NCBI GenBank assembly: GCA_965237675.1
Contig: OZ250150.1
Span: 3,968,001 to 4,032,000 of the forward strand
Source of the DNA: Candidatus Latescibacterota bacterium
GTDB lineage: Bacteria; Latescibacterota; UBA2968; GCA-2709665
Direction of reading: 5' to 3'
DNA: 64,000 nucleotides
In this document: positions 1-64,000 of the stretch, piece by piece
How the letters are laid out: every line of letters starts with the position of its first letter
How positions within the stretch are numbered: position 1 is the first letter of the stretch
Position numbers and translations under genes: made by a program
The notes under the pieces: generated by a model
What the model was told of the DNA's origin: nothing
The model's input: the letters and a program-made list of their open reading frames with translations, nothing else
The model's database searches: none

Positions 1-509
1 AGCGTCGTGGTACCCTCACAGGATGAAGGTGTAAAAATCGGTGAATCCGTCAGGACGAATTCTCTTTTATCGAAATAATTCCTGCATGCCCGGATTACTT
101 CGCTTCGCACCCGCAAAATGGCGTGCTGGCGGGAAGAACGCAGCCAGAGATGACGATGATCCATCAGAAAGGCGGTACCGTGCGCTTTTGGCGTTATGGG
201 ATAGGGTTCCGATGCCTGGACCACCTCGAAATCGGAAACGCCGACCTCAAAACCAAGGGGCGAACGTGTGTCCTCGCGCACAACGCCCCAGACGCGCAGC
301 GACGACTCCTGGGTCAGGTTACCGGAGCGCTCAAACAGGTCGGACGACACATCCCCCTTGAACACGATACATTGCACCACACCGGTTCCGTCTCTCAGTT
401 GCAGAAAGTGCAGCTTTCCGCTGGAGCGTTTGTTGTGCAGCCAGCCCTGAAGAAGCACCTGACGCCCTTCGTACTCGGCGATCTTTGAAATCGAAATCGG
501 TTCGGCCAT
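1..509 (-). CDS. asnS: Asparagine--tRNA ligase, N-terminal part (runs off window)
   Basis: Not in ORF track. Manual translation from ATG at 509: MAEPISISKIAEYEGRQVLLQGWLHNKRSSGKLHFLQLRDGTG...LMDHRHLWLRS...TPSSCEGTTT, matching AsnRS OB-fold and motif 1. RBS AGAGGG upstream. Confidence 0.93.
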   Translation of the reverse strand, partial: MAEPISISKIAEYEGRQVLLQGWLHNKRSSGKLHFLQLRDGTGVVQCIVFKGDVSSDLFERSGNLTQESSLRVWGVVREDTRSPLGFEVGVSDFEVVQASEPYPITPKAHGTAFLMDHRHLWLRSSRQHAILRVRSEVIRACRNYFDKREFVLTDSPIFTPSSCEGTTT

Positions 510-646
510 CGTTTCCCTCTTTGAACCAGGCGGTCGTTGCGTCCGTATACCCCGCGTCAGGGCCCGACGACCCGCAGGATCTGCTGCGTCCTGGATATGG
601 ACGCCGTGGTTCGCGATGTGTGGTACCCATGCGCAACGTCGCAAAA

Positions 647-680
647 CCAAAAAAGACGACCGGAAGTTGCCGATCGCCTT
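647..680 (-). terminator. Rho-independent terminator after pnp
   Basis: Minus strand AAGGCGATCGG-CAACTT-CCGGTCGTCTT followed by TTTT: 11-bp stem (with G-U pairs) plus U-tract, just downstream of pnp stop. Confidence 0.7.
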
Positions 681-707
681 CTGCCGACCATTGGTTTTCC
701 AGCCAGA

Positions 708-2846
708 TCAGCGCCGATTGGGCCTTCGTGGACCTCGAGAGTGGCGGGGCGGTGGTTCGACGTACCCGGGGGGCGGTTGGAAAGTCGCCTTGCGACTGAG
801 TCGAACCTTACCCTGATCGTCGATCGAAACCACCTTGACATCCACCTTATCCCCTTCGGACAGCACGTCTTCCACCTTGTTCACACGGTGGTAATCCAGC
901 TCGGAAATGTGGCAGAGCCCCTCTTTCCCGGGGAGAATCTCGATAAAGGCTCCGAAGTCCAATGTTCGCTTGACCGTTCCATTGTATACACGGCCCACTT
1001 CCGGATCTTCCACCAGCGCCTTGATCATTTGCATGGCTTCTTCGCCGGCCGCAGCGTCGACCGAACTGACGGTTATCAACCCGTCGTCATCCACCGCTAC
1101 GGTGGCTCCCGTTTCTTCGATACGGCGGATGGTCTTTCCACCCGGGCCGATAACCGTGCCGATCTTGGAGGGATCGATATAGACTGAGAGAATGCGCGGC
1201 GCATAATGAGATAACTCCGCCCTGGGGCGGGAGATCGCTTCGTTCATTTTGCCCAGAATATGGTCCAGCGCTCCCCTGGCGCGCCCGAAGGCCTCCTGCA
1301 TAATCTCAAGACTGATTCCCTTGATTTTGATATCCAGCTGGATCGACGTCAATCCCTCGGCTGTCCCCGAAATCTTGAGATCCATATCGCCGAGATGGTC
1401 TTCCGCACCCAGAATATCGGTCAGCAATGCCCAGTTGGAACTGTCCTCCCCCATCACGAGCCCGACTCCCGCGCCCGCAACGGCCGTCTTGACGGGAACC
1501 CCCGCATCCATCAGTGCGAGCGATCCGCCGCACACCGTGGCCATGGACGACGAACTGTTCGATTCCAGAATCTCGGAAACCACCCGAATTGTATAGGGAA
1601 AGTGCTTTTCGTTGGGTATGACGGGTATCAGAGCCTTTTCCGCAAGAACGCCGTGTCCGATTTCCCGCCTTCCGGGAGCCCCGATCCGGCGGGTTTCCCC
1701 GACGCTGTACGACGGAAAGTTGTAGTCCAGCATGAAACTCTTAAAGGACCTTCCTTCGAGATCGTCCACCATCCGGGTATCCAGCTTGCTGCCCAGCGTG
1801 GCCACGCATAGCGCCTGGGTCTGCCCCCGTGTAAACAGAGCCGACCCGTGCGCGCGCGGCAAACTCCCGATTTCAATCTCGATCGGCCGCACTTCGTCCA
1901 GGTCCCTTCCATCGATCCGCCGGCCTTCTTCCAGAATCATCCGACGCATTTCCGCCTTGACAAGCGCCCCAATTTCAGCGGCGACTTCAGCGCGCGATTC
2001 CGGATACCCCTCTTCAAGGGCCGCCTGCACATCCTCCTCGATTCCGGCAATAACACTCGCCCGGTCTTCTTTCTCAGACAACCGGTTTGCCTCTCTGATG
2101 CGTTGAGCCGCCAGTTCCCTTACGGCTTCCCCAAGCGCTTCATCGGGTTCAGGTTCGACAACCACCCGCTTTGGTTTTCCGCATCGGGCTACCAGATCTT
2201 CCTGCATTTCCACCAGCCTGGCGATGGCATCCTGACCCGCCCGCAGCGCCCCCAGTACATCGGCTTCGGGTACCTCGTGGCATTCGCCTTCAACGGAAAT
2301 AATCGATTCCTTGTTGCCGGACACGATGATGTTGATATCGCTCTCTTCGAGCTGTTCATACGTGGGATTGATCACGTACTCCCCGTTAATCCGCCCTACC
2401 TTTACCGCACCAATCGGTCCTTCGAAGGGAATATCGGAGATACAGACAGCAGCCGACGCGCCGGTCATCGCCAGCACGGCAGGGTCATTCTCTTCATCGA
2501 ACGACAGCACGGTAACCAGAACCTGCGTTTCCACGTTCCGTTTCAGAAACAACGGCCGAATCTGGTGGTCAATCAGCCTGGCGCTCAACTTTTCCGTCGT
2601 GGAAGGCGCGCCTTCACGCTTGAAAAAGTTGCCGGGAATTCTGCCGCCCGCGTAGAACTTCTCTCGATAGTCCACCGTTAACGGGAAAAAATCCAGATCG
2701 GATTCTCTGGTATCCGCCACCGTCGCAACCAGCACTACGGTTTCACCATATTGCATCCATACGGCGCCGTGGGCCTGCTTGGCCACCCTCCCGTATTCGA
2801 TGGACAACGTCCGTCCTTCAAGTTCCATCTCAAATTTTTCTACCAT
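708..2846 (-). CDS. pnp: Polyribonucleotide nucleotidyltransferase (PNPase)
   Basis: FFPLTVDYREK, HGSALFTRGQTQ, RREIGHG, DHLGDMD motifs; KH and S1 domains; follows rpsO. Confidence 0.98.
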   Translation of the reverse strand: MVEKFEMELEGRTLSIEYGRVAKQAHGAVWMQYGETVVLVATVADTRESDLDFFPLTVDYREKFYAGGRIPGNFFKREGAPSTTEKLSARLIDHQIRPLFLKRNVETQVLVTVLSFDEENDPAVLAMTGASAAVCISDIPFEGPIGAVKVGRINGEYVINPTYEQLEESDINIIVSGNKESIISVEGECHEVPEADVLGALRAGQDAIARLVEMQEDLVARCGKPKRVVVEPEPDEALGEAVRELAAQRIREANRLSEKEDRASVIAGIEEDVQAALEEGYPESRAEVAAEIGALVKAEMRRMILEEGRRIDGRDLDEVRPIEIEIGSLPRAHGSALFTRGQTQALCVATLGSKLDTRMVDDLEGRSFKSFMLDYNFPSYSVGETRRIGAPGRREIGHGVLAEKALIPVIPNEKHFPYTIRVVSEILESNSSSSMATVCGGSLALMDAGVPVKTAVAGAGVGLVMGEDSSNWALLTDILGAEDHLGDMDLKISGTAEGLTSIQLDIKIKGISLEIMQEAFGRARGALDHILGKMNEAISRPRAELSHYAPRILSVYIDPSKIGTVIGPGGKTIRRIEETGATVAVDDDGLITVSSVDAAAGEEAMQMIKALVEDPEVGRVYNGTVKRTLDFGAFIEILPGKEGLCHISELDYHRVNKVEDVLSEGDKVDVKVVSIDDQGKVRLSRKATFQPPPGYVEPPPRHSRGPRRPNRR

Positions 2847-2929
2847 CCACTCATTCTCCTCAACAAAAATGAAGTTGCCTATAGCCTGCAGCCATCAATC
2901 CGTGGGAGGTTCGATTTCGCTACTGGCAT

Positions 2930-3199
2930 TCAACCACGGATCCCGAGTTTGCCAATTAGTGTACGATATCCGGCGAGATCACGACGCTGCATATACGTCA
3001 TGAAACGCCGGCGCTGGCCAACCAGTTTGAGCAGCCCCCGGCGCGAATGGTGATCTTTCTTGTGGCGCTGGGCGTGCTCGGTCAACATTCTGATCCGCTC
3101 CGTCAACAGTGCGATCTGCACCTCGACGGATCCCGTATCCTGAGCGGCTCGACCGAAGGTCTCAACCAATTCGCCTTTCTTTTCATTTGTTAAACCCAA
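2930..3199 (-). CDS. rpsO: 30S ribosomal protein S15
   Basis: [13 protein letters not shown]...[19 protein letters not shown]; TTG at 3199 with GGAGGT RBS gives the canonical 89 aa. Confidence 0.97.
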
Positions 3200-4146
3200 T
3201 GCCTTACCTCCATGTGATGAGCGCACTTCTCTTCTACGATTTCCCGGGCACGCTGCCCGTCTCTCTGAATTTGCGATACAAGTGCCTCCGAATTTCGAAA
3301 CCTGCGCTCGTCGCGCAGGCGCCCCACGAGTTCCAGGTATATCCGGCGTCCGTAGAGATCCCCGTTGAAATCCAGCAGGTGGGCCTCCAGCAGCCTGTTT
3401 TTTCCGTTAAACGTGGGACGCACGCCGAGGTTCAGAACGGCCGCATACGTTTCCGGAATAAATACTCTGGCGGCGTAGACGCCATTGGGAGGCAACAGCT
3501 TCATGGAATCGTCCAATGTAAGATTGGCGGTCGGAAAACCCAACTGTCGCCCGCGGCCTTCGCCCGACGCCACCCGGCCTGAAATGGGATATCCACCGCC
3601 AAGCAGTGCATGGGCTTCGTCGATCCGTCCACTTCCGATGAGGTCCCGAAGCCGGCTGCTGCTGACGGGGCAATCCCCCACCATAACCGGAGGAACAAGC
3701 GTGACCTCGAAACCGAATCGTTCACCCAGCGCCCGCATGGTCTCCAATCCACCGCTGCGGCCCTTGCCAAAGCCGTGATCGTAACCCAGTACCACAAGTT
3801 CGGCGCCGAGATATTCGACCAGATAGGTCGATACAAATGCCTCGGGACTCAACGTCTGTACCTGCCGGGTAAAAGGTATCACCGCCAGCAGGTCGATTCC
3901 GGCATCGCTGAGCCGTCGGCGCTTCTCGTCCAGGGAGGTCAGGACAACCGGCGGGTCGCCAGGATGGATGACGGCCCGGGGGTGCGGATCGAAGGTGATG
4001 GCAACGGCGGTGCCGGACCGCGCCCGGGCTATGGAGACAACGGCTTCAAGGACAGCACGATGTCCGCGGTGGACACCGTCGAATGTGCCGACCGTGACAA
4101 CCGCGTTGGAAATCCCGAGAGCCTCTTCTAACCACCGTGTCTGCAT
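3190..4146 (-). CDS. ribF: Bifunctional riboflavin kinase/FAD synthetase
   Basis: [37 protein letters not shown]; start set at ATG 4146 after truB stop. Confidence 0.96.
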
Positions 4147-4151
4147 CTGTT

Positions 4152-5072
4152 TCAACCTTTGGGTTGACCTAGCACCCGCACAGGCTTCAAGATCCCGTCG
4201 TCGGCTCTCCACTTCCCGATGCCGAGCAACACCCCCTCGGGATAAAGCGCCCGTACGAGCCGGCCGGACTCAAGGGCGTTTCCGTCCACGACATTGGCGA
4301 CCGCGTTGCCATGAACAAAACAACCTGCCTGAACGGCGTTAAGGGTAAGGCCGGGCAGATCGTGCAACAACCGGCTGGGATCCATCAGATACGGCTGCAG
4401 ATCCTCCTGCGACCCGACCGTTTCGAGCCGGCTGAGGGTAACACACTCGTCGATACGTACGGGTCCGGCGGCCGTGCGTCTGAGCCCCGCGAGATGCGCG
4501 CCGCAACCCAGTTCCCGGCCGATGTCGTCGGCCAGGGTACGGATATAGGTCCCCTTTGAACAGGAGACCGTCAGGTGGAGATCGGGAGGATTGAACGCTT
4601 CAACATCGATTTCGTAAATGCGGATACGGGTCGGTCGCCGGACGACTTCCCGGCCCTCCCGAGCCAATTGGTACAATCGCCTGCCATCCACCTTCCGGGC
4701 TGAAAACATCGGCGGCATCTGTTCAATTTCACCAACAAAAGATGCCACCGCGCGATGGACAACCGCCATCTCGGTGGGTACGCGGTCCGACCGGGCTATG
4801 ACTTCGCCTTCCGCATCGAGGGTGTTGGTCCGGATTCCCAGCCGGATGTGTGCGGAATAGGTTTTGTCGTGGTTTGCGAGATAGGAACTGAGTCGCGTCG
4901 CCCGGCCCAGGCACACCACCAGAACTCCCGTCGCGAGCGGGTCCAGGGTGCCCGTGTGCCCCACTTTTTGGATGTGCATCCGTCGACGAACACGGTCTAT
5001 TACATCGTGAGACGTCAGTCCCAGCTCCTTGTCGATGGGCAACACACCAGTGACGTTGATCCCTACCTCCAT
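4152..5072 (-). CDS. truB: tRNA pseudouridine(55) synthase
   Basis: KVGHTGTLDPLATGVL, QMPPMFSA, CSKGTYIRTL; start codon uncertain. Confidence 0.96.
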   Translation of the reverse strand: MEVGINVTGVLPIDKELGLTSHDVIDRVRRRMHIQKVGHTGTLDPLATGVLVVCLGRATRLSSYLANHDKTYSAHIRLGIRTNTLDAEGEVIARSDRVPTEMAVVHRAVASFVGEIEQMPPMFSARKVDGRRLYQLAREGREVVRRPTRIRIYEIDVEAFNPPDLHLTVSCSKGTYIRTLADDIGRELGCGAHLAGLRRTAAGPVRIDECVTLSRLETVGSQEDLQPYLMDPSRLLHDLPGLTLNAVQAGCFVHGNAVANVVDGNALESGRLVRALYPEGVLLGIGKWRADDGILKPVRVLGQPKG

Positions 5073-5073
5073 T

Positions 5074-5412
5074 CTACGGTTTCAAGTCATCCAGCAGTCT
5101 GTCTATTCTGCTGGCTCGCTCCAGCGTCTGATCCAGTTCAAACTCCAGTTCCGGCACGTTCTTCAGCCGGATCCGCCTCCCGAGTTCCTTGCGGAGATAG
5201 GGCCGCGCCCGCTGCAGAGTTTTCAGGCTCGCGTCACGGATCCGATCCTCACCCATCACGCTAATGTAAACCCGTGCGAACTTCAAATCTCGCGCCACGT
5301 GCACCCCTGTGACTGTGACGTAGCCCAGACGAGGGTCCTTTACGTGCCGGTGGATCAATTCGCTCAATTCTTCCTGAATCTGCCTTCCGATGCTTTCTGG
5401 GCGCCACATCAC
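5074..5412 (-). CDS. rbfA: Ribosome-binding factor A
   Basis: VKDPRLGYVTVTGV...DLKFARVYIS...VPELEFELD; conserved infB-rbfA-truB synteny. Confidence 0.95.
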   Translation of the reverse strand: MMWRPESIGRQIQEELSELIHRHVKDPRLGYVTVTGVHVARDLKFARVYISVMGEDRIRDASLKTLQRARPYLRKELGRRIRLKNVPELEFELDQTLERASRIDRLLDDLKP

Positions 5413-5690
5413 ATCATTTCCAGGGAATAGTCGATGAGCTCCACGCGATGGTCACGTTGCACCATTTCCACGACATTGGAAAGCACGCGATTGACGAAAC
5501 GCGATTCGTTCGCCACCATTGCCACGCCGACCTCCGCCTTCTGCCAGAGTTCGTTATGGCCGACCTCCGAAACGGATACGTTATATTTCGCGCGGACCCT
5601 CTGTCGAAGGCTTTCGAGAATGCGGCGTTTGTCCTTTAACGAACCACTTTCGGGCAGATACAACACCAGACGACAAAGGCCAAGGGTCAT
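5409..5690 (-). CDS. DUF503 (YlxP-like) protein
   Basis: SLKDKRRILESL...YNVSVSEVG.ELWQKAEVG; typical position between infB and rbfA. Confidence 0.9.
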   Translation of the reverse strand: MTLGLCRLVLYLPESGSLKDKRRILESLRQRVRAKYNVSVSEVGHNELWQKAEVGVAMVANESRFVNRVLSNVVEMVQRDHRVELIDYSLEMM

Positions 5691-5696
5691 AAGTTG

Positions 5697-5883
5697 GAAG
5701 CTGTCTTAAAATTCCTGGCGCGTTCCCGAGCGCGAGCGAAAAGGTGTCGGGCAAGGCGGGCGAACCCGCCTATGAGAGGCGAGGGGCGCGCAGCCTCGAC
5801 TGAAGATACGGGTGGGTTTGACCCAACGCAGACCGACGCTTTTGCAGCCGCGCGAAGACCGCTGGGGGTTTTAAGACAGCTTC
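5697..5883. mobile_element. MITE-like element, 187 bp
   Basis: Perfect 15-bp terminal inverted repeats GAAGCTGTCTTAAAA (5697-5711) and TTTTAAGACAGCTTC (5869-5883), extended imperfect internal pairing, no credible ORF; abuts infB stop codon. Confidence 0.7.
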
Positions 5884-8358
5884 TTAGAGCGTGCGCGCGG
5901 TTTCAACCTGTTCATAGGCCTCGATCACATCGCCCAGCTTGGTATCGTTGAAATTCTCCAGACCGATACCGCATTCGAACCCCGACTGAACCTCTCTCAC
6001 GTCGTCCTTGAACCTGCGCAGGGATCCAATCCGGCCCTCGTAGACCACGACATTGTCTCGCAGCACGCGCACCATGGCGCTGCGCGTCATGGTGCCGTTG
6101 GAGATATAACAGCCGGCGATGATTCCGACCCGCGGCACCTGGAACGTCTCCCGGACCTGGGCCGATCCCACGATCTGTTCATCGATATCGGGAGTGAGCA
6201 ACCCTGCCAGCGCCGACCTGATATCTTCAACCGCTTCGTAAATAACCCGATAGGAGCGCACATCCACTCTCTCGTGTACAACCACCTCGCGCGCACGGAG
6301 ATCCGGCCGTACATTGAAACCAATGATGATCGCATCGGAGGCGGAAGCGAGCAGAACATCGGATTCCGACACCGCGCCAACCCCCCGGTGGATCACGTTG
6401 ATTCGAACTTCCTCGCTCGGGATCTGCATCAGAGAATCGTGAAGCGCTTCAACGGATCCGTCGACGTCGCCTTTGAGAATCAGACGCAACTCCTGTACCT
6501 GTCCGGCCTTGATCTGATTGTGAATGTCGACCAGGCTCACCCTGCGAATCCGGTGGGCCTCCCGCTCGCGGCGTAACTGTTGTCTTTTCTGGCTGATTTC
6601 CCGGGCGGTTCGTTCGTTTTCCACGGAGTAAAAGGAATCTCCGGCCTGAGGCAGTCCAGCCAGGCCGAGCACCTGAACCGGCACCGACGGTCCCGCCTGG
6701 GGAACCGGATGGCCGCGCTCGTCCAAAAGGGCCCTCGCCCTGCCACTGTAGAGCCCCGTGACAAAGGTATCGCCGACCTTGAGTGTCCCTTTCTGCACAA
6801 GCACGGTCGCCACATTGCCGCGGCCACGGTCAAGGCGCGCCTCCACAATGGCGCCTTTGGCACGCTTATTCGGGTTGGCCCTGAGCTCAAGCAGATCCGT
6901 TTCCAGGGCTAGCAACTCCAGCAGATCGTTGATATTCTCACCGGTTTTGGCTGAAATCTCACAGGATTGGACCTTGCCTCCGTAATTTTCAAGGATCACG
7001 TTGTGTTCCGCCAGTTGGCGCTTGATTCTATCCACATCCGCGCCGGGAAGATCTATCTTGTTGATAGCGAGCACTATGGGAACACCCGCGGCACGCGCAT
7101 GGTCGATGGCCTCCACGGTCTGCGGCATCACATTGTCGTCGGCCGCAACGATCAGTACGACCACGTCTGTCACCTGGGCTCCCCTGGCGCGCATCGCAGT
7201 AAAGGCCTCGTGACCGGGCGTATCCAGGAAAGTCACCATCCGGCCGTTGTCCAGTTCCACGTGATAGGCGCCGATGTGTTGGGTAATGCCCCCTGCCTCG
7301 CCGGCGACCACGTTGGTATTGCGGACATAATCCAGAAGGGACGTCTTTCCGTGGTCCACATGGCCCATGATCGTCACCACGGGAGGACGCGGCTCAAGAT
7401 CGTCATCCACGTCTTCGTCTTCCTGCTCGAGCACGTCTTCTGCGAATTCCTGGAGCTCTTCAACGCCTATTCCGAACTCGTCGGCAACCAGGATAATGGT
7501 GTCCATATCCAGCCGCTGGTTGATCGTGACCATCAGGCCAAGGGTGAGGCACTGTTTGATCACATCGGTGAGCGGTATGTCCATCAGGTTCGACAGTTCG
7601 CCGACGGTGGTAAACTCGCTTATCTTAATGACACGGTCTACCTCCACCTCCTCGTCTGCTGCCTCGTCGTCTCTGCTGTGACGTCGACGTGTCCGGGCCG
7701 TGCCGGACTCCATCTGTGCCAGCGTGCGTCGCACGCTGGCTTCAATTTCCCCCTGGTCGGGGGCGGATCTGCCGCGCCTTCGGCGTCGGCGCCTGCCTTC
7801 GGCGCGATCGGGGGTCGGTTTATCACCCGATTGTGGTGCATCGGCTTTCCGCCCGGAGTCCGCCTTGTCTATCACTTCCACCGACGGTACTTTTTGCGTT
7901 GTATCACGCCGCCGCCGCCGCCGCCGCGTCGCCTGGTCGTCGCGAATCTCGCGAATCTCGACAGCCGCCCGGACCGGCTCGGCGGGCCTGGGGGCGTCCG
8001 CAGGTTTGGATGCGGGCTTCTTGGCGCTTCGCGCTCTAGGCTTGGCAGGTGTCTTCGGAACTTCCTTTTTGGGTTCCTGACGTTGTTTTTTCTGAGCGGA
8101 CTTGCGTTTGATTTCCTGACGGGAGGCGTTCCGTTCCTCCTCGAATTTGCCTTGAATGCTCTCAAACATCTCCGTCGTACACACAGCCATGTGGTTCTTG
8201 ACATCGAACCCCAGGCCTCTGACGACCTCGACCATCGCAACACTGGAAAGATTGAACTCCCGTGCCACTTCGTAGATGCGTCTTTTTTTGTCATCGGCGT
8301 CATCGGATGCCGCCTTAGCGGTCTTTGCGGGTGCGTTTCTAATCATGATCCGATTCAC
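5884..8358 (-). CDS. infB: Translation initiation factor IF-2
   Basis: [37 protein letters not shown]; start GTG 8358 or ATG 8346. Confidence 0.98.
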
Positions 8359-9881
8359 CTCTCCTCACGTTCCGATGGGCCGCCGACCAGGTCGTTATCC
8401 GATGCCGCAGTCTCGACCGTTTCGCTTTCTTCTGACAGTTCCATTTCCTCGTCGGCCACCGATTCATCGCCCACTTCGGCGGTGGCGGCGGCTTCAGCGG
8501 CAACGGCGGCTTCAGCGGCAGCGGCGGCTTCAGCGGCAGCGGCGGCTTCAGCGGCAGCGGCTTCTTCAGCGGCGATTCGCGCCGCTTCCTCCGCCCTCTG
8601 CCTTTCCAGTTCCTCGCGGTAGGCCTGGACCTTGACGGATACGACCTTCTCCGCGGCGTTCTGGATCTTTTCGCCGGTGGATTCCCCGATCCCGGGGACG
8701 TCGAGCAACCGGACGAGCGAGACATCCACAAGATCGTTGGCGGACAAGATCCCTGCGGCCTCGAGACGTTCAAGCATGACTTTCCCCACCCCGGCGACTT
8801 CCGCAAGCGGAACAAACGTCGCCGCTTTCTCTGCCTGAAGCTCCTGGAACCGGGTCTCGGTGATAATGTCGACCTTCCATCCGGTCAGTTGCGCCGCGAG
8901 GCGGGCGTTCTGCCCGGATTTGCCAATGGCGAGCGACAACTGGTCGTCTTCTACGATTGCCGTCATCGTTGTCTTGTTTCGATCGACCACCACCCGTTTA
9001 ACCGTGGCCGGACTGAGCGCGCGGGACAGGAAGATGGCTTCGTCGTCGCTCCAGGGTACGATGTCGATCCGCTCGTTACTCAACTCCCTGACGACCGCCT
9101 GGACCCGCGAACCCTTCATCCCCACGCAGGCACCAACCGGATCGATGCGGGCGTCGTTCGAATAGACCGCGATCTTCGCCCTTTCTCCCGGTTCTCGAGC
9201 GACCGCCTTGATTTCGATGATGCCCTCGTAGATTTCAGGGACTTCGAACTGGAAAAGCTTGACCAGAAACTGCGGGTGGGTCCGGGAGAGGACCACCTGA
9301 GGCCCTTTGGATGTGCGGAGCACGTTTACCAGATAGGCGCGGATGGGATCTCCCTGGCGGTAGCGCTCCTTTCGAATCTGCTCCTTGAGGGGGATAACCG
9401 CCTCCGTGCGACCCAGGTTGATCAGAATATCGCCGTGGCTGATCTGTTGGACGGTGCCGCTGATAATTTCGCTGATTCGATTCTGGTAATCCTCGAAGAT
9501 TTTCTCGCGTTCGGCCTCCCGAACCCGTTGGATCAGGATCTGCTTGGTGGACTGAATGGCATTCCGTCCGAAATCGGCAAACCGGAGCAACTCCTTGAGT
9601 TCCCCATTGACTTTGATGCCGGGTTCGATCTCGCGGGCGGCCGTAAGCCCGATCTGCAAGGCCGGATCCTCGACGTCGTCGTCTTTGACGACGGATTTAA
9701 TCGCAAAGACCTGGATATCGCCGGAATTGACGTCGATGTTCACCTCGACGTTGTCCGATGTGCCGAACCGCCTTTTGGTTGCGGAGAGCAATCCGATTTC
9801 CAGGGTTTCAATCACCAGCGCCTTGTCAACGTTTTTTTCCTGAGCAATCTGACCCAGCGCCTCCAGGATTTCGTAGTTCAA
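8355..9881 (-). CDS. nusA: Transcription termination/antitermination factor NusA with HhH repeats and Ala/Glu-rich tail
   Basis: FGRNAIQSTKQ, VAREPGERAKIAV, DPVGACVGMKGSRVQ, AIGKSGQNARLA. Confidence 0.97.
   Translation of the reverse strand: MNYEILEALGQIAQEKNVDKALVIETLEIGLLSATKRRFGTSDNVEVNIDVNSGDIQVFAIKSVVKDDDVEDPALQIGLTAAREIEPGIKVNGELKELLRFADFGRNAIQSTKQILIQRVREAEREKIFEDYQNRISEIISGTVQQISHGDILINLGRTEAVIPLKEQIRKERYRQGDPIRAYLVNVLRTSKGPQVVLSRTHPQFLVKLFQFEVPEIYEGIIEIKAVAREPGERAKIAVYSNDARIDPVGACVGMKGSRVQAVVRELSNERIDIVPWSDDEAIFLSRALSPATVKRVVVDRNKTTMTAIVEDDQLSLAIGKSGQNARLAAQLTGWKVDIITETRFQELQAEKAATFVPLAEVAGVGKVMLERLEAAGILSANDLVDVSLVRLLDVPGIGESTGEKIQNAAEKVVSVKVQAYREELERQRAEEAARIAAEEAAAAEAAAAAEAAAAAEAAVAAEAAATAEVGDESVADEEMELSEESETVETAASDNDLVGGPSEREER
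8485..8572. repeat. 18-bp in-frame tandem repeat (about 4.5 copies) encoding (AEAAAA)n in NusA
   Basis: Unit GCTTCAGCGGCAGCGGCG starting at 8491, 8509, 8527, 8545. Confidence 0.9.
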
Positions 9882-9893
9882 AAGGGCATCTCC

Positions 9894-10343
9894 TCAAAAT
9901 TCGAAATGGAGGTTGGCTTTTGTAATTTCGGCAGCCGAAACATTTCTTGGCTCACCGTTGACCGTTAGTACCAGCTCCGGCCCGCTGTATCGCGTCAGTC
10001 GGCCAATCAGTTCCCGCCCGCCTTCAAGTATTACTCTGACGGTCCGACCAACGGCCAGTTCGTAATCGCGGTCGGACTTAAGGGACCTGTCAAGCCCGGG
10101 CGAGGAGACTTCCAGGACGTAGCGCCCGTTGATGGGATCGTGGGTATCCAGGACATCCGCGATCCCCCGGCTGAGGCGTGCGCATTCATCCACCGTGATG
10201 CCGTTGCTGCAATCCAGGTCGATGCGCAACGTCCTGTTCGGGGGACTGCCTTTGAGTTGCAGATCGACCAAGTCCGCGCCCTGGTGCTCCAGATAGGGTG
10301 CGATGAGCTTTTCAATGGATTCCTGCAGCTCCGGATCGTTCAT
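9894..10343 (-). CDS. rimP: Ribosome maturation factor RimP
   Basis: GITVDECARLSR...YVLEVSSPGLDRSL; directly upstream of nusA. Confidence 0.96.
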   Translation of the reverse strand: MNDPELQESIEKLIAPYLEHQGADLVDLQLKGSPPNRTLRIDLDCSNGITVDECARLSRGIADVLDTHDPINGRYVLEVSSPGLDRSLKSDRDYELAVGRTVRVILEGGRELIGRLTRYSGPELVLTVNGEPRNVSAAEITKANLHFEF

Positions 10344-10473
10344 AAGCCGGGAACACGAATGGAGGTCCAGATATTCAAAAGAGCGGGCACCCGCCCACTC
10401 TCGCTGTTCAGAAGCCTAAATATATGGTATTTCAGGCCATAGCGCAAGCATAAATTTCCACTCCGAGACCCGC

Positions 10474-10836
10474 TTACCCGCCTCCGGCGACCAGCCTTTT
10501 GAGTTCCCTGAGCATCTCCCGCATCTCCGCGACAACCGCGTCCAGTCCAGGCGGGTGATTCGACGCGGCCGTTTCCTTTTCGATGGACAGGTCTCGCCAC
10601 AGGGAGGGTTCTTCCTTAAGCCGGTCGCGGGCACCCTGAAGCGTGTACTTTTCATCCTGTCTCAGCCGTTTGATGGCCAGTACAATTCTGAGGTCTCGCT
10701 CCCTGTAAAGCCGGTTGCCGGACCGGCCTCGCCTGGGCCGGAGCATGGAAAATTCTTTTTCCCAATAGCGCAGTACCTGTGGTTCTGTATCGGTTTTTTC
10801 AGCCACTTCACGGATGGAAAAGTAGATCTTATTCAT
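10474..10836 (-). CDS. MerR-family HTH transcriptional regulator
   Basis: KIYFSIREVA...VLRYWEKEFSMLRPRR...RLYRERDL...YTLQGAR. Confidence 0.9.
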   Translation of the reverse strand: MNKIYFSIREVAEKTDTEPQVLRYWEKEFSMLRPRRGRSGNRLYRERDLRIVLAIKRLRQDEKYTLQGARDRLKEEPSLWRDLSIEKETAASNHPPGLDAVVAEMREMLRELKRLVAGGG

Positions 10837-10842
10837 TCGATC

Positions 10843-12195
10843 TCATCGCTTTTTCTTGAATACGATGCGTACCGGGGTCCCTTTCAAATCGAAGCGCTCC
10901 CGTAGGCGGCGTTCAAGAAAACGCCGATAGTGTTCCGGCACGTCGCGCGGTCTGGTGGTGAAAAAAATTATCGTGGGAGGCTCGACCACAGGTTGGACGC
11001 AATAGTACATCTTCGACGCCCGTCCCCGCCTGGTGGGAGGCGGGCTGGTCGCGTTGACGTCCTCCAGAAGCCGGTTCAACGGCGAGGTTGCGATGCGCAG
11101 GCGGCGTTTTTCGTAGATCTCCAGCGCCACTTCCACCGCCTTCCATGCACGTTGCCCGGATAGCGCCGATACGAAAAAGATCGGAAAATCGTTCAGCGAG
11201 GGAAACCGACCGATAATATCACGGGAATAGGCAATCGCCGTTTTGTCGTCTTTCTCGACCAGATCCCATTTGTTCATCGCCAGAAGCGCGCCCTTGCCCA
11301 ATTCGGCCGCGTCGCCGAGTATCTTGACATCCTGAAGCGTGATGCCTTCATCGGCGTCGGCAATGACGATGGCGACGTCACACCGCTCCAGACTCCTCCT
11401 GGTGCGGACGGTGCTGTAATATTCGACCTGCTCTGTCACCCTTGTGCGCCTGCGAAGTCCTGCGGTATCGACCAACAGGAAACCCCGGCCATTTCGCTTC
11501 ATCGGCAGGTCGATCGCATCGCGCGTCGTACCGGGAATCGGGCTGACCACCACGCGGTCCTCACCCGCAAGACGGTTGACGAACGTGGACTTTCCCACAT
11601 TCGGCCTGCCCACCACCGCAATACGCGGCACACCGTCATCTTCCTCCGGATCCGGGTCGGTTTCGGGAATGAGGGCGACCACCTCGTCCAGAAGATCTCC
11701 GGACATCCTGCCGCTCAGCGCCGAGACGGGAATGGGATCTCCCAGGGCCAGGGCGTAGAATCCGGCCACGTCCGGCTCGTCGCGCTCCGAATCCACTTTA
11801 TTGACAACCGGAAGGCACGGTGTCCCGTTCAGGCGTACCAGACGGGCAATGGCCGCATCATCGTCGGTCGGACCGGTTTTGGCATCCATAACCAGCAGAA
11901 TCACATCCGCTTCGGCCACGGCCACCTCCACCTGTTCCCCGACGGATTGCGTTATGCCCGCCGCCGGGTTTTGCATATAGCCGCCCGTGTCCACCAGCGT
12001 GAAAACCCGCCGGTTCCAGGCAACCTCCGCATAGTTCCGATCTCTGGTCGCGCCGGGCAGATCGTCGACAACGGCCCGGCGATGTCCCAGAAAACGATTG
12101 AAGAGTGTGGACTTCCCGACGTTGGGCCGCCCGACTATAGCAACGACTCGTCGCCTCGGCAAAAGTTGCGCTCCAATGTTTGCCGCGTCAGGCAA
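10843..12195 (-). CDS. der: Ribosome biogenesis GTPase Der
   Basis: Two GRPNVGKST P-loops, DTGG and DTAG, NKVD and NKWD, C-terminal KH-like domain. Confidence 0.97.
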   Translation of the reverse strand: MPDAANIGAQLLPRRRVVAIVGRPNVGKSTLFNRFLGHRRAVVDDLPGATRDRNYAEVAWNRRVFTLVDTGGYMQNPAAGITQSVGEQVEVAVAEADVILLVMDAKTGPTDDDAAIARLVRLNGTPCLPVVNKVDSERDEPDVAGFYALALGDPIPVSALSGRMSGDLLDEVVALIPETDPDPEEDDGVPRIAVVGRPNVGKSTFVNRLAGEDRVVVSPIPGTTRDAIDLPMKRNGRGFLLVDTAGLRRRTRVTEQVEYYSTVRTRRSLERCDVAIVIADADEGITLQDVKILGDAAELGKGALLAMNKWDLVEKDDKTAIAYSRDIIGRFPSLNDFPIFFVSALSGQRAWKAVEVALEIYEKRRLRIATSPLNRLLEDVNATSPPPTRRGRASKMYYCVQPVVEPPTIIFFTTRPRDVPEHYRRFLERRLRERFDLKGTPVRIVFKKKR

Positions 12196-13603
12196 CCTGA
12201 TGCGGCAGAATATACGGATGCTGCGTGCTCATCTGATCGTCTTCCGCGCCCGCGCGGGTATCGCCAACGGCGGCCCGTGCCGCCGTATCCGCAAGATCGT
12301 AGGTGCCGATACAGACCTGGCGATTCAAGGCTTTTTCCAGATCCATGGGGGTCATGTCGTCCAGAAACAGGCCGTGATGGCTCACGCAGTTGGGTGGCAG
12401 GATCACGAAATCGGTTTCCCGCCACTGCGCTTTCAGCACGTCCAGCATATCCTGTCCGGTCAGCAGTCCCGAAACCGTGATACCCTCACCCAGAAAACGG
12501 TTTTTTACCTCCACGACATGCGCTGTCAACCAGGGGATGCGGTTCAGACGCTCCGCCATTGGCCGGATGAATTCCGCGCCGAGCACGCTTGTGACCAGCG
12601 TCATCGAGACCGGTCGGCATTTCAGCGATGCCAGCGCGGGTACCCCCGCTTCGAAGCAATCCGTGAACCGGCGCACCATTCCCACACCGTTCTCCACAAG
12701 CGGAAAGCCGTCGTAGTGAGCGGCCTCGGGGATTCTCCGGCCGGCCATCAGATAGAATTCGTCACCAAAATACACGAAGTTGACGCCGAACTTCCTGTGA
12801 AGACGACGCTGCCACGCCGCAGCCTGGTCCAGGCACTCGACGGCAACCTCCGGCGTTACCGGGTCCAGGCGGGGCAGATTCCGGCGGAATCGGGTCAACC
12901 CCAGTGGAACAATGCCCACGGATTCTACGGATGGGTACCATCGGGCCAGATCGAACACCGTGCGCTTGAGGTGCCCTCCGTCGTTAAGACCCGGGCACAG
13001 AACGACTTGTGCATGCATTTGAATGTTGTGGCTGGCCAGAAAACCGATGCGATCCATAACGTCCACCGGCTCTTTCCGCCCCAACAACGCACCCCGTAGT
13101 TCCGGATCGGTTGCATGCACCGATATGTACATGGGGCTCAGGCGCTGTTCGACGATCCTCTGAAACTCCGCTTCGGACAGATTGGTGAGTGTGACGTACG
13201 CACCATGGAGAAAGGATAGTCTGTAATCGTCGTCCTGGTAGTAGAGGGTCTTTCGCATCTTCCTGGGCATCTGGTGGAGAAAACAGAAAACACACTTGTT
13301 GTTGCACTTGATGATGGGCATGTCCGCCAATGTCACGCCAAGGTCGTCGTCCGTTTCTTTTTCGACGTCCACCACAATGACGTCGTCTCCCCGCCGCAGA
13401 ATGACCTTCACCGTCTCTTCGGCGATATGGAAACGATAGTCGATCGGATCGCGTACCGGTTCCCCATTGATGGATTCTATGACATCTCCCGGCTGGATTC
13501 CAACGGCTTGTCCGGTACCTCCGGCGGCCACGTCCTCCACACCAAGCCCCACGACCGCCTCGTCGACCTGAAGCGACCCCTCTACCTGACCTGATTTCTT
13601 CAT
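12188..13603 (-). CDS. PDZ + DUF512 putative Fe-S (radical SAM-like) protein
   Basis: N-terminal PDZ-like GIQPGDVIESING; CNNKCVFC; DDDYRLSFLHG; ENGVGM; commonly adjacent to der. Confidence 0.9.
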   Translation of the reverse strand: MKKSGQVEGSLQVDEAVVGLGVEDVAAGGTGQAVGIQPGDVIESINGEPVRDPIDYRFHIAEETVKVILRRGDDVIVVDVEKETDDDLGVTLADMPIIKCNNKCVFCFLHQMPRKMRKTLYYQDDDYRLSFLHGAYVTLTNLSEAEFQRIVEQRLSPMYISVHATDPELRGALLGRKEPVDVMDRIGFLASHNIQMHAQVVLCPGLNDGGHLKRTVFDLARWYPSVESVGIVPLGLTRFRRNLPRLDPVTPEVAVECLDQAAAWQRRLHRKFGVNFVYFGDEFYLMAGRRIPEAAHYDGFPLVENGVGMVRRFTDCFEAGVPALASLKCRPVSMTLVTSVLGAEFIRPMAERLNRIPWLTAHVVEVKNRFLGEGITVSGLLTGQDMLDVLKAQWRETDFVILPPNCVSHHGLFLDDMTPMDLEKALNRQVCIGTYDLADTAARAAVGDTRAGAEDDQMSTQHPYILPHQVA

Positions 13604-13645
13604 ATGGATTTATATGTACCTGTTAGAGAATAAAGTGCAGAAAAA

Positions 13646-13691
13646 CCTTATACCATCACTTTGAAGTTAAAACAAATTGAGAAAAGGTCAA
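13646..13691 (-). promoter_or_regulatory. Candidate sigma70 promoter(s) for the DUF512-der operon
   Basis: AT-rich gap; TTGACC-N16-TAACTT and an overlapping TTGTTT-N17-TATAAG. Confidence 0.35.
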
Positions 13692-13793
13692 GAAAAATGT
13701 GGCAATCCATTCGCTTTTCACAATGAATCCGGCAAACTGCCCCGGGCATTTGTCCACAGGCCGGGCGCAACGGACCGCCTGCACGGATGGGCC

Positions 13794-14342
13794 TCACCCT
13801 CGACCCCGCGGAGGATTCAAAAGCCGGGGTCGTGTGCTGGCAACCTCGTCCAGAATCAGCGGGTTCAGGTCGATGACGCGATGCAGGGTTTCGGCGTGGA
13901 CAAGCTGCGAGGCCGTCAGGCCCTCCGCTCCGGTAAATGTGGTACTGCACAGGTTCGTGTTGTGAAAAACGGCATCTTCCAGGTCCGCTTCCTTAAGAGA
14001 GCCTTCACTGAGATCGCAATCGGTGAAATCGACGCCGGCAAGTACCGCCCCGTAGAGATTCACACAGTTCAAATTGGCTTGCCGGAAGGTGGCATTTCGA
14101 AGAAATGCATCACTCAAATCCGTGTGATCCAGTACGGTGCGGTCGAAATTCGCGCCGATCAGTGTGGCCGAACTGAGATTGTCGTAACTCAGGTCCATTC
14201 CGCTGAAGTCGACGCCGCTGAGGTCTTCGTAGCTGAAATCGGCGCCTGACAGATCGGGCGTGTGTGCGCGATTCTCGGCCCGCCAGCGATTCCATGTCTG
14301 AACACTTTTCCTGATGATGCTCAAATGGGTTGGATTGGCCAT
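13794..14342 (-). CDS. Pentapeptide repeat protein
   Basis: MANPTHL...WNRWR...PDLSGADFS followed by A(D/N)LxX-type repeats. Confidence 0.92.
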   Translation of the reverse strand: MANPTHLSIIRKSVQTWNRWRAENRAHTPDLSGADFSYEDLSGVDFSGMDLSYDNLSSATLIGANFDRTVLDHTDLSDAFLRNATFRQANLNCVNLYGAVLAGVDFTDCDLSEGSLKEADLEDAVFHNTNLCSTTFTGAEGLTASQLVHAETLHRVIDLNPLILDEVASTRPRLLNPPRGRG

Positions 14343-14385
14343 TCTGTCGACTGCCAGGGGTAACGAAATCGATTTTTCGGAACGT

Positions 14386-15285
14386 TTACGATGTGAGCGT
14401 GTTTACGAAATAGCCCAGAAAGCGCTCCGAGTCCACGTCCACGCACACGTCCGCGTTGGCCTCGCATTTATCGGAACGGATCGGAACCGTTGCGCCGTTG
14501 AGACGGTCGGAACGTGTTTCGACGTGGATGGCGCTGGGCCGGGTATCGCAGAACGAAGGGTCGAAAACCATCGCGACGGCTAAGGGATCATGGAGAAGCG
14601 GATGCGTCCTTCCAGAGTCCTTGCTCCACAGTTGAATGAGATCGAAGCACAGGCGGTTGAGGGGTCGGTCCACGGATCCGATCGTCTGTACCTGCGCAGT
14701 GTCCAGACGGCATTTTTCGGTTACGTCGAGGCCCACCATGGTGATCGGGGCGCCGGCGCCGAAAACCACGTGCGCCGCTTCGGGATCGCAAAAGAAGTTC
14801 CACTCCGCCTTCAATTGACCCACACATCCGCCCATCAGGATGATTCTGGTCTTCTGTGCCAGGCGAGGTTCCAGCGTGAAAGCGGCGGCGATATTCGTCA
14901 GCGGCCCGATCGGTACAAGCGTAACGTCGCCGTTGCCGTTCATGACGGTATCGATGATGAATTCGACGGCGCGGCCGGCGGCGGGCTTGCTGGTTCCCGG
15001 GTATCGCCGGATCGCCTCCATCTGCCGCGGTCGATGCGATTCAATGGCGGCCTGGCCCTTGGATAGTGGATCGAACAACGGCTTCCCGAGGCCCGCGAAC
15101 ACCGGAACGTCACCTTGGCCTAGCGCGTCCAGGATGCAACACGCCAGTTCGGCTCGACGCCAGGTATTGCGGAATACGGTCGTTACGCCGACAATCTTAA
15201 TCTCCCCGCAAAGCAGCGCAAAGGACAGCGCGAGCGCGTCGTCCACGTCGTCTCCAATATCCGTATCGAGGATGATCTTCTTCAT
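14386..15285 (-). CDS. Inosine/uridine-preferring nucleoside hydrolase family
   Basis: IILDTDIGDDVDDALAL, IGPLTNIA, AEWNFFCDPEAA, LHDPLA; start ATG 15285. Confidence 0.93.
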   Translation of the reverse strand: MKKIILDTDIGDDVDDALALSFALLCGEIKIVGVTTVFRNTWRRAELACCILDALGQGDVPVFAGLGKPLFDPLSKGQAAIESHRPRQMEAIRRYPGTSKPAAGRAVEFIIDTVMNGNGDVTLVPIGPLTNIAAAFTLEPRLAQKTRIILMGGCVGQLKAEWNFFCDPEAAHVVFGAGAPITMVGLDVTEKCRLDTAQVQTIGSVDRPLNRLCFDLIQLWSKDSGRTHPLLHDPLAVAMVFDPSFCDTRPSAIHVETRSDRLNGATVPIRSDKCEANADVCVDVDSERFLGYFVNTLTS

Positions 15286-15321
15286 TTGATTCCTTTCGCA
15301 CAACCCTGGCCGCGGATGTAA

Positions 15322-15351
15322 TTGCAGGGGCGACCCTTGTAGTCGCCCTGG
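15322..15351 (+). repeat. REP-like palindrome (GTAG family), copy 1
   Basis: TTGCAGGGGCGACCCTTGTAGTCGCCCTGG; 28/30 identical to the reverse complement of 45011-45040. Confidence 0.75.
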
Positions 15352-15364
15352 TGCCGGCAGACAA

Positions 15365-15994
15365 TCAACCCCCAATCAGTGCCACTGGATTGTCTGCGTC
15401 CACCGGCCGTGCGCCGATTTCAAACAGGTGAGCGTTGTCATCGGAGTCCAACGCGAAAACGGTTTTTCCAGCCCCGGTTGCCTCCCGGCAGAGCGCCTCG
15501 GTCTTCCGTCCTATTTCCGCATGGGCGATCAAGATGATGTCCGAGAGCGCGGCGACACGTGCATTTCGTTCGGCTGCGGTAGCTGCAGTGGGACGGCGGA
15601 CATGATCGTCGAAAAAGGACAGAAACATGAGACGGCCATCATCGAGCAGCGGGTTCCATACCTTCAGAATCCGCATCCTGCCGAGCCCGCGCGCCGGACA
15701 GACGACTACCCGCGCCGAGCCACGCACCAACAGCCACAGGAACTCACACTCCATTGGAGATTGAAACCCGCCCACAAACGTCACGTCAACATCCCGCAGC
15801 GCCCTCGCAAGATCGAACGTCTTCAAAATCACGTCGCCGGGACAACGAACCGAACAGAAGAAACCGATCAGCCGTCCATCAAGTATTCCCGGATCCCCCA
15901 AAAGCGCAACCGGCGCCTCTCTCCCGGTGCCGACGCATCGCCTCAACACCGCCGGCATTTCCGGCGCGTACGTATCAAAACGCTTGATGTTCAA
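15365..15994 (-). CDS. DprA/SMF-like (SLOG superfamily) short protein
   Basis: LLGDPGILDGRLIGFFCSVRCPG...GGFQSPME...VVCPAR...ERNARVAALSD.ILIAHA..G.KT. Confidence 0.8.
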   Translation of the reverse strand: MNIKRFDTYAPEMPAVLRRCVGTGREAPVALLGDPGILDGRLIGFFCSVRCPGDVILKTFDLARALRDVDVTFVGGFQSPMECEFLWLLVRGSARVVVCPARGLGRMRILKVWNPLLDDGRLMFLSFFDDHVRRPTAATAAERNARVAALSDIILIAHAEIGRKTEALCREATGAGKTVFALDSDDNAHLFEIGARPVDADNPVALIGG

Positions 15995-16061
15995 TTGATC
16001 AGATCCGGGCTAATTCTGCGGTTCATCATCAAGTGACAGATCACCGTAAAAAGCCTACATC

Positions 16062-16301
16062 TCACGCGAACTCATAGAGCGGCACTGTCGTTACCGGCTG
16101 GCGGTCTTCCTCCAGCAGGCGTTCAATCCTTCGAACCGTCTCGAGATTCAGCAGCACATCGCCGCAGAAAGAACAAACCTCAGCCGGAACATGGTCGACG
16201 ACGATCACCTGGTCATCACGACGTACGGTGTGCGTAACGTCTTTCGCTTCGTATTGTCCGGGACATCCGTCGATGCTACATTTCATGTCGATTGTCTCCA
16301 T
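16062..16301 (-). CDS. YgiT-type zinc-finger protein (MqsA-like antitoxin)
   Basis: C.I.GC.G...VDHVPAEVCSFCGD motif. Confidence 0.85.
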   Translation of the reverse strand: METIDMKCSIDGCPGQYEAKDVTHTVRRDDQVIVVDHVPAEVCSFCGDVLLNLETVRRIERLLEEDRQPVTTVPLYEFA

Positions 16302-16595
16302 TCATACGTAACGCGCGTCCTTTTCGATACGTTGAACAAACGGAGTGCGGAGACTCTTACTCAGCCGCCGGATATCCACCCTGCACCCGAGGGCTTGCTC
16401 CAGATAGATGTGAAGCCCGGCCAGATCGTCGAACTTTGGTTCCCTGAGTTCTACAACGAGGTCGACGTCGCTGTCTGCCCGCTGTGTTCCCGAAGCGTAT
16501 GACCCGTACAGGCCGATCCGGCGAACGCCAAATCGACGATCCAGTTCAGCTTTATTTTGGGCAAGAAACCTGAGAATGTCCTGTGCTGATCTCAT
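16302..16595 (-). CDS. Minimal nucleotidyltransferase (MNT antitoxin family)
   Basis: FGVRRIGLYGSYASG.QRADSDVDLVVE; ATG at 16595, 97 aa. Confidence 0.88.
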   Translation of the reverse strand: MRSAQDILRFLAQNKAELDRRFGVRRIGLYGSYASGTQRADSDVDLVVELREPKFDDLAGLHIYLEQALGCRVDIRRLSKSLRTPFVQRIEKDARYV

Positions 16596-16729
16596 AATTG
16601 CTTCTTTAATTCGCGCTGGGCAGGGTCTGTTCTGCTGCTCCATGGTCGTGTCGAGCCAGACGGTACATCCGCAAATTCGCACAGAACATCGCGTGCCGAT
16701 TCAAGCCACGCTTTCGCTTGATTTCTCAA
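16592..16729 (-). pseudogene. Truncated HEPN-domain toxin remnant
   Basis: TTG start overlapping the upstream MNT; (M)RNQAKAWLESARD resembles HEPN N-termini (W...A..DL); resemblance is lost after about 15 codons. Confidence 0.55.
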
Positions 16730-17063
16730 ACAGCGTCTTTCCTGAGCTTTCAATCCTACTGAGAAACGAAGCGCCCTGTTTTCGAAGAAGCTCGTACTCG
16801 GACCTGGTGTAGACAACAAGGTCGACGGGAATATGCCTGTTGATCGCTCGGATACTCTTCCTGACTGCAGTTCTTAATGCCATCCTTTCGTCGTAGGTAC
16901 CCGAGACCGCCTCCGAGTCCAGAATGACCAGCAAATCGAAATCGCTCTCCGATTCTCGCTTACCCGCGGCAGCAGATCCAAATAGTACAACCCTGTACGG
17001 ATCAACAGTCAGAAGACACGAGACGATATCGTCAAGGTCGCTGGTGGTCGTCTTCTCCGTCAT
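16701..17063 (-). CDS. Nucleotidyltransferase domain protein (MNT antitoxin family)
   Basis: DPYRVVLFGSAAAG...ESDFDLLVI...PVDLVVYT..E. Confidence 0.88.
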   Translation of the reverse strand: MTEKTTTSDLDDIVSCLLTVDPYRVVLFGSAAAGKRESESDFDLLVILDSEAVSGTYDERMALRTAVRKSIRAINRHIPVDLVVYTRSEYELLRKQGASFLSRIESSGKTLFEKSSESVA

Positions 17064-17123
17064 CTTCCCCTCTCATAATCGACTCCAATTTGCTCCCCGC
17101 TGCGGAAGGTCACGTCTCTCAAT

Positions 17124-17188
17124 CACTCCCCCCTTGAGGGGGAGTCGGCAAGCCGAGGGCGCCAGCCCGAAGGCGCGCCGGTGGGGGG
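17124..17188. repeat. GC-rich palindromic intergenic repeat
   Basis: ACTCCCCC-CTTGA-GGGGGAGT hairpin followed by a second GC-rich stem ending CCGGTGGGGGG. Confidence 0.55.
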
Positions 17189-17244
17189 TTCTTATCGTCC
17201 TCCCCAACCGCAAGAATTCAGCTATGCCACGGCGGGACGCAATA

Positions 17245-17421
17245 CTACTCGGGGACAGACAGCGCATCTTCCTGGAGCGAGATGATATATCCTTGGATCG
17301 CCTCCTTGATATTGGCAATCGCTTCCTGCCTCGTGACCCCCTGGCTGACACAGCCGACCAGGCTGGGGCATTCAGCCACCCAGTAATCGTCTTCTCCGGG
17401 ATAAAGTAATACCTGTCTCAT
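17245..17421 (-). CDS. HicB-family antitoxin (short, no HicA partner)
   Basis: MRQVLLYPGEDDYWVAECPSLVGCVSQGVTRQEAIANIKEAI. Confidence 0.88.
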   Translation of the reverse strand: MRQVLLYPGEDDYWVAECPSLVGCVSQGVTRQEAIANIKEAIQGYIISLQEDALSVPE

Positions 17422-17499
17422 TACGGTCCCTTTCGGCAATAACGTCTGCAATCACAGTCGATTGCTTGCTGGCAGTGAAATGCGACCCACTGCGTTAAT

Positions 17500-17573
17500 T
17501 CATCCCGTTGATTGCCGTGACGCCAACTGTTCGCGGAATGTGCGGACTTCCTCAATGATACATCGTGGTTCAT
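17500..17573 (-). pseudogene. Frameshifted remnant of the small gene that typically follows this PIN family
   Basis: MNHD then a frameshift into IEEVRTFREQLASR, resembling D.I.EEVR..RE small proteins. Confidence 0.45.
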
Positions 17574-17583
17574 CGCCTTATTC

Positions 17584-18062
17584 TTACAGCAACTCTCCCG
17601 GAGTGCAGATGATAGGTGGCTCGTATCCCATTGAACGACACGCTCGCTCAATTTGGTTTCGCATCGTCGCGTTGTCCAGATACTCAAAATTCCAGGTCAG
17701 CAAGTAATCTATCTCACCGCTGATGGCTACCGCGATATGTAGAGCATCGAGTGCCGCCCTACATGGTAGCGGGCCTTCATCAATTAAAATCACGTAAAAT
17801 CACGCCAAATTCAGCCGCCGTTTCGGTCTGCTCGATTGTCTGGCAAATCGGCTATCGGTCCAAGACGCGGTGTAGCCAGCTCAGAATCGCCTGCTACAGC
17901 GTCTGATACAACGAACTCGGAAATATACAATTCGTAGTCGAGCCGTTTTTCGCTCCACCACTGCCGGGTTAACGCCTGGCGAGCAGCGGTGATGATATCA
18001 CGGCTTGGATCAGCAGCGAGATAGCTAATGACTGAGTTTTCGATGTAGAGCTTCGGCTTCAT
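17584..18062 (-). pseudogene. PIN-domain (VapC-like) toxin, frameshifted
   Basis: MKPKLYIENSVISYL...WW and DALHIAVA...DYLLTWN...IICTP in different frames; 10-bp tandem duplication TAAAATCACG at 17785-17804 plus another shift near 17835. Confidence 0.85.
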
Positions 18063-18139
18063 ACGCAATGTCGACGCTTAATGCCAGTACGCGGTCTATT
18101 TCATCAATGATCGGCCTAAGGATGCTCACGTTGCACCGA

Positions 18140-18367
18140 TCAACTTGAGGCCCCCAATAGATAATCTCCAGTAGTGCGCGAAGCGAACCGTATGTCGCCC
18201 CGTTTATCCAGACACGTACTTGCGCCCAGGATTTCAATACCGGCGAGGCGGCCTGCCGCATCGTAGTCCAGCGCGATTCCTTCCTCAATGACGTCCGTCG
18301 TCACCGTTGTTTCCTTTAGGCGGATGTATAGGGCATCCACCTCACGATCGTAAGAAATCTTCATCAT
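18140..18367 (-). CDS. DUF2283 family protein (putative antitoxin)
   Basis: MKISYDREVDALYIRL...GIALDYDAAGRLAGIEIL. Confidence 0.85.
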   Translation of the reverse strand: MMKISYDREVDALYIRLKETTVTTDVIEEGIALDYDAAGRLAGIEILGASTCLDKRGDIRFASRTTGDYLLGASS

Positions 18368-18420
18368 CGCCGCCTCATATTTCGAGCTGGAGTGCCATCT
18401 CGCGTGCTCGCAGAGACCGC

Positions 18421-21400
18421 TCAGTCCATTACACTGAAATAGCCCCTACGCAGCAGGTTCTCCCGAGCCCGCCTAGCGTTCTCACGAACGTCTTCGTCGT
18501 CGTGGTCCAGACCTGCTTTCAGAATGATCTTTGCATCGCTCGTTGGGATGGAGAACCTGCCGCTGCTGGGTAGCGCATCGGTCAGCTTGGCGAAGCATGC
18601 CACGACCGGCGGCGTGTGCATTGGAAGCAACGTCGGCATCGACCGAGTAACCTCGTGAGGGAGCCATGTTCTGGGGTGTTCAACTCGTCCCTCCTCGAGA
18701 GTACCGGTTTCGTCAAGGATTCCGTCTACGTCCAAAACCTCCGAAAAGGCATCCAGACGCCATTCGGCATCCAAGCACTCGGCTTTCAACCACGCCGCAA
18801 ACTCTCGAAGTTCCATCGGGTCCCCGGCTTTCAATCGCGACTCGAAAAAGGCAACGATCCTCTGCTTTAAACCCGTTTCAAGCTGCTTGCCAGTATTTCG
18901 CAATGAATTCCCGACATAATTGAACAACGTCGCCCAATGATTCCGTACACCGTCGGTTTTCAGGTAATAACGTTCCAGCAGGCTCTGGTCTCCCTTAAGC
19001 GGATATACGTCCCACAAATAGTAGGTAAACAAATGTTGACCTAGCTTCACGGTTAACTCTCGTCCGATTCCCTTTTGCTCTCCCAGCGACCCCAGATGAT
19101 CCAGCGCAAATTCGAAATCGCCGCGCAGTTTATCGAATATTGGGCTGCAAGGACGGTTGTAACGCATGAAATAGCCAAATGCCACCCGCCACGATTCCAT
19201 GTCATGTTGGGGAAACAATCGCGACTTTCGGGATGCGCCCCACTCTGCATCCAGCTGGAACAGACAACCGAATCGCATACCCAGGACGGCGTGCTCAGGA
19301 AGCGCAAATGGATACTTGGATTCGGAGCCGAGTCTCTGTTCAAGGATCGCCGTTACCTCAGGTACATCCGCTTTATCATCGTGCCGGAGCACCCAGAGTC
19401 CGAATTTAACCAGAATATCCACCGCACTGCCACGGGTCGTGTTTATCGCTTCGGCAAACTGATCGTCACGGTTCAGGAGTACCGGGTTGTCGTTATCCAG
19501 GCGCCAATCGTATTGCGTGCATAGCACTTCAAGTAGCTTGCCCAGTTTTCCACGGAAAGAAAGTGGCAAATCGACATCCAACTTGATACAGGCTTCGACA
19601 AAGTCACACACCGCTCGACGAGAATGACGCCAGTTGGGAGATTCACTGGACTCGTCTCCTGTACGTCCGAATCTGTCGGCCTCCTCGTTTTCCGGATCCT
19701 CATGGGAGAGTACCCACTCGCAGAATTCTAACCATTGTACAAGCCTAACAAAGTTCCTCCCTGCCACGTCATCCCGCATTGCGTCGACAATCATACGCAC
19801 GTAAATGGGCCTCAGTATGCTGTCACGATTTGTAATCCAGAAATTCAGCCGTTCCGAACAAGGGATGATCGAATCCTTGAAGACCGTTTGAAAAGCTCCG
19901 GCCAATGCTCCGACATTAATCTCTGTGGCTCCATCATTCGAGTCCCAATGCTCATCCTGCCATTCGTTGATGTAGTCGAGTAACTCCCCATCTGAGAGAT
20001 TCATCAGCTCTTCGGACGACACGGGGCTGCGAGAGGAAACCCATCCACCTTTGGACTGGCTATCGGGCGGGTAGCTTGCGTCCGTGATTTCATCCTCGTC
20101 GTCATCTGCTACAAGTCGCTTGAAGTTGTCCAGGTACTTTCCAAACAGGATCGTCGCGAACGGTCTGAGTTGCTGACGATGAAAGCGTTTTTTCCGCCGC
20201 TCGAATTCGGTCTTCGTGAATTGGTCACCCATCCATTCACGGAAATCTTCCTCTGGAGGACCGTTAAGAATTGCATCGAATATTTGGCTGCGCTTGTCCT
20301 CAGTCAGCAACTCCTCACCGAAATGGTTACAAGCCAGCCGTATCATGCGTTGAAACTCATACTTGTGTTCCCGTCTCCCGTAGTCGCTGTGTGTGCGCAC
20401 CATCTCCTGAATCCACGGTTTGGTTTGCTCGCTTGGGCAAAAGGCGTATAGGTGTTGCCGGAGACGTTTGAATACATCCCACCGTGCGTCCCTCAACGCG
20501 TTATCAAGGGCTTCTATCGATTCGATTTCTAGTTCATAGACCTTTTCGCAGGCATGAGTAAGCGTATGAACGAGTGACTCGTCTAGGTCTGGATGTTCAC
20601 GTTTTGGATCTTTGAGTCGCGGACACCATATATCGGAATAATCAGAGCTCCTGCCGCTCTCAAGATCTTCCTGATGCATCCCTAGACGAATCATATTCGA
20701 CGTCGCGTCGATCAATGTACGGGCAACCTTGTAGGGCTCTTTTTCCGCCAGAGGACGAACCCCTTCGTCCAAGATATCCTGGTAATTCTCGTTGAAACGT
20801 GGCAAGGGTCTGAGTAGAGTCATCATAGACGCAATCTCATCCTCTACAGAAGAATTCCCATCCACATTCAACTGTCTTTCCTGTTTCTGTTTTTCTACTG
20901 CATTAGGATCGGGAACAAACTGAACGAGCAAATTTGCAAGCTCCAATGCGGCATCCGTCTGGCCCTCAGCCGTCCAATATGCCAGAACTTGAGGGAATTT
21001 AAACGGAAAGAATTGGTTTTCAAGTTTGGCGTACTCGAGCATTTTGTTCTTTAGTAGTACGGATTGCTCACTGTCGAGTTCCAAGACTATGTCCAAAATA
21101 TCACTATACACCCTCGGATTATCGACTGACGGAAGTTGCAACACTATCTGAATGATCTCTTGAATGACTTCCTTTGTGGCATCATTACAGATGTTTTTGA
21201 GATATCGGAGCTCAGGCCAGAAAGGGTATTGAATATTTCCATCTGCCGAGGCCACTACATTCGGTGGATCTTTGAAATAACCATTTTGACGAAGAGGGTC
21301 CAGCCATATGGGATCAGTGGTGTAAAGAAAGAAATATCTGTAGTTCTCACCACGGCTACGAAGCAGCTTTAGCGCTCGATTTGTTTCAATTGATGTGGCA

Positions 21401-22089
21401 GTGCTTCCCCTACCTAGAATTGCCTTAAGTTCGGTGAGATCCTCAGTGACAATCGGCTGAGTTGGATCAATGGGTTCGGATTCAAGGTCTTCTGCGGTTA
21501 AGGCCGGCACAAAGGCATCGACGTATTTCTCCAGACTATCGTAGTAATCTATAAATGAGCGCTGCATGCATGCCTGCGAAAAGTCTCTGTCGGCACTCAC
21601 GACGGCAATATTTGCATCGTACACTTGGTAGTAATGTTCCAATGCACTAAGTATAAAGGCATCAGGGAATTCCTTATGCTTTTTCTCTGAAAATGGCGCT
21701 TCGATGGAAAAATACCAGCCCACTACATCATTCAAATCTCCAACAAGCGGCAGTTGTTCAACGGTAAAATGTCCTTTGAATGCTTCCCATTGACGCCTCA
21801 GTACAGAAAGACACTTGGCCTCCATTTCTCCAGTCGGAGGTAAGTCGCCTAACGAAAGTTCGCTAACCGGATGGGTCTTATGGGCTTTTTCAAGGGCAAC
21901 AGCGGAATCTCTCGCTCTTTTTTGGTAGTGGCGCAAGAGTTCTCGCTCCATCATTTCGGGTATCAATAGCCGAAGCCCACCTTTCACGAACGTCTCCTTC
22001 AACATACCAAACCCACCTGTATCCAGACGTAGGTTATTTCTTTTGAAGACTTCAGTATCGATATAAAGTGATGTGGGTACGTGTCTCAT
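18421..22089 (-). CDS. Large protein: N-terminal PIN-like (DUF4935-type) domain plus ~1000-aa helical region; putative anti-phage protein
   Basis: 1222-aa ORF; LYIDTEVF, E.ELL, KEFPDAFILSAL, VVSADRDF give the PIN acidic residues; lower GC than host genes. Confidence 0.75.
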   Translation of the reverse strand: MRHVPTSLYIDTEVFKRNNLRLDTGGFGMLKETFVKGGLRLLIPEMMERELLRHYQKRARDSAVALEKAHKTHPVSELSLGDLPPTGEMEAKCLSVLRRQWEAFKGHFTVEQLPLVGDLNDVVGWYFSIEAPFSEKKHKEFPDAFILSALEHYYQVYDANIAVVSADRDFSQACMQRSFIDYYDSLEKYVDAFVPALTAEDLESEPIDPTQPIVTEDLTELKAILGRGSTATSIETNRALKLLRSRGENYRYFFLYTTDPIWLDPLRQNGYFKDPPNVVASADGNIQYPFWPELRYLKNICNDATKEVIQEIIQIVLQLPSVDNPRVYSDILDIVLELDSEQSVLLKNKMLEYAKLENQFFPFKFPQVLAYWTAEGQTDAALELANLLVQFVPDPNAVEKQKQERQLNVDGNSSVEDEIASMMTLLRPLPRFNENYQDILDEGVRPLAEKEPYKVARTLIDATSNMIRLGMHQEDLESGRSSDYSDIWCPRLKDPKREHPDLDESLVHTLTHACEKVYELEIESIEALDNALRDARWDVFKRLRQHLYAFCPSEQTKPWIQEMVRTHSDYGRREHKYEFQRMIRLACNHFGEELLTEDKRSQIFDAILNGPPEEDFREWMGDQFTKTEFERRKKRFHRQQLRPFATILFGKYLDNFKRLVADDDEDEITDASYPPDSQSKGGWVSSRSPVSSEELMNLSDGELLDYINEWQDEHWDSNDGATEINVGALAGAFQTVFKDSIIPCSERLNFWITNRDSILRPIYVRMIVDAMRDDVAGRNFVRLVQWLEFCEWVLSHEDPENEEADRFGRTGDESSESPNWRHSRRAVCDFVEACIKLDVDLPLSFRGKLGKLLEVLCTQYDWRLDNDNPVLLNRDDQFAEAINTTRGSAVDILVKFGLWVLRHDDKADVPEVTAILEQRLGSESKYPFALPEHAVLGMRFGCLFQLDAEWGASRKSRLFPQHDMESWRVAFGYFMRYNRPCSPIFDKLRGDFEFALDHLGSLGEQKGIGRELTVKLGQHLFTYYLWDVYPLKGDQSLLERYYLKTDGVRNHWATLFNYVGNSLRNTGKQLETGLKQRIVAFFESRLKAGDPMELREFAAWLKAECLDAEWRLDAFSEVLDVDGILDETGTLEEGRVEHPRTWLPHEVTRSMPTLLPMHTPPVVACFAKLTDALPSSGRFSIPTSDAKIILKAGLDHDDEDVRENARRARENLLRRGYFSVMD

Positions 22090-22365
22090 GTGGACAAATA
22101 TCCAGATAAACGGTCAATCTCGAGAATTGAAGGAAGATTTCGATTGAAATGGGTCCGGGTTCTATCGCATCTAATGGGTCACACTGACACTCCGAAAATG
22201 AAGACCGGCGGACCAATTGACCCGGGGCTAATTTTGTTAACTAATTCTTCGATGTAATCGTAAGAATTGAATTCACGACCCCACCCCGTGCGGGATTCAC
22301 CTTGAGAGCAGATGAGGTTACCTGGCCCTTACCGATCATGCGTACTCCGTGTCATGTTCGCATCC

Positions 22366-23352
22366 CTAAACCCCGACTCCACGTAATTCGTTTCCGAGGA
22401 TGAGATTCTCTGGGGCGGGAACCCAATTGTCATCAGTGGGAAGGAGCAGTTGAACTCTAAGTTGCCGCTTGTACCGTTGGAGTCCCTCTGCCCTCCCCAT
22501 TTTTCGCAGATGCCTGGCCCGCGCAGAGTTCAAGTGGATTGAGTAGTCGCCATCGACGTACAGTAGTCCCGTGTCGTACGATCGATGATGAAGAGTGCAG
22601 AGGGCTAAACCATTGCTGACGGCATCAAGGCCTTTTGGATGAGCATGAGGGACAATGTGGGCAGCATCCACAAGATCCAATTGAATCCCACACATCGCAC
22701 AGGTATGGGCATATCCCTCCAACACCATTTGCCTGAATTGGGGGCTTCGAGGATACGCAATACTGGATATAGTGACTCTTTGTCTGTTTACCTCAACTGG
22801 TCGGTGAAGGGGCTGTCCGAGTGAAGTCTCACAATGGACCGCGAACAACTCCTGGAGCTCCATGTCGGCGGCTTGATGAAGTACTGATGAGTTTTCAACG
22901 TACAAGCCGATTAGATCGGGACGAAAGTTTATCACGTTTTGCCCGTCAGTGTCGATATACGCAGAGAGTCCTTTTGTTAAAGCCGTACGCATTGATGATA
23001 GACGAGTATAAATGGAAAACCGTTGAGCTCGCGGGTTACGATCCACGAATCTATCAGGATCCCATGCACTGAACGCCTTCACATCTGCCGAGAATCCGAA
23101 GACCAATACAGTGTCGCCGGTTTGCTTTTCGTTGTTTAATTTCGTTGGCAGATAGCCTGGGCACTGGATCCGATATTCATCTGGATCAGTGCGATTAGCA
23201 AAGTGGATGTTACCAATGAATACTGAAAGATACCGTCCTTTATAGTAAAATCGGTACGGGTTAACTCCACCGGCGAAGTAGACAGCAGGCGTTTGCTGGC
23301 GGAGGGCGTCGAATAACGCATGAAAAAGGTCGGTCTTGTCGAGTAGCGTCAT
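22366..23352 (-). CDS. HNH endonuclease with N-terminal methylase-associated (MTaX1-like) domain
   Basis: FRQMVLEGYAHTCAMCG...DAAHIVP...NGLALCTLHHRSYD (HNH_2 type); N-terminal DEYRIQ...VFGF...FSAWD; ATG 23352. Confidence 0.82.
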   Translation of the reverse strand: MTLLDKTDLFHALFDALRQQTPAVYFAGGVNPYRFYYKGRYLSVFIGNIHFANRTDPDEYRIQCPGYLPTKLNNEKQTGDTVLVFGFSADVKAFSAWDPDRFVDRNPRAQRFSIYTRLSSMRTALTKGLSAYIDTDGQNVINFRPDLIGLYVENSSVLHQAADMELQELFAVHCETSLGQPLHRPVEVNRQRVTISSIAYPRSPQFRQMVLEGYAHTCAMCGIQLDLVDAAHIVPHAHPKGLDAVSNGLALCTLHHRSYDTGLLYVDGDYSIHLNSARARHLRKMGRAEGLQRYKRQLRVQLLLPTDDNWVPAPENLILGNELRGVGV

Positions 23353-23371
23353 TTCCGATAAGCCTCGTTGA

Positions 23372-26300
23372 TCAAACTGACGAAATCTTTTCGACGATTT
23401 GAAAATCAATCGAGTATGTCGACGATATCCATTCATCAATTTCGTGCAAACGGCGATCCGCGGACAAGTCAGTAAGGCTTGATGGCATGAATCGTTCCTT
23501 TATCGAAGTAGGTATATTCTTCTCACCGGCATCCCGGTTTATACCGCGCACGAGTGAAACGAATGAGAACAACTCTTTAAGATCAACCCAACTTGCACCA
23601 ATTCCTGAAAGGAACACGAAGTCGGCCCTTCTCGTTAGCGACGATAGTCTTTGGTAGTTGAAATTGCCGATGTATTTGCCGGCGTTCTTCTTGAAGACAA
23701 GTGCAGAATATCTATAATTGTTCAGCACCTCTCCGATGATTGCCAATCGATGCAAATGATCCTTTGGGATCGAAGTGACCGGTGCAACGAGATCCTCAAG
23801 TAACCAATTTGTGACGTGGAATCCATCACCCCTCGTTAGCCAATACCAGAAACCCGCGTCGCCCCCTGTGATCGCGAGAGCCGCGAAGGCCTCCTCTTTC
23901 GAACCCAACGTCACCCAGCCGGATTGCGACGGAACATGAACACTTCGGCCATCGGGGTGCAATACTGGTGGCGGCTCAATATACGTGGAGATGAAATTGC
24001 GCGCGGTTGGCGAGAATCCCAACTTGACAGATTCACCACGTAGACCGTGTCCGGAAGTTAAAACTGAAGTAGAAAACTGATTGTGCATTGCTAATAATTT
24101 CGCTCCAAAACGGTTCGTTAGGCGGGGAATGCCGAAAGTTTCGTTCGGCATCACATCATCGACTTTGTTGTAGGATATATTGTCCAACAGATAATCACGA
24201 TAGGCTGCGCGCCACCTGTATAGACGGGTAGCAAACGAACCGATTTTTCGCGCGGAGGTAGTTAGCCAGATTGTGCATCTCTGGCTAACTCCAGAAAACA
24301 GTGCGGCCGGTATGTTATCGAACGAAGAAAACCAGTGAGTCCCGCTGTTGGCCAAAAGTTCACGTAGACCTGAAAATTCAAAGCTAAATGTCGTTGAAAG
24401 AGGAACAATTAACCCACGGCGTCCGCACCGGCTTGTTATGCGGTGTGATTGTACGACCACGTAACCATAAATATCGGGGAATCTTAAGCTCGTGGTAGAC
24501 CGTACTCTATAACCAACCGACTTGCGGTTTACGTAGGGAGGATTTCCGACAATCACGTCAAATCCGCCCTGTCGCATGATGCCGTAGAATTCGACAAACC
24601 AATGGAATGGCTGGTGACTGATACGCCATTGCTCATAGGAAGCCGTGTCGCTTTCTTGAACGCCGTACTCGCTTGCCAAATATCGGTCCAATTGTTGACG
24701 CAGATCATCTAATCGTCTTCGCAATTCTAACTTCGCATTGACGAAAGCACCGGCGTCCATGTTCAAGCCGATCTGCATCGTGTGGAATATGCGAAAAGCC
24801 CGGTTTGCTAATTCTGTGCGTTCTTCGATATCAGGAAGAGATTGTTCCTTAAACAAATCGCCCCTTACAGCCCGTCTCACATCGCCCAGAGACGTAAAAC
24901 CTACCAATGTGTTTCCCGCGCGGATGTTGAAATCGATGTCGGGCAGTGGCTCAATCTGTTCGTAGCTTTCCAGTTGCGCAACGAGTTTCAAGAAGAGGCG
25001 CAATTTACAGATCTCTACGGCCTCTTCCATGATGTCCACCCCATAGAGATTGTTGATAATGATGGACTTGAGTATGAAGTAGCGTTCGCTGGGATGGGAT
25101 TCGACCTGTTCCAGTATCTTTCGAAAGTCGCTCATTTTCTCGGGGCGGTGTTTACGCTTAGAGCGCTTCAGATCGTCCAGTAGCCCCCGCATAACCTCAA
25201 GGCAGGCAATGTAGCCGGGCTCCAGGATGTTGAGCGCCGCGAACAGGAACGCGCCGGAGCCGCAGGTAGGATCCAGAATCGAGACGGTGGTAAGCCCTTT
25301 CCAGAAAGCACGGATCAATTCGGGGCCCTCGCTCCCGCGGATGACGTCCTCCGCGAATTGCTCAATGTCAAGATTATACGTGATCAGGTCGTTGATGGCT
25401 GTGACCTGACCCGAAGCGAGTTTGGCGTATACCTCCTCGTAGTGGCGGCGGCGTGCGACGTGTTCGCGCCAGGTTTCCGTTGGCAGGGCATAGTCGCTTG
25501 TCGTAGGTTCATTCCAGCCGTCGCGTTTCGAGACGTCGTCCAGTCCTGCTGCTATCTCCTTAGGCAGGTCACGTTCTTGCTTGAGGGTTTCGTTCTTGTG
25601 AATATCGTACGTGATCCCGTGACGGACCGCCTCGTAGAGATACCGGTCCGGCTCGTCCTCTAACAGAGACCACACGCCGCCGCCGGGCCTGAAGGCAATC
25701 GGACAGGCCTTTTTTGCTCGGTCGAACAGGAACGGGATGACGGTGTTGCGGCTGATGTATCCGGTGATATCCTCTTTGGTGTAGTAGGCCCCCATCTGCT
25801 TCTGGTTGATGTATTTCTCGAAGATGTAACCGAGCACGTCGGGGTTGATTTCGTTGTCCTTGCGCAGCGTCCGGTCATCCAGGTGCCACGTATAGGCGTC
25901 GAAGAAGTCAAAGATTCTCTCGAACGCTTCATCGGGGATTTGGATATCCGGATTGTCCTGCTCCAGATCGTGCATGTCAAACAGGCCGCCGTTAAGAAAT
26001 GGCACCTTACCGAGCAACGCTGCCAACTCCGGGGGGCGATTCTCCTCCGGTTGCCCAAGACCGTCATGGAACAACCTCAATAAAAACAGCCGGTAGAAAC
26101 TGTTGAATCGCCCGTTTCCATATTGCTGCCGCACCCTTTGGAGCCGGTCCCGGAGGTATTCGGTGTTGTTGTCGAGGAACCCGCGTTTTTGAATGAAGTA
26201 GATGAACATCATTCGATTCAACATCAGCGAAGCATACCACTCGCGGTCCGCCCGTTCTCCGATTCCCTCAATGAAACCCAGAAAGTCCTGTTGTTCCTTC

Positions 26301-26821
26301 TTAAAGCGGTCGTAAAACCGTTTTGTGACCTTTTCTACGTCGAAGGCCGCGCGAACCCGGCCAGATACGTCGACGATGGTAAGGTCATCTTCATCGTTCA
26401 GTGTAAAGGCGATTTTTTCGAGCTTTTGAATGAGGCGCTCACCGGTATCCCTGCGGCGGTACGATTCCGAACGTTGCCGGTCGGGACGACTGGGTTCACG
26501 TTTCACCCATTGCCAGGATTGTTCCTTCCTGTCGTGCGTAGCATAAACGATGATGTGTTCGCGGACCTCTTTTGCAACGGCTTTTTCGATTTTTCTGCGG
26601 GTGGAATGGTCCGGAAACGTAGTCTCGGAGTCGGCGACGAACTGGTAGGCAACCATGCCTCGTTTGTGCGCGACGGCTTCGAGGGCGAAAGACTGCTCAC
26701 CTGCGTTAATGACTGTATCGGTGCCTCCATGGTCCCAGCCGAGTTCTTCGATGAAGAGGGTGCGGAGGTCGAAATTCTCGAGATGCATCCTGACTTTGTT
26801 TCTATTCAGTTTCGTCGGCAT
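23372..26821 (-). CDS. Eco57I-like N6-adenine DNA methyltransferase with C-terminal target-recognition region
   Basis: PFLNGGLF, LGYIFEKYIN..GAYYT, motif I DPTCGSGAFL, YGVDI..EAVEI, motif IV VGNPPY. Confidence 0.92.
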   Translation of the reverse strand: MPTKLNRNKVRMHLENFDLRTLFIEELGWDHGGTDTVINAGEQSFALEAVAHKRGMVAYQFVADSETTFPDHSTRRKIEKAVAKEVREHIIVYATHDRKEQSWQWVKREPSRPDRQRSESYRRRDTGERLIQKLEKIAFTLNDEDDLTIVDVSGRVRAAFDVEKVTKRFYDRFKKEQQDFLGFIEGIGERADREWYASLMLNRMMFIYFIQKRGFLDNNTEYLRDRLQRVRQQYGNGRFNSFYRLFLLRLFHDGLGQPEENRPPELAALLGKVPFLNGGLFDMHDLEQDNPDIQIPDEAFERIFDFFDAYTWHLDDRTLRKDNEINPDVLGYIFEKYINQKQMGAYYTKEDITGYISRNTVIPFLFDRAKKACPIAFRPGGGVWSLLEDEPDRYLYEAVRHGITYDIHKNETLKQERDLPKEIAAGLDDVSKRDGWNEPTTSDYALPTETWREHVARRRHYEEVYAKLASGQVTAINDLITYNLDIEQFAEDVIRGSEGPELIRAFWKGLTTVSILDPTCGSGAFLFAALNILEPGYIACLEVMRGLLDDLKRSKRKHRPEKMSDFRKILEQVESHPSERYFILKSIIINNLYGVDIMEEAVEICKLRLFLKLVAQLESYEQIEPLPDIDFNIRAGNTLVGFTSLGDVRRAVRGDLFKEQSLPDIEERTELANRAFRIFHTMQIGLNMDAGAFVNAKLELRRRLDDLRQQLDRYLASEYGVQESDTASYEQWRISHQPFHWFVEFYGIMRQGGFDVIVGNPPYVNRKSVGYRVRSTTSLRFPDIYGYVVVQSHRITSRCGRRGLIVPLSTTFSFEFSGLRELLANSGTHWFSSFDNIPAALFSGVSQRCTIWLTTSARKIGSFATRLYRWRAAYRDYLLDNISYNKVDDVMPNETFGIPRLTNRFGAKLLAMHNQFSTSVLTSGHGLRGESVKLGFSPTARNFISTYIEPPPVLHPDGRSVHVPSQSGWVTLGSKEEAFAALAITGGDAGFWYWLTRGDGFHVTNWLLEDLVAPVTSIPKDHLHRLAIIGEVLNNYRYSALVFKKNAGKYIGNFNYQRLSSLTRRADFVFLSGIGASWVDLKELFSFVSLVRGINRDAGEKNIPTSIKERFMPSSLTDLSADRRLHEIDEWISSTYSIDFQIVEKISSV

Positions 26822-26916
26822 TAGGATCGTCCGGATTGTTGTGTTGGTATTGGATTTAATCGGGCGAGGAGTAACCGCACGAGAACTGACGTGTCAATCC
26901 CGAAGCGAAGGGTCAT
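26821..26916 (-). pseudogene. Truncated PIN/VapC toxin (first ~17 codons only)
   Basis: Manual translation MTLRFGIDTSVLVRLLLAR...stop; overlaps the AbrB gene end; its TAA overlaps the methyltransferase ATG. Confidence 0.7.
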
Positions 26917-27136
26917 ACGATTGCTCCCGGAAGTCCTGGAGATCAAACGTCCCATGTCCGCGCCGGATCTTATCGCGCAACGTCCCGAGACGGGAATGAT
27001 CGATGCGTCTGGGCCTCAGGGCGAACCCGTCGGGCCCTTCTACGATTTCGAGTTGGTCTCCCGGGCCGACCCCCAGAGCGTCCAGCACCCGCTGAGGAAG
27101 GGTGACCTGGCGTTTTGAAGTGATTTTGACAATCAA
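26894..27136 (-). CDS. AbrB/MazE/SpoVT-family antitoxin
   Basis: VKITSKRQVTLPQRVLDALGVGPGDQLEI; probable TTG start at 27136. Confidence 0.88.
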   Translation of the reverse strand: MIVKITSKRQVTLPQRVLDALGVGPGDQLEIVEGPDGFALRPRRIDHSRLGTLRDKIRRGHGTFDLQDFREQSYDPSLRD

Positions 27137-27156
27137 GGGAAATCGGCTGAGAGTCA

Positions 27157-27224
27157 TTGGACTACGAAATACGCGAAATGGGGTGAGTGGCGTTGGACTA
27201 CGAAAAATACGAAAAAAGGGGAAA
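27157..27224 (+). repeat. Two tandem arms of ~9-bp units (TTGG-ACTACGAAA-...), downstream flank of the GxxExxY gene
   Basis: TTGGACTACGAAA at 27157 and 27193, each followed by further ..CGAAA/GAAA units; inverted relative to 27623-27650. Confidence 0.75.
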
Positions 27225-27232
27225 GATGTGGC

Positions 27233-27619
27233 TTATAATTCGTTTACGAAACGTTCGTATTCCAGTCCTGGATGATGGCCGAAATTGACGAGCAGGCCGA
27301 GTTTCACACCTGTTGATTTCACGTAGTTGATGACTTGTGCGCGATGTTCATCTTTCAATTGTTTCACTGCCTTGATTTCCACAATAATTCTGTCGAAACA
27401 GAAAAAATCAGGCTGGTAAAACTGCTTCAACGCCTGTCCTTTGTAATGAAGTTTCAAATCTATCTTCTCCTTGTACGGGATCGCCGAAGAAGTGAATTCC
27501 ATTGCAAGACACTCCTGGTAAACTGCTTCAAGAAAGCCGGCTCCTTTTTCTTTGTACACTTCAAAGCAGGCACCGATAATCCGATAGCTTTCCTCTTTGT
27601 AGACGATTTTTCCAGTCAT
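27233..27619 (-). CDS. GxxExxY protein (PD-(D/E)XK-like nuclease fold)
   Basis: 128 aa; IIGACFEVY...GFLEAVYQECL...PDF...IIVEIKA...AQVINY...GLLVNFG. Confidence 0.93.
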   Translation of the reverse strand: MTGKIVYKEESYRIIGACFEVYKEKGAGFLEAVYQECLAMEFTSSAIPYKEKIDLKLHYKGQALKQFYQPDFFCFDRIIVEIKAVKQLKDEHRAQVINYVKSTGVKLGLLVNFGHHPGLEYERFVNEL

Positions 27620-27830
27620 ACATTTCGCGCCCTTTCGCGACTTTCGTAGTTAATCAAGCCCATAGAGCAGATGATTCGGGGCTCCCGCGGTTCATCCTCC
27701 ACCTCGAGAACGCGAGCCCCTCTTTACCGACGATTTTTCCAGTCATACATTTCGCGTCTTTTCGCGACTTTCGTAGTTAATCAAGCCCATAGAGCAGATG
27801 ATTCGCGGTTCATCAGGTTCATCCTCACCG
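27602..27830. repeat. Imperfect ~100-bp direct duplication (127-bp period) of the helicase 3' end plus GxxExxY start
   Basis: GACGATTTTTCCAGTCATACATTTCGCG...TTTCGTAGTTAATCAAGCCCATAGAGCAGATGATTCG at 27602 and 27729. Confidence 0.9.
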
Positions 27831-30800
27831 TGGATGATGCAAAGCCGCCCATCCTCCCGCATTTCGATGACCAGTCCGGCGAGATCATCGTCAGAGATTC
27901 CGCTGCGCAATTGGCGGTTCAGCGTATCCACCGCGGATTGGCGCAGCGGATATCGGTATATCTCGCCCACTGTCCTGCGAAGTTGTTCTGTATCGAAGAG
28001 TGTGCCCTCGACCCTCTCGGCGTGATTCTTAAGCCGTTCATAGGTGCGGAAGCGCGCACCCGAGGGTCGTCCCAGTTGGCCGCCGACCTGTTTCTCCTCC
28101 TTAGCTATGCGTTCAGCGGCTTTTCGTACAAGATCGTGATGGGTTTCGTGCCGGGGAAGCGCCGGTGTATTCGGTTTGCATTCGGCGGCCCGGAGAATCT
28201 CGAATTGGCTTTCGGTGACGCTGCCCCCTTCGCGATCCATCCACGCGAGGGCATCGTTGCCCTGTGATGTACGCATGTATACAAGAACACCGTCCTCCCG
28301 GTCCTGTGTATGTACGCCGGATTTGGAGGAATGGACGACGTGAGGCATCTCCTCCACCTTTTTCTTCAGCGGCGGATCGGCAGTCGTGGCGTTTCTCCAG
28401 ATCTGGTAGGCATACGACGCAAGATCCACCTCGGAATCGTCATCGCCATCGAGGACTCCGGTCTGTTCGTTATATAGATCGACCACCGCAAGAGTGTCCT
28501 CGTCCTCAAAAAAGGCTTCGTCGGTTCCCACCACTTCGGCGTTCTGTTCGAGGCGTTGCCGTACCCGGGCTCGCAGCCGAATCAGACGTTCGATGCCCTC
28601 CGCGGGTAGGAAGGAATAGCAGAGGATGTTCGGCGCCGATTGACCGATGCGGTCCACGCGTCCGGCTCTTTGGATCAGCCGGATAATCGCCCACGGCAGG
28701 TCGTAATTTACGACAATGGCGCAGTCCTGAAGGTTCTGTCCCTCGCTCAACACATCCGTGGCAACCAGCACCCGGAGTTCCTCCTCCGGCGCGATCTGCC
28801 CGCCTTTCTCGTTGCTCTTGGGACTGAACCGCCAGGCCAACCGCGTGGGATCCGTGGAGTCGCCAGTAACGCCGGACAGCCGTTCGACGCCTCCACCCTT
28901 TAGCTGACGTTCCAGGTATTGCACGGTGTCGGCGAACTGAGTAAAGACCAGAACCTTCTCGCGTGGATGTCTATCCCCAAGGATCTTTTGCAAAGCGGCA
29001 AGCTTGGCGTCGAGTGACGGAATCCATTCACCGAATTCCTCCAACATTTCTCGTAACGTTCTCGCATCCGTCACCAGGGCTTCCCGAAGAGTCTCGTCGA
29101 AATGACGCGGGCTCAGCCAGCGAAATCGCCTTCTGTATCGTTCGCGGTAGGCATCGTAGACTTGTGTGGCGTGCCGCCGGAAGTCTTCTTCGGTTCTCAG
29201 AACGTGCTGTGTCTGAACTTCGCCGTCTCCGTCCTCTTCTTCTTCGAAAATGTCGCCGGCAGCGCCGTCCGGATCCGCGTCGAAAGATTGAGGGTCCAGA
29301 AGCCCTGCGTCGGTTGTCCCGATCGGTAAATCCAGACCGTTTTCGATGGCATGGATAAAGATGAAATTTCTCAGCACATGTCGCTCAACCGAGAGCTGGA
29401 ACGAATGACCGCTGCTTTCAAGGCGTTTGAACAGGTTGGTACGGCAGAACCCCATGAGGCGCCTGCCGGCGCGCGACAGGTCTTGCAGGATCCGGTCCTC
29501 AGTCGACGATGGCGGCGGATCGGCCGCGGAGGTCAAGTAGTTTGCCAGACCGTAACGCGGGAGCTCCAACCCATTGATCGCGGATACAACGTTTTCGTCA
29601 AAGAGCCGAGCATATTGTTTGTCGATATTGAAACCGACGGTTCTGGGAACGCGGACGGGAAAATAGGATCGGGTACCGTCCTCAAATGTCAGATACTTGC
29701 GGCCCTTGGCCGGATCCATCTCGGCATAGTTTTCCTGGATGAAGCTGCGCGTGCGTCGTACAAGGTAGAGTCGCATCAATTCACGCCAGTCGTCGGTATA
29801 TTCCGAATGGTCGAATGCCGCAAGCGACCGGACAGATGCCTGGTGGCGACGAATGAACTCGGTTTCGCCGATCTCTCGCAACAGGCGTTCGGGACGAATG
29901 CCCAGGTCTTCATTGTCAGAAACAAACAATCGGATCTGGTTTGAGAGATCCTGGTACGTCTTGTTATATGGCGTAGCCGAAAGCAGGATGCACTTGCTTT
30001 CATTCTCCGCGATGTATTCCTGGATTGCCCGGTATCGCTTGCCCTCACGGTTCCTTAGATTATGACTCTCGTCAATCACCACGAGGCGATACCGGCGCAT
30101 GTCGGGAAGTTCCCGGGTCGCGCGGCTGATCGAAAGAACCCGGGCGCGCATCCGATACTCTTCGCGATAATCCTCCCACATCGGCACCAGGTTCTTTGGG
30201 CAGATAATCAGCGTTTCAACCCCATAATCGTCTTCAAACACCCGCGCCAAAGCCGTGGCCATCAGCGTTTTACCGAGCCCCACCACATCGCCGATAATGA
30301 CGCCGCCGCGTTTGTTCAGGTGATGTGCGGCGATCTTCACGGCGGCCACCTGGAAGTCGAGAAGCTTATTCCCGAAATCTCTCGGTATACGGAATTCCGT
30401 CAGACCCGCTCGGGCTTCCTGCGACAGGTGATAAGCCATCTTCACGTAAATATGGTACGGTGGGATCAACCGCGGCCCCGCCCAACTCTCATCGATGATT
30501 TGTGCCAGTTCCTCGGATATATCGACGCACCAACGGTCGGACCACCGATCTTCAAACCATTTTTCGAGCTTAGTGCAGGCATCGTGATCCATCACGTCGA
30601 CGTTCAACTCTCCCTGCCCGGAAAGGCCGGATTGGGTAAGATTGCTACTGCCCAGGTACCCCACTTTAGGGTTGATGGGATCCGAGCGGAACAGCATGTA
30701 GAGCTTTGCATGAAGCGGATGCCTGAGGAAGAGCTTTACGACTACCTTTTTCGTCTTGATCTGCATTGACAACCTGCGGAGGCCGGCCTCGTCCGCGTTG

Positions 30801-31126
30801 CTGGGCGCCCCCGTGGCCAATTGGTCTCTGAATTCCTCGGCCAGACGTTTCTTCAGCCGAATGGCGGTCTGATTATCGAGTTTCCCATCCTGCGCAGTGA
30901 GACTCCTGGCGACTCGAAACTCCTCGTGCGGCAAGCGATGCATGCCCACCAGCAGGCGGCAGCAATGTCCCTCCCCACCCTTCCATCTCTCGACATATTC
31001 GTCGATCTTCCGCCATCCACGCAGGTTGAAATAACCCACGCAGAAATCCGCGCGATAAGACACCTCCATAGTCTCCTGGAGCGCAGGAAGAAGTGGCTGC
31101 TCGATATTGTCGAAAATACGTGGCAT
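27743..31126 (-). CDS. PLD-nuclease/SNF2-family helicase fusion
   Basis: HAKLY....D and GSSNLT (PLD), GDVVGLGKT, DESH, SATP, SEGQNLQ, QRAGRVDRIG. Confidence 0.93.
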   Translation of the reverse strand: MPRIFDNIEQPLLPALQETMEVSYRADFCVGYFNLRGWRKIDEYVERWKGGEGHCCRLLVGMHRLPHEEFRVARSLTAQDGKLDNQTAIRLKKRLAEEFRDQLATGAPSNADEAGLRRLSMQIKTKKVVVKLFLRHPLHAKLYMLFRSDPINPKVGYLGSSNLTQSGLSGQGELNVDVMDHDACTKLEKWFEDRWSDRWCVDISEELAQIIDESWAGPRLIPPYHIYVKMAYHLSQEARAGLTEFRIPRDFGNKLLDFQVAAVKIAAHHLNKRGGVIIGDVVGLGKTLMATALARVFEDDYGVETLIICPKNLVPMWEDYREEYRMRARVLSISRATRELPDMRRYRLVVIDESHNLRNREGKRYRAIQEYIAENESKCILLSATPYNKTYQDLSNQIRLFVSDNEDLGIRPERLLREIGETEFIRRHQASVRSLAAFDHSEYTDDWRELMRLYLVRRTRSFIQENYAEMDPAKGRKYLTFEDGTRSYFPVRVPRTVGFNIDKQYARLFDENVVSAINGLELPRYGLANYLTSAADPPPSSTEDRILQDLSRAGRRLMGFCRTNLFKRLESSGHSFQLSVERHVLRNFIFIHAIENGLDLPIGTTDAGLLDPQSFDADPDGAAGDIFEEEEDGDGEVQTQHVLRTEEDFRRHATQVYDAYRERYRRRFRWLSPRHFDETLREALVTDARTLREMLEEFGEWIPSLDAKLAALQKILGDRHPREKVLVFTQFADTVQYLERQLKGGGVERLSGVTGDSTDPTRLAWRFSPKSNEKGGQIAPEEELRVLVATDVLSEGQNLQDCAIVVNYDLPWAIIRLIQRAGRVDRIGQSAPNILCYSFLPAEGIERLIRLRARVRQRLEQNAEVVGTDEAFFEDEDTLAVVDLYNEQTGVLDGDDDSEVDLASYAYQIWRNATTADPPLKKKVEEMPHVVHSSKSGVHTQDREDGVLVYMRTSQGNDALAWMDREGGSVTESQFEILRAAECKPNTPALPRHETHHDLVRKAAERIAKEEKQVGGQLGRPSGARFRTYERLKNHAERVEGTLFDTEQLRRTVGEIYRYPLRQSAVDTLNRQLRSGISDDDLAGLVIEMREDGRLCIIHGEDEPDEPRIICSMGLINYESREKTRNV

Positions 31127-31559
31127 CAGGGAATCTCTCTACAGACTGAGGTCGGAACTGAATTTACCAGCACGGATTCGGCAATACCAGATATAGGCAA
31201 GTATCGCCAACCTGTCAACCGGCCAGTGATACGTCCTCCAACTAAATTAACCATTATTTCGTTGATAACAATGTACTTATGGTCTATCGTGACCGTTTCC
31301 CACATGGTCGGGCGTCCATACGTGCTGCTATTAATTGCGTCGGATGAACGCTGGCCCAGACTAACCATCCGTGTTGTGCAAAATAAAACAGCCATCCAAA
31401 TCGAATTTGGGTGACTGTTGACTACCCTGGAATATCCAAACAATCCAATTTGCTCGTGGTGCGAGGGCTGAATGCCTGAAAACAGTCTACTGAAGCGATC
31501 AATACAATGAATGGAAAAGCGTTCAATCGATCTGTAGATCCCTGGTAACAACAAGATCG

Positions 31560-32117
31560 TTAGCCACTATCGCGTCGTTTCAGGAATTGGATTCCTGAAT
31601 CACTTATCTCCCAGACTCCATGAGGGCTGTCCTTGCGCATTAACCCTCTCTCTTTCAACACATTTCGTGCCCAGGCTGCAGAGTTTTTCAAGCGTGGTAT
31701 ACCTGGAGTAGAGGCGAGGGGTTCGAAGTCAACATCCTGCAACATATCCTTCATTCGTTGGAGGACGCGCTCAAGAACCTCCGACTTTCGCGCCGATCCA
31801 CCCAACTCTCTTAGGGCTTCCAGGATCGGACGATGGTATCGATCCTCGGGAGTTCGTACCCCCGGTTCGAGACCGCCGCCATTAGTGGTCGTCCCCCCTC
31901 CCGGGATCAGTGTCTTCCACTCATTCTTAATCGTCTCGATCCTATCACGGAGGCTTTTCAACTTTTCCGCACGTTTAAGGGCATCTCTGGCCCTCACGTG
32001 GTCACCCTTCTCGAAGGCACGTGCGCCATCTCGGTTCGCGGCCTTTATTTCAGTTTCGATACCTTCCATAACGACGTCGAGCGCAGCCAATACGTTTGAA
32101 CGATTGTCGTCGATCAC
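31560..32117 (-). CDS. Mrr N-terminal (winged-helix) domain protein without catalytic domain
   Basis: RTPEDRYHRPILEALRELGGS...NSAAWARNVLKERGL...GVWEISDSG, preceded by a helical coiled segment. Confidence 0.8.
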   Translation of the reverse strand: MIDDNRSNVLAALDVVMEGIETEIKAANRDGARAFEKGDHVRARDALKRAEKLKSLRDRIETIKNEWKTLIPGGGTTTNGGGLEPGVRTPEDRYHRPILEALRELGGSARKSEVLERVLQRMKDMLQDVDFEPLASTPGIPRLKNSAAWARNVLKERGLMRKDSPHGVWEISDSGIQFLKRRDSG

Positions 32118-32202
32118 TGTAAACTACCTCCCAAGGTTTACGCCAGGAATTATCTGGTCAATTCCCAGGACCGTCAGTTCAACTGTTCAATTGGGCGTAC
32201 GT

Positions 32203-33206
32203 TCATTCCCATTGTCTGCCACTCAGTTTCTGTGCAACGTCCGCCGCGTCGGCAAAGTCTCCGATTTCTTCCTTCAAGTTCACGAACCTTTTACCAAATA
32301 GACCACGTTTTGATGACTTGACATAATTGGTTTCGATCGGGATACCGCAGAAAAATCGGTGGCCTGTTTCGATTTCGTAACCGCACAATTTCTTCGCATC
32401 GCTAATTGCGGTAATAATCCTGCCATCATACTCGTCCGTATCGCGTCCCCGTATCAAGTCTTATCGAGTCGTCGACCGTCGTAGGTTACGTCATAAACAC
32501 TGTCAATTTTCCAGAGTACACGAACTGCTTTGTCTTTGTAAATCCCCACATAGTCATGCCTTCGATACCCATGTTTAGAATGATCGAAATATATACCATG
32601 CTCCCGATTGATATCGAAGCTAATTCCACACGGAACTATCCTCATTAAAAACCGTGATTGATCGACAAGACCGGTTTCATTGCAATAATCGACGTAGTCA
32701 TCAGACAACGCTTGCATTTCGCTTTCATAATCTGCGAATAGTTCGTCAAGTGCGGTGCAAATCGTCTCGTATGTGGTGTTGCAAAAAACAACACCAGGAT
32801 ACTCATTCCTTATGGTTTCTGAAATCCGACGTCTTTCCTCTGAGTCGATGTGTTGCTTAGTCAAGAGCAACAGAATCTGCTGTGACTCGCCTTCAAAACC
32901 TTCTGCGTGACGCAGAAGCTGTTTCTCGCTAAACCCACGATCGATCTTTGATTCAATCAATATCTTGAAGCTCCTCTGTATTATCATACCGTCCGGAACC
33001 GACTTCCTTGCCTTTTTTTGTTGGTTTATTTCAATCCCAATCTCAACGGGTTCGCCAGTGATATCGGTCACGCCCGTGACATCCGTCAGGAATTTTGACG
33101 CACGTGACGCCGAATACTCATAGATTCGTGCCAATAGCTGTAAGGTATTGTTAGTTATCGTGTTTTCAGCTGAAGAATATCGTTGAAAGTAATGTATTTT
33201 GGACAT
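32203..33206 (-). pseudogene. PD-(D/E)XK-like nuclease family protein split by a 1-nt frameshift (or sequencing error)
   Basis: ENTITNN...PDGMI...ILIESK...QL..H; ACT-TGA at ~32455 would read ACT-TTG-ATA with one more T, joining the 250-aa and 84-aa ORFs. Confidence 0.7.
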
Positions 33207-33265
33207 ACGTCTTCCCCTTTCTAGTTGTTTGATTGTCTGGCTGTGCTGCTTAACCCCGAGTCGGT

Positions 33266-33322
33266 CGGCATCTCACCGGACCGGCGACCAGTGCCCGGTC
33301 GGAAGTCAGGGACCTTCATGAG
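33266..33322 (-). pseudogene. Stranded diverged copy of the 3' end of the Gfo/Idh/MocA gene
   Basis: Encodes LMKVPDFRPGTGRRSGEMP versus LMKVPDFQPGPDRPAGEMP in the intact gene; 22-bp exact match 33301-33322 = 34504-34525. Confidence 0.85.
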
Positions 33323-33327
33323 TTTTC

Positions 33328-34293
33328 TTAGAATCTATAAACCGAGATCCGTCGAGTAAAACTTCGAGGATTTCTGGCCGGTCGACTTACGACAACCCTG
33401 CTTGATTTAGACTCTGTAATTGCCATGGGATGCCATAGCGTGAAATCGAGTTCAGGGAGATCAATAGGCGCAACTTCAAGCCCGCCGTGCATACTTAGAA
33501 GATTTACAGACGCTGTGCCAAGTTCCAGTATTCGTCCTTGCTTTGTAACCGAGATTGTCGATTCTTGATCCTGCATATTGAACTTATGGACCAGACCCCT
33601 GGTTTCAAGGCTAAAGGTTTGAATTGACCAGTTAGACACATATTCTTGAACAATGATATTGTCCCTACCATCACGGCATATATCACTTAGGAATAATTCT
33701 TCCCAATATATCTCACGACCCTTAAAAATACCCGTGCTACGAGAAAGACGCGGGCGGTTATCCCCCCACTCCACTACCCTTAGCTCTAAAATCCTTCCGT
33801 CATCATTGGCATCGATTAATTCTGTAAAAAGAAGCTCATCTCGGCTATCGTCATTGAGATCACCAACAGCCACGTGGTGTATTTCATCGAAACGAGAAAC
33901 AATCTGTTTTTCATAACTGTTGGTTGCACGATTTATGTAAAATGCAATAATGTCCGAGAGTTCATTTTCAGGCCCATCGTATCCAAAACCAACAGCAGCG
34001 AAATCAAGTTTACCATCGTTATTGAAATCACCGGCATCAAACCCTCGCCCCAGAAAAAATGTATCTGCATCTTCCCATACCTTGTTAAGCTGAGTTCCCT
34101 CAATTGCATACAACGTTAGTCCAGCTTGTCGCACAGGATTGCGTGAATGTTTCCAGTAACACATTATCTGTCCTGTGTTGTCGTCCATTACCGCTGTGGA
34201 GATACCCAAAAATTCAGGTGATTCGAAATGTTGAATTTGAGCCGACAAAGGCTGAACGAAACTGAAAAGGGCAGCAATTACCAAATGTCTCAT
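33328..34293 (-). CDS. Secreted FG-GAP/VCBS-repeat protein
   Basis: Signal peptide MRHLVIAALFSFVQPLSA; GDFNNDGKLDF, GDLNDDSRDEL, DICRDGRDNI; low GC; GGAGG RBS. Confidence 0.8.
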   Translation of the reverse strand: MRHLVIAALFSFVQPLSAQIQHFESPEFLGISTAVMDDNTGQIMCYWKHSRNPVRQAGLTLYAIEGTQLNKVWEDADTFFLGRGFDAGDFNNDGKLDFAAVGFGYDGPENELSDIIAFYINRATNSYEKQIVSRFDEIHHVAVGDLNDDSRDELLFTELIDANDDGRILELRVVEWGDNRPRLSRSTGIFKGREIYWEELFLSDICRDGRDNIIVQEYVSNWSIQTFSLETRGLVHKFNMQDQESTISVTKQGRILELGTASVNLLSMHGGLEVAPIDLPELDFTLWHPMAITESKSSRVVVSRPARNPRSFTRRISVYRF

Positions 34294-34456
34294 TCTCAAT
34301 CCTCCATCCTTATCACATCGCTTTTACTGAATTTGCGGCCACCGCCATTCCAACAAACATCACGGCCCGCTGTTCTTAACGTGTATCGTCGTGCGCGGTC
34401 TTCCGTACGTTTGAACGACTTGGCGCATAAATATCCTGTTTTTGTGGGCCGCCTCG

Positions 34457-35635
34457 CTACACACCCACCGGCATCTCCCCGGCGGGGCGGTCAGGACCCG
34501 GTTGGAAGTCAGGGACCTTCATGAGCTTGCTGCCTTCGACAATCGAATCGTGCGCCCGGATGGCCGGCGCGATCGTCTCCATCGCCCTGTAAACGTCCAA
34601 CGCCAGCGGCTTGCCCTCCCGCACGGCATCCCTGAAATGCGCGTGAACGTAGTAGTCGGCATCACCGTGGCCGCTGCCCCGGGCCTCTGAAGGCGCATCC
34701 GTGCGCTGATATTGCCAGTCCACCTCCGCCCAGTCGTTCATTTGCGCATCGGCGAACCACACCTTGGGCTTCTCTTTGAGCGACCGCCGCCATTCCATGC
34801 TTCCCTTCGTGCCGATGAACTGCCACCAGTGGTGGTCGCCGTGCGGGCGGGGCTGGGTAAACCCGCACAGCATCCGGATCACGGTGTCCTTTTCCGTCTT
34901 CATCAATGCGACCTGAATATCGGGGCGCGAGATCTGGGGCCAGGCGTAACTCGGCTGCTTCGTACTCATCCCGACCACCTCCACCACCCGGTCGTCCAGG
35001 ACCTTCAACACGACACTCATGTCGTGTGACCCGATACCGCCAATAATCACGGGCAGAGAGTGCAGCACCGTCGGTTCGGCTTCGGGATGGTCGGGCAGCG
35101 CCTCCACGGGATACTGCCGGCCGGTCTTGAAATCCTGGAAATACTGGCGGGTGCCGTACCACCCCACATACTGGCCCTCGGCGTAGGTGATCCTGCCCAG
35201 CCGTCCCTCCGCGACCAACTGCCGCCAGCCCTCTACAACCCCCCAGAACCGCGTCTGCTCCGCCAGGCTGTACACCAGCCCCGTCCGCTCCACATTGGTT
35301 ACAATCCGCCAGCAGTCTGCCATTGTGAACGCCGCCGGCACCTCGGAGTTCACGTGTTTTCCCGCCTCCAGCGCCTGCGCCGCCATCGCCCCCACCTCCT
35401 TCTGCCTCACGCACAGACCAACCGCATCCATTTCATCGTACGTCAGAAAATCTTCGTAATTAGCAAATACCTTCACATCGCCGCCGTAGCGGATCTCCCG
35501 CAGCGCCCGCTCCTGCAGCGGCTCAATCCAGTCGTAGATCGCCGTGATCCGATAACCCGGGACCTCCTGCAACAATCGGATCCAGTTCAGGGCACGATGA
35601 CCCAGCCCGGCGATTCCAATGCGTACCTCATCCAT
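34457..35635 (-). CDS. Gfo/Idh/MocA-family oxidoreductase
   Basis: RIGIAGLGHRA Rossmann fold, ALEAGKHVNSEVP, GRLGRITYAEGQY, GHGDADY. Confidence 0.9.
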   Translation of the reverse strand: MDEVRIGIAGLGHRALNWIRLLQEVPGYRITAIYDWIEPLQERALREIRYGGDVKVFANYEDFLTYDEMDAVGLCVRQKEVGAMAAQALEAGKHVNSEVPAAFTMADCWRIVTNVERTGLVYSLAEQTRFWGVVEGWRQLVAEGRLGRITYAEGQYVGWYGTRQYFQDFKTGRQYPVEALPDHPEAEPTVLHSLPVIIGGIGSHDMSVVLKVLDDRVVEVVGMSTKQPSYAWPQISRPDIQVALMKTEKDTVIRMLCGFTQPRPHGDHHWWQFIGTKGSMEWRRSLKEKPKVWFADAQMNDWAEVDWQYQRTDAPSEARGSGHGDADYYVHAHFRDAVREGKPLALDVYRAMETIAPAIRAHDSIVEGSKLMKVPDFQPGPDRPAGEMPVGV

Positions 35636-35687
35636 TTAGATCCCTCCAGGGTTGCAACTTGACGACCTTTTTTGCACGGGTCCACCC

Positions 35688-36791
35688 TCACCCTGTCCCG
35701 GATACCAGAACCGGACCGACAAACAACGCTTCCGGCAGCAAGCTCGTCGTCGCGCTTGAATGGGCATGGTCGAAGCCATCGGTAGTGACCTGGGCCATCG
35801 CCGTGTAAAATGCGCTTTCTCCGCTGACTCCGCTGCGGTTTCCTCCACTGTGTCCCCGAAGCCACTTCGGATCGACCAACTGCTCGCCCTTCCACTGCCC
35901 CCGTGTCGCCAGCAGATGCCCGAAACGGGCGATATCCGACGGACTCATCACCACCCAGCCCGGACCGCTTCGCACCGGGTATCCGTTGATTTCATAGGGC
36001 GGATCGAGATACGTATACGAATCAGGAATGTCCGGATAAAAGTACTTGCTTTCACTCATAGTCCTTCCCGTATACCAGTCCCAACGCTTTGCCGGAATTC
36101 CGATCTTTCCGAACAGCCGCTCATCCAGCACCTCTTTGAGGTCCCGGCCCCAAACAAATGTCAGGGCCTGGCCCAGCCGCCAAAACCCGGCGCTGCTATA
36201 GCGTTCAACAGTGCCGGGTTCCACGTGGGAATAGATGTCGTAGAAAGGGTCCCCGGTCCAGGTCGCCCACGCAGGACACCGATTTCCCGCCTCCTCTCCC
36301 GGGCGTCCCTGAGGTCCCTTCGCCCATTCGTTTCCCAGTTCCATGGGAAACCCTCCCCGGTGCGTGCCCCCTTCCTTCGGGCCGATGAGGTGGCGCCACG
36401 TGAGCGTTTCGTGGTGTCCCCGGTTAAGAATCTTGTGCGGATGTGAAAGCTCGCCTTCACCGGTCCAGGTCCTGTGGATCGGCTCATCGGGGTGCAGCAT
36501 CCCCTCTTCCACCGCAAATCCGATCAACACCCACATAAACGCCTTGCCCATCGAGGCCGTCTGGAACCGGTAATGCCGGTCACCCCAGGCATGCACCAGG
36601 TACCCTCCGCGTGTGAGCACCGTCCCCCATTTGGTCCCGGTATGGTCCTCGCCGCCAAAAGACGCGCCTCTAATGTCCAATCCTGAGAGGAAGCGGTCGA
36701 ACTTCTCATTATCCAACCCAGCTTCAGCGGGTGTAATCGCGATCCAATCGTCCTGCGGATAGGTCACCCATTCCGGGATTTCACTTGCCAC
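35688..36791 (-). CDS. Serine hydrolase (beta-lactamase class C-like)
   Basis: ASMGK (SxxK), EPGTVERYSS, SPSDIARFGHL...GQWKGEQLV. Confidence 0.82.
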   Translation of the reverse strand: MASEIPEWVTYPQDDWIAITPAEAGLDNEKFDRFLSGLDIRGASFGGEDHTGTKWGTVLTRGGYLVHAWGDRHYRFQTASMGKAFMWVLIGFAVEEGMLHPDEPIHRTWTGEGELSHPHKILNRGHHETLTWRHLIGPKEGGTHRGGFPMELGNEWAKGPQGRPGEEAGNRCPAWATWTGDPFYDIYSHVEPGTVERYSSAGFWRLGQALTFVWGRDLKEVLDERLFGKIGIPAKRWDWYTGRTMSESKYFYPDIPDSYTYLDPPYEINGYPVRSGPGWVVMSPSDIARFGHLLATRGQWKGEQLVDPKWLRGHSGGNRSGVSGESAFYTAMAQVTTDGFDHAHSSATTSLLPEALFVGPVLVSGTG

Positions 36792-36914
36792 CTTTTTGTC
36801 CCCTCCGGTTGAGCTTCACGAGAGTCGGTTTACCACCGGTGTCGATTCCTCCATCGGGCAAACTATGGGCCCTCGCCAGGAATCCGATTCACGCGTTCCA
36901 AAGATTTTATCCGC

Positions 36915-37244
36915 TTAATCCATACGGGGCATCTGCGCCAGTTCCGACACCTCGAGAGATCCGCCAATTTCAAGAAATGGACAGGCTTTCGCGACCTCCA
37001 ACGCCGCATCCATGGATTCCGCTTCGATGATCGTGTATCCGGACATTGTCGTCGAGCCCCCGGCCGTAACAGACCCATCCGGGTTGATCGTCTTCGTATC
37101 TTTGAGCGGATTCGCGGGGCTGATGGCCGAGTCGCCCAGTGAAGACAGCCATTCCATGTATTTCGAAAAATGCCGCTGACCTTCCTCCGGGGTGGACGGC
37201 TCGTTGCCCCCCAGATACACGATAACGAATTGAGGCATCCGCAT
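36915..37244 (-). CDS. YCII-related domain protein
   Basis: SGYTIIEAESMDAALEVAKACP...GGSLEV; AGGAGG RBS. Confidence 0.85.
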   Translation of the reverse strand: MRMPQFVIVYLGGNEPSTPEEGQRHFSKYMEWLSSLGDSAISPANPLKDTKTINPDGSVTAGGSTTMSGYTIIEAESMDAALEVAKACPFLEIGGSLEVSELAQMPRMD

Positions 37245-37295
37245 TCCTCCTTTCTTGACGACGAAACTCCACGAATGGACTACACAAATTCATTC

Positions 37296-37366
37296 ACATG
37301 GATGGACAGGATACAAAGGATTATGTGGTCTTGTGTTTTCATCCTGTCTATCCTGTGTATCCATGT
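37296..37366. repeat. Inverted repeat made of three ~9-bp GGAT-ending units per arm
   Basis: ACATGGAT-GGACAGGAT-ACAAAGGAT (37296-37321), 19-nt spacer, ATCCTGTCT-ATCCTGTGT-ATCCATGT (37341-37366). Confidence 0.8.
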
Positions 37367-37504
37367 TGGCTGCCTTATGCACCCAACGATCCCTGTGCTC
37401 GGGACATTAGTGTTCCGGGTACATTTCCCAGCTATCAATAGAAACGGCCATTCGAACAGGAACGTTAAATGGCCACTGGTTGCGCGGTTCAGGCGGATTT
37501 TAAT

Positions 37505-37580
37505 TGGAGCGGGAAACGGGACTCGAACCCGCGACTTCAAGCTTGGGAAGCTTACGCTCTACCAACTGAGCTATTCCCGC
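37505..37580 (-). tRNA. tRNA-Gly (anticodon CCC)
   Basis: GCGGGAATAGCTCAGTTGGTAGAGCGTAAGCTTCCCAAGCTTGAAGTCGCGGGTTCGAGTCCCGTTTCCCGCTCCA; 76 nt, cloverleaf, encoded CCA. Confidence 0.98.
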
Positions 37581-37595
37581 CCCCGTACATGCTGA

Positions 37596-37624
37596 AATCT
37601 ACCAACTCCCCTCCGGGGTGTCAA
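37596..37624 (-). promoter_or_regulatory. Sigma70 promoter for tRNA-Gly, overlapping the miaA 3' end
   Basis: TTGACA-N17-TAGATT with TG extension, 15 nt upstream of the tRNA. Confidence 0.7.
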
Positions 37625-38552
37625 GGCATTTGAGAATGGCATCGGCCATATCATTTTCGCCCGCCTCGATCCACGTCAGGCGGCTCTCTTTCCGAAACCA
37701 CGTGAGTTGCCGCTTGGCGTAGCGCCTTGTACCCGTCTTGATCTGCGCTGCGGTTTCAGACAGACCCAATTTGCCGTCCAGATGATCGAAAACCTCGCGA
37801 TATCCGAACGTATTCAGCGCATTGAGTTCGCGGCCATAGCCACGACGTCTCAACGCCTGGACCTCTGCGACGAGCCCGGAAGCGAACATCCGGTCCACCC
37901 GCGTTTCGATTCGCCGGTAAAGCCGCGCCCGGTCCATCCCCAGCCCGAACCACTCCGCACGCCAGTTTCTCGGCCGCTGCGGGGGTTGATCGTGAAGCAC
38001 CGAGAGCGGCGTTCCGGTCAGTTCGAAGACCTCCAGTGCGCGCACGACGCGTTTGGTATCGTTGGTGTGCAACCGTCCGGCCGCAACCGGATCGACATCG
38101 TGCAACCTGGCGTAGAGTCCGGCGGGGTCTTTCTTCGCTTCGGCCAAAAGACGTCCACGGACGGCCCGGGGGGTGCGCGGAAGCGGCGAAAAGCCGTCGA
38201 GCACCGCCTTCAGGTAGAGACCTGACCCTCCTACAAGGATGGGGACGCGATTCCGCTCCAGAATCGATTCGATTGCACGTGACGCGTCACCGGCGTAATG
38301 CCCTGCGCTATAGTGCTCATCCGGGCTCACAACGTCGATCATGTGGTGCTTCGCAAGGTCCCGCTCTTCCACCGTGGGTTTGGCCGTGCCGATGTCCATA
38401 TACCGGTAGACCTGCCGAGCGTCGGCGGAGACAACCTCTCCGCCAAGCGTTCTTGCCAGGTCGATGCCAACCCGGGTCTTGCCCGATGCGGTCGGGCCAA
38501 CAACCGCCACGACCCGGTGCGGCCTATCTGCTGAATTGCCGGTCGATTTCAT
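37599..38552 (-). CDS. miaA: tRNA dimethylallyltransferase
   Basis: VGPTASGKT, SADARQVYRYMDIGTAKP, GGSGLY, TRRYAKRQLTWF; follows mutL. Confidence 0.97.
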   Translation of the reverse strand: MKSTGNSADRPHRVVAVVGPTASGKTRVGIDLARTLGGEVVSADARQVYRYMDIGTAKPTVEERDLAKHHMIDVVSPDEHYSAGHYAGDASRAIESILERNRVPILVGGSGLYLKAVLDGFSPLPRTPRAVRGRLLAEAKKDPAGLYARLHDVDPVAAGRLHTNDTKRVVRALEVFELTGTPLSVLHDQPPQRPRNWRAEWFGLGMDRARLYRRIETRVDRMFASGLVAEVQALRRRGYGRELNALNTFGYREVFDHLDGKLGLSETAAQIKTGTRRYAKRQLTWFRKESRLTWIEAGENDMADAILKCLDTPEGSW

Positions 38553-40356
38553 CCAGAGGCATCTTTACGACAGTTGGTCTGCCATGCGGGCAGATGAACG
38601 GTTCCCGGGTTGCGAACAGACGATCGATCAGCGCCCGCATCTCCCTTGGTGAGAGCTTCTTTCCCGTTGGGATGGCCGTGTACCGGGCATAGGCGGCCGC
38701 CAATCGATGCTCCAGCGGAGAAACGACGTTCTGGCGGCCAACCGGGACCGAAGACCGGCGCTCCTTGTCGGTCAAATCACCGACAATCTCTCGAAGAAGC
38801 CGCCCGTCTTCCCATACTTTCAGTTCCACGGGAATGGCATCCACGACCACGGTATTGCCGCCGAAATCCCGTACGCCGAAGCCCATGGCTTCCAACAGCG
38901 GCATTGCCTCTCGCACCGTCTGGATCTGCCGCAAACCAAAGTCAAGCGTGACCGGAAATAGAAGTCGCTGGCCCATGCCGGCGTTTGCTTTAAAGCAATC
39001 CAGTGTCTGTTCGTAGATCATCCGCTGGTGGGCCAGGTGCTGATCGACGAAAATCAGGCCGTTCTTGATATGCGCCAGGACATATTTGTCGTGTGCCTGC
39101 CAGACCGAGACCTGATCGACCATTTCCTCGTCGGTCAGTTCCGCATCATCCTCTGCGCCCGCTTGCTTTTCGTGGCTCTCGGCCTTTTTGTTGACGGTCA
39201 GGGCAAGCGCCATTTGCACTTCTTCCAGACCCAGAGGATCCGAAAGATAGGCCTCGGGTTCCACGAGCGCGTCCGCGACGCCACCGGCCGTTTCAGACGT
39301 GGCGGACGTGGCCCCGTTTGTGAGAAACACCGGTGCGGCAATGCCGCTGGCCACCTCCGGTATCAGGTCCTCCTCCCTCAAACATGCGCGTACAACTTCG
39401 GCAACCGCATCGTAAACCGTGGTCTCGTCCGCGAAACGCACTTCCCGCTTGGTGGGATGCACATTGACATCGAGACGGGAGGGATCCAACTCCAGAAGCA
39501 GGGCAAAGGTGGGGTGGAAGCCCTTGACGAGCAGACCGCCAAAGCCGTCGTGCACGGCGTGGGTCACTGCCCTGTCTCGTACCCAGCGACCGTTGACGAC
39601 CATCGCCTGTTGCGCACCCGACTTACGCGCCAGTTCCGGCCTGCCGGCAAACCCCCAGACGCGAATACCGTGCCGGTCACCTTCCAGAAAAACGGCGTCC
39701 TGACCCAGTTGAACGCCGAATATCGCCTCCAGCCGATGTTGACGTTCGGACCTCCCCAGGTTCAGGATTTCACGCCCGTTGTGAGAAAGCACAAATGCAA
39801 TGGAAGGATAGGCCAACGCCAGCCCCGTCAGGGCGTCCGCTACGTGTTTGAATTCGGTCTCCACACCCTTAAGAAACTTTCGCCTTGCTGGTACATTAAA
39901 AAACAGCCCGTGCACCGCGATGGTTGTGCCCCTGTCCCGGCCTGTGGACATGACGTCGCGCACCCGACCGCTTTCGACGCGCACGCGTGTGCCCTGCAGT
40001 TCCTCTACATGGCGGGTCTCAATGACCATTCGGGACACCGACGCAATACTCGGAAGCGCCTCCCCACGAAACCCCAGCGTACGGAGCGTACGCAGATCCG
40101 AAAGATCGGAAATTTTACTCGTGGCGTACCGCTCCAGGGCCAACAGGGCGTCGTCACGAGACATCCCGCAGCCGTTGTCGCTGACCCGTATGGTCTCTTT
40201 GCCGCCGCCGGCCACTTCAGCCACAATGCGGTCCGCGCCTGCATCGATGGCGTTTTCCACCAGTTCCTTCACCACAGAACCCGGCCGCTCCACGGCTTCA
40301 CCCGCGGCGATACGATTGGCGATTTCGTCGGGTAGAATGCGGATCCGATTGGGCAT
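38524..40356 (-). CDS. mutL: DNA mismatch repair endonuclease MutL
   Basis: IAAGEAVERP, GFRGEALPSI, DVNVHPTK, DQHLAHQR, CPHGRP. Confidence 0.97.
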   Translation of the reverse strand: MPNRIRILPDEIANRIAAGEAVERPGSVVKELVENAIDAGADRIVAEVAGGGKETIRVSDNGCGMSRDDALLALERYATSKISDLSDLRTLRTLGFRGEALPSIASVSRMVIETRHVEELQGTRVRVESGRVRDVMSTGRDRGTTIAVHGLFFNVPARRKFLKGVETEFKHVADALTGLALAYPSIAFVLSHNGREILNLGRSERQHRLEAIFGVQLGQDAVFLEGDRHGIRVWGFAGRPELARKSGAQQAMVVNGRWVRDRAVTHAVHDGFGGLLVKGFHPTFALLLELDPSRLDVNVHPTKREVRFADETTVYDAVAEVVRACLREEDLIPEVASGIAAPVFLTNGATSATSETAGGVADALVEPEAYLSDPLGLEEVQMALALTVNKKAESHEKQAGAEDDAELTDEEMVDQVSVWQAHDKYVLAHIKNGLIFVDQHLAHQRMIYEQTLDCFKANAGMGQRLLFPVTLDFGLRQIQTVREAMPLLEAMGFGVRDFGGNTVVVDAIPVELKVWEDGRLLREIVGDLTDKERRSSVPVGRQNVVSPLEHRLAAAYARYTAIPTGKKLSPREMRALIDRLFATREPFICPHGRPTVVKMPLDEIDRQFSR

Positions 40357-40475
40357 GTCCGATAAGCCTGCCTTTGCAGCAGTGCCAGAAAAAACGCCGA
40401 GTCACACGATTCAGCTTTGACTTCGTATCGTGCCGAAGATTCCCGGACACAGGAAACCGAAAGCCGCGACGGGTC

Positions 40476-41876
40476 TCACAAACGCGCGTTCGGCCCCGTG
40501 CCGTTACTCCCGATCAGACCCTGGCGCTTCAACCGGTGGAGCGTACGATCGAATGCGTGGACAACGTGATCCAGATCTACGTCCGTATGCACCGATGCCG
40601 TTAACCCGACCAATCCGTTAAGGTCGACGCCTTCCAGTTGCATCGTGGCACGGAACGCATCCCTCAACGCCGGATCGGGCGCCTTCAGCCTGCGGTAGTC
40701 ATAGGTTCCCCCTGCTATGGCTTCCAGGCTCTGTTCCATGGGTCCGCTTTCGGGCAGGAATTTGACGCCCGAGAAATCTCCGTACACAACCCAGTCCACG
40801 GCGTGGTTCGAAATCACGCCGTTGAGACGGTTGCGCAGGACTTCGCCGTTGCGGTTTGCACGTGCGATGTGTGTTCCGTCTTCGATGGCTTTCAGGGTCA
40901 CAATCCCTGCGGCAGCGGAAACCGGATTGGCGTTAAAGGTGCCCTGGTGGGGCATTTTCCGGCAGGTATCCCATTCGCGGTCTCCCCGAAACGCCAACAG
41001 GTCCATGATATCCCGCCGACCGGCCAGACAGCCTCCCGGAAGTCCGCCCGCCAGAATTTTCGCCAGCGAGGTGAGATCCGGCTTCACGTTGTAGTAGGCC
41101 TGCGCGCCTCCGGGCGAGCATCGAAACCCGGTGATGACTTCGTCAAAGATCAAAAGTACGTCGTGCCGAAGGGTAATCCGTCGCAGTTCTTCCAGAAAAC
41201 CCGGTCGGTGGGGTACCACGCCGAACTGGGCGCCGGTAGGCTCCAGAATGACACAGGCAATATCGTCGTCCCGGTCCAGAATATCCTCGACCTGATCGAT
41301 CCGGTTCGGTGGGCACAGGCAAACGGTATCCGCAACTTCGCGAAGAACGCCGGCGGGCACCGGTTCGTCGAAATGCGGCAGTACACCCACAATAAGGTTG
41401 TCGTGCCAGCCATGAAAGTGGCCGAAAAACTTGAGCACCTTGCGCTTTCCGGTAAACGTCCGCGCCAGCCGAAGCGCCATCAGCGTCGCCTCGGTACCTG
41501 AGCTTGTAAATCGAACGCGTTCAGCAGAGGGGATCAACTTCATGACCCACCCTCCCCAATCCACTTCCAACTCGTGACACGCGCCATAGTGGGTACCACG
41601 CGCCACCTGTTCCGTGACGGCTGCCACCATCTCCGGGTAACAATGACCCAGCAGCAGCGCCCCGTGCCCCATCCAGAGATCCACGTATTCGCGGCCGTCC
41701 ACGTCCCATTTACGCCCAGCCTCGGCACGACTTACGTAAATGGGAAATGGCGCATAGCAGCGCAAGTCGTGAGTGACGCCGCTGGGAAAGATTCGCGACG
41801 CTTTTTCGTAGAGCGCCAGAGACCGGTCCAGGGCCTTTCGGAATTCTCCGTTAATATGCGTAACTGATTCTTCCAC
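40476..41876 (-). CDS. Class III PLP aminotransferase (GSA-aminomutase-like)
   Basis: WDVDGREYVD, RFTSSGTEA, FHGWHD, LIFDEVITGFR, LAKILAGG, HQGTFNANP. Confidence 0.9.
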   Translation of the reverse strand: MEESVTHINGEFRKALDRSLALYEKASRIFPSGVTHDLRCYAPFPIYVSRAEAGRKWDVDGREYVDLWMGHGALLLGHCYPEMVAAVTEQVARGTHYGACHELEVDWGGWVMKLIPSAERVRFTSSGTEATLMALRLARTFTGKRKVLKFFGHFHGWHDNLIVGVLPHFDEPVPAGVLREVADTVCLCPPNRIDQVEDILDRDDDIACVILEPTGAQFGVVPHRPGFLEELRRITLRHDVLLIFDEVITGFRCSPGGAQAYYNVKPDLTSLAKILAGGLPGGCLAGRRDIMDLLAFRGDREWDTCRKMPHQGTFNANPVSAAAGIVTLKAIEDGTHIARANRNGEVLRNRLNGVISNHAVDWVVYGDFSGVKFLPESGPMEQSLEAIAGGTYDYRRLKAPDPALRDAFRATMQLEGVDLNGLVGLTASVHTDVDLDHVVHAFDRTLHRLKRQGLIGSNGTGPNARL

Positions 41877-41999
41877 AGTTAATTATCTCTTTTCTTTGAT
41901 GGAGTTATCTCGGTTCCGCCGAAAGGGTTCGCGCGAGTCAGGGGTCACGAGTGGAAAAATAATGAACAACCAGAAAAAAGCAACCCGCAAAATATACTG

Positions 42000-44051
42000 T
42001 CATGCCTGGGCCGCCAGTGGGTAAGAAAACGTTCGGTCGGCCTCAATGTCTGTCAGATCCGGAGCATCTTCCGACAAAACCCAGAGGTGCCGTTCCGTCC
42101 CCGCGTGCACCCGGAATTCCCCGGCAGGGTCACGAGAACCGACCGCATCCACCCGACTGACCGCGGGGTCGTTGTCCCAGTGATGCACGAGCGCAACAAA
42201 GGTTGTCTTGCGGGCAATCCTGCGGCGGATGAGTATATCACCGGTCTTGGATGCGGGTTGCAACGGCGCTTCTCCCCTGATGATTCGTTCACCGGTTTCT
42301 TCCAGGAGGAAGATTCCCACCCCAACCCCCGGCAAGCGCCATTGTAACGCGGCCATTCCTTCGGGTACGAATGCGATCGGCTGCCGGATATGGGCATATC
42401 CATCGCCCGAAAGCGCAACCGATTCTCCAACCGACAGACCGGTCTGCATGCAGCGATCGGCCTGATATCTGCAGACCCAATCCATCTGGCATTCCTGCGG
42501 CGCCTCAACGTGAAACACATCCCAGAAGTACGAATCCGTCCACAAGATAACCCGCCGCATCGCGATCCCGGCATACGGGGCATTCTCCCATGAAACGCGG
42601 GCGTCGACCACCTGGAAGCCACCCTCTCGCCGTTCATCAAAATTCACAAGCCGCCCGTCCGCCGGTGGCTGGGAGATGCCGTTTACAATCACGGTGTTAT
42701 GGCTGAGTGTCTGTCGGTACCAGCTTTCGTTCATGCCAACGCCATACCCCGGCGTACCCAGATCGGTAGCCACCGGAGACCCCCGCACGTAGAACGAGAT
42801 CGAGAGTTTGTCCGGATGTCCGTGTCCGCCGCCGTGCGGGCCGTACTTGAGCAGCACGCAGCTTTGCCGATCGAGCGCCTTCCCCGATCTCAGGATGGCC
42901 ATTCCCGACGGTTTCAGAACGGTGCTCCCCGCGATGAGTCCGCCGCCGGATTCCGGTAGAACTTCCCCGTACAGAAGCGCCTCCAGGGCGGTTCGTGGCC
43001 GCCCCGAATAGTTTTGTTCAAGTACCCGGGCGAAAACCGACTCCCGATACCACCCGTACGCCACCTCGTAAAAAGACTCCGACGGCGGCACGCCGTGGCA
43101 GACATCCGACAACAGCGAAGAGAAGAACCAGCAGTCGTTGGTGGCGGGAAGCCTGAAATCGGGAAACGCCAGCGACACCGGCGCCCGGAACATTGCCTTT
43201 AGCCGGTCGTGGTCATGCAGGTCCCCAACGTTGTTCTCCGAAACCTGGACCTGAGCAATCAGCGCGGCGAGGGTATAAAAATGGTAACTGGAAGATCCCT
43301 CCCACCACAATCCGTCGTCCAGAACACCCTCCCGCAACTGGTGGTAAAACCCGAAGGTGTCCTCCAGGGCCACCTTCTGGAAATTTGCGTCGTCCAGGGC
43401 GATTCCAACGGCCGCTATCGCTGCATTGTGCCAGCATTCAATGTTGTGAATGCGGTGGAACTTCTGGCCCTGGATGTGCTCCGCAGCCACCGCGAGCAGG
43501 TTCGTTTCGATCAGCGTCCGCTGGCTTGGCGTGAGGGCTTCCCGGACAAGATCGTAAGCCTTTGCCATGGGGATCAACCACACCGCCTCGTCCAATGAGT
43601 GGTTTGCCACCTTGCCCCAGCCATAGGGCAATTCACGTTCAATCGGATACCCCGGATAACGTTCCGCGTAGGCCAGCAGAATGTCTCTACATCTGGCGAA
43701 ATAGGCTCCGTTCGCATCCAACTGCCACATTAACGCCAGTCTGAACGCCATCGTGGACAGCCGATTGTTGACGAACCAGCGCCATGCGGAATCGTACGGC
43801 TCGCCTGAAAAGACCCGTCCGTCCCTGGGACATCGATGGGCGCGCGGCGATCCGGCGTCGAACACAAGCTCGACCGCGTGATCCGGGCAAAAGTAGTTGT
43901 GGTAGTATCCTGCCGGACGGTCCTGAGGTTGCATTTTTTCGTCAAGGAAGGCCTTCGCCTCACTCTCCAGTCGACGGTAGGCATGGACGAATGCCGGATG
44001 CGTCCGCCGTTCCCTTGCCATTGCCAGACGATTGTCCGGTATCAGTTTCAT
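42000..44051 (-). CDS. Heparinase II/III-like polysaccharide lyase (oligoalginate lyase-like)
   Basis: HSLDEAVWL, IHNIECWH, WWEGSSSYHFY, GGGHGHPDKL, WYRQTLSHNT. Confidence 0.85.
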   Translation of the reverse strand: MKLIPDNRLAMARERRTHPAFVHAYRRLESEAKAFLDEKMQPQDRPAGYYHNYFCPDHAVELVFDAGSPRAHRCPRDGRVFSGEPYDSAWRWFVNNRLSTMAFRLALMWQLDANGAYFARCRDILLAYAERYPGYPIERELPYGWGKVANHSLDEAVWLIPMAKAYDLVREALTPSQRTLIETNLLAVAAEHIQGQKFHRIHNIECWHNAAIAAVGIALDDANFQKVALEDTFGFYHQLREGVLDDGLWWEGSSSYHFYTLAALIAQVQVSENNVGDLHDHDRLKAMFRAPVSLAFPDFRLPATNDCWFFSSLLSDVCHGVPPSESFYEVAYGWYRESVFARVLEQNYSGRPRTALEALLYGEVLPESGGGLIAGSTVLKPSGMAILRSGKALDRQSCVLLKYGPHGGGHGHPDKLSISFYVRGSPVATDLGTPGYGVGMNESWYRQTLSHNTVIVNGISQPPADGRLVNFDERREGGFQVVDARVSWENAPYAGIAMRRVILWTDSYFWDVFHVEAPQECQMDWVCRYQADRCMQTGLSVGESVALSGDGYAHIRQPIAFVPEGMAALQWRLPGVGVGIFLLEETGERIIRGEAPLQPASKTGDILIRRRIARKTTFVALVHHWDNDPAVSRVDAVGSRDPAGEFRVHAGTERHLWVLSEDAPDLTDIEADRTFSYPLAAQA

Positions 44052-44323
44052 TAAACGTCCTCCACGTTACCAATGGCCGGTTGCCACATTGCCGGTCGGA
44101 CCTTATCTTACTGAGGTATTAAGCCGAAAGTGTTCTGTCACGGAGATAGATTGCCGAAATTCGGCCGCCGAGACGGGATGAATCGGCCTGCCTGTGCGTG
44201 CTGTCTCACGCACGCAGACAGGCGGAAGAATGGCGACATATTTCCGGGACAGGACACGAGTTCCCCGAGGCTTCGCACCGTACGCGAGCTACCTTTGAAA
44301 TCGCGTCTTCACCGGGTTTTAAT

Positions 44324-44942
44324 ATGCCCGACACGATACCTGAGATTCTGATACCGGCCGATGAAATCCAGGAAAAGGTGTGTCAACTCGGCGCCCGGAT
44401 CTCGTCCGACTTCCGCTCCGAGGTCGCTGTCTGTCCGGAGGGCGGTACAGCGCAGGACGATCGACGGGCGGATGAGACACAACGAACGCTCATCCTCACG
44501 GGCGTTCTCAAAGGCGCCCTCTTTTTTCTTGCGGATCTGGCCCGGGAAATCTCCGTTCCCGTCGAGATCGAATATATGTCCGTATCGAGCTATGGGAAAT
44601 CGACGCGAAGTTCCGGGGTTGTGCGGATCCTTAAGGATCTCGATCGGGATATCGCCGGTGCAGATGTGCTCCTTGTGGAGGATATCGTGGATACGGGACT
44701 TACGCTGGACTATCTTCTGCGCATCCTCGAACCCCGGCGCCCCCCGGAGCCTGAAAGTCTGCAGCCTGCTGGAAAAACCCGCCCGTCGAATGGTGGAAGT
44801 GCCAATCGACTATGTCGGCTTCTCCATCCCGGACGAGTTTGTCGTCGGATATGGACTTGACTCCGACCAGCAATACCGCAATCTTCCTTATATCGCGGCA
44901 TTGAAGAACGTCGACGAGTCGCCCGGCTCGCATTGCACCTGA
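44324..44942 (+). CDS. hpt: Hypoxanthine phosphoribosyltransferase, one-base frameshift in a C6 run
   Basis: [23 protein letters not shown] in one frame; [21 protein letters not shown] in the next; removing one C at 44740-44745 restores the frame. Confidence 0.9.
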
Positions 44943-45010
44943 GCGAGACGACCTGCGGTAGAGAAATTGTCAGATGTCGTGGATGGCGGCGAGCGCGTCC
45001 TGAGTCGCCA

Positions 45011-45040
45011 CCAGGGCGACCACAAGGGTCGCCCCTACAA
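45011..45040 (-). repeat. REP-like palindrome (GTAG family), copy 2
   Basis: Minus strand TTGTAGGGGCGACCCTTGTGGTCGCCCTGG between convergent hpt and UDG genes. Confidence 0.8.
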
Positions 45041-45096
45041 AAACAATATGGGCGCGGACATGCGGAAGAATGGTGACGTATTTACGGAAAAACACA

Positions 45097-45840
45097 CTAA
45101 GTTCCGAGGCTTCCACCTGGTTCCGCCAGCACGCGATTCACGGTCTTGAACAGACTCTCTACCATCTGCTCCGTGAGTGTTCCCGTATTTGTATTGTAAC
45201 GGCTGAAGTGGTAACTGGCAACCAGAATCCGGGAATCTCGGTCGAAACGGTAGGTTTTGCCATGCGCGAACCGGTAGCACCCTACCCGCTCAATGATACC
45301 CTCCGTCCTCAAGAGCCGCAGATAGGCCTCAAACGCGTCTCTCCCCATCGATAGCACAACCCGAATCCGCTTTAACTGCTTCGTTTCCTTTCGCAGCCAG
45401 TCGAGGCATGCGCGTTTCTCACTGCCGTTCGGCCTATTTGCAGGCGGGACGCACTTTACGGCGTTTGTAATGTACACGTTTTTGAGTTTCAGACCGTCGT
45501 TTGGATGAGTGGATCCCGGTTGATTGCTGAATCCGTGACGGTATAATGCCCTGTAGAGCACCTGTCCGGCATAGTCCCCGGTAAACGGTCTGCCGGTACG
45601 GTTCGCCCCACGGGCGCCCGGTGCGAGACCGATGACGAGCAGTTGGCCGGACGCATCGCCGAAACCGGGCACTGGTTTTGCCCAGTAGCCATCGACATTC
45701 TCCCGTTGATCGTCGCCGGAAATGAACGTGGCGCGGTAGTCAACCAGCCGCGCACAGCTGGCGCAGTCTGCAATCTGTTCGAAGAGGAGGCGTTCCGCCC
45801 CCTCGTCCTGCCACACGACGCGACGCGATCTGACGCCCAT
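45097..45840 (-). CDS. Uracil-DNA glycosylase, family 5 (UdgB-like, Fe-S)
   Basis: CASCARL..YR, YWAKPVPGFGD, GLAPGARGANRTGRPFTGD, NAVKCVPPANRP, YHFSRYNT.TG.LT. Confidence 0.9.
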   Translation of the reverse strand: MGVRSRRVVWQDEGAERLLFEQIADCASCARLVDYRATFISGDDQRENVDGYWAKPVPGFGDASGQLLVIGLAPGARGANRTGRPFTGDYAGQVLYRALYRHGFSNQPGSTHPNDGLKLKNVYITNAVKCVPPANRPNGSEKRACLDWLRKETKQLKRIRVVLSMGRDAFEAYLRLLRTEGIIERVGCYRFAHGKTYRFDRDSRILVASYHFSRYNTNTGTLTEQMVESLFKTVNRVLAEPGGSLGT

Positions 45841-46037
45841 TGTGTTGCCTTACGTTCGTAGCGTTTGAAACCCTGATGGGACCACGCATCAAGAGTAACC
45901 ACGCTTCAATCTGCGATGGGAGCGCGGCTCTATAACGGGCATACCGGGCGACCGTTAACGGCGCCAGCCATTATCGGCACCGCGTCCGGGACTCTGATGG
46001 GGATTCCGCTTGCCGGGAAATCGTCCGTGCCGGCCAT

Positions 46038-46071
46038 GAAAAGGAGGCGGCCCCGCGGAAGCCGCCTCCTT
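46038..46071 (-). terminator. Rho-independent terminator after the glutaredoxin gene
   Basis: AAGGAGGCGGC-loop-GCCGCCTCCTT followed by TT on the minus strand. Confidence 0.65.
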
Positions 46072-46103
46072 GAAGATGTTAATATGAGTCCTGACGCTGT
46101 CGG

Positions 46104-46466
46104 CTAGTTTCCCACCCTGTTGTTGAAGAATACCACCTGCTGCGACCGGGCCATTGCCTCGTGTTCCTCGTCGGTGCACGACCTGTCCGTGGGCACATTG
46201 GGGTCGGGGCCCGCCGGCTGGTACCCGCTGCGAACCAGGTAGGCCTCCAATTCGTCTCCGCTGATATCGGCCATGATCTGCCCTTTGAAATCCAGGGTCG
46301 GCTGCAATGGTTGGCCGCTCTTGCGCACCATTTCCTCGTAGTTCTCCGGATAATTGATGATATCTTTGTCTACGTATTCAAGGCCGTATTTGGCCAGCAC
46401 CGCCCGTATGCCACGGCTCCAACCACAGCTCGGCTTGAGATATGCGGTAATTTCCGGACTAGCCAT
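46104..46466 (-). CDS. Monothiol glutaredoxin-like protein
   Basis: YLKPSCGWS, KSGQPLQPTL, DISGDEL; AAGGAG RBS. Confidence 0.85.
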   Translation of the reverse strand: MASPEITAYLKPSCGWSRGIRAVLAKYGLEYVDKDIINYPENYEEMVRKSGQPLQPTLDFKGQIMADISGDELEAYLVRSGYQPAGPDPNVPTDRSCTDEEHEAMARSQQVVFFNNRVGN

Positions 46467-46524
46467 CGGGAACTCTCCTTGTCCTTGAATTAGACACCGG
46501 AACACGTGAATTTATCCTTGAAAT

Positions 46525-46553
46525 AACATAACGAACTTTGCGAGAATTAGCAA
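46525..46553 (-). promoter_or_regulatory. Candidate sigma70 promoter for the glutaredoxin gene
   Basis: TTGCTA-N17-TATGTT in an AT-rich stretch. Confidence 0.45.
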
Positions 46554-46580
46554 GTCCAATCGCCATTCGGCCGGCCCACC

Positions 46581-46722
46581 AGGGATCCTTCGAGCGTCCC
46601 GAGTCGGGAGTATGAGACGGCACTTCGCCAGCTTGCGCCTGACCGTCGCGAAAACCGACAGTTACCTCGGCACAGGTTGGGTAACCGGCGTCTTTCAGGA
46701 AATCCTTCGGGGATCGGTCCCT
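46581..46722. ncRNA. Candidate structured non-coding RNA (family not recognised)
   Basis: Closing helix AGGGATC/GGTCCCT enclosing several hairpins (TCCCG/CGGGA, GTTACC/GGTAAC, GTCG/CGAC, ATCC/GGAT). Confidence 0.35.
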
Positions 46723-46776
46723 CACGTCTGCGCTGCCCGCATCCCGCCCACCACCGGCAGGTTGGCGACACTCGGT

Positions 46777-47079
46777 TTATTCCGCGGCATTCACTGCCTT
46801 GGCAAAGTCGAGGTCGGCCCGGGTGACGGCGTTTTCGCTGTGAGTCGTCACCGTAACCGTGAGGGTCTTGCTCCTGCTGTCCAGATTGATGTCCGAGTGG
46901 TGGTTGTTGCTGTCCATGACCTGTGTAATCGTACGCACAAAGGCCATCGTCGGGACGAATTTCTCGAACTTCCATACCCTCTGAAGCGCCTTGTTTTCAG
47001 GATCATATTCCCAGCCTTCGAGGTCCTTTAACGCCTCCCGTATCTCGTCCTCGGTCACCCCGGTCTTATCCTCGTGCAT
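46777..47079 (-). CDS. Pterin-4-alpha-carbinolamine dehydratase family
   Basis: LEGWEY...LQRVWKFEKF...NHHSDI...TTHS...VT..DLDFA; ATG 47079 with GGGAGG RBS. Confidence 0.9.
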   Translation of the reverse strand: MHEDKTGVTEDEIREALKDLEGWEYDPENKALQRVWKFEKFVPTMAFVRTITQVMDSNNHHSDINLDSRSKTLTVTVTTHSENAVTRADLDFAKAVNAAE

Positions 47080-47228
47080 AGCCGCCTCCCTTGAGAATGA
47101 AAATGATGAATATATCGCATTGAAACCTCGCTCGTAACGCCTGTTCGCGTGACTCCGTGTCAAACGACAACCGGGTTATCCGGGTAAGACCGCGTCACGG
47201 AAGTAATATACCAAATTTCACAGACTGA

Positions 47229-47840
47229 TCAATCCCTGCACCGGATGCCGGCAATCGCCAGCGCGCTCGCGTATTCTTCAGGGGTGTTGATATTCCTCAG
47301 AGATTCCAGTTCAGGATCCACATCTCTTAGTGCGGACCCCGGCACCCGGCGGCAGCAACAATGTTCCGTCAGCATCGTCAGTCTGAGGGTGCCGGCGTCC
47401 AGATTCTCCAGAATAGCGGGGAGCGCCGACACCCGATAAACGGCCGCAAGCGGATGGAGACGGCCTTCTTCATGTGGCACACAGATTTCGGCCTCACCGG
47501 CAAGATGCACCAGGCGGCGTAAAAAACCGGCACGCAAGAAGGGCGCATCGCAGCCGCATACGAACGCGGCTTCGGCCTGCGGGGAAATGGCTTCGAGACC
47601 CGCCGCCAGCCCCTGTAACGGACCCCTGCCCGACACCTGATCCCGGATAATTTCCACGTTCTCGGGAAGGCGTGGCAGTCGCTGCCGAGGCGCTGCGACG
47701 GCCAGTACCGGATGGAGCGTACCGACAAGCACACGAACCACGCGCTGCAGCAGAAATTCTTCCCCGAAGCGCAACCACGCCTTGGACAATCCCATCCGTC
47801 TGCTTCGTCCGCCACAAAGCACGATACCGCCGACTCTCAT
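47229..47840 (-). CDS. mobA: Molybdenum cofactor guanylyltransferase (MobA-like)
   Basis: GIVLCGGRSRRMGLSKA, GPLQGL, CDAPF, HPLAAVY, NINTPEE. Confidence 0.88.
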   Translation of the reverse strand: MRVGGIVLCGGRSRRMGLSKAWLRFGEEFLLQRVVRVLVGTLHPVLAVAAPRQRLPRLPENVEIIRDQVSGRGPLQGLAAGLEAISPQAEAAFVCGCDAPFLRAGFLRRLVHLAGEAEICVPHEEGRLHPLAAVYRVSALPAILENLDAGTLRLTMLTEHCCCRRVPGSALRDVDPELESLRNINTPEEYASALAIAGIRCRD

Positions 47841-47841
47841 T

Positions 47842-48273
47842 TCAGATATCCAGGACAACGAATGCCCGCCACAGCCGGTCGATGCGTTCCACGAGGAACC
47901 GGTGGAGCGTGACGGCCTTCACGTCGACAACCAGATCGTGGCGTTCCATATCCAATTCCTCGCCAACCAGTTCCGCCGACACACCAAAGGTGCCTTCACG
48001 TTTTCGGACGAGGACGTTCACCGGCCGTAACAGAAGCCGCTCGGCATCCTTGTAGAAGATCACTTCCTGCAGAAAATCGAACAGCAGCAGGTCTAGCTCC
48101 TCCGCCTCGAGCTTCACGGATCGACGGTCCTTTAGCGCCAGGGTATCGAGGTCGGCCAACATCACGTTCAACGTGGCTTCGGCGGCCGCGGTAAACAGGG
48201 CCCCGAGGTCGTCACCCCGGGCCTCGAAAGCCACGTCCGCAATCGCGATATCTTCGAGAAACCGATAGGACAA
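47842..48273 (-). CDS. Archease
   Basis: YRFLEDIAIADVAFEARG...LF..AA...DVKAVTLH...VVLDI; probable TTG start at 48273. Confidence 0.92.
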   Translation of the reverse strand: MSYRFLEDIAIADVAFEARGDDLGALFTAAAEATLNVMLADLDTLALKDRRSVKLEAEELDLLLFDFLQEVIFYKDAERLLLRPVNVLVRKREGTFGVSAELVGEELDMERHDLVVDVKAVTLHRFLVERIDRLWRAFVVLDI

Positions 48274-48302
48274 TATTACATCCCTTTCCGGTACAAGCAG
48301 TT

Positions 48303-49196
48303 CTACGCCTGGCACGCCTCAAGTTCCGAAAGAACGTGTTCCCTCGCTTCCGACGCGCCCCGGCCAATAAAAACGAGTTCTGTCCGATCCGCACCGAACG
48401 GCTCCAGCGCCCACCTCCCGCCTGCAAAATTGAATAGAAATGCGCCTTCCCCGCACCTCAGGAACCCCTTCGCGCGGTAGACGGTCTTCGGCATGGAATC
48501 CGCGACGCGTTCGAATTTCGCACGATCCAAAACCGTGTCGGATACGAAGTCAAAGCTGTCGATTTCCCCCAGGTTACGGTGTGCCGTTGCGGCGCGTACG
48601 GACCGGGGCGATCTGACTTCGAAACCGAAAAGAAGCCCCGTGTCGACTTCGCATTTCAAGGTTCGCAAAACCGCAGCTTCGGGGTTCACCCGCCGTAGTT
48701 GTGCTTCTACCGCGTCCACGTGGCACGGCGTGACCAGATCCACTTTGTTTAACAGCAAGATATCCGCCGCTTCAAACTGGGTGGTTGTCACGTATCCCAA
48801 ATCGGGAAACCGGACCATCAAATCCGCGTCCGCGATGACCACCACGCTGTCCAGACGAACGCCCGGCAGATTGTCCTGCACGTCAAAGATAACCGCATCC
48901 GGCTCCGCAACGCCGGTGGTCTCAACCGCAATCAGTTCCGGACCCACCATATCTACGATCTCGTTAATGGCCTCCTCGAACTCCCCCGCCAGCGAACAGC
49001 AGACACAACCTCCGGCCAGTTCGGTCATTCGAATGTGTTTTCCCTGCACCACCCTGCTATCGATGGCGATTTCTCCAAATTCGTTCATCAGAATCGCTAC
49101 TCGACGGTCGGCACGCGCCACAAGGTGCCGCAGCAACGTGGTCTTCCCACTGCCCAACGAACCTGCTATGAGAATCATCGAGGTCTTCACCGCCAC
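48303..49196 (-). CDS. CobW/COG0523 G3E GTPase (putative metallochaperone)
   Basis: GSLGSGKTT, NEFGE, GGCVCC, ETTG, NKVD, YRAKG, LVFIG. Confidence 0.92.
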   Translation of the reverse strand: MAVKTSMILIAGSLGSGKTTLLRHLVARADRRVAILMNEFGEIAIDSRVVQGKHIRMTELAGGCVCCSLAGEFEEAINEIVDMVGPELIAVETTGVAEPDAVIFDVQDNLPGVRLDSVVVIADADLMVRFPDLGYVTTTQFEAADILLLNKVDLVTPCHVDAVEAQLRRVNPEAAVLRTLKCEVDTGLLFGFEVRSPRSVRAATAHRNLGEIDSFDFVSDTVLDRAKFERVADSMPKTVYRAKGFLRCGEGAFLFNFAGGRWALEPFGADRTELVFIGRGASEAREHVLSELEACQA

Positions 49197-49285
49197 CTGC
49201 CCCTCCGGCCGTCCCGCGTCGGTACGGGATCGGGCGGCCGTCTGACGTTCAGGACAAACCGTACGGACGCAGTCTGCTTCCAGGC

Positions 49286-50743
49286 CTACCCCTTCACGTT
49301 TCCAATGGGCGAAAACCGGACCACCCGTCGGCTGAGGCCGGCCTGCTGTGTCGCTTCGATCACTTCGTCGATATCCTTATATGCGCCGCCGGCCTCTTCG
49401 GCAAGGCCCGCAAAGGACACGGATCGGACATAAATGCCGCGCGCTTCCAGTTCCTTTTGGAGCCGCTTCCCGTGAAACCGTTTGCGAGCTTTCGTGCGGC
49501 TCATCGTCCGGCCGCTGCCGTGGGCCGTCGAGAAAAACGCCTGATCTCCACCTCGCGTCCCGGCCAGCAGATAGGACCCGGTTTCCATACTGCCGCCGAT
49601 TATTACCGGCTGCCCGTAGGGTTTGTAGATCTCAGGGACGCCGTCCATACCCGGTCCGAAGGCCCGGGTTGCCCCTTTGCGGTGAACGAGCACCGACCGT
49701 TCCCGACCGTCCACCACGTGGCGTTCCAGCTTGGCGGTGTTGTGCGCCACGTCGTAGACCTGCCGCATCTCCATCTCTTCCGGGCTGCGTCCCAGCGCGT
49801 CGGAGAATACCTCCCGAATGCGATGCAGAATGACCTGTCGGTTGGCAAACGACATGTTTATCGCGCACTTCATCGCGGCGAAATAGTCCTGCCCCTCGCG
49901 AGAGTGAAAGGGCGCACAGGCCAGTTCCCGATCCCGAATAGAAATCCCGTACTTCCGCTGCATTACCTTCAGAAACACCCGCAAATTATCCGTCGCCACC
50001 TGGTGCCCGAAACCGCGACTTCCGCAGTGAAACATCACGACAACCTGGTTGGGAATGGTGATGCCGAACGCCCTGGCTATCGCTTTATCGAATACATGAT
50101 CGGGTTTTGCCACCTGTATTTCAAGGTAGTGGTTTCCCGACCCCAGGGTGCCTATCTGGTTGAAACCTCGCTCCACCGCCTTGCGGCTGATCTTCGACGC
50201 GTCCGCGCCCGAAACGCACCCAATCTCTTCAGTCCGTTCCAGATCCTCCTGCCACCCGTAGTGGTTGCGCACGCACCAGCGCGCCCCCTCCTGTACCACC
50301 GTGCGAAACTCGTCGTGAGAAATTTTCAGAAATCCCGTACTTCCCACGCCCGCGGGCACCCGCTTGAACAGATTATCCACGAGCTTCTTCAGGTGCGGCC
50401 TGACCTCGTCGTACGTCAGATTGGTGGTGACCAGGCGCATCCCGCAGTTGACGTCGAAGCCGATGCCGCCGGGCGAGATCACGCCCTGTTCGGCGTCCAT
50501 TGCCGCCACTCCGCCAATGGGAAACCCATATCCCCAGTGTCCGTCTGGCATACAAAAGGCGTATTTCAGGATACCAGGAAGCGTGGCCACATTGGTCACC
50601 TGCTCGATCACGCCCTGGTCCATTTCCGACATTAGCTTTTCAGTCGCATAAATGCGCGCCGGGACGAGCATCCCTTTTTTGTACGACATCGGGATCTCCC
50701 AGACGGTCGGCGATACCCGGGTCACCTCGGGCGGGATGGACAT
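49286..50743 (-). CDS. rtcB: RNA ligase RtcB (long, archaeal/eukaryotic-like type)
   Basis: MPDGHWGYGFPIGGV, GFDVNCG, GTLGSGNHYLE, HCGSRG, HNTAK, HRKGAT, HGSGR, EEA..AYK. Confidence 0.96.
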   Translation of the reverse strand: MSIPPEVTRVSPTVWEIPMSYKKGMLVPARIYATEKLMSEMDQGVIEQVTNVATLPGILKYAFCMPDGHWGYGFPIGGVAAMDAEQGVISPGGIGFDVNCGMRLVTTNLTYDEVRPHLKKLVDNLFKRVPAGVGSTGFLKISHDEFRTVVQEGARWCVRNHYGWQEDLERTEEIGCVSGADASKISRKAVERGFNQIGTLGSGNHYLEIQVAKPDHVFDKAIARAFGITIPNQVVVMFHCGSRGFGHQVATDNLRVFLKVMQRKYGISIRDRELACAPFHSREGQDYFAAMKCAINMSFANRQVILHRIREVFSDALGRSPEEMEMRQVYDVAHNTAKLERHVVDGRERSVLVHRKGATRAFGPGMDGVPEIYKPYGQPVIIGGSMETGSYLLAGTRGGDQAFFSTAHGSGRTMSRTKARKRFHGKRLQKELEARGIYVRSVSFAGLAEEAGGAYKDIDEVIEATQQAGLSRRVVRFSPIGNVKG

Positions 50744-50752
50744 TTCGTGCTC

Positions 50753-51703
50753 CTATGAATCGTGCTTGCTCTGTTCATAGTGTTTCTGCAACACGTCGAT
50801 GCCAAAATCGTTCTCCAGATCGCGCAGTACGGAGTGGATGTGGTTCCCGTCGTTCTGCGTATTGTCGTATTCCACCAGGTGGGTGGGGCCGTGGATCCGG
50901 TAGTAATGCTTCTCGCCCGGCCGTGTTCCGCCAGCCCACGCGAAGTGGAGCCGCTCCACCCCGGCCTCGCGAATGCGCTGCAGGTGTGCGTCGGCGACGT
51001 CCGTCCGGAGGTTTGTTGCATAGACCTCCAACAGACACAACAACGCCTCTTTCTGCGAGGGCGGCATCTCGGACGCTGGAAGGCCCATGGGGTCGCCGAT
51101 TCGGGCTTCCTTGCTGTTCCTGGTTAGAATGTCGCTCGGAGCCTCGTCCGCAATGCGAACCACATCCTTCAGATCCTCCGGCAGGGCCTTCAGGATACCC
51201 CGGGCCATGTCCTCTTCCTGGCTCAGCACGCGCCAGCCTTTCCGTTCTCCGGAGGGTACCCGCGCCGGATTCGAGCCCCAGAACGCCGGTGTGGACGCCA
51301 CCTCCATTCCCTTCGAGATGGAAAACGTCAGCGACAGATGGTGCCCGTCGATCCGCCAGCCCCACGCACCTCCCTTCTGCGAAAGGTCGCCGAAGAGCGT
51401 CAGGAAATATCCGTCGGGGTCCCGGTAGAGGTCCGACGGCGCCACCCCTTCAATTTGGGCCAGAATGCCCTCCAGAACCATAATGTCCACAGCCTTTTGA
51501 TATCCCGCGTCGCTGAGCGCGCATTTCAGCAGACGATGCGCCGCGTCGCGCTGCGCCCGCGACATTTCTCTGAAGGGCACGCCGTTTCGCTTTACCGGCA
51601 CGTAATTCCAGTTGAATCGCTCCTCGTGGTCGAACGGGTATAGAACCCGGCTCTGCTGGTCGGTGCTCAGTTCGTTCAGGAAGTCCTTGGCTGCTCCAAG
51701 CAT
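50753..51703 (-). CDS. DUF3500 domain protein
   Basis: ERFNWNYVP, WGWRIDGHHLSL, TPAFWG, YYRIHGPT.LVEYDNTQ...NHIHSVLRD; ATG 51703 with AGGAGG RBS. Confidence 0.88.
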   Translation of the reverse strand: MLGAAKDFLNELSTDQQSRVLYPFDHEERFNWNYVPVKRNGVPFREMSRAQRDAAHRLLKCALSDAGYQKAVDIMVLEGILAQIEGVAPSDLYRDPDGYFLTLFGDLSQKGGAWGWRIDGHHLSLTFSISKGMEVASTPAFWGSNPARVPSGERKGWRVLSQEEDMARGILKALPEDLKDVVRIADEAPSDILTRNSKEARIGDPMGLPASEMPPSQKEALLCLLEVYATNLRTDVADAHLQRIREAGVERLHFAWAGGTRPGEKHYYRIHGPTHLVEYDNTQNDGNHIHSVLRDLENDFGIDVLQKHYEQSKHDS

Positions 51704-51768
51704 GTCGTTCCTCCTCCTGTCGGGTGCGGGTTGCACCCGGGCATTAAGTACGTGCCACGACAATCGTC

Positions 51769-53835
51769 CTAATTGGACGTCTCGACGGTTGCCGCTTGGA
51801 ATACTTCTACCATTCCTGGCGTATTGGCCGGATCTCCGGCTCTCAGCGCAATCCGGATGGGGCCTGGACCCGATTCCGACGCAGCCAGGGAATCGACGGC
51901 CACACCCGTCGTCGGATCTACATCCACTTCGTACACGCCGTCCGGCTTCCAGAAGTCCCGCGACCCGCGGCCCGCTGTCGCTGCTTCCATAAACGCAGCC
52001 CAGATCGGCACGGCGTCGCGTCCGCCCGTTATCCGGGGCTGCCTGCCGTTTTTCCGGTCGAAGCCAACCCAGACGCTCGTCGCGAGATCGGGAGTAAAGC
52101 CTGTAAACCACGCGTCCGTATGGTCGTTTGTCGTCCCGGTCTTCCCCGCTGCGGGTCGAAGGAAACCCCGAGCCCCCACACCACGGCCCGTACCGTGCAG
52201 GACAACGTTCTGAAGCAATCGAATCATGACATAGGCATCGGAGGCGCTCACGACTGGAACGGGTTGCACCCGGTGCGCATACAGAACCCGCCCCCCTGAA
52301 TCTTCAATCCGCCGCACAAAAGTCGGCTCCACGCGAATCCCGTAATTGGCTATGGTGGCATAGACCGACGCCATTTCCAACGGTGAAACCTCGCTCGCAC
52401 CCAGCGCGATGCTCGGGTACGCGCCGAGGGGACTCCCAATACCCAGCCGTCGGCCCATTTCCACGACCCGTTCCGGACCGATCCGATTCAGGACCTGGAC
52501 ACTTGTGCCATTTGCGGACGTCACAAGGGCCCATGCCGCCGTGGTCAGACCCAGATACTGGTCTCTGAAATTTCTGGGCGTCCATGGCTTCCCGTTTACT
52601 GTGTAGGAACGGGGCGCGTCCACAAACAACGTTACGGGCGTAATCTTACCCGCCGTCATCGCCGCCAGATACACGACCGGCTTGAAACCCGAACCCGGCT
52701 GGCGCCGGGCGGCTGTTGCCCGGTTGTAGTAGCTTACGAAGATATCACGGCCGCCCACCAACGCGCGCACGTATCCCGTCGCCGGTTCCAGGCTCACCAG
52801 AGCGGCCTGGATGTATTCCTGCCTACCGTCCCTGCCAGCCTTCTCATACTCGCTGAATCCAAGCCTCGCATCCACGTCTGCAAGTCCTTCCGCCACAGAC
52901 CTTATTGCAGCCTTCTGCATGCTGAAGTCCAACGTCGTATGGATACTCAAGGCTCCAAAACTGAGGGCGGACCGTCCCCACCGGCGCACGACCTCTTCCT
53001 TGATGATTTCGACGAAATACGGTGTCCGATTCCGGTCGCGGAGCCGCCGGGCAAGAACCGGTGAAATAGCAAGGGCCTGGTTCAGCGCATCCCGTTCCAG
53101 GAAACCCGCCGCGTGCATGCGCCGCAGAACGTGAGCGGTACGCCGCGCGGCCTGCCGCCCGCCGTCACGGAACGGGTTCAACGCGCTGGGCGCGTTGGGC
53201 AGCCCGGCCAACATGGCCGCCTCCGTCAAACTCAGGTCCGCGGCGGCCTTGCCAAAAAATGTCTGTGACGCATCCTCCACGCCGTAGGCATTGGTTCCGA
53301 AGAAGCTTCCGTTGATATAAATTTCCAGCAATTTGTCCTTGGACGCTTTCCCGTACAACCTTTCGAATAATGCCTCCAGTTGCACGGCCAGCAGCACCTC
53401 CCTCGCCTTCCGAAGATAGGTCTTCTCGCGGGTCAAAAAAAGATTCTTGACGATCTGCTGGGTAATCGTGCTTCCGCCTCTGACTCTTCGGAAATGCGCC
53501 AGATTGTCCAGGAACGCACCTGCAATGCCCTTGAGGCTTACGCCCCTGTGGCGGTAGAACGACTCGTCTTCGGTAGCAAGAACCGCCTTGATAAACCAGG
53601 GACTCACCTGGTCCAGCCGAACCTGCTTGATTCGACGGTTGAACGTAAAGAGCAACTCCCCGGTATCCGCGAAGATATTCACGCCCGCCTGGCTGCGCAA
53701 GGCGTCGGGGTCGGGCGGAATTCGGGGCAGGGTCGTCACGAGCCAGACGAAGCCAAGGCCCGTGAGGAGGAACACGTCGGCACCCAGAAGTATTCCTGTC
53801 CGGATCCAGTAATTCCGAATCGAGGTTCGGCGCAT
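51769..53835 (-). CDS. Class A penicillin-binding protein (PBP1A family)
   Basis: EDESFYRH.G, GGSTITQQIVKN, RKARE; RQPGSGFKP (SxxK), SAN, KTGT. Confidence 0.94.
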   Translation of the reverse strand: MRRTSIRNYWIRTGILLGADVFLLTGLGFVWLVTTLPRIPPDPDALRSQAGVNIFADTGELLFTFNRRIKQVRLDQVSPWFIKAVLATEDESFYRHRGVSLKGIAGAFLDNLAHFRRVRGGSTITQQIVKNLFLTREKTYLRKAREVLLAVQLEALFERLYGKASKDKLLEIYINGSFFGTNAYGVEDASQTFFGKAAADLSLTEAAMLAGLPNAPSALNPFRDGGRQAARRTAHVLRRMHAAGFLERDALNQALAISPVLARRLRDRNRTPYFVEIIKEEVVRRWGRSALSFGALSIHTTLDFSMQKAAIRSVAEGLADVDARLGFSEYEKAGRDGRQEYIQAALVSLEPATGYVRALVGGRDIFVSYYNRATAARRQPGSGFKPVVYLAAMTAGKITPVTLFVDAPRSYTVNGKPWTPRNFRDQYLGLTTAAWALVTSANGTSVQVLNRIGPERVVEMGRRLGIGSPLGAYPSIALGASEVSPLEMASVYATIANYGIRVEPTFVRRIEDSGGRVLYAHRVQPVPVVSASDAYVMIRLLQNVVLHGTGRGVGARGFLRPAAGKTGTTNDHTDAWFTGFTPDLATSVWVGFDRKNGRQPRITGGRDAVPIWAAFMEAATAGRGSRDFWKPDGVYEVDVDPTTGVAVDSLAASESGPGPIRIALRAGDPANTPGMVEVFQAATVETSN

Positions 53836-54677
53836 CAGGGATGCCCTCCCTTGTCACCGAACAGACCCTCTATTACCCCGGGTTCCACTTCGAATCTGAC
53901 CGAGGCACGTTCCGGATCGACATAAACCATCTCGCCGTGATAAATGCCGAGCCCGCTCTGAATCAGAATCTGGCTCACACGGCCGGATCGGTACGCTTTC
54001 AGTAAGCGGTGCCGCTCATCGGACCGGAAATGATCAATGAAATCCCTTGCCAGCCTCTCACGCACATCCGCCCGGATCGAATCCGCTATGGCCATGGAGT
54101 CTGCTTCGGCGCGCCATTCGCTCTCACCCGCGTGGCGATACAAGGCGTCGACCCGCCTCCGTATCGGGGCCCGGTAACGGACGTCCGGGAGACTTGCCAT
54201 CCTCAGAAGGGAAAGCCCATTTTTGAAAGCGCGAACACTTCCAATCAGTTCCCGCGGTTCCCGTCGCGCGTCCTCGGAGAGTTCCGTTCGCCAGATTGCC
54301 ACAAGAGTGGGCAGACCGGACTCCGGCACGCGATTCATGTCGAAGCGGGCGGCCGCCACGGCTTGCGGAAGGCCGCCGGCCACGGGCGTTTCCACCGTCC
54401 GCAACGAATCGCTCACCTCTGCCCGGGCGTCCAGTTGCTTCCATATGGCGCCCGTCCTGGCGCGCCTGTCGTTCATCTTATCCAGCGCCTCCCCCACCCA
54501 TCGGGCGATACGGTTGCTCCGATATTCGATGTAGAACAAAAGCGCGCCCAACGTAGCCAGAAACAGCACCCCGGCCACAGGAAGCACCGTGTTCCCGAAT
54601 CTCAACGGCGACCACCGTTCCTCGATCACCCTCCGGACGCGACAGGCACCCCGGTTGATACGATGCGGGAGACTCAT
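53835..54677 (-). CDS. Hypothetical membrane-anchored protein
   Basis: 280-aa ORF with one N-terminal TM segment; stop overlaps the PBP start. Confidence 0.65.
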   Translation of the reverse strand: MSLPHRINRGACRVRRVIEERWSPLRFGNTVLPVAGVLFLATLGALLFYIEYRSNRIARWVGEALDKMNDRRARTGAIWKQLDARAEVSDSLRTVETPVAGGLPQAVAAARFDMNRVPESGLPTLVAIWRTELSEDARREPRELIGSVRAFKNGLSLLRMASLPDVRYRAPIRRRVDALYRHAGESEWRAEADSMAIADSIRADVRERLARDFIDHFRSDERHRLLKAYRSGRVSQILIQSGLGIYHGEMVYVDPERASVRFEVEPGVIEGLFGDKGGHP

Positions 54678-54759
54678 GGCCTTTGCATGTCGTCAAAAAA
54701 ATCCCGGAACAACGCACCTGCTGCTGTTACGGGATCGGTGGGCGGAAAACTGGAGGAAA

Positions 54760-55782
54760 TCAGGCGGCATCGCCCTCCATCTCCGGAACATATTTGCCGT
54801 AGCGTGCGGCGCTGTTGCAGCTTGCCCTGCGATAAAAAACACTCTGAGCCGCCGCCACGTTGGCGGCCTGTCCTTTCCAGACGGCCCGGGCCGGATCCTG
54901 TAACGCCCTTCCGTAGCAATAGCTGAGTTCCCACGGGAAGCCGCCAATCTGATTCATAGCGTTCAGGTGCCGTGTAGAAAGCTCCGGGCTCTGTCCTCCG
55001 GAAAGAAACACCACACCCGGAACCGAGGCAGGAACCGTGCGCCGCAAACACCGCACCGTCGCTTCAGCCACCTCCTGAACGCCCGCCTGTACCGGGCAAC
55101 GGGCGCCGGACAGGACCATACTGGCTTTCAGCAAAGTGCCTTCCAGAATCACCCCATGCTCTCCCAATTCCGAAAACACGCTGCGCAACACCGATTCCGT
55201 CACCTCTTCGCACCGCTCGATGGTATGATCGCCATCCATCAACACTTCAGGTTCCACAATAGGCACCAGCCCCGCCTCCTGACACTGGGCGGCGTAACGG
55301 GCAAGGGCGTGCGCGTTGGCATGGATACACGCCCGCGTGGGAATCCCATCACCGATGGCAATGGCAGCCCGCCATTTGGCAAACCGGGCGCCTCTCTTGT
55401 GATACGTTTCCAACCGGGCCCGGAGCCCATCCAGACCCTCGGTTACCTGTTCACCCGGAAAGCCGGCCAACTGCACGAGCCCGGTATCCGCCTTGATACC
55501 GGGAATCATCCCCCGGTCGGCCAACAGCCTGGGAAACGGCAAACCGCCATTCGCGGCTGTGTTCAGCGTCTCCTCGTACAGAATAACGCCGCTGATAAAG
55601 GCCGCCAGATCCGGGGTCGTGAACAACATTTCGCGATACGCACTTCGCACTTCTGCCTTGGATTCCAGGCCGATGTCTGCAAAACGCTTCGTGATCGTTC
55701 CCCTACTCTCGTCCGCCGCCAGGATTCCTCTTCCCGCCGGTACAAGCGCGCAAGCCGTGGTCTCAAGTTCCGCTCTTGACAT
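54760..55782 (-). CDS. Fructose-bisphosphate aldolase class I (eukaryote-like family)
   Basis: GILAADES, FAKWR, LVPIVEPEV, GTLLKASMV, FLSGGQ, YGRALQ. Confidence 0.95.
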   Translation of the reverse strand: MSRAELETTACALVPAGRGILAADESRGTITKRFADIGLESKAEVRSAYREMLFTTPDLAAFISGVILYEETLNTAANGGLPFPRLLADRGMIPGIKADTGLVQLAGFPGEQVTEGLDGLRARLETYHKRGARFAKWRAAIAIGDGIPTRACIHANAHALARYAAQCQEAGLVPIVEPEVLMDGDHTIERCEEVTESVLRSVFSELGEHGVILEGTLLKASMVLSGARCPVQAGVQEVAEATVRCLRRTVPASVPGVVFLSGGQSPELSTRHLNAMNQIGGFPWELSYCYGRALQDPARAVWKGQAANVAAAQSVFYRRASCNSAARYGKYVPEMEGDAA

Positions 55783-55874
55783 CTATTGCAACCTCATTTT
55801 TGGTGTTTGACCAAATACCGGTTTCACGTTATAGAATATACGTTATAATCGGCCGTTGTCCAGCAGATTCCGGC

Positions 55875-57236
55875 CTATCTTCGAGGGTCCCCTTCAGAAT
55901 CCGCAGCACGGATCCAGACCCGCACTTCCGCTAGTGAAGGCTTTCGTGCATCGAATTTCAACTCGCTAATTCGCCCATAAAGCGCTTCTGCGTCCGCGCC
56001 CGCCAGGCCGGCAACACGATCAATGCCGGCCTTCTGAAGCAGCGTCGCCGCACCGCAGCCCATTCCTTTATGAATTGCGAGTTCGGCGTGGCTGAAGGCG
56101 CGTTCCAGCCGCATGGCATCGACACCGGCGGCCTCGGCGAGAGTTGGGACTTCCAGAGTTCTGGCGGACCGGTAGAGACGCTCCGGCGTGCAAATACCGG
56201 CGGCACGCAGCCGTTGTCGATCCTGCGCTTCCAACCCGGCCAGTTCGGTCATCAGAGGGCGCCTGGACTTCAGGGTCTTCTTCTGCACCATCCGAAAAGT
56301 CCAGACGCTGAATAAAATCGCCAGGGCGACCGCAATCCAGTAGCGATATCTGCGAGCGGGCCGGGACGCGCTCCCTCCTTCCCAGGTTCGCCCTTCCCTC
56401 AGGGTGTGACACAACAGCCCGTAGCAAGCAAACCCGTTGACGGCCAGAACGGGAAACCCGAGGAATCCGGGCAAGGGCATTTCAAATAGTTTCCACCCTT
56501 CCAATCCGGGTACGGTGTAAATCCACTTGCACCTCGCCCAGTAGTTGAATCCCTCCCAGATCACACCTGCCCACGCTCCCCCGCACATAAGGCGCAGCAG
56601 CCTCGCCGGGCGCCCACGCTCCAGATCGCGCAACAGCGAAGGTGCGCCCAGCCGGTAATTGACCGCCTCCGGAATGCCAAGAGTCGCTCCCCAGACCATC
56701 CAGAAGGCATACCGTGGCCAGATCAGCGGCAGAATGGCACAGGACGCACCTACAGACCACAGTATCGCCTCTATCTTCCCGGTCGAGCGGAGACCACGCC
56801 ATTCGATCCCGTTGAACCAGCCCCGTGCTTTCATCCATTCAGCATGAGCGAAACAGGCGGGCAGCACGGTTGCAAAAGCCGCGGCCGAGAATACGAACCC
56901 CCAGGTATCGGACCGCATCCCGAAGACGTAGTACCAGTTTTCAATGGCCAGATTGTAGGCCTCGTACACATACCAGAATGGTACCGACCAGAAAAGCAAA
57001 GCGACCGTCTCTCTGCGACGGTCGCGCAAAAACGAGTGGCCCTGAGTGTGAAGGAACACCCCATCCAGAACCAGCAGATATCCATACCAGGCGGGTACGT
57101 ACCAGATCGTATTCCAGATGGGGATATCGGCTGCCAACAACCACACGCCGGCCCCAAATACGCCGATGCCGAGATACCCCCACCATGGAAACGCCCGCCA
57201 GGATGCGGTATTCGATTCAGATCGGGTCAAAACCAC
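55875..57236 (-). CDS. Multi-TM membrane protein with C-terminal DUF4332-like (HhH) region
   Basis: Several TM helices, WEGFNYWA..KW.Y...LFEMP..GFLGFP; C-terminal G.G...A.LLQKAGI. Confidence 0.7.
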   Translation of the reverse strand: MVLTRSESNTASWRAFPWWGYLGIGVFGAGVWLLAADIPIWNTIWYVPAWYGYLLVLDGVFLHTQGHSFLRDRRRETVALLFWSVPFWYVYEAYNLAIENWYYVFGMRSDTWGFVFSAAAFATVLPACFAHAEWMKARGWFNGIEWRGLRSTGKIEAILWSVGASCAILPLIWPRYAFWMVWGATLGIPEAVNYRLGAPSLLRDLERGRPARLLRLMCGGAWAGVIWEGFNYWARCKWIYTVPGLEGWKLFEMPLPGFLGFPVLAVNGFACYGLLCHTLREGRTWEGGSASRPARRYRYWIAVALAILFSVWTFRMVQKKTLKSRRPLMTELAGLEAQDRQRLRAAGICTPERLYRSARTLEVPTLAEAAGVDAMRLERAFSHAELAIHKGMGCGAATLLQKAGIDRVAGLAGADAEALYGRISELKFDARKPSLAEVRVWIRAADSEGDPRR

Positions 57237-57247
57237 GTAAGGAAGCC

Positions 57248-58204
57248 TCAGGGGCCCGTAAGGTCATCTGTGGCCACACTGGCGGGATCAGGTGTTTCAA
57301 GGGTCCAGACATCGTTGTAGACGACGCTACCCGCGATGGACCCGCTGTACCCCCCGAGTAGCCAGATCCTCTGTCGAAAGTCGAGGCAGGGGAACGCGTG
57401 GCGCACCCCCCACGGCGCGGCGCGATGACAACGCTGCCATGTCCGGCCGTCGCCGGAACACCAGACGTCGTTCATATTGATGGACGGTTCGATGGCCCCG
57501 CCGGCAATCCACATCCTGCCGGCGTAGACAAAGGATCCGTGGAACCGGCGGGGCCCCCATCCGGCATCGACCGCCTCCAGTTGCCAGGTTACTCCGTCCG
57601 ACGAACACCAGACATCGTTGTAGTTGATCCGACGATCGTCGTAGTTTCCCCCTCCGAGAATCCACATCTTATTTCTGTGTTCGACGGCGGGAAACATGGC
57701 GCGCGGCGCCCATGGGGAGCGCTTCGCAACCCGTTCCCACCGATGCCCGTCTTCCGAGCACCAGACGTCGCCGTAATGCGCCTTTTGCTCCCAGTTGAGC
57801 CCGCCGAGAACCCAGATCCGGTTATCGTAAACCAGGCTGCCGAAGGCGCCGCGACAACCCCACGGGGCGCGATGCGTCACGCGATCCCAATTTCGGCCGT
57901 CGCTCGAACACCAGATGTCGCCGAGCGTATTGACGCCGTCGAATCCGCCCATCAACCATATTCGACCACGCAAGACCACACAGCCCGCAAGATTTCGGGC
58001 GGGCCACGGCGCTGTCGGCAACAGGCATTCCCACGTCAGGCCGTCGGTAGAACGCCAAACGTCGTTGAGGCGCGGGAATCTTTCCGGGCCCAGCATCTGC
58101 CAACCACCGAGCAACCAGACCTGATCCCTGAAAACCGCGGCGCCCGGCGAATCTCTGGGCGGCCAGGGCGCGCATTCGGTGATTCGGTTCCAATTCGCGG
58201 CCAT
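57248..58204 (-). CDS. Kelch-like beta-propeller repeat protein
   Basis: Six repeats of APW..R...V....W.LGG....NDVW.S.DG..W; start ATG 58204. Confidence 0.85.
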   Translation of the reverse strand: MAANWNRITECAPWPPRDSPGAAVFRDQVWLLGGWQMLGPERFPRLNDVWRSTDGLTWECLLPTAPWPARNLAGCVVLRGRIWLMGGFDGVNTLGDIWCSSDGRNWDRVTHRAPWGCRGAFGSLVYDNRIWVLGGLNWEQKAHYGDVWCSEDGHRWERVAKRSPWAPRAMFPAVEHRNKMWILGGGNYDDRRINYNDVWCSSDGVTWQLEAVDAGWGPRRFHGSFVYAGRMWIAGGAIEPSINMNDVWCSGDGRTWQRCHRAAPWGVRHAFPCLDFRQRIWLLGGYSGSIAGSVVYNDVWTLETPDPASVATDDLTGP

Positions 58205-58345
58205 CTTGTACATGTACGGCGGGCAAACCCTCAGGTCTGCCCGTCTTCCCTTTTTTGTTTTCCAACTTTGCGTTTTTCCGATATATTCTACAACTGTTGC
58301 CACTAAAGTCTTAAACCGGAAAACCCCAGGCGGAGTCGCGATCTT

Positions 58346-59164
58346 ATGTACCGTACGCTCGTTTACCTCGTCTTCAGCCAACTCGCCGTTGGCGGGTTGT
58401 TGTCAATGCTGGTCGTCCCACTCGAAGCCGGCAAACGCTTTTTCCGATTTTGTACACTCGCGTGCCTGGTGTTTCTCCTGGTGGCCCTGCGGGTAGGGCC
58501 ATTCCCTATTCTAACGCCATTGACGGATGGCGCGACGGACTCCACGCTGCCGCGACGGCTATTGTTGGCCAGCGCCCTGCTCGCTTTTGTCTACCTTCTT
58601 GCGGTCGTCGCCGAACGCATAAAACCCCAAAAACCGCTGCTTGCCGCCGCGGGTCTGACCGGTGCGGCCGGCCTTCTATCGGACGGGTATCTTGCCTGTG
58701 CGGCCTGTTCCCCTTTTGCAGCCGGCGTGTTTACCGCCGCCAGTTACCTGATCTCCGCCCTGTTCCTGGGCAGCATAATTTTCGCGATGATCCTGGGCCA
58801 CTGGTACCTCGTGGTACCCTCGCTCCACATCCGGCCCCTGCGTGCCCTCACGCAATTGATGCTTGGCGCCACGCTGGCTAAAGCAATGCTGACCGCGCTC
58901 ACGCTATACGTCTTCTGGGCGGACGGCGATATTCAGATAAGGGAAACGCTCCGATCATTTTTGGGACTGGGCGGTCTTTTTCTCTGGGTACGCGTGCTCT
59001 TTGGCCTGATCGGTCCGATCATCGTGGGTCTTATGGTCTGGCAAACCGTCAAGATTCACTCGACCCAGTCGGCGACTGGGCTGCTTTACGTGGCCACGAT
59101 TTTTGTTTTGATCGGGGAATGCGTTTCCGGCTATATTTTTTATACGACAACCATACCGGTCTAA
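58346..59164 (+). CDS. Hypothetical integral membrane protein (GHWYL motif)
   Basis: About 8 TM segments; AMILGHWYLV, STQSATGLLYV. Confidence 0.8.
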   Translation: MYRTLVYLVFSQLAVGGLLSMLVVPLEAGKRFFRFCTLACLVFLLVALRVGPFPILTPLTDGATDSTLPRRLLLASALLAFVYLLAVVAERIKPQKPLLAAAGLTGAAGLLSDGYLACAACSPFAAGVFTAASYLISALFLGSIIFAMILGHWYLVVPSLHIRPLRALTQLMLGATLAKAMLTALTLYVFWADGDIQIRETLRSFLGLGGLFLWVRVLFGLIGPIIVGLMVWQTVKIHSTQSATGLLYVATIFVLIGECVSGYIFYTTTIPV

Positions 59165-59324
59165 CAGCCCGTTGAAAAAGTCCATCCGGGCTGCGGCCGG
59201 CTCTTGCGACCGAATTACTGAGTTGCGCTTCCTCTCCGAATCCCCCGATTCGGCTCGGTCGCGCGCCTTGTCTTCGGTCACAATCGCTCGGCCTCGACTG
59301 CAGAGCAACTTTTTCAACGGACTG
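59165..59324. mobile_element. MITE, 160 bp, with CTAA target-site duplication
   Basis: TIRs CAGCCCGTTGAAAAAGT and ACTTTTTCAACGGACTG (16/17 match); CTAA on both sides (59161-59164, 59325-59328). Confidence 0.82.
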
Positions 59325-59332
59325 CTAAGCCC

Positions 59333-59779
59333 ATGGAAATCAGTTTTCGCTGCCCCGAATGTCAGTCCGTGAACCAGTTCCACGCTTCCCAGACCGAAAC
59401 ATCCTGTACGGCCTGCGGCCGAAATTTTCCAATGGCCTTCTCGGACAAAATCGTACTTAGTAACCAGGTCGACGTCTGCCCCTGCTGTGGAAAGTCCGAC
59501 TTTTACGTCCAGAGAGACTTCAATGGAAAAATCGGCCTGGCAATCGCCGTCCTGTTTGCCGTCGTCGGCCTGGTTTTCGTGGCGCTGGACCGCCCGATCT
59601 ACTTCTATGCCAGCCTGGGTGCCGCCGCAATTATTGATCTTGCACTGTACCTGAGTCTGCCGGAAATCACGATTTGTTACAGTTGCAAAACTGCCTTTCG
59701 GGGCGCCCGAAAGAACCCGCAGCATCAGCCATTCGACCTGCATACGGCAGACATGTACGACAATCGCGCCAAGGGGTGA
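59333..59779 (+). CDS. Zinc-ribbon membrane protein (hypothetical)
   Basis: Four CxxC pairs (CPEC, CTAC, CPCC, CYSC) and two TM helices. Confidence 0.78.
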   Translation: MEISFRCPECQSVNQFHASQTETSCTACGRNFPMAFSDKIVLSNQVDVCPCCGKSDFYVQRDFNGKIGLAIAVLFAVVGLVFVALDRPIYFYASLGAAAIIDLALYLSLPEITICYSCKTAFRGARKNPQHQPFDLHTADMYDNRAKG

Positions 59780-59830
59780 CCCGCTGTCCGGAGCTGGGTT
59801 CACCGGCGGGTAACCAGGATTGATCCGTCC

Positions 59831-60406
59831 TCAACCGTCCCTTCGCCGTTGCAGCAATTCGAGAAACTCCTCGCGAGTTGTGCGATCCTTGAAAGCTCCC
59901 CGGACGGCGGAGGTGGTCGCCCAGGCACCCGGTTTTTTCACGCCTCGCATTTCCATACAAAGGTGCCGGGCCTCAACCACGACAATGGACCCTTTGGGTG
60001 CCAGTTCGCGTTGCAGATATTCTACGATCTGGTGGGTCATCCGCTCCTGAATCTGCGGCCGTCGGGCGTAATACTCCACGATCCGCACCAATTTGCTCAA
60101 CCCCACGATTTGGGCCGTAGGGATATAGCCCACGTGAGCCCTGCCCCAGAAGGGCAATAAATGGTGTGCGCACATCGAGTAGAACGTGATATCGGTCATT
60201 GCCACCATATTGTCGAACCCGTCGTCATTGGGAAACATCGTGATGTCGGGTTCGTTGTCTTCGTCGAGCCCTTGAAAAATTTCCAGGTACATCCGGGCGA
60301 AGCGTCGCGGCGTGTCCCTCAGGTTGGGGTCCTTCATGTCCAGGTTGAGCACCTTCATGATTTCCGCGATATGATACCCGATCCGCTCGATTTTGTCTTC
60401 CGCCAT
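59831..60406 (-). CDS. folE: GTP cyclohydrolase I
   Basis: LRDTPRR, FYSMCAHHLLPF, GLSKL, RPQIQER, HLCMEMRGV. Confidence 0.96.
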   Translation of the reverse strand: MAEDKIERIGYHIAEIMKVLNLDMKDPNLRDTPRRFARMYLEIFQGLDEDNEPDITMFPNDDGFDNMVAMTDITFYSMCAHHLLPFWGRAHVGYIPTAQIVGLSKLVRIVEYYARRPQIQERMTHQIVEYLQRELAPKGSIVVVEARHLCMEMRGVKKPGAWATTSAVRGAFKDRTTREEFLELLQRRRDG

Positions 60407-60525
60407 GGCCGTTCCTCTATTCCCCATTTATACGGGCGTTTTCAGCCCATTGTTTCGGGTTTAACTCCCGGCAGCATATAAACAGACCGTCCGGTAAGCC
60501 GGTGTCCGGGCGACATTCGTATCCG

Positions 60526-61095
60526 TCAGTCCGCGGCGCCAAAAGCCAGTCCCACGCTGAAACGGAACGAGGAGTCCGTTTCCTCGTTGGCGATCATCAT
60601 CTTGAGTTCCCCGAACCAGAGCAGACCCGGGCCAACCCGTCTCCGGAACCCAAGTGGAATATTCAAGGTGACCTTCGTGTCGTCCGGGACCGTGAGGTTG
60701 ACCGTGCCCCGCTGCCCCCCTTGCTCGATAATGTCAATCCGTGTCAGATGCACGCCGATCCCGCCGCCCACGTAACCGAAAGTGTTGCCCTGGCCGAAAA
60801 TAAACTGCGCTTCTCCATTCAGGATATATATCTTCATATTTTCCTGAATGACCAGATCCGCCCCCGGAACGAGATGGAGACGCGGTATGAAAATGGATCC
60901 GAAATCGACGTGTCCGCCAAGCGCCAGCCGGGCCGAATCGAACTCGTATCCGGAGAAATTCTGCGCCTCCTGGCGGGTGAGGTCCACGCCAACCTTGACA
61001 CCAAGCCCACGCAACCCGAGCGCGTCCACCCGGCAGTGACCCAGCACCACGCAGGCCACAATCAAACCGATTGTCCAGCGTGTAGGTTTGCACAT
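60526..61095 (-). CDS. Putative small outer-membrane beta-barrel protein
   Basis: Signal peptide, alternating beta pattern, YVGGGIG, C-terminal FSVGLAF; start ATG 61095. Confidence 0.7.
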   Translation of the reverse strand: MCKPTRWTIGLIVACVVLGHCRVDALGLRGLGVKVGVDLTRQEAQNFSGYEFDSARLALGGHVDFGSIFIPRLHLVPGADLVIQENMKIYILNGEAQFIFGQGNTFGYVGGGIGVHLTRIDIIEQGGQRGTVNLTVPDDTKVTLNIPLGFRRRVGPGLLWFGELKMMIANEETDSSFRFSVGLAFGAAD

Positions 61096-61174
61096 AGGGT
61101 TACCCCCTTTTTCTGTGAGTGCCCGGTGGTTGGCCCCGTCCCGGCGAAACCTCACGCCGCCCGCCATCGTGCCA

Positions 61175-62266
61175 TCATACGTTGAAGAGGAATCGAACAA
61201 CGTCTCCGGCTCGAATGGGATACTGCCTTCCTTCGGCGCGGATCCGGCCCGTTTCACGTAACCCGGCGATGCTGCCGGCAGCCAGGACGTCCCTGTAGGC
61301 AGCAACTTCCGCCCGGATGAAACCGTGTTCCATGTCCGAATGAATCCTGCCTGCTGCGGCAGGTGCCCGCGTGCCCTCAAGTACTTCCCAGGCCTGCAGC
61401 TTTTCGTTTGCGGTGGTATAAAAGGAAATCAGGCCCAAGAGGGCGTAACCGGCACGAATCAGCCGGTTCACCCCCGGCTGATTCAGCCCCATATCCGCGA
61501 CAAAGGCCGCCCGGTCGGCCGGCGGTAACTCGGCGACCTCCGCCTCAATCTGCGCCGCCAGCGGAAGCAACCTCCCGGCCCCGACCAATGCCCGCAACCG
61601 GTCGGTTTGGTCGCCCCCGTCGGGCAAATCCGTCTCCCGAATGTTCGCCACGTACAAGACGGGTTTGGCAGAAAGGAAATTGAAGGGCCTAATGGCCTCC
61701 ATCTGCGCTTTCGTCAGGTCCTGTTCCCCTATGGACACGGACCGTTCGAGCCCCTGGATGGCATTTCGCAAGGATTCGTACACGAAGCGTTCCGGCGCCC
61801 GGGGACTTGAACGCAACACCTTTTCAAGTCGGCGCGCGATCCCCTCCGCCGATTCGAGATCGGCCAGTTCCAGTTCGGTTTCAACGGTACCGACATCCCG
61901 AACCGGATCCACGCCACCGTCCACGTGCGGAACCTTATCGTTCTCATAGCACCGAACCACGTGAACCAGCGCGTCGACCTCCCGAATCCGCGCCAGAAAC
62001 CGGTTGCCCAGTCCCTCACCGTGGCTGGCACCCCGAACCAGTCCGGCAATGTCCACAAAGTGAACGAACGCAGGAATGCAGGCCTCTGGTTCAAGCAGTT
62101 CATTCAACCGTTGCAGGCGCTCGTCCGGTACTTCCACGACACCGACATTGGGTTCAACGGTGCAAAATGGATAGTTTGATGCTTCAACGCCGCCACTGGT
62201 GAGCGCGTTGAACAGGGTCGACTTACCCACATTTGGCAGGCCGACAATGCCGATATTCAGGGCCAT
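61175..62266 (-). CDS. ychF: Redox-regulated ATPase YchF
   Basis: GIVGLPNVGKSTLFNALT, NYPFCT, DIAGLV, GLGNRFL, IHSD...GFIRAEV. Confidence 0.96.
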   Translation of the reverse strand: MALNIGIVGLPNVGKSTLFNALTSGGVEASNYPFCTVEPNVGVVEVPDERLQRLNELLEPEACIPAFVHFVDIAGLVRGASHGEGLGNRFLARIREVDALVHVVRCYENDKVPHVDGGVDPVRDVGTVETELELADLESAEGIARRLEKVLRSSPRAPERFVYESLRNAIQGLERSVSIGEQDLTKAQMEAIRPFNFLSAKPVLYVANIRETDLPDGGDQTDRLRALVGAGRLLPLAAQIEAEVAELPPADRAAFVADMGLNQPGVNRLIRAGYALLGLISFYTTANEKLQAWEVLEGTRAPAAAGRIHSDMEHGFIRAEVAAYRDVLAAGSIAGLRETGRIRAEGRQYPIRAGDVVRFLFNV

Positions 62267-62366
62267 ATTCACATGGAGGCTACGGCAGACGCATGTGCGC
62301 CCGACAAAAGAAACAGCCAGCGGCTAGACGTAAACCGCTGGCCGACAGAGGCTGGACCATTGATCG

Positions 62367-62633
62367 TTAAAGGCCGCCGCTAATGGCAGTGACAAAGTGA
62401 ACCTCGCTTACCGCCCGTACCTTCTGTCGCATCCCGTCGGTGCTTACAACACCGTCGATGGCAACCGCCAGCCCGGGCTTGATGCGGTCTCCGTCGCAGA
62501 TCCGGTCCTTAATTCCCGGAAAGCTCGCCTCCAGGTTCTCAATAACCTCCCGAATCGTCTGGCCGGGCACCTGAACCTGCTCCTGACCGGCGGTCAGACA
62601 ACGCATCAGAGACGGTATCCAGACCTCCGGCAT
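62367..62633 (-). CDS. MoaD/ThiS-family sulfur carrier
   Basis: Ubiquitin-like 88 aa ending AISGGL; directly after the molybdo-enzyme gene. Confidence 0.88.
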   Translation of the reverse strand: MPEVWIPSLMRCLTAGQEQVQVPGQTIREVIENLEASFPGIKDRICDGDRIKPGLAVAIDGVVSTDGMRQKVRAVSEVHFVTAISGGL

Positions 62634-62636
62634 GGC

Positions 62637-64000
62637 TCACCCTTTCCCGTTGCCCCCGCCGTTGCTGCTCCAGAGTGTCTTCAGAACACGCCCCGGAGAC
62701 ATCGGCAAGTCGCGCACACGCACACCCACGGCGTGATAGATCGCATTCGCCACAGCGGCAGGGGGAGGAACAATTGGCACCTCACCCACGCCGCGCACCC
62801 CATACGGATGGCCGGGATTGGGCACCTCGACAATCACCGTCTCAATCATCGGCAGGTCCAGGCAGGTGGGCATACGGTAGTCCAGCAGGCTGGCGTTGAC
62901 CAGGTCGCCCTTCTCGTTGTAGAAATATTCTTCGTTCAATGCCCATCCGATGCCCTGGGCCACGCCGCCCTGCATCTGTCCTTCCACGTAGGCGGGATGT
63001 ATGGCCTTACCCGCATCCTGGACGATGGTAACCCTCAGAATGTCCACCTTTCCGGTGTCGGGATCGACTTCCACGTCCACGACCATGACGGCGTAGGCCG
63101 GCCCCGCCGCCTTTCCCGACACTGCCGCATGCCCGACCACAGGACCGCCCGTCGCACCCAACTTACCCGCCAGTTCCGTGAACGAAATTGCTTTTTCGGG
63201 GTCCGATCTGGATTTGAATTCACCGCCCTCAAAGACCACATCGTCCTCTGATATCTCCCACAGTCTGGCCGCCCTGGCGACCATCTGGCGTTTTGCGTCC
63301 TCCGCCGCCTCGTAACCGGCCCATCCCGTGGCAAAAGTCACGCGGCTCCCGCCGGTACCGTCCGTCTGCCCGATGGCATCGGTATCCACCACCATGGGTT
63401 TCACCTGCGCGGCGGGGATGCCAAGCACCTCGGCAACCTGCATCGCAATGGACGTCCGCGTGCCCCCGATATCGGGCGAACCCTCGACCAGACTGACCGT
63501 GCCGTCGGCATTTACGCTGACCACAACCGTCGAGGTCCCGCCCCCGTTGAACCAGAACCCGGAAGCCACACCGCGACCCCGATTGGGGCCTTCGAGTGTG
63601 GATTGGTAATGGTCTGATGCCATCGCCGCCTTCACGCACTCGTCGTGGCCGATCCTGGGAAAAACGGGACCGTCGGCCCGCCTGCTGCCTTCCATGGCGG
63701 AGTTCTTCAGGCGAAACTCGAGCGGATCCGTGTCCAGAATCTCGCAGATCTCGTCGATCACCGACTCGGCGGCGAAAGCGCCATTGGTTGCCCCGGGCGC
63801 GCGGTATGCAGAGGTCTGTGGTTTGTTGACGACCACGTCGTACCCGTCGATGACCACGTTGGGAATGTCGTACGGAGAAAAGATGCAGCCGGCGCCGGCG
63901 CCCACGGGTGATCCTGGATAGGCCCCGGCCTCGTAGGCCAGATACGCCTGCGCGGCAACCAGCTTGCCGTCGTTTGTGGCGCCCATCTTCACCTTCATAT
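62637..64000 (-). CDS. Xanthine dehydrogenase-family molybdopterin-binding subunit, C-terminal part
   Basis: AYRAPG, GTGGSRVT, VEVDPDTG, VEGQMQGG, GVRGVGEVP; starts beyond the window. Confidence 0.93.
   Translation of the reverse strand, partial: MKVKMGATNDGKLVAAQAYLAYEAGAYPGSPVGAGAGCIFSPYDIPNVVIDGYDVVVNKPQTSAYRAPGATNGAFAAESVIDEICEILDTDPLEFRLKNSAMEGSRRADGPVFPRIGHDECVKAAMASDHYQSTLEGPNRGRGVASGFWFNGGGTSTVVVSVNADGTVSLVEGSPDIGGTRTSIAMQVAEVLGIPAAQVKPMVVDTDAIGQTDGTGGSRVTFATGWAGYEAAEDAKRQMVARAARLWEISEDDVVFEGGEFKSRSDPEKAISFTELAGKLGATGGPVVGHAAVSGKAAGPAYAVMVVDVEVDPDTGKVDILRVTIVQDAGKAIHPAYVEGQMQGGVAQGIGWALNEEYFYNEKGDLVNASLLDYRMPTCLDLPMIETVIVEVPNPGHPYGVRGVGEVPIVPPPAAVANAIYHAVGVRVRDLPMSPGRVLKTLWSSNGGGNGKG

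Follow-up and report, generated by a model that had tools for sequence, protein, structure and literature searches.

Does a GxxExxY nuclease gene that lies between inverted arrays of short repeats at the end of a helicase gene form a mobile element of its own, and what would move it? The question is raised by a locus in the window, the whole 64,000-nt stretch of a Candidatus Latescibacterota genome analysed here, where the original prediction had proposed a minimal selfish cassette whose nuclease binds the periodic arms and which inserts at gene ends. We report that the unit of gene plus arms is real, is widespread among bacterial phyla, and occupies gene junctions that are empty in relatives. 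Below we describe the locus and its protein, the filled and empty alleles in relatives, the footprints of relocation and the arms of the family at large, and weigh the possible explanations.

Layout of the locus and its host genes

The cassette spans 27161-27650 (490 bp) and consists of one gene between inverted arm arrays (Table 1). All four arrays of the original prediction were recovered at their positions, two on the minus strand and two in the opposite orientation, but the uniform triplets of 9-mers ascribed to them were not: the units measure 9-10 nt, and the outer right arm has two good units only. The inner left arm ends 3 nt from the ATG (27619) and the stop (27233) is 8 nt from the inner right arm. 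Searched with a relaxed arm pattern, the 5.6-Mb genome gives 5 matches, of which 4 belong to this locus; none is found for the reversed pattern. The last residues of the helicase, NYESREKTRNV, are arm-encoded as supposed, but by the outer left arm and not by the one adjacent to the ORF. The helicase stop (27745-27743) overlaps a false nuclease ATG within a tandem unit described below.

Table 1. Features of the cassette and its flanking genes in the window
Feature	Positions	Strand	Description	Profile matches
GxxExxY gene	27233..27619	minus	128 aa; PD-(D/E)XK fold; E31, D71, E81-x-K83, Q95xxxY99	PF13366 2e-40, TIGR04256 2e-40
Inner left arm	27623..27650	minus	three units of 9, 9 and 10 nt	
Inner right arm	27197..27224	plus	inverted; unit 3 degenerate	
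Outer right arm and decayed right-pad copy	27161..27196	plus	two good units (27161-27178); 36-nt tandem duplication of arm and pad	
Right pad	27136..27160	minus	gives the antitoxin ORF a longer, chimeric start	
127-nt tandem unit over left junction	27633..27759	minus	helicase-tail copy (27651-27700), false nuclease start (27701-27746), arm	
Outer left arm	27750..27777	minus	in-frame source of the helicase's last codons	
PLD-nuclease/SNF2 helicase, left flank	27743..31126	minus	host gene, restriction-modification-like operon	
AbrB/MazE-type antitoxin, right flank	26894..27157	minus	host/passenger gene	
Type IIG-like DNA methyltransferase	23372..26821	minus	host gene, downstream of antitoxin	

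The site had been described as a helicase-methyltransferase junction, which is incorrect: the downstream neighbour is the antitoxin gene, and the methyltransferase follows only after that. Element-free alleles have an intergenic stretch of ~65 nt 5' of the antitoxin gene, the place of which is taken here by the cassette; in G007, G004 and G026 the cassette directly abuts the methyltransferase start. PADLOC gave no match, an Rfam scan of 26000-29000 returned one chance match and none on the element, and no promoter-like site was found on the strand of the nuclease gene.

Several features of the surroundings were noted. At 26821-26930, hardly anything remains of the PIN toxin gene that G012 and G015 have after the antitoxin, so that the antitoxin is left an orphan. 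The C-terminal part of the methyltransferase encoded in the operon (31126-23372, minus strand) varies widely (58-93% identity between relatives). In G026 the methyltransferase gene is present twice in tandem, each copy with an arm pair before it. The region at 15400-18420 (minus strand) holds small toxin-antitoxin-like, nucleotidyltransferase and DprA-like genes, several of them broken, by labels read from their translations; its counterpart in relatives is a second cassette site, and there is no cassette at this place in the window.

The GxxExxY protein

With an HMM score of 138 bits, against cut-offs of 22 (Pfam) and 35 (NCBIfam), the protein is a member of the GxxExxY / PDDEXK_3 family, and it carries the motif G28-x-x-E31-x-x-Y34. 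D71, E81 and K83 are kept in at least 90% of 47 rows, and Q95 and Y99 are also conserved. The predicted structure (pLDDT 94.8) has a PD-(D/E)XK fold, with Cas4 SSO0001 (E 2e-4), LHK-Exo and lambda exonuclease as top Foldseek matches, and a wide fold search gave generic PD-(D/E)XK matches (best Z 7.8); TnsA was not among the matches listed in either search, which excludes nothing. A PDB sequence search with the 47-row profile found no relative. Neither a DDE transposase domain nor a HUH/Y1 domain (PF01797) was found in Pfam and NCBIfam searches, PF13366 being the sole Pfam match. Values of dN/dS of 0.08-0.14 in six pairs indicate purifying selection; the predicted active site is intact-looking and is under such selection.

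The family comprises 13,087 clusters at 50% identity (E <= 0.001). Longer relatives occur (P0047, P0032, P0070, P0095, P0104 and P0146), one of 635 aa in which the family domain is C-terminal, and they also include proteins of 250-293 aa with two matched stretches.

Filled and empty alleles of the helicase junction

We compared 19 orthologous helicase loci, namely that of the window and 18 from 40 relatives. An arm stands directly at the helicase end in 8 loci and none does in the other 11, so that the proposed discrete cassette is present at the former, and the latter provide the empty-site alleles whose search in relatives had been suggested. The C-terminal extension goes with the element: all 8 filled helicases end in arm-encoded residues (one in NYE only), and none of the 11 empty ones has such a tail, their endings being, for example, LIGQ or LIRRQT. 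The 8 filled loci include three internally deleted units, one frameshifted gene, and one deleted unit followed by a full unit.

The filled alleles do not form one clade (AU p 3e-36; 4 changes) on a helicase DNA tree of 18 rows, from which the helicase of G034, being too short, was left out; the window and G008 group there with the empty allele of G012 as their sister. Both flanks of the window are closest to this empty G012 allele right up to the junction, and the cassette and right pad are common to the window and more distant filled alleles; therefore, the block has been exchanged between lineages. No co-conversion tract is visible beside the junction, the exchange tracts being very short or absent, and either direction of exchange fits. 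The divergence of gene and helicase is broadly congruent within the genus. Rather than being a fresh insertion, the copy seen here has long resided in the genus and has been reshuffled by recombination within the defence operon.

Tandem duplications at both junctions

The second left arm, listed as a second copy in the original prediction, is present, but it is one part of a tandem duplication of 127 nt whose copy number differs between strains. The duplicated unit consists of the helicase tail, the arm and the first nuclease codons, and its copies are identical at 106 of 127 positions, 46 nt of them forming a perfect stretch. There are two copies in the window, one in contig X6 and five in G008, which accordingly has five left arms in tandem. 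Contigs from two samples of two studies (X1 and X5) carry both copies, and the contig of a third sample (X6) carries one and otherwise shows no differences over 1030 nt; hence, the duplication is not an assembly artefact. On the other side, the first 14 nt of the right pad match the junction between arm and methyltransferase start of G007 at 13 of 14 positions.

Relocated copies and insertion footprints

Cassettes occupy further junctions of the same island, after the antitoxin gene in G004 and inside the following gene in G006, and copies lie ~10 kb downstream in G008, G004 and G005. In 10 of 13 secondary arms the left flank continues into sequence of the helicase tail, which amounts to 29 nt in the relocated copies of G008 (far site) and G010, 40 nt in G006 and 46 nt in G005; secondary arms with little tail were three at 0 (by an ungapped method) and one at 10 nt. 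The methyltransferase and following genes are missing in G006 between the operon and the far-site genes. Joins made through homology at one end and illegitimately at the other are a known concept, and the flank pattern fits them, not a precise cut-and-paste.

No target duplication was found next to the arms in 32 of 39 gene-bearing units, as in the control. Next to the arms or 8-30 nt outside them there was no clear excess: duplications were seen as 5-mers in 14 of 41 cases (32% by chance), as 6-mers in 6 (9.5% by chance) and as 7-mers in 3 (2.6% by chance), a comparison of weak power, and the insertions may be old enough to have lost target duplications. At the G154 site, a seeming duplication of 5 bp was discarded, its left copy being a conserved coding sequence in empty alleles. 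Two further sites were informative. At the first, 9 of 15 relatives have a clean stop/start overlap; it is filled in one more, and bears two deleted copies and one arm remnant; the other, a Verrucomicrobiota junction, is filled in two genomes by members that are 61% identical and have different words. No target duplication was found at either of them.

Other rearranged copies were observed within the genus. The deleted cassette at the far site of G004 (L177:15207-16615) is interrupted by a 362-aa transposase-like ORF, IS630-like as read from its sequence. Dispersed solo left arms in G003, G004, G006 and G007 (L102-L105, L109, L113-L121) are joined to another repeat family of the genus, and they retain ~11 nt of the helicase tail and ~20 nt of the nuclease gene start.

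Arms across the GxxExxY family

The enrichment of inverted arms around GxxExxY genes, which the original prediction had put forward as a check, was confirmed in two sets of loci. In the first, comprising 83 distinct loci left from 115 after incomplete, near-end and duplicate ones were dropped, inverted flank similarity exceeded the threshold at 63 loci, compared with 0 of 256 shifted and 2 of 1660 shuffled controls. The second began with 178 loci, of which 144 were usable and 105 remained after clustering at 80%; inverted arms were present at 74 of these, direct repeats at 15 and neither at 16, and 1 of 302 shifted controls had inverted arms.

In 39 clean cases the arms usually consist of three YRCRRA words with a spacing of 9-10 nt (spacings of 9, 10, 8 and 7 nt occurred 82, 43, 12 and 1 times, respectively). 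Left and right flanks share the word class at 52 of 72 loci (shuffle mean 16.9, maximum 28). Word classes cluster on the protein tree, requiring 18 changes against 25.9, with 0 of 200 shuffles as low; one class accounts for most of this clustering, and three others show none. The terminal word of the window is shared by an eight-row clade that spans several phyla (support 100/98). The protein has Thr at residue 11 in 17 of 20 loci when core base 5 is G, and in 0 of 30 when it is A (gaps excluded). Corrected for kinship, this link is not significant, with 5 independent pairs, 3.1 of which go the same way and 0 the opposite way (p 0.25). By word class, no residue/word covariation was significant.

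The converse search, from arms to gene, covered 20 stretches among the matches listed in a sample of 301 Verrucomicrobiota genomes. Inverted arm pairs 437-494 bp apart hold a full gene in 6 of 6 cases, no full gene was present in one pair of 372 bp and 11 pairs of 54-172 bp, and 2 of the 20 stretches had arms in one orientation only. The arm pattern occurs in 9 of 9 genomes with the cognate gene, and is absent from 22 and present in 10 of 32 genomes without it, related genomes not being independent in these counts.

The neighbouring gene is on the same strand upstream in 48 of 71 cases and downstream in 52 of 71 by a crude longest-frame rule; we do not use these counts as evidence because they have no control. 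At five loci (L011, L123, L125, L357 and L358) the nuclease ORF reads through the right arm, with an apparent stop at the TAG of the terminal word. Immediately outside the left arm, these loci have a purine-rich stretch resembling a ribosome site.

Proposed mechanism

With some preference, we regard the cassette, roughly 440-490 bp long, as a selfish element, whose protein probably binds its own arms and cuts at or near them, and which host recombination would copy to new junctions. Binding would be by a multimer to the YRCRRA words, of which each arm has three at intervals of 9-10 bp (about one helical turn), and the bound protein would nick or cut nearby. In the repair that follows, one end would be joined through homology and the other by a short illegitimate join. 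Such one-sided repair would account for the helicase tail (29-46 nt) that moved copies carry and for the methyltransferase-start pad before the antitoxin gene, as well as for the tandem duplications at both junctions, the internal deletions and the loss of the block between two copies in G006. The cassette could persist at stop/start junctions because, lacking a promoter of its own, it would be transcribed with the operon, and because its A-rich arm would be readable without a stop.

A broader proposal is more tentative, and we put it forward as possible rather than probable: GxxExxY proteins might be the mobilising enzymes of a new class of minimal elements, in which a 128-aa protein of the Cas4/lambda-exonuclease fold would read heptamers arrayed in phase, with A or G at one base selected by residue 11, cut beside the array, and insert at translationally coupled junctions with no duplication of the target; host gene ends would be rewritten and defence islands rearranged in this way.

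A very large family without an assigned function hereby gains a candidate substrate that can be tested directly. Should the protein prove to move the unit, the cassette would be among the smallest autonomous mobile elements, with a fold not known to transpose alone and a word code that varies within the family. The footprints at the locus themselves comprise two-sided flank capture, strain-level change of copy number, deletion between copies, and rewritten ends of a restriction-like operon.

Alternative explanations

A domesticated gene could also carry such arms. They would be its operator-like sites, the gene serving autoregulation, defence or repair, inherited mostly vertically and shuffled passively through host recombination and natural gene flow, with the protein not the driver. 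We consider this unlikely, since an operator is needless downstream in inverted orientation, the neighbours of family loci, as read from their flanks, are unrelated (ABC transporters, SUF and tRNA ligase operons), one junction has been filled twice by different members, PADLOC found no match, and internally deleted copies persist and relocate. The domesticated gene nonetheless accounts for the purifying selection, the broad congruence of gene and helicase within the genus, the location in a defence island, and the single copy per word family per genome. It also agrees with the rarity of GxxExxY genes on plasmids (8 of 72,556 records) and on viral contigs (2 loci). Ordinary repeat recombination can make tandem and deletion variants, and the patchiness of the helicase junction could equally reflect empty alleles recombining back in.

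A host DDE or HUH transposase could instead move arm-bounded DNA, with the nuclease gene as cargo. Arms that lie inside MITEs speak for this. The window's genome has three GxxExxY paralogues, each with its own word family, and no near-identical second copy of the cassette gene; the words of two paralogues have 44 and 49 pattern matches there, and the arm pattern of the window has 34-58 matches in G001, G004 and G006, compared with 5 in the window's genome. Paralogue L002 (G000:C1:1582400-1589800 and elsewhere) lies amid tandem arrays of 9-10-nt ATCACAGT units in direct orientation, its word being the one with 49 matches genome-wide, and paralogue L003 (G000:C1:3051600-3055300) lies within a dense array of ~185-nt units of GCCACAAAA arms. 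Dispersed GCCACAAAA doublets of this genome were first taken as REPIN-like, and many of them lie in MITEs. This MITE family (213-366 bp; G000:C1 positions 38981, 94852, 386429, 431936, 724371, 893146, 1961555, 2047562, 4666942 and others) has C-C/G-G ends and one or two arms of the third paralogue; paralogue arms are present in 11 of 12 copies, 4-bp TTAA/TTAG duplications in 8 of 12, and the MITE is absent at two orthologous sites checked in G008 and G012.

A second MITE, in G269 (L397-L426), is 212 bp long, has at least 30 copies and encloses an arm pair of the window's word. Its 5-bp duplications, of an NTNAN-type target, are exact in 22 of 30 copies (control 35 of 870), and its last 9 bases equal the right end of ISEcp1 as printed in PMC7864471. 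We rejected these duplications as a signature of the nuclease, as the MITE has ISEcp1-type ends that the gene-bearing unit of G269 lacks. Gene-less doublets of 54-172 bp exist, and the multi-copy ones examined lie inside MITEs with other ends. Arms thus occur in MITEs of at least two genomes, and dispersed arms therefore need not have been moved by a GxxExxY protein; taken alone, they are a trap and no proof of mobilisation by it. The window's genome also has three weak Y1-transposase matches, elsewhere than the cassette, and many other repeat families. As an account of the cassette itself, however, transport as cargo is improbable: in the G269 MITE, 18 and 22 nt separate the arms from the ends, which the gene-bearing unit does not have, gene-bearing units have no duplication, cargo of this size is always of the same family (6/6), word and protein covary (through the clustering on the protein tree and the residue 11 link, the latter with the kinship-corrected p value given above), and no IS1380 transposase with matching ends was found in G269, a draft genome.

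That the arms act in RNA, as a stem that loops out the ORF, in the manner of 23S rRNA intervening sequences, and so keeps the operon working or permits excision from the transcript, is very improbable: the arms do pair in the predicted fold, and units lie within 30 nt of an upstream stop (26/39) and a downstream start (23/39), but the fold z-score is -0.57, spacer bases between words are free to differ between arms, some members have swapped or direct-orientation arms, there is no Rfam match, and no preference for G-U-compatible mismatches is seen between arms (40 vs 52), a result closer to DNA sites than to an mRNA stem. A search of RNA-run contigs of relatives found no joint skipping the element, a result informative on neither expression nor processing.

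Comparison with known systems

ORF-bearing 23S rRNA intervening sequences have a small ORF in the loop between inverted arms; the cassette differs from them in sitting between protein genes, having no Rfam match and showing no sign of selection for RNA pairing. To our knowledge, no periodic inverted arms occur with Tn7 TnsA, YhgA-like/Rpn proteins or I-Bth0305I, and TnsA requires TnsB and TnsC, partners that are not among the neighbours here, which are the helicase, antitoxin and methyltransferase genes. The likeness of these proteins to ours is that mobile DNA uses the same fold: Tn7 TnsA, the YhgA-like/Rpn putative transposases and I-Bth0305I are PD-(D/E)XK proteins of mobile elements named in PMC3424549. 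The same source lists PDDEXK_3 / GxxExxY with function 'Unknown' and 'multiple transfers, mixed clades'; our protein is a plain member of that family, and the arms and the cassette behaviour are absent from the cited passages of PMC3424549. GxxExxY also appears as the name of a domain beside a reverse transcriptase (10.1101/2021.01.26.428298), and the name occurs in PMC12085832. The literature searched, with supplements and most subscription papers outside its scope, gave no description of arms around the family, and the cassette is apparently undescribed in the searchable literature. Held against homing endonuclease elements, the cassette has filled and empty alleles that interleave on the tree, no visible conversion tract, and targets that are unrelated across phyla.

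The closest parallels are two. Insertion sequences with terminal inverted repeats and their MITEs (IS1380 family / ISEcp1) likewise have one gene between inverted ends, internally deleted derivatives and variable flank capture (PMC9330008, PMC7864471), whereas the cassette encodes a 128-aa protein of nuclease fold with no DDE match, has periodic ends, and shows neither target duplications nor near-identical dispersed copies. REPIN-RAYT systems resemble it in having an enzyme gene of low copy number, mostly on the chromosome, with a family of short repeats of its own on either side, more than one such gene/repeat pair per genome (three here), flank-including tandem clusters and gene-less doublets (PMC3116915, PMC5581495). 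They differ in that the enzyme is HUH/Y1, compared with PD-(D/E)XK here, and the repeats are REP palindromes, compared with non-palindromic heptamer arrays; moreover, the gene here lies between both arms and moves with them, and some dispersed copies ride unrelated MITEs. The analogy with RAYT/REP drawn in the original prediction is weaker than it seemed, as the dispersed arms without a gene in two genomes are parts of MITEs that have ends and target duplications of their own. Though it departs from both systems in its enzyme, and from DDE elements in leaving no duplication, the cassette works most like a REPIN-RAYT pair or a tiny IS.
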